DNA of 7,093 nt, from NCBI GenBank assembly GCA_937968065.1, contig CALBUD010000010.1, positions 1 to 7,093 of the forward strand, read 5' to 3'. Shown here in pieces: positions 1 through 7,093 of this stretch; the stretch's first letter is position 1; every line of letters begins with the position of its first letter. A model generated the notes under the pieces. It did no database searches. It saw only the letters and a list, made by a program, of their open reading frames with translations, and was not told the DNA's origin. This DNA comes from Candidatus Iainarchaeum sp. Its GTDB lineage: Archaea > Iainarchaeota > Iainarchaeia > Iainarchaeales > CSSED10-239. The position numbers and the translations under genes are program-made.

Positions 1-380
1 ACCACTTCATAAAGTTCTCACTCTAAAGCAGGGGCTATTAATTCTATTGTATTATTTGTAGGCTGTAAGTAGTCTGTTCAAAGTTGAAGTTTGACTCAAT
101 CTTTAAATATTAATAATGGATTAATTGTATTTTCATAACTATAATCTAATGAAAGAGTTGTTTGTCATTCTGTAGCTACAAAACTATTGTAAGCATATCA
201 TCATTGCAGAGGAGTTCAACTTCAACCTAAAGCATTAACCTTCACTTCACTTCAAGTTCTAGTAACAGATGTATTAGTTCAAGGTAATATCTCTGTAATC
301 ATCCTGTCTGTGTTTTCAGGAAGTTTTTCTAGTTTATCTCCGTCAGCTAAACGGAAATTTTGTATATCATTTAACGCCAT
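1..380 (-). CDS. Virion structural protein with a tail-fibre-like N-terminal domain. Partial: the 3' end runs off the left edge of the window.
   Basis: ATG at 380 lies 4 nt after the TAA of the upstream gene. The frame stays open to position 1 once 10 in-frame TGA codons are read as Gly. Translation: MALNDIQNFRLADGDKLEKLPENTDRMITEILPGTNTSVTRTGSEVKVNALGGSGTPLQGGYAYNSFVATEGQTTLSLDYSYENTINPLLIFKDGVKLQLGTDYLQPTNNTIELIAPALEGELYEV... The pattern F.ATEGQT...L.Y....L..F.DGV.L..G.DY......I.L resembles N-terminal domains of podovirus tail-fibre proteins. That resemblance is from memory and was not searched. Confidence 0.45.
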
Positions 381-384
381 ATTA

Positions 385-654
385 TTATGTGTTAGTTCTT
401 ATAAAATTGATTATATGTTTTTGTGTTAATGGATTATCAATGATTGTTTCAATTTCTTCAACTGTTTTTGTTTTAAGTTTATTTTGGTCTGTTATACCAA
501 GCTCATATAAATAAGCTACAGTTGCAGGACCAATTCATTTAACTTTATGTAAATCAGAAGAACTCATATTTCCTTTAACAGCTTTTATTTCTTTTGTTTC
601 TTTTATTTTTGATAGAGCTTCTTTAGCTCTTTGTATATGTGCTATTGTTTTCAT
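385..654 (-). CDS. Small helix-hairpin-helix (HhH) DNA-binding protein, 89 aa
   Basis: ATG at 654, TAA at 385-387, one in-frame TGA at 535-537. Translation: MKTIAHIQRAKEALSKIKETKEIKAVKGNMSSSDLHKVKGIGPATVAYLYELGITDQNKLKTKTVEEIETIIDNPLTQKHIINFIRTNT. The segment L.KVKGIGPATVAYLYELGI matches the HhH consensus (h.GhG...A..L) only if the TGA is Gly. Confidence 0.7.
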
Positions 655-675
655 ATATCACTATTAATAAATAAT

Positions 676-712
676 AAAAAAAAGGAGAAGAGGAAAACTT
701 TCCCCTCTCTCC
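676..712 (-). terminator. Rho-independent terminator downstream of the major capsid gene
   Basis: On the minus strand, 11 nt after the capsid TAG, there is a GGAGAGAGG / CCTC(T)TCTCC stem of 9 bp with one bulge (684-712). It has a roughly 10-nt loop and is followed by a run of 8 T (plus-strand A-run 676-683). This is the only G+C-rich hairpin with a T-tract seen in the window. Confidence 0.7.
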
Positions 713-723
713 TCTTTTAAAGC

Positions 724-1812
724 CTAGACAATAGCACCATTAGCACCGTTGTCTGAACCAATTATAACTTCTGGATTATAGAAGTCCATAGTAAATTCAG
801 TATCTATATCAATAACTGTAGCTTTATTTTTCTTATCTTCGTAAGAGTCAATTTTAGCTTCATATAAAGGTATAAATCTAAATGCTTCTAATTCTCTTGA
901 TAATTCAGTGTTAAGTAAGAACCATTCATTACCTGAACCAACTTTACCTTTTACAGAAGGTTGTCCTAATGTAGGTAATACCATTAAGTTCACTTTAAAT
1001 CCATTCATTTGGAAAATTGAAACTGTTATATCATTTGATATAGCAACATCAGCAACTTGTGAAGCAACTTCTTTTCCATCATTTAAGATTTTTCTAGCAT
1101 TAGCTTCACCTTCTGGACCAACTATTAATGTATAAGCAGAAGCAGCAAAACCAACGATAGTACCGTTACCATCTTTCATACCTCTAGCTTTTTCAATAGC
1201 TTTTTCTAAATTCACTTGGTTTAAAACTCTATCAGTTCCTTCCATTATATTAGATTGAACTTCACCTGTTTCACCAACTGGATGAGCATTAAAGAATAGA
1301 GGATTACCATATGGTGTAGAAGAACCAGGACCATAAGCATTAGCATTATTAAACCCTTCTATCAACACTCTAGTAGCTAAGAAGTTTCTAGCTTTTTTAA
1401 CTCTAGCTGAAAGTCTTGCCATTTTATTAGCAATTTTTTGTATTTCCATTTTAACTTCTGTAGGTAAAGTTGAAGCTGATGTAGCTTTCATTAACCATTC
1501 AGTAGCAGCTCTTGACATTGTATGAGCTCAGGCAAATCTTTGAGTTTTAAATCCTTTTGAAGGACCTTCTTCATCACCTAATAATGGAATTTCATCTAAT
1601 TCACCTATACTTTCTAAGTCTAATACACCTTTAAGAGAAGTTATTTCTCAGTCTGGTCTATCAACAGGAGTGTTAACAAAACCTAAAGCTTCTGCAACAC
1701 CATCTAATGTAGGGTCAATATTCATTTCATCAACCACTTTTAATATATTACTTCTGATAAGTTTAAAACCCTCAACAGTAGTTAATAATCAATTATCTGA
1801 AAATCTAGCCAT
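724..1812 (-). CDS. Major capsid protein (presumed HK97-fold), 362 aa
   Basis: The 264-aa track ORF (724..1518) extends upstream through three TGA codons (1528-1530 and two further upstream) to the ATG at 1812. The stop is TAG at 724-726. N-terminus: MARFSDNGLLTTVEGFKLIRSNILKVVDEMNIDPTLDGVAEALGFVNTPVDRPDGEITSLKGVLDLESIGELDEIPLLGDEEGPSKGFKTQRFAGAHTMSRAATEWLMK... Size, position after the scaffold and decoration-like genes, the terminator directly downstream and preference for canonical Gly codons all fit a highly expressed coat protein. Family assignment was not verified by search. Confidence 0.75.
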
Positions 1813-1834
1813 TTTTACTTTTTTATATTATATA

Positions 1835-2218
1835 TTAAACAATTTTAAATCTACCAACTCTTGTATCAATTATTTCTACAAGTTCAACTTGGTCACCTGC
1901 AGCACCTGTTACAACAACTTGTGAAGCATTAATATCAAATTTGTCACCAACCATAGCTTGTGTTAAATCAGCGTCAGTGTTTAAATCAACTCTTAAGTTT
2001 TCATTTTTTCTTACAAATAAGATTTCTTCATTTGTTCAGTAAGTGTGTGAACCTGTAGCAACTCATTTAATTTCTTGTGTACCATCTGCTGAAACAACTT
2101 TACCAGAAGTTGCATCTATAGACAATAATTCAGAGTTGATAACAGATAAGTTGTCAGAAGCTATAGCTCCTTCATTCCCTGTAAAACCGTATCAAGTTTT
2201 TCTTAATTTATTTGCCAT
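1835..2218 (-). CDS. Small head-associated protein, possibly a capsid decoration protein (DUF2190-like), 127 aa
   Basis: ATG at 2218, TAA at 1835-1837, three in-frame TGA codons. Translation: MANKLRKTGYGFTGNEGAIASDNLSVINSELLSIDATSGKVVSADGTQEIKGVATGSHTYGTNEEILFVRKNENLRVDLNTDADLTQAMVGDKFDINASQVVVTGAAGDQVELVEIIDTRVGRFKIV. It appears beta-rich and sits between the scaffold and capsid genes. The pattern GVA...G..(h)V....L.......G..h.....V resembles small decoration proteins, which is a weak recollection only. Confidence 0.4.
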
Positions 2219-2238
2219 ATTTATATGTTAATAATTAT

Positions 2239-2940
2239 TTATTTATTTTTATAATTAGAAAGAACATTATCAAAGATTGAGTCAATTTCACTATTCTTTG
2301 ATTGTTGTTCTTCTCAAGAGGAAACTCCTCAAACACCACTAGCTCATCCTCAGTCTTTCATTAGTTTATATGCTAAGTCCTCAGGAGAGTATTTACTATT
2401 AAGAACTATATTACCTGCTCTTTTAACTCTTTCTTCAATAGGAAGAGAGTCAGAAATATATTTAAGTTCTTCTTCAACTTTAGCTACATCTTCATCAGAT
2501 AGAAAGTTATCATATTTACTTTTAAGCCTTGTTATTTCAGCTTCCATCTCTTTCTTATCTTGTTTCCATTTCATTAGCTTAAGTTCTTTTTCCAATTTAG
2601 TTGCTTTATCTTCTTCATAGTCGTCACTCTCTTCTTCTTTTGAAGACATAAAAGAGTCGCCATAAACAGCTTTAGCTTCTTCTAAACTAGAAAATCAATA
2701 AAGTTCTTTAATCACTTTATCTTGTAATTTTTTATCCTGAATTTCATTTATGTAACTTTTATCTTGTTTAGCTAGCCTAACTGCTAAATCAATTTTTTCT
2801 TGGTTACTTCTTGTATATTCAGCTTGAAGACTTTTATATTGGTCTTCTGGCACTACATTAGTACCTTGAGGAGATTGCCCACCATCAGTAGGTTCTTCTC
2901 ATTCTAGGAATTCCTTTTTATCAGCTTGTTCCTTGTTCAT
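2239..2940 (-). CDS. Scaffolding protein, 233 aa
   Basis: ATG at 2940 lies 2 nt after the upstream TAG. TAA at 2239-2241, six in-frame TGA codons, and the 99-aa track ORF is included in frame. The protein is highly charged with coiled-coil character (…KATKLEKELKLMKWKQDKKEMEAEITRLKSKYDNFLSDEDVAKVEEELKY…). It ends in a Gly/Ser linker, KDGGGASGVGGVSSGEEQQ, and lies upstream of the capsid gene. No protease gene is present in the module, consistent with a scaffold-dependent head. Confidence 0.65.
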
Positions 2941-2942
2941 AA

Positions 2943-3224
2943 CTATTTTTTGTTATTTTCTAAAATATTATATTTCCTAAAGAAACTCTTGAAGAATTTA
3001 TTTCATTGTAAAAATCCTCTTACCCATTCATCTGTAACATTTCATTCAATGAGCTCTTTACACACTCTATTATATGCAAAAATGCCTATTTTGTCAAGTA
3101 TGGCTTTATCTAGGGAAGAAAGCACTGTTTTTTCTTTCTCCTCTAGCTCAAGCTCTCTAATTATTTCAATAAGTTTTTTTTCTCTTCTCCACTCCAAAAA
3201 ATCTGTTATTATATTTTTTTTCAT
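2943..3224 (-). CDS. Hypothetical protein, 93 aa, either stand-alone or the -1 frameshift extension of the upstream gene
   Basis: ATG at 3224 overlaps the end of the upstream CDS by 16 nt. There are two in-frame TGA codons and the stop is TAG at 2943-2945. Translation: MKKNIITDFLEWRREKKLIEIIRELELEEKEKTVLSSLDKAILDKIGIFAYNRVCKELIEGNVTDEWVRGFLQGNKFFKSFFRKYNILENNKK. No motif recognised. Confidence 0.5.
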
Positions 3225-3694
3225 AGGTTTGGCATAAGTTCTAAAATTCTATTTTGAAGCTCCTCTTCTGATAAGTCAAGCAGCACTTCATTTATATTAG
3301 CTTCAATTTCTGTTTTTGGATTGTAGGCTTGATTAGTTTTTTCCAGCATTCTAAATGAATAGTCTACTACCTCTTTGTCTGTAAGTTCTCTATTTCACAT
3401 AATAGCTTCTTCAACATTTTGTTCAGCAAAGTCCCCAATTCTTTTTCTTCTTGAGTCTTTAATGCCTTCATAAGCTTCTTTTAGTTCTTCATATTTTCAT
3501 AATGTTTTATAGAAATATGGTGTACTGAAGCCTACATCTGCTACAGCATCTAAAAGCTTAACAGGTTGATTTGGTTTATATTTTCCTGTTTGCTTATCAT
3601 ATCAATAAGCTATAAGGTCAAATACTCTATAAAACTTATCTTTAGTTTCTTGTGTTAAAATTTTTCTATTTTTTGGTCTTCATCTTTTTCTCAT
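3209..3694 (-). CDS. AT-hook / helix-turn-helix DNA-binding protein, possible small terminase subunit, 161 aa
   Basis: ATG at 3694 lies 7 nt after the portal TAA. TAA at 3209-3211, five in-frame TGA codons. Translation: MRKRGRPKNRKILTQETKDKFYRVFDLIAYGYDKQTGKYKPNQPVKLLDAVADVGFSTPYFYKTLGKYEELKEAYEGIKDSRRKRIGDFAEQNVEEAIMGNRELTDKEVVDYSFRMLEKTNQAYNPKTEIEANINEVLLDLSEEELQNRILELMPNLGKKI. An N-terminal GRP motif, then an HTH-like segment (LLDAVADVGFSTPYFYKTL), then an EE(L/F).EAY...R helix is the layout of many phage small terminases. This is from memory and was not searched. Confidence 0.5.
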
Positions 3695-3701
3695 ATTCGT
3701 A

Positions 3702-5456
3702 TTATTTGTTATTAGCTAAACTACCAATAAGTGGAACTGGATTTGATTGGTTTCTTTGTTCTGGTGGAACATAGTTTGGATTTGATGGGTCATTAGCATC
3801 ATTACTCACCCCTTTCATTTGTTTCTTTATTTTATCAAGTCTTGAAGCAGCAGATATGTTATTAGGAGTTTCTCATAATAATAAATCAGAGTCAAGCTTA
3901 AATGCTTTTGCACCTTCAACAAAATATGCTTTAGGGTTCATTATAGGTTTACCATCTTCTCAAATTAAATTACCAAAGATTTGTCCAAACTCAAGAAGTT
4001 TATTTTTTTCTTTTTCTTCACTAACTCACAATATAGACTCAGTGATAGGAAGAACATTAAACATTCAAGAAATTAATCAAGGGGCAACAGTGAATGTACC
4101 ATATCCATTCTTTATACTTTTAACATTACCATCCTTATCCATACTTTGACCCTTAACAGGTATTTCGTGAGTTTTATGTTTATATTCAAACTTAATATTA
4201 CTCATTCTAAGTCTAGCAAGTCTAGCAAAGAAATTGTAAGCATTTTGTTTTAATAATAAGTTTGTTCTCTTTCTTGCACTTTCTATTTTACTTTCTGTTT
4301 TTGTTGCTGTTTCACTAGCACCTAATATTTGAGATTTAAAGTCAATTCAAGTTTTAATAATAAGGTCTTCATCAACTTTTCTTTCAGCTTCTATAACACT
4401 ATTAGCATTTATATTAGGAGAGAAATGAGAGATTGCTTCTTTTTCAACTCTAGCAAATTTATTAGTACCTATTTCTACAGTTGTTTCATCAAAGTCAGCA
4501 TCTGGGTCAATAGTTGTAAAACCAAATTGTGCTTTTATTACATCTATATTTAAAGCCCTAAGAGCATCTTTATAATTTATATCATTTTCTAACATTTCAT
4601 ATTCACCTGCATCATATGTTCTATCTTCTAAAGCATAATTAGAGAACGAACAAAAAGGAAGTTCTTTATGTTGATATGGTATAATAGAGTTTCTAATTTC
4701 CACGCCATTAACTAATACAATAAGAGAGTCTTCTGCTTTATTATAATATCTAAGCTCAGTTACTAAGTTGTCTTCATTTAAAGGACTAAATTCAACATCA
4801 CCTTCTGAGTTTAAATAATAATATTGACCTTTAGGTATATTAGTTTCACTAATAGTGTAGTTTGGATTATTTGAGAATGTGTTTAAAAATTTTCTTCTAT
4901 CCCAAGTTCTAATCCATATAGCTTCATTAGCTGTTTCTATATCATATCAATCGTGATAGAAATTTTCCCAAGGTATATATTCACAATAAACACCATCATA
5001 CTCTGTCATAGTGTTTTCATTCCATTTAATTTCATCTCCAGATAGGTATGGCTCTTTTATTTTTCTTTTAATAGTTCTAAGCCCTTCATACATATATCAG
5101 TTACCATATTTAAGAGCCGAATAAATAACCTTCATTATTTCCTTATCTGTCTTACTTGTTATCCATTCATAGTCCCAAACTTTTTTAATTATTCTTGAAG
5201 CCTTTTTTGCTTCTCAATCAAGAGGTATAAATTCATATTCTTGCACTCAGTTTAATATTTCAGCAGCTTTACTATTTATAATAGAGAAAGCTATATTTGT
5301 ATCATAAGAGCTTTTAGTCGGGTCAGCTTCTAATGTTTTTTGTCCTATATAGTTCTTTTTCCATTCCCTTTGTTTTACAGAGAGTGTTCTTTTAAGCCCT
5401 CATAAGTATTGAAGCCTCTCCTCTGCAAAAGCTAAAGCTTTTTTTTCTTTTTCCAT
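3702..5456 (-). CDS. Portal protein, 584 aa
   Basis: ATG at 5456 lies 24 nt after the terminase TAA. TAA at 3702-3704. Eleven in-frame TGA codons and no TAA/TAG were found when each codon was read by hand, and the 118-aa track ORF is included in frame. N-terminus: MEKEKKALAFAEERLQYLGGLKRTLSVKQREWKKNYIGQKTLEADPTKSSYDTNIAFSIINSKAAEILNGVQEYEFIPLDGEAKKASRIIKKVWDYEW... The C-terminus is disordered (…NDANDPSNPNYVPPEQRNQSNPVPLIGSLANNK). Its size, its position immediately after the large terminase and its portal-like N-terminal layout support the call. Confidence 0.75.
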
Positions 5457-5480
5457 ATTGTTATTATTATTTACATATTA

Positions 5481-6926
5481 TTAATAAGGTTGTCTATAGT
5501 TTCATTTATAATATCCCACCTTGTTCCATTTCTCTCAATGTTTTTCTTGAAACTTTCTTTCTGCTCTAGTGATAGTTTTATTAGGTTTTATCGCCCATAT
5601 AATATATCTAAGAGCGTCAAGTTGATGGTCGTCTTCCTTCACAACTTCTCAGTCTTTACCTTTTTCTTTATAGTGATGTTGCTCAAGTTCTTTTACTAAT
5701 GTGTCTTCCAATTTATTGCTAATAAATATTTTTTCATCAGCAAACATTTGATTAAGTTTAAATATTGAAGCCTTCCTATTACTCTCATCTCTTTCACCTT
5801 TCTCCCATTTATTAGCAGGTTTAGTTTTAAGTCCCATCTTAGCCAACTCAGTTCTTTCTCTCTTAGCTCAAGAGTCGGCAACTATATATTCCAAACTTAT
5901 TTTATATTTCCTAACAAGAGCTTCAATCTTTTCCTTTATTTCAGACAGATATAATCAAGACTGATTAAAACCATCAAATATGTAATGGTTATTATCACTA
6001 TCAACAGCAACTAATACAAATCAAGTGGGGTGGGTGATACCTAAGTCTAGTCCTCAATAGAACCTAACTCAAGGAAGTGTATGGGGGTCAAAATGAGCTA
6101 CTAGATTATTAAGCCTTGAAAAACTATTATAAACTAATCAAGTAGGGGGTATAAACTCACCATTAAGCCTCATCTTCTTATCTTGCTCACTCAAATTATT
6201 AGCCCACGAATGGTCGGCGTGTTTGTTCTCTAATGAGCTAAATAAGAACTTAATTCTATTATCATTTTCTACATATTCACTCTTATAAAAGTATTCATAT
6301 AGAGGTGTTAATCAAGAAAGAGGAGTCATTGTTATCAACATTTGAGACTTACCTGTACGGGTTCTAGCTAACAGCTCTAACCATACACCTTTATCTGTAG
6401 GTTCTTCATCAACAACTATAAAATCTGGATTTCACCCTTGAACCCTTTCCCTACCTTGGTCGTAAGTTTTAATACTAATTTTAGCTCAATTAATAAGCTT
6501 TATCTCTTGCAACACTCAAGAGCTTCTTTTAGGAGCACCCTTAATAAGCTCTGGTGGAATTCTTGTATTTGAATATTCTCATAATAGATAAGGTTCAATA
6601 GTTCAGGAAACATTACTTCAAGATTTAGTTACAATCCGTATATTCTTTTTAGCTCATATATAGGGAAGTTTATATTTAGTTGAATATTCTCCTATAGCTA
6701 AATTAACTGCTGTGTACATTCAATAGAATGTTTTTCAGGCTCAGTTTCATCATTGAAATAATATTTGCTTATATCTAGGTCTACCGTCTTCTTTCTTTAA
6801 ATTAAGGACAGCGTGAACTTCTTTTTGATGTTTTTGTAGTTCAACCTCAGTGATAGCATAAAACTTTTTTCTCTTATCTAATATGGAATAGAGTTCAGCA
6901 ATTTTTTGTTTATTGTTTTGTTCCAT
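5481..6926 (-). CDS. terL: Terminase large subunit (ATPase plus RNase-H-like nuclease), 481 aa
   Basis: ATG at 6926, TAA at 5481-5483, 22 in-frame TGA codons. Walker A is GGNGAGKT (6729-6752, four of the Gly are TGA). Walker B is DFIVVDEEP (6402-6425). The coupling motif is LITMTP. Other terminase-typical segments are NGEF and PTGLVY. The nuclease motifs are FYGGLDLG (6039-6059) and KEDDHQLDALRY (5604-5633). The 65-aa track ORF is in frame with all of these. Confidence 0.93.
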
Positions 6927-6959
6927 ATCATTTTATTATTTATTTCTGTTTGCCTATAC

Positions 6960-6988
6960 ATTATATAAGAAAAGAAGGGTTTTGTCAA
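6960..6988 (-). promoter_or_regulatory. Sigma70-type promoter driving the terminase/head operon
   Basis: The minus strand reads TTGACA (6988-6983), an exactly 17-nt spacer (aaacccttcttttctta), then TATAAT (6965-6960). This is a perfect consensus -35 and -10. It predicts a start near 6952 and a leader of about 27 nt before the terL ATG at 6926. Confidence 0.6.
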
Positions 6989-7018
6989 GTTTGGCTTAGA
7001 TTAGCTAACGAGAGAGAA

Positions 7019-7036
7019 TTGGCTTAATATAGCCAA
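7019..7036. repeat. Perfect inverted repeat TTGGCT-N6-AGCCAA upstream of the promoter, a candidate protein-binding site
   Basis: TTGGCT (7019-7024), taatat, AGCCAA (7031-7036). The 8-mer TTGGCTTA also occurs as a direct copy at 6991-6998, immediately upstream of the -35 box. An 8-nt palindrome TTAGCTAA sits at 7001-7008. Confidence 0.35.
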
Positions 7037-7093
7037 CTATATTTTTTGTTCTTTTTTTAATATATTCTATTACTTTTAGTTTTGTATTCTCAT

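What the first reader, a model, noticed from the sequence alone, without database searches (positions are those of the whole stretch)
1..6926. Stop-codon recoding: nine genes are read through about 63 in-frame TGA codons, and only TAA/TAG terminate
Under the standard code the minus strand gives only scattered fragments of 60-264 aa. Hand translation shows that every interruption of the long minus-strand frames is TGA. The counts are terL 22, portal 11, AT-hook protein 5, 93-aa ORF 2, scaffold 6, decoration-like 3, capsid 3, HhH 1 and fibre-like 10. Reading TGA as sense gives nine back-to-back genes with 2-24 nt spacers and a coherent phage packaging and head gene order. All eight complete genes end in TAA (6) or TAG (2). 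A standard-code gene caller would call this region pseudogenised or mostly non-coding.
Basis: seen in the sequence. Interest (0 to 1): 0.85.

Follow-up and report, generated by a model that had tools for sequence, protein, structure and literature searches.

The report
Phage head genes with TGA as glycine
This 7-kb piece is the packaging and head gene block of a tailed phage in which TGA encodes glycine rather than stop or tryptophan; this is the code of Absconditabacteria/Gracilibacteria, such phages are already known, and public databases translate this one wrongly.

Summary
Nine back-to-back minus-strand genes carry 63 in-frame TGA codons and no in-frame TAA or TAG (about 196 expected). The eight complete genes end in TAA (6) or TAG (2). 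Coding density rises from 26% to 95.5% when TGA is read as sense.

It is glycine (code 25), not tryptophan (code 4):
- TGA restores the TerL Walker A motif (GGNGAGKT), an AT-hook (RKRGRP) and a helix-hairpin-helix (KGIGPATV).
- Pfam scores are far higher with Gly than with Trp.
- In homologue alignments, TGA columns behave like GGN columns and unlike TGG columns.

TerL, portal (podovirus-like fold) and an HK97-fold capsid are verified. The other gene labels rest on position.

Code-25 phages of Absconditabacteria and Gracilibacteria are already described (Borges 2021; Liu 2023), so this is a new member of a known kind.

Three smaller points are new:
- The window's only CGG codon lies on a conserved Trp position. 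The same pattern holds in relatives and fits the predicted Absconditabacteria CGG-to-Trp reassignment.
- TGA is avoided in the capsid gene in all six phages compared.
- Public protein databases store this clade translated with Trp at every TGA.

The parts
5481..6926 (-). terL, terminase large subunit, 481 aa, 22 in-frame TGA, TAA stop
   Evidence: With TGA read as Gly: Pfam Terminase_6N 41.5 bits and Terminase_6C 28.7 bits; PHROG 2 E=3.5e-27. The Walker A motif reads GGNGAGKT only if TGA is Gly. 109 homologues were found.
6636..6638 (-). The only CGG codon in the window (terL codon 97), at a position that is Trp (TGG) in most homologues; probably read as Trp
   Evidence: Column composition: W 62, L 16, Y 10, R 6, K 5, no G. 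All sampled 'R' at this column are CGG, while flanking synonymous sites vary.
3702..5456 (-). Portal protein, 584 aa, 11 TGA, TAA stop
   Evidence: AlphaFold model: pLDDT 74, pTM 0.69. Foldseek top hits are portals of SU10, DEV, N4 and T7, with E values down to 1.8e-18. 2 of 8 orthologues hit PF16510 P22_portal.
3209..3694 (-). 161-aa DNA-binding-like protein with an N-terminal AT-hook (RKRGRP, the G encoded by TGA), 5 TGA, TAA stop; function not established
   Evidence: Motif read directly from the sequence. Orthologues sit at the same position in L047, L048, L050, L002 and L003. There is no significant HMM hit.
2943..3224 (-). 93-aa ORF, 2 TGA, TAG stop; its start overlaps the previous gene by 16 nt
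   Evidence: Orthologues occur at the same position in seven relatives.
2239..2940 (-). 233-aa acidic protein, scaffold-like by position only, 6 TGA, TAA stop
   Evidence: No HMM hit. The label is inferred from its position upstream of the capsid gene.
1835..2218 (-). 127-aa protein between the scaffold-like and capsid genes (decoration-like by position only), 3 TGA, TAA stop
   Evidence: No HMM hit.
724..1812 (-). Major capsid protein (HK97 fold), 362 aa, only 3 TGA against 30 GGN, TAG stop
   Evidence: AlphaFold model pTM 0.67. It gives 312 PDB matches at E<=0.001, and all of the 50 best listed are phage capsids or encapsulins. Orthologues hit PF25209 (E=1.5e-7) and Mu-like_gpT.
385..654 (-). 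89-aa helix-hairpin-helix protein, 1 TGA (the G of the GIG motif), TAA stop
   Evidence: Pfam HHH_5 scores 23.5 bits with Gly against 16.6 bits with Trp.
3..380 (-). N-terminal 126 aa of a fibre- or tailspike-like protein, 10 TGA, runs off the window
   Evidence: Orthologues in L001, L002 and L003 are 348-514 aa, Gly/Ser/Thr-rich and repetitive. The L002 orthologue has a weak Cap_depo hit.
6960..6988 (-). Perfect sigma-70-type promoter (TTGACA, 17 nt, TATAAT) about 35 nt upstream of terL
   Evidence: 12/12 match. Both hexamers are conserved in L047 and L048 while the flanking sequence diverges.
3069..3097 (-). Second perfect sigma-70-type promoter match, inside the 93-aa ORF and upstream of the scaffold-like, decoration-like and capsid genes
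   Evidence: 12/12 match. Conservation was not tested.
688..709 (-). Intrinsic-terminator hairpin followed by a T-run, just after the capsid gene
   Evidence: RNA fold gives -22 kcal/mol, z = -3.1, and 0 of 200 shuffles fold as well.

Best explanation
The window is a fragment of a tailed, podovirus-like double-stranded DNA phage genome. It carries a promoter, terL, the portal gene, two small genes, a scaffold-like gene, a small head gene, the major capsid gene, a terminator, an HhH gene and the start of a fibre-like gene.

All of it is written in genetic code 25. UGA is decoded as glycine, and only UAA and UAG terminate.

The phage most likely brings no decoding machinery of its own. It relies on a host that has a tRNA-Gly(UCA) and lacks release factor 2. 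That points to a member of Absconditabacteria (SR1) or Gracilibacteria, the only cellular lineages named with UGA=Gly in the papers read here.

In this AT-rich genome (30% GC) TGA is simply the AT-richest glycine codon. It supplies 39% of glycine codons in the window and 80-87% in the AT-richest relatives (24-26% GC).

Shown here: TGA is sense and means Gly, and the identities of TerL, portal and capsid. Inferred: the host lineage, and the dependence on host tRNA and release factors.
For: Frame integrity: 63 in-frame TGA and no in-frame TAA/TAG in 2264 codons, against about 196 expected.

TGA is glycine:
- Three independent motifs are restored only by Gly: Walker A GGNGAGKT, AT-hook RKRGRP and HhH KGIGPATV.
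- Terminase_6N scores 41.5 bits with Gly and is not reported with Trp. Terminase_6C scores 28.7 against 19.6. HHH_5 scores 23.5 against 16.6.
- In the 108-homologue TerL alignment, TGA columns (G 33%, W 31%) match GGN columns (G 32%, W 27.5%). True TGG columns are W/F/Y/H. The portal and capsid alignments show the same.
- The 'W' in those columns is a database code-4 translation of TGA. P0001 is this window's TerL stored with W at all 22 TGA sites.
- In 10 homologues with normal Trp and Gly content, TGA columns are G 42% and W 3%.
- Composition agrees: GGN is only 4.3% and TGG 0.75% of codons, and adding TGA gives Gly 7.1%.

Phage identity.

The host reads the code:
- All 9 genes in the window carry TGA.
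- In relatives, TGA is equally dense in the oppositely oriented, non-structural gene arm.
- No tRNA gene is present in the window or in about 105 kb of related loci.
- The only relative in GTDB species genomes lies in a MAG titled 'Patescibacteria group bacterium'.

[quoted passage not shown] Most predicted Absconditabacteria phages use code 25.
Against: - No host link was shown for this contig. There is no CRISPR spacer match, no prophage junction and no co-binned host DNA.
- Only about half of any related genome could be read, so a phage-encoded tRNA(UCA) elsewhere in the genome is not excluded.
- The Patescibacteria MAG link rests on a 3.5-kb binned contig, which is weak evidence.
- No protein-level evidence (mass spectrometry) is available for Gly at UGA.
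Confidence: 0.88

Rival explanations
1. The code is table 4, with UGA read as tryptophan. The phage would then infect Mycoplasma/Spiroplasma-type hosts, or be one of the TGA-recoded gut phages described by Borges et al.
For: The genome is low in GC (30%). The public protein databases already hold these proteins translated with W at TGA. TGA-to-Trp is the more common phage recoding.
Against: - Trp would reach 3.5% overall, 5.6% in TerL and 7.9% in the fibre-like protein.
- It would destroy the Walker A, AT-hook and HhH motifs.
- It removes the Terminase_6N hit and lowers the Terminase_6C and HHH_5 scores.
- TGA columns track GGN columns, not TGG columns.
Confidence: 0.02
2. The phage uses UGA=Gly but infects a standard-code host. 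It would switch the code during infection with its own suppressor tRNA-Gly(UCA) and interference with release factor 2, like the TAG- and TGA-recoded gut phages.
For: Such code-switching phages exist. The window covers only late genes, which is where those phages concentrate their recoded stops. Only parts of related genomes were read.
Against: - Relatives carry equally dense TGA in the opposite-strand, non-structural genes.
- No tRNA was found in any locus.
- In L002 and L003, 80-87% of all glycine codons are TGA. That is hard to reconcile with any phase of translation under the standard code.
- The CGG pattern also matches an Absconditabacteria-type host.
Confidence: 0.07
3. The region is a decayed, pseudogenised prophage in a standard-code genome, or an assembly or sequencing artefact, and the TGAs are true stops.
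For: A standard-code gene caller finds only fragments.
Against: - Decay would also produce TAA and TAG, and none occurs in frame against about 196 expected.
- Homology runs through every TGA.
- Dozens of independent metagenomes hold full-length syntenic relatives with the same property.
Confidence: 0.005
4. The in-frame UGAs are selenocysteine sites or programmed read-through sites.
For: UGA is the selenocysteine codon in bacteria.
Against: There are 63 sites in 9 genes, at positions that are conserved glycines in homologues. No Rfam element of any kind, which includes SECIS families, is found in the window.
Confidence: 0.005

Closest known systems
Code-25 (UGA=Gly) phages predicted to infect Absconditabacteria/Gracilibacteria (Borges et al. 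2021 preprint, 10.1101/2021.08.26.457843; Liu et al. 2023, PMC10746230)
   Same: Dense in-frame TGA in essentially every gene, TGA aligning with Gly in terminase, termination at TAA/TAG only, and low GC (searches compared).
   Different: No host link was shown for this contig. Neither paper text read here mentions CGG or CGA usage, or gene-specific avoidance of TGA.
TGA-to-Trp (code 4) and TAG-to-Gln (code 15) recoded gut phages such as Lak, crAss-like, Agate and Jade phages
   Same: A stop codon is used as a sense codon in phage structural genes, so a standard-code gene caller fails.
   Different: Those phages infect standard-code hosts. Their recoding is concentrated in late genes, and they often carry suppressor tRNAs, RF1 or TrpRS. 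Here the amino acid is Gly, every gene is recoded, and no tRNA was found.
Absconditabacteria genetic code as predicted by Codetta (Shulgina and Eddy 2021, PMC8629427): UGA=Gly plus CGA/CGG=Trp
   Same: The window has UGA=Gly, no CGA, and one CGG (4.4 per 10,000 codons) lying on a conserved Trp column. Arg is encoded almost only by AGA/AGG.
   Different: That prediction was made for cellular genomes. Here the signal is in a phage clade and rests on about a dozen CGG codons at a handful of sites.
Podovirus-type head modules (SU10, N4, T7 and LUZ24-like phages)
   Same: The portal fold matches best to podovirus portals. The nearest GenBank TerL proteins are from 39-47-kb phages, including LUZ24-like Pseudomonas podoviruses, Arthrobacter and Pelagibacter phages.
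   Different: TerL identity to them is only 23-27%. There is no DNA similarity to any GenBank phage.

Membership tests
Genetic code 25 (UGA = Gly) | In-frame UGA inside conserved protein-coding genes, with UAA/UAG as the only terminators | tested here: met
   63 in-frame TGA, no in-frame TAA/TAG, and stops TAA x6 and TAG x2.
Genetic code 25 (UGA = Gly) | UGA positions correspond to glycine in homologues and in family profiles | tested here: met
   Motifs, Pfam score differences and column statistics for TerL, portal and capsid.
Genetic code 25 (UGA = Gly) | tRNA-Gly with anticodon UCA, and no release factor 2, in the translating cell | not testable with these tools
   The host genome is unknown. 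No tRNA is present in the window or in related loci.
Genetic code 4 (UGA = Trp) | UGA positions correspond to tryptophan in homologues | tested here: not met
   TGA columns are never aromatic-type. TGG columns are W/F/Y/H, whereas TGA columns behave like GGN columns. Pfam hits are lost with Trp.
Tailed phage (Caudoviricetes) packaging and head module | Terminase large subunit with an ATPase (Walker A/B) domain and an RNaseH-like nuclease domain | tested here: met
   Terminase_6N and Terminase_6C both score above their curated cut-offs. PHROG 2 E=3.5e-27.
Tailed phage (Caudoviricetes) packaging and head module | Portal protein fold | tested here: met
   Foldseek gives portal hits with E down to 1.8e-18 and TM about 0.55-0.6.
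Tailed phage (Caudoviricetes) packaging and head module | HK97-fold major capsid protein | tested here: met
   312 PDB matches at E<=0.001; all of the 50 best listed are capsids or encapsulins. Orthologues hit PF25209 and PF10124. The model is of moderate quality (pLDDT 63, pTM 0.67).
Code-switching recoded phages of standard-code hosts (Borges model) | Recoded stops confined to or enriched in late genes, with early genes readable in the standard code | tested here: not met
   In L001, L003 and L051 the opposite-strand, non-structural genes carry TGA at similar density. The window itself holds only late genes.
Code-switching recoded phages of standard-code hosts (Borges model) | Phage-encoded suppressor tRNA, release factor or aminoacyl-tRNA synthetase | tested here: inconclusive
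   None was found in the window or in about 105 kb of relatives, but no complete genome was read.
Absconditabacteria extended code (CGA/CGG = Trp) | CGG/CGA codons align with tryptophan rather than arginine | tested here: met
   The 8 CGG codons have a column profile of W 0.57 and R 0.06. That matches TGG (W 0.60, R 0.02, n=73) and differs from AGA/AGG/CGT (R 0.56-0.70, n=295). None of the 12 lies in a conserved Arg column. The sample is small and partly selected.
Absconditabacteria extended code (CGA/CGG = Trp) | Host tRNA(CCG/UCG) with Trp identity elements | not testable with these tools
   The host is unknown.

The most novel reading that the evidence does not exclude
The phage is written in a doubly altered code: UGA=Gly and CGG=Trp, with CGA avoided altogether.

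Its single CGG (terL codon 97) would then be a tryptophan. The same holds for the rare CGG codons of its relatives.

This would give independent, phage-side evidence for the Arg-to-Trp sense-codon reassignment that has so far only been predicted by computation in Absconditabacteria. It would also point to that lineage as the host, or to those Gracilibacteria that are likewise predicted to read CGG as Trp.

A second strand is the consistent avoidance of TGA in the capsid gene. It suggests that UGA is decoded less efficiently or less accurately than GGU in the host.
Probability: 0.65. Interest if true: 0.55.

Novelty: new member of a known kind. Interest (0 to 1): 0.4.

Why it matters
Practical consequence: this contig and more than 100 relatives are stored in large public protein collections with Trp at every UGA. 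In the window's nine genes that is 63 wrong residues, plus probably one Arg that should be Trp. These errors weaken or remove HMM hits (Terminase_6N is lost entirely) and will distort structure prediction and phylogeny for the whole clade. Choosing between code 11 and code 4 by coding density alone cannot detect this.

Biological consequence: the contig adds a member to the small set of phages assigned to code-25 CPR bacteria. Its clade has no GenBank phage relative closer than 27% TerL identity.

The CGG pattern offers a cheap, independent test of a predicted bacterial sense-codon reassignment.

The capsid-specific avoidance of TGA hints that UGA=Gly decoding carries a cost.

Tried and rejected
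Searches that found nothing or could not work:
- DNA similarity of the window to GenBank phages gave no match.
- A sequence search of TerL against PDB, and profile searches with the portal and capsid alignments, gave nothing usable.
- The IMG/VR scan with TerL found nothing. Several of the tool's back-translated peptide patterns contain Gly as GGN, which cannot match TGA.
- The first GTDB scan failed for a similar reason. The tool chose the Walker A pattern with [GW], which back-translates to GGN or TGG.
- A hand-made DNA pattern for V.K..D[DH].[LI]DALRY gave 43 loci. Only one (L007, a Patescibacteria MAG) is a true relative.
- An exact look-up of the window's own TerL in the contig index was not on record.
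- The cluster look-up gave no names or sample information.
The database (Trp) versions were used instead, which lowers model quality a little.
- Campbell et al. 2013 is not held in the library.
- Rfam found nothing in the window or in relatives.

Explanations rejected: code 4, pseudogenes, and selenocysteine or read-through (see rivals).

CGA as Trp in this clade was considered but cannot be assessed. The window has no CGA. In the more GC-rich relative L001, CGA lies on invariant Arg columns, so that phage's host reads CGA as Arg.


Full report
**1. The observation**

Under the bacterial code the window yields only 13 ORFs of at least 60 aa. Those on the minus strand are 60-264 aa long.

When only TAA and TAG are treated as stops, the minus strand resolves into nine consecutive ORFs. 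No other strand or recoding scheme does this. Summed ORF length is 2300 aa (longest 591) with TGA as sense, against 669-927 aa on the same strand under the standard code or with TAG or TAA as sense.

The in-frame TGA counts are exactly those reported: 22, 11, 5, 2, 6, 3, 3, 1 and 10, total 63. No gene has an internal TAA or TAG. The eight complete genes end in TAA (6) or TAG (2).

Judged by the off-frame frequency of TAA and TAG in the same DNA (8.7%), about 196 such codons would be expected in 2264 codons of an arbitrary frame. None is seen (ln P about -205).

Coverage rises from 26% (code 11, minus-strand ORFs of at least 60 aa; 41% if spurious plus-strand ORFs are counted) to 95.5%.

One detail needs correcting. 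The spacers are 24, 7, -16, 2, 20, 22, 69 and 4 nt, not all 2-24 nt.

**2. Which amino acid TGA encodes**

Four lines of evidence give glycine.

*(a) Composition.* GGN codons make up only 4.3% and TGG 0.75% of codons, while TGA makes up 2.8%. Reading TGA as Trp would give 3.5% Trp overall, 5.6% in TerL and 7.9% in the fibre-like protein. Reading it as Gly gives an ordinary 7.1% Gly.

*(b) Motifs.* Three motifs are restored only by Gly:
- The TerL P-loop reads XXNXAXKT, which becomes GGNGAGKT.
- The AT-hook reads RKRXRP, which becomes RKRGRP.
- The helix-hairpin-helix reads KXIGPATV, which becomes KGIGPATV.

*(c) Profile scores for the same proteins with Gly or Trp.*

| Pfam family | Bits with Gly | Bits with Trp |
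|---|---|---|
| Terminase_6N | 41.5 | not reported |
| Terminase_6C | 28.7 | 19.6 |
| HHH_5 | 23.5 | 16.6 |

*(d) Homologue columns.*
- In an alignment of 108 TerL homologues, the query's TGA columns hold G 33% and W 31%. Its GGN columns hold G 32% and W 27.5%. Its TGG columns hold W, F, Y and H.
- The W in Gly columns is an artefact. The database entry for this very contig's TerL (P0001) carries W at all 22 TGA sites. Across homologues, W% and G% are anticorrelated and sum to about 8%.
- Portal and capsid alignments repeat the pattern. The capsid TGG columns are 100% W.
- In ten homologues with normal Trp and Gly content, the TGA columns hold G 42%, A 14% and W 3%.

**3. What the genes are**

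- **TerL** is secure.
- **Portal.** The 584-aa protein next to TerL has no HMM hit itself. Its AlphaFold model (pLDDT 74, pTM 0.69) matches the portals of SU10, DEV, N4 and T7, with E values down to 1.8e-18. Two orthologues hit P22_portal.
- **Capsid.** The 362-aa protein models as an HK97-fold capsid. It has 312 PDB matches at E<=0.001, and the 50 best listed are all capsids or encapsulins. Orthologues hit PF25209 and Mu-like gpT.
- **Other genes.** The scaffold-like, decoration-like, 93-aa, AT-hook and fibre-like genes have no family hits. Their labels rest on position and on gene order conserved in eleven related contigs.
- **Transcription signals.** A perfect TTGACA-17-TATAAT promoter lies about 35 nt upstream of terL. 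Its hexamers are conserved in two relatives while the flanks diverge. A second perfect match lies upstream of the scaffold-like, decoration-like and capsid block. A strong terminator hairpin follows the capsid gene (-22 kcal/mol, z = -3.1).
- **Relatives in GenBank.** The nearest GenBank phage TerL proteins are only 23-27% identical. There is no DNA-level match.

**4. How it most likely works**

The phage reads UGA as Gly throughout and needs a cell that does the same.

- All nine genes in the window carry TGA.
- In relatives, the oppositely oriented non-structural genes carry TGA just as densely.
- No tRNA gene occurs in the window or in about 105 kb of related loci.
- In the AT-richest relatives (24-26% GC), 80-87% of all Gly codons are TGA and GGN falls to 1.1-1.6% of codons. 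Such a genome could not be translated under the standard code at any stage of infection.

In the papers read here, the cellular lineages named with UGA=Gly are Absconditabacteria and Gracilibacteria. [quoted passage not shown]

The only true relative in GTDB species genomes sits in a MAG titled 'Patescibacteria group bacterium'. The host assignment is therefore an inference, not a demonstration.

**5. A second codon: CGG**

The window has almost no CGN codons: CGA 0, CGC 0, CGG 1 and CGT 2, against AGA 74 and AGG 14.

The single CGG is terL codon 97 (window 6638-6636). It falls in a column that is W in 62 homologues, with no G, and TGG in the two relatives checked at DNA level.

Six homologues show 'R' in that column. 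DNA was fetched for five of them. In each, the codon is CGG and it is the only CGG on the contig. Flanking synonymous sites vary, and CGT codons sit on invariant Arg positions.

I then predicted that other 'R' residues in pure-Trp columns of the portal alignment would be CGG. All three were: L051 at the W185 column, and L052 and L053 at the W32 column.

| Codon class | n | Mean W fraction in column | Mean R fraction in column |
|---|---|---|---|
| CGG | 8 | 0.57 | 0.06 |
| TGG | 73 | 0.60 | 0.02 |
| AGA/AGG/CGT | 295 | 0.01 | 0.56-0.70 |

Four further alignable CGG codons are. None of the twelve lies in a conserved Arg column.

This matches the Codetta prediction that Absconditabacteria, and some Gracilibacteria, read CGG as Trp, with CGG below 7 per 10,000 codons.

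Caveats:
- The sample is small and partly selected.
- TGG to CGG is a single transition, so a fresh Trp-to-Arg change would also produce CGG.
- The persistence of CGG at terL codon 97 in six lineages is not fully explained by either reading.
- The GC-richer relative L001 uses CGA as ordinary Arg. The clade therefore spans hosts with different CGN usage.

No paper in the searchable library reports this for phages.

**6. Gene-specific TGA avoidance**

The TGA share of Gly codons differs between genes in the window (chi-square p = 8e-5). Capsid plus decoration-like genes have 6 TGA to 40 GGN, while the rest have 57 to 57 (Fisher p = 1e-5).

The capsid gene has the lower share in all six phages compared:

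| Phage | Capsid TGA share | Other genes | Fisher p |
|---|---|---|---|
| window | 9% | 47% | 3.9e-5 |
| L001 | 3% | 23% | 0.0058 |
| L002 | 50% | 91% | 5.5e-7 |
| L003 | 27% | 84% | 1.9e-11 |
| L047 | 26% | 45% | 0.066 |
| L051 | 23% | 84% | 7.5e-11 |

The simplest reading is as follows. AT-biased mutation drives Gly codons towards TGA. Selection for efficient or accurate translation keeps GGT in the most highly expressed gene.

**7. Verdict**

The refinement is that the code is 25 (Gly), probably with CGG=Trp.

The phenomenon is known, so this is a new member of a known kind and of moderate interest. The useful by-products are:
- the database mistranslation of the whole clade;
- the CGG evidence;
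- the capsid-specific avoidance of TGA.

Noticed in passing
window 6636-6638 (-); also L047, L048, L049, L050 and L054 terL; L051, L052 and L053 portal: The only CGG codon in the window lies on a conserved Trp column. In relatives, the rare CGG codons also fall on Trp or hydrophobic columns and never on conserved Arg columns. This fits the predicted Absconditabacteria CGG-to-Trp reassignment.
   Followed up: yes
window 724-1812 and 1835-2218, compared with the other genes; capsid genes of L001, L002, L003, L047 and L051: The TGA share of glycine codons is much lower in the capsid gene (and in the neighbouring small head gene) than elsewhere. This holds in all six phages compared (window 9% against 47%; L003 27% against 84%).
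   Followed up: yes
Database proteins P0001, P0110, P0128 and P0183 (this contig) and most of P0002-P0180: Public protein collections store this contig's proteins, and those of most of the clade, translated with Trp at TGA (code 4). W% and G% are anticorrelated across homologues. For example, P0016 shows W 7.6% and G 0.2%.
   Followed up: yes
L002 1-11621; L003 1-21488; L051 1-20126: In the AT-richest relatives (24-26% GC), TGA is the dominant glycine codon: 87%, 80% and 80% of Gly codons. GGN is nearly extinct outside the capsid block. TerL and portal of L002 have 34 TGA and 1 GGN each.
   Followed up: partly
window 6960-6988 (-), 3069-3097 (-) and 688-709 (-): There are two perfect 12/12 sigma-70 consensus promoters. 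One is upstream of terL and is conserved in L047 and L048. The other is inside the 93-aa ORF, upstream of the scaffold-like to capsid block. A strong terminator lies right after the capsid gene. Together they suggest a separately boosted capsid transcript.
   Followed up: partly
L001 8342-10000; L003 7696-10000; L051 4764-6866; L047 1-1548 (the window holds only the last 167 nt, 6927-7093): A stretch of 1.5-2.3 kb immediately upstream of terL has no convincing ORF on either strand, even with TGA as sense. It is very AT-rich in L003 and L051 (18-22% GC) and has no Rfam or tRNA hit. It lies between the divergently oriented gene arms and its role is unknown; an origin, a packaging site or a regulatory region are possibilities.
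   Followed up: partly
window, 22 nt upstream of each of the nine start codons: No Shine-Dalgarno-like purine run precedes any start codon. The leaders are A/T-rich (for example AATAATAA) and every start is ATG.
   Followed up: no
L052 2064-2216: One relative has a 50-aa ORF with a weak HNH hit inserted between terL and the portal gene. The window and the other relatives lack it.
   Followed up: no
window 3209-3694 (-): The AT-hook protein has a weak HTH_AraC-like match at residues 42-68 and a conserved C-terminal segment (NPKTEIEANINEVLLDLSEEEL). It could be a DNA-binding packaging factor such as a small terminase placed after the portal gene. This was not tested.
   Followed up: no

Follow-up and report, generated by a model that had tools for sequence, protein, structure and literature searches.

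The window, by which we mean the whole 7,093-nt stretch of DNA analysed here, very probably carries a module for packaging and head morphogenesis from an uncultured tailed phage that uses genetic code 25 and has a code-25 bacterium as its host. With TGA as sense, all ORFs lie on the minus strand, and only then do nine genes tile the window. The density of non-overlapping ORFs is 0.958 with TGA as sense versus 0.284 under code 11; it is 0.325 with TAG as sense and 0.502 with TAA as sense. The nine genes contain 63 TGA, 6 TAA and 2 TAG codons in frame. The TAA and TAG codons make up all eight stops, each at a gene end, and TGA is never a terminator. Such a pattern greatly exceeds what chance would produce. 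The window is AT-rich (30% GC), and TGA provides 63 of its approximately 160 glycine codons.

The genes run in the order terL, portal, two small genes, a scaffold-like gene, another small gene, major capsid, a helix-hairpin-helix (HhH) ORF and the start of a tail-fibre gene (Table 1). The assignment to a Caudoviricetes packaging and head module is based on TerL domains that score above threshold, on a capsid protein recognized through its syntenic homologues, and on a portal protein recognized by synteny and size.

Table 1. Features of the window (x in a motif marks a TGA codon).
Feature	Position	Strand	Remarks
terL, large terminase, 481 aa	5481..6926	-	22 TGA, 15 GGN, 5 TGG, 1 CGG; stop TAA
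Walker A P-loop GGNGAGKT	6729..6752	-	TGA TGA AAC TGA GCC TGA AAA ACA
Sole CGG codon of the window	6636..6638	-	terL codon 97, KKNI-CGG-IVTKS; probably Trp
Sigma-70-like promoter match TTGACA-17-TATAAT, upstream of terL	6960..6988	-	12/12 consensus; predicted from consensus alone
Portal-like protein, 584 aa	3702..5456	-	11 TGA, 23 GGN, 7 TGG; stop TAA
g6, 161 aa, basic N-terminus MRKR-TGA-RPKNRK	3209..3694	-	5 TGA; ORF
g5, 93 aa	2943..3224	-	2 TGA; stop TAG; ORF
Scaffold-like acidic coiled-coil protein, 233 aa	2239..2940	-	assigned from position 5' of the capsid gene and composition
TGA-rich Gly linker of the scaffold-like protein	2314-2352	-	KD-x-G-x-ASGV-x-GVSS-x-EE
g3, 127 aa, between the scaffold and capsid genes	1835..2218	-	3 TGA, 10 GGN; ORF
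Major capsid protein, 362 aa	724..1812	-	3 TGA vs 30 GGN; stop TAG
Terminator-like hairpin and T-run, directly 3' of the capsid gene	688..709	-	9-pair stem, then CTCCTTTTTT
Helix-hairpin-helix ORF, 89 aa	385..654	-	TGA at 535-537, giving a G-I-G hairpin
g1, tail-fibre-like, N-terminal 126 aa, truncated at the contig end	3..380	-	10 TGA vs 2 GGN

The first-pass annotation had recognized a terminase P-loop in the codon string CAA TGA TGA AAC TGA GCC TGA AAA ACA. This string exactly matches the reverse complement of positions 6729-6755 and lies in frame within a 481-codon ORF, the glycine content of which rises, as had been claimed, from 3.1% to 7.7% when its 22 TGA are added to its 15 GGN codons. 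The nuclease motif FY-x-GLDLG, with TGA at x, and the TGG-encoded tryptophans of GVWLEL, HSWANN and YIIWAI were likewise found in terL. With TGA translated as Gly, the Pfam domains Terminase_6N (41.5 bits) and Terminase_6C (28.7 bits) were both detected above their thresholds. The Terminase_6N score was reduced to 22.2 bits with X at the TGA positions, and the domain was undetectable in the table-4 translation because this inserts Trp at TGA; Terminase_6C falls under its threshold in the Trp translation. The protein also matched PHROG 2, terminase large subunit (E=3.5e-27), and 82 TerL homologues were found. At the four TGA columns of the P-loop, standard-code homologues carry Gly in 37/43, 43/43, 35/43 and 43/43 cases, and 22 recoded relatives carry TGA or GGN only, never TGG.

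Codon-level alignments, made with TGA masked, gave the same answer over whole genes. Opposite the 22 TGA columns of terL, recoded relatives display GGN 85 times, TGA 77 times and TGG not once, and 62 standard-code homologues display Gly in 400 of 1051 cells and Trp in 3; at residue 263, Gly is found in all 62. The TGA columns of the genes other than terL pair with TGA (65) and GGN (61) in relatives; for the portal gene, the numbers are 40 and 35, respectively. The closest relative, L082, carries GGN 40 times, TGA 21 times and TGG never opposite the window's TGA codons. A Codetta-like score for TGA in the window favoured Gly (log-odds +10.6 nats), followed by Glu (-20.6), with Trp at -41.6, and the family-wide log-odds for Gly were +2092 and +452. 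The homologue-column test proposed in the first-pass annotation is thus passed: TGA is glycine and not tryptophan. TGG keeps its own identity. Outside terL, the TGG columns of the window pair with TGG (69), Phe (19) and Tyr (18); at such columns, TGA fills 2 of 128 cells in the other genes and 1 of 53 cells in terL, and the family-wide log-odds of TGG for Trp are +757. Code 25 implies in-frame TGA in conserved genes but not as a terminator, TGA aligned with Gly in homologues, and a UGG that stays Trp, separate from UGA; we observed all three. We did not observe TGA aligned with Trp, which code 4 implies. In the most AT-rich relatives, up to 97% of the Gly codons are TGA. A collagen-like Gly-X-Y repeat, suspected in L007 (18443-19327) and considered as an orthogonal test of Gly, was rejected because GXY runs are absent; the domain is rich in Gly and would still look absurd as Trp.

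Code 25 also implies a tRNA(UCA) bearing the Gly identity elements G1:C72, C2:G71, G3:C70 and U73, and a translating cell that has lost release factor 2. The window contains no tRNA genes, and no tRNA(UCA) was found across about 25 related loci. An ARAGORN 'tRNA-???' call in L013 was considered as a UGA decoder and discarded: it is a genuine tRNA-like gene (Rfam 57.8 bits), with no UCA and an anticodon arm that is closed and extended. One relative, with 44% TerL identity to the window, could be fully rebuilt as a 42,152-nt genome. Its coding density is 0.885 with TGA as sense versus 0.176, it carries 0 tRNA genes, and TGA occurs in 55 of its 60 genes (92%), replication and early genes included. 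Among these are genes for a ribonucleotide reductase (RNR), a kinase and a DnaB-like helicase (P-loop GAPSxVGKT), together with the motifs DFTMxNxSFxVAC (methyltransferase) and NHKDxNKLNN (HNH). With no tRNA of its own and with TGA spread over 55 of 60 genes, this complete relative has to depend on a code-25 host for decoding. The phage itself would supply no UGA decoder, in which case its mRNAs would be translatable only where tRNA-Gly(UCA) is present and RF2 termination at UGA is absent; such a cell would belong to the code-25 bacteria in the Absconditabacteria/Gracilibacteria lineage. A host of this type, already proposed in the first-pass annotation, is well supported but indirectly, by the lack of tRNA, by TGA in 92% of the relative's genes and by the CGG-as-Trp signal described below. 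We searched genome contigs and metagenomes with the TerL alignment, which gave at least 1 and at least 8 loci, respectively; one of the patterns in each search was the generic P-loop. Among the matches listed, the sole taxonomic hint is the relative L003, whose 3.5-kb contig belongs to a MAG with the label 'Patescibacteria group bacterium'; phage contigs, however, cannot be binned reliably.

Three other explanations were weighed. Under the first, TGA encodes Trp (code 4) and the phage infects Mollicutes or a code-4 endosymbiont. This would suit the AT-richness of the contig, as code-4 organisms share it, and agrees with the database protein of the contig (P0001), which shows W at all 22 TGA positions. 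Nevertheless, we consider this reading almost certainly wrong: TGG is absent from the TGA columns of recoded relatives, standard-code homologues have Trp in just 3 of 1051 cells, the Trp log-odds are strongly negative, and a Trp translation loses the Terminase_6N match and puts Terminase_6C below threshold. It would also turn the P-loop into QWWNWAWKT, at a site where L006 and L087 encode GGNGSGKT with four genuine GGN codons.

The phage might instead infect a standard-code host and switch code by itself through a phage-encoded suppressor tRNA-Gly(UCA), as do TAG- and TGA-recoded phages that infect gut Bacteroidota and Firmicutes. Standard-code hosts do have recoded phages, of which just 35-40% carry a suppressor tRNA (10.1101/2021.08.26.457843; PMC10746230); moreover, the window holds late genes only, where such phages concentrate recoding, and a 7-kb contig is part of a genome, so that a tRNA could sit elsewhere. 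Code switching of this kind should leave a suppressor tRNA and standard-code early genes, but the complete relative displays neither, with TGA extending to its RNR, helicase, kinase and methyltransferase genes. Its 92% fits the ~90% of genes recoded in code-25 phages attributed to Absconditabacteria and Gracilibacteria, as opposed to 26-71% in code-switching phages (10.1101/2021.08.26.457843; PMC10746230). Together with the absence of tRNA(UCA) from the related loci and a CGG-as-Trp signal that would be senseless in a standard-code host, these data make code switching very improbable. Finally, the window could derive from a prophage, or a remnant of one, integrated into a code-25 bacterial chromosome, which would leave the codon reading unchanged. 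All Absconditabacteria and Gracilibacteria prophages reported so far are densely TGA-recoded (10.1101/2021.08.26.457843; PMC10746230), and two relatives are located in MAG assemblies. However, all close homologues lie on phage-sized contigs (≤55 kb), with long chromosomal contigs yielding none, the rebuilt 42-kb relative comprises phage-like genes only, without obvious host flank, and no integrase was found in the parts read. We therefore regard a prophage origin as unlikely.

Besides UGA as Gly, Codetta predicts CGA and CGG as Trp in Absconditabacteria (Shulgina & Eddy 2021, PMC8629427). The window's only CGG falls at a Trp/hydrophobic column of terL: recoded relatives carry W10, L7, Y4, I2, F1 and K1 there, with no Arg, and the residues of standard-code TerLs include I14, W14 and R6 (Arg in 6/55). 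The Trp-minus-Arg log-odds of this codon is +5.9, a value reached by 0 of 348 AGA columns. The window's CGG most likely encodes Trp rather than Arg, a reading that rests on one codon. In CGA-poor relatives, CGG at 7 distinct columns scored +21.3 for Trp and -7.5 for Arg, a difference of 28.8, versus a null maximum of 7.6 (empirical P <5e-5). CGG thus appears to align with Trp and not Arg, as in the extended code of the Absconditabacteria type. CGA is absent (count 0) from the window and its clade, and AGA is the dominant Arg codon (74/91). The 10 CGA sites of CGA-poor relatives show no consistent residue, and several, including those at the DALRY motif, resemble insertion or frameshift boundaries. 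By contrast, CGA-rich loci of the phage family clearly read CGA as Arg. On balance, we slightly favour a lineage code that departs at least twice, with TGA as Gly and CGG as Trp and with CGA purged, in a TerL family where clades with CGA/CGG as Arg are interleaved. Should this be true, phages follow the sense-codon reassignments of their CPR hosts, CGG/CGA usage is a marker of host code that divides code-25 phages between two host types, and phage genes lend independent support to the so far purely computational prediction of CGG-to-Trp reassignment in Absconditabacteria. If the window's CGG is indeed Trp, its host would be one of the code-25 bacteria with CGG reassigned, that is, Absconditabacteria and some Gracilibacteria.

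UGA as Gly has been reported only in Absconditabacteria (SR1) and Gracilibacteria (NCBI table 25; PMC8629427). The code of these bacteria resembles that of the window in TGA as Gly, TGG as Trp, a very rare CGG at Trp columns and AGA-dominant Arg; theirs is cellular, whereas the contig is viral, and decoder tRNAs and RF2 loss belong to the host. The novelty claimed in the first-pass annotation was overstated, as code-25 phages assigned to such hosts have already been described by terminase alignment and CRISPR-spacer matching (Borges 2021, Liu 2023), and the contig adds one more. Phages linked to Absconditabacteria by CRISPR spacers mostly use code 25 (10.1101/2021.08.26.457843; PMC10746230). 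As far as their descriptions tell, the published code-25 phages likewise have TGA opposite Gly in terminase alignments and AT-rich genomes, and neither they, with ~90% of genes bearing in-frame TGA, nor the rebuilt relative, with 55/60, need code-switching machinery. They differ in that their hosts were linked by CRISPR spacers, whereas that of our contig is proposed from its genetic code, and in that the papers describing them are silent on CGG, which the present lineage appears to read as Trp. Lak, crAss-like and similar phages of standard-code gut bacteria are also uncultured, AT-rich tailed phages with in-frame stops in structural genes, but insert Trp at TGA (code 4) or Gln at TAG (code 15) instead of Gly; unlike them, the complete relative lacks a suppressor tRNA and is recoded in early as well as late genes. 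Terminase_6-type TerLs of cultured Arthrobacter, Pseudomonas and Pelagibacter phages share the 6N ATPase, the 6C RNaseH-like nuclease and the Walker A motif GxxGxGKT, but are only 22-27% identical to the window's TerL, which has no close cultured relative.

Table 4 was applied by the public protein database to the contig and to most of the 80-odd TerL relatives, and puts 22 false tryptophans in the contig's TerL. Once code 25 is recognized, the annotation is repaired and the contig stands out as viral, its probable host being an uncultivated code-25 CPR bacterium without isolates. Judged by the searchable literature, the new elements are modest: CGG as Trp in part of the family, a TGA share of up to 97% of Gly codons, and capsid avoidance of TGA. 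Taken together, these three may allow the host code to be typed from sequence, and suggest that decoding UGA as Gly could be costly.

The remaining genes were compared with their counterparts in relatives. No Rfam family matched within the window, and Pfam and PHROGs returned nothing for the portal, g6, g5, scaffold-like, g3 and g1 genes. The portal-like assignment relies on adjacency to terL, size and a conserved homologue in every relative. The scaffold-like protein, in which the linker quoted in the first-pass annotation is present, has homologues in 12 relatives, which carry GGN (7) and TGA (5) at its TGA columns. Syntenic ORFs of 131-153 aa correspond to g3, and no homologue of g5 was detected in the fetched loci. 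An AT-hook RGRP had been proposed at the start of g6: MRKR-x-RP is indeed there, but the motif is not conserved among relatives. Because the closest of them has KR-x-RKK, also with TGA, the AT-hook brings no independent information and was dropped as evidence. The g6 protein gave no significant family match and belongs to a homologue family in the relatives, with variable basic N-termini. In the HhH ORF, KVK-x-IGPATV with TGA at 535-537 is present as described; the TGA column shows TGA in two and GGN in one of three aligned relatives, and the Pfam HHH_5 score rises from 16.6 bits with Trp to 23.5 with Gly, staying under the cut-off of 27 in either case. The N-terminus of g1, MALNDIQNFRLADGDKLEKLP, matches MPLNNIKNYRLEDxDKLDKLP of a 659-aa protein in the relative L015 (17506-19485).

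The major capsid protein matched PHROG 371, major head protein, and scored 19.7 bits against Pfam Mu-like_gpT (cut-off 20.1); its syntenic homologues in relatives match PF25209 Phage_capsid_4. The capsid gene avoids TGA (Fisher p=3.6e-5), and this avoidance is consistent. Since TGA is avoided in a highly expressed gene, UGA-Gly decoding may, as this suggests, be a less efficient or less accurate route.

When the window was read with the standard code (table 11), only scattered short ORFs were recovered. Reading TGA as a sense codon revealed nine closely packed minus-strand genes and raised the non-overlapping ORF density from 0.284 to 0.958, a density that was not restored by treating TAG (0.325) or TAA (0.502) as sense. 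These genes contain 63 TGA, 6 TAA and 2 TAG codons in frame, and every TAA or TAG is a gene end. The putative regulatory sites listed with them are consensus matches.

Features of the window (ORFs called with TGA as sense)
Feature	Position	Strand	Remark
Inverted repeat TTGGCT-TAATAT-AGCCAA	7019-7036		upstream of the promoter-like site of terL
Putative sigma-70 promoter, TTGACA-17-TATAAT	6960-6988	-	perfect 12/12 match, upstream of terL
terL	5481-6926	-
Terminase P-loop string	6729-6755	-	CAA TGA TGA AAC TGA GCC TGA AAA ACA, exact reverse complement
Sole CGG codon	6636-6638	-	terL codon 97, Trp/hydrophobic column
Portal-sized gene	3702-5456	-
g6	3209-3694	-
TGA of the RGRP string	3680-3682	-	g6 codon 5
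g5	2943-3224	-
Putative sigma-70 promoter, TTGACA-17-TATAAT	3069-3097	-	second perfect 12/12 match, within g5, upstream of the scaffold-like gene
Scaffold-like gene	2239-2940	-
g3	1835-2218	-
Major capsid gene	724-1812	-
Terminator-like hairpin and T-run	688-709	-	directly after the capsid gene; consensus match
Small HhH ORF	385-654	-
Tail-fibre-like gene	3-380	-	truncated start

The first-pass annotation proposed that TGA encodes glycine (code 25) and not tryptophan (code 4). Code 4 is the reading given in the public protein database to the window's own TerL (P0001) and to most of its 82 homologues, in which TGA is rendered as W. At the protein level, W and G together amount to about 8% of these TerLs and are inversely traded, suggesting one amino acid served by two codon types. 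To avoid circularity, the DNA of relatives was fetched and TGA was masked as X for alignment, yielding a recoded set (L001-L015, with 6-40 in-frame TGAs per terL) and 62 more distant standard-code homologues with no in-frame TGA. At the 22 TGA columns of the window's terL, the recoded relatives carried GGN in 85 and TGA in 77 of 274 cells, and never TGG; the standard-code homologues carried Gly in 400 and Trp in 3 of 1051 cells. The four Walker-A columns were Gly in 37/43, 43/43, 35/43 and 43/43 standard-code homologues, and residue 263 was Gly in all 62. These four P-loop glycines were exclusively TGA or GGN in 22 recoded relatives, two of which use GGN for all four. Conversely, the window's GGN columns were matched equally by TGA and GGN in the recoded relatives, and its TGG columns paired with TGG, F, Y and H, in line with the proposal that TGG is retained for Trp. 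The same held in the other window genes, where TGA columns paired with TGA (65) and GGN (61), and TGG columns with TGG (69), F (19) and Y (18). In L082, the nearest relative (amino-acid identity about 73%), the window's TGAs faced GGN 40 times, TGA 21 times and TGG never. A Codetta-style log-odds computed on standard-code columns only gave +10.6 nats for Gly, -20.6 for the next-best Glu and -41.6 for Trp. Curated models responded likewise: Terminase_6N reached 41.5 bits when TGA was read as Gly and 22.2 when it was X, and was undetectable with Trp, while Terminase_6C fell from 28.7 bits with Gly to 19.6 with Trp, and HHH_5 from 23.5 to 16.6. Taken together, the alignments, the log-odds and the curated-model scores establish with near certainty, and as firmly as sequence analysis permits, that TGA is read as Gly in the window.

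Every motif string quoted in the first-pass annotation was found in the window, and its glycine count for terL (15 GGN plus 22 TGA in 481 codons) was correct. The RGRP string of g6, described as an AT-hook, is present, but it is not conserved: the closest relative reads KR-TGA-RKK, and the g6 N-termini of other relatives are basic and unrelated to it. We conclude that code-25 phage proteins are systematically mis-annotated in the public collection through translation with table 4. These translations introduce 10-40 false tryptophans per TerL, and precomputed Pfam hits are often absent.

Neither TGA-Gly phages nor the terminase alignment approach is new. Borges et al. (10.1101/2021.08.26.457843) aligned terminases with stops as X and described a subset that uses code 25 and is predicted to infect Absconditabacteria. 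Liu et al. (PMC10746230) used spacers to assign 50 phages to Absconditabacteria, of which 44 clearly use code 25, and reported that all prophages of Absconditabacteria and Gracilibacteria are code 25. The window is a new, unisolated example.

In the Codetta screen, Absconditabacteria are also predicted to read CGA and CGG as Trp, and Gracilibacteria are split on CGG (Shulgina & Eddy 2021, PMC8629427). Arginine-box codons in the window are AGA (74), AGG (14), CGT (2) and a single CGG, with no CGC or CGA. We analyzed CGA and CGG in 28 non-redundant recoded loci and eight shared gene families, with ambiguous codons masked and column profiles taken from other loci; controls behaved as expected (TGG as W, AGA as R, TGA as G). 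The phage family divides into two. In CGA-rich loci (GC 33-37%), which are spread over three separate TerL clades, CGA scored as Arg (+128 nats, 109 sites) and CGG occupied hydrophilic positions. By contrast, CGA was uninformative in the CGA-poor loci, which include the window and its own TerL clade (no CGA), and CGG scored +21.3 for Trp and -7.5 for Arg (7 columns, one site per distinct column); one portal column holding CGG was W in 25/25 other loci. The summed W-minus-R score, 28.8, exceeded the AGA-column null (mean -15.9, maximum 7.6, 20,000 draws) and fell within the range of true Trp columns (5.3-31.0), so that CGG very probably encodes Trp in this part of the family, in agreement with the reassignment predicted for Absconditabacteria. 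At the window's CGG column, recoded relatives carried W10 L7 Y4 I2 F1 K1 and no Arg, and standard-code TerLs I14 W14 R6; its W-minus-R of +5.9 was equalled by 0/348 AGA columns. Because this is one codon, its reading as Trp is probable but not proven. CGG is not mentioned by Borges et al. or Liu et al.

In three relatives, a CGA codon lies precisely at a break of the DALRY motif in terL (aa 443 of REL42, the 42-kb relative described below, aa 456 of L012 and aa 460 of L014, whose ORF has 611 codons). The sequence beyond is divergent, and the break may be an insertion, intein or frameshift boundary.

TGA usage is uneven. The capsid gene contains 3 TGA and 30 GGN, versus 59 and 64 in the remaining window (Fisher p = 3.6e-5). 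This avoidance recurs in relatives (L001, L007, L012, L083-L085), some capsid genes having no TGA, and suggests that TGA is not an optimal codon for Gly. The relatives richest in AT (GC 24-26%) use TGA for 90-97% of the glycines of terL and portal, and for 27-50% of those in the capsid gene; L083 (GC 26%) has 34 TGA versus 1 GGN in both terL and portal, and TGA has likewise almost replaced GGN in those of L084 (GC 24.5%).

No tRNA or other Rfam match was found in the window, and no anticodon-UCA tRNA among about 25 related loci. A complete relative, IMGVR_UViG_3300005613_000139 (REL42; 42,152 nt, 29.6% GC, TerL 44% identical to the window's), was rebuilt from loci L081, L080 and L015 by stepwise walking along the sequence. 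Its coding density rises from 0.176 with code 11 to 0.885 when TGA is sense, it uses 510 TGA, 304 GGN and 120 TGG codons, and TGA occurs in 55/60 genes; it contains no tRNA gene. Canonical glycines of its early genes are TGA (x), as in the motifs of a DnaB-like helicase (GAPSxVGKT), a kinase P-loop (GVSxSGKT), a methyltransferase (DFTMxNxSFxVAC) and an HNH protein (NHKDxNKLNN). According to Borges et al., code-25 phages of code-25 hosts have about 90% of genes recoded, whereas code-switching phages in standard-code hosts have 26-71% recoded and often carry suppressor tRNAs. The complete relative follows the former pattern. Its TGA-bearing early genes and lack of tRNAs lead us to infer that the phage of the window depends on the host for reading UGA as Gly, and that this host is, in all likelihood, a code-25 bacterium providing the UGA decoder. 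The only bacteria known to read UGA as Gly are Absconditabacteria and Gracilibacteria (PMC8629427), the host type named in the first-pass annotation. Among the matches listed, a 'Patescibacteria group bacterium' MAG includes one relative, on a short contig, and another is located within an NCBI MAG; no GenBank phage has a TerL closer than 27% identity to the window's. Both the CGG signal and the patterns of codon usage, apparently unreported in the literature searched, are natural consequences of host dependence.

Further oddities were seen in relatives. L013 carries a tRNA-like gene (2893-2977, minus strand; Rfam tRNA, 57.8 bits) with 20 nt in place of the 7-nt anticodon loop; these form an arm that is closed and extended and is capped by a 3-nt UUG loop, and the gene has no UCA anticodon. 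REL42 encodes a 1117-aa ribonucleotide-reductase-like ORF (5274-8627) that, from its translation, appears to hold a large in-frame insert. Finally, a 294-codon ORF of L007 (18443-19327; protein start ALVIAGGGGGGYHQGGGGGAGG) contains 62 TGA and 32 GGN codons, that is 32% Gly if TGA is Gly; a collagen-like GXY repeat was rejected, and its product is a Gly-rich tail-associated protein.
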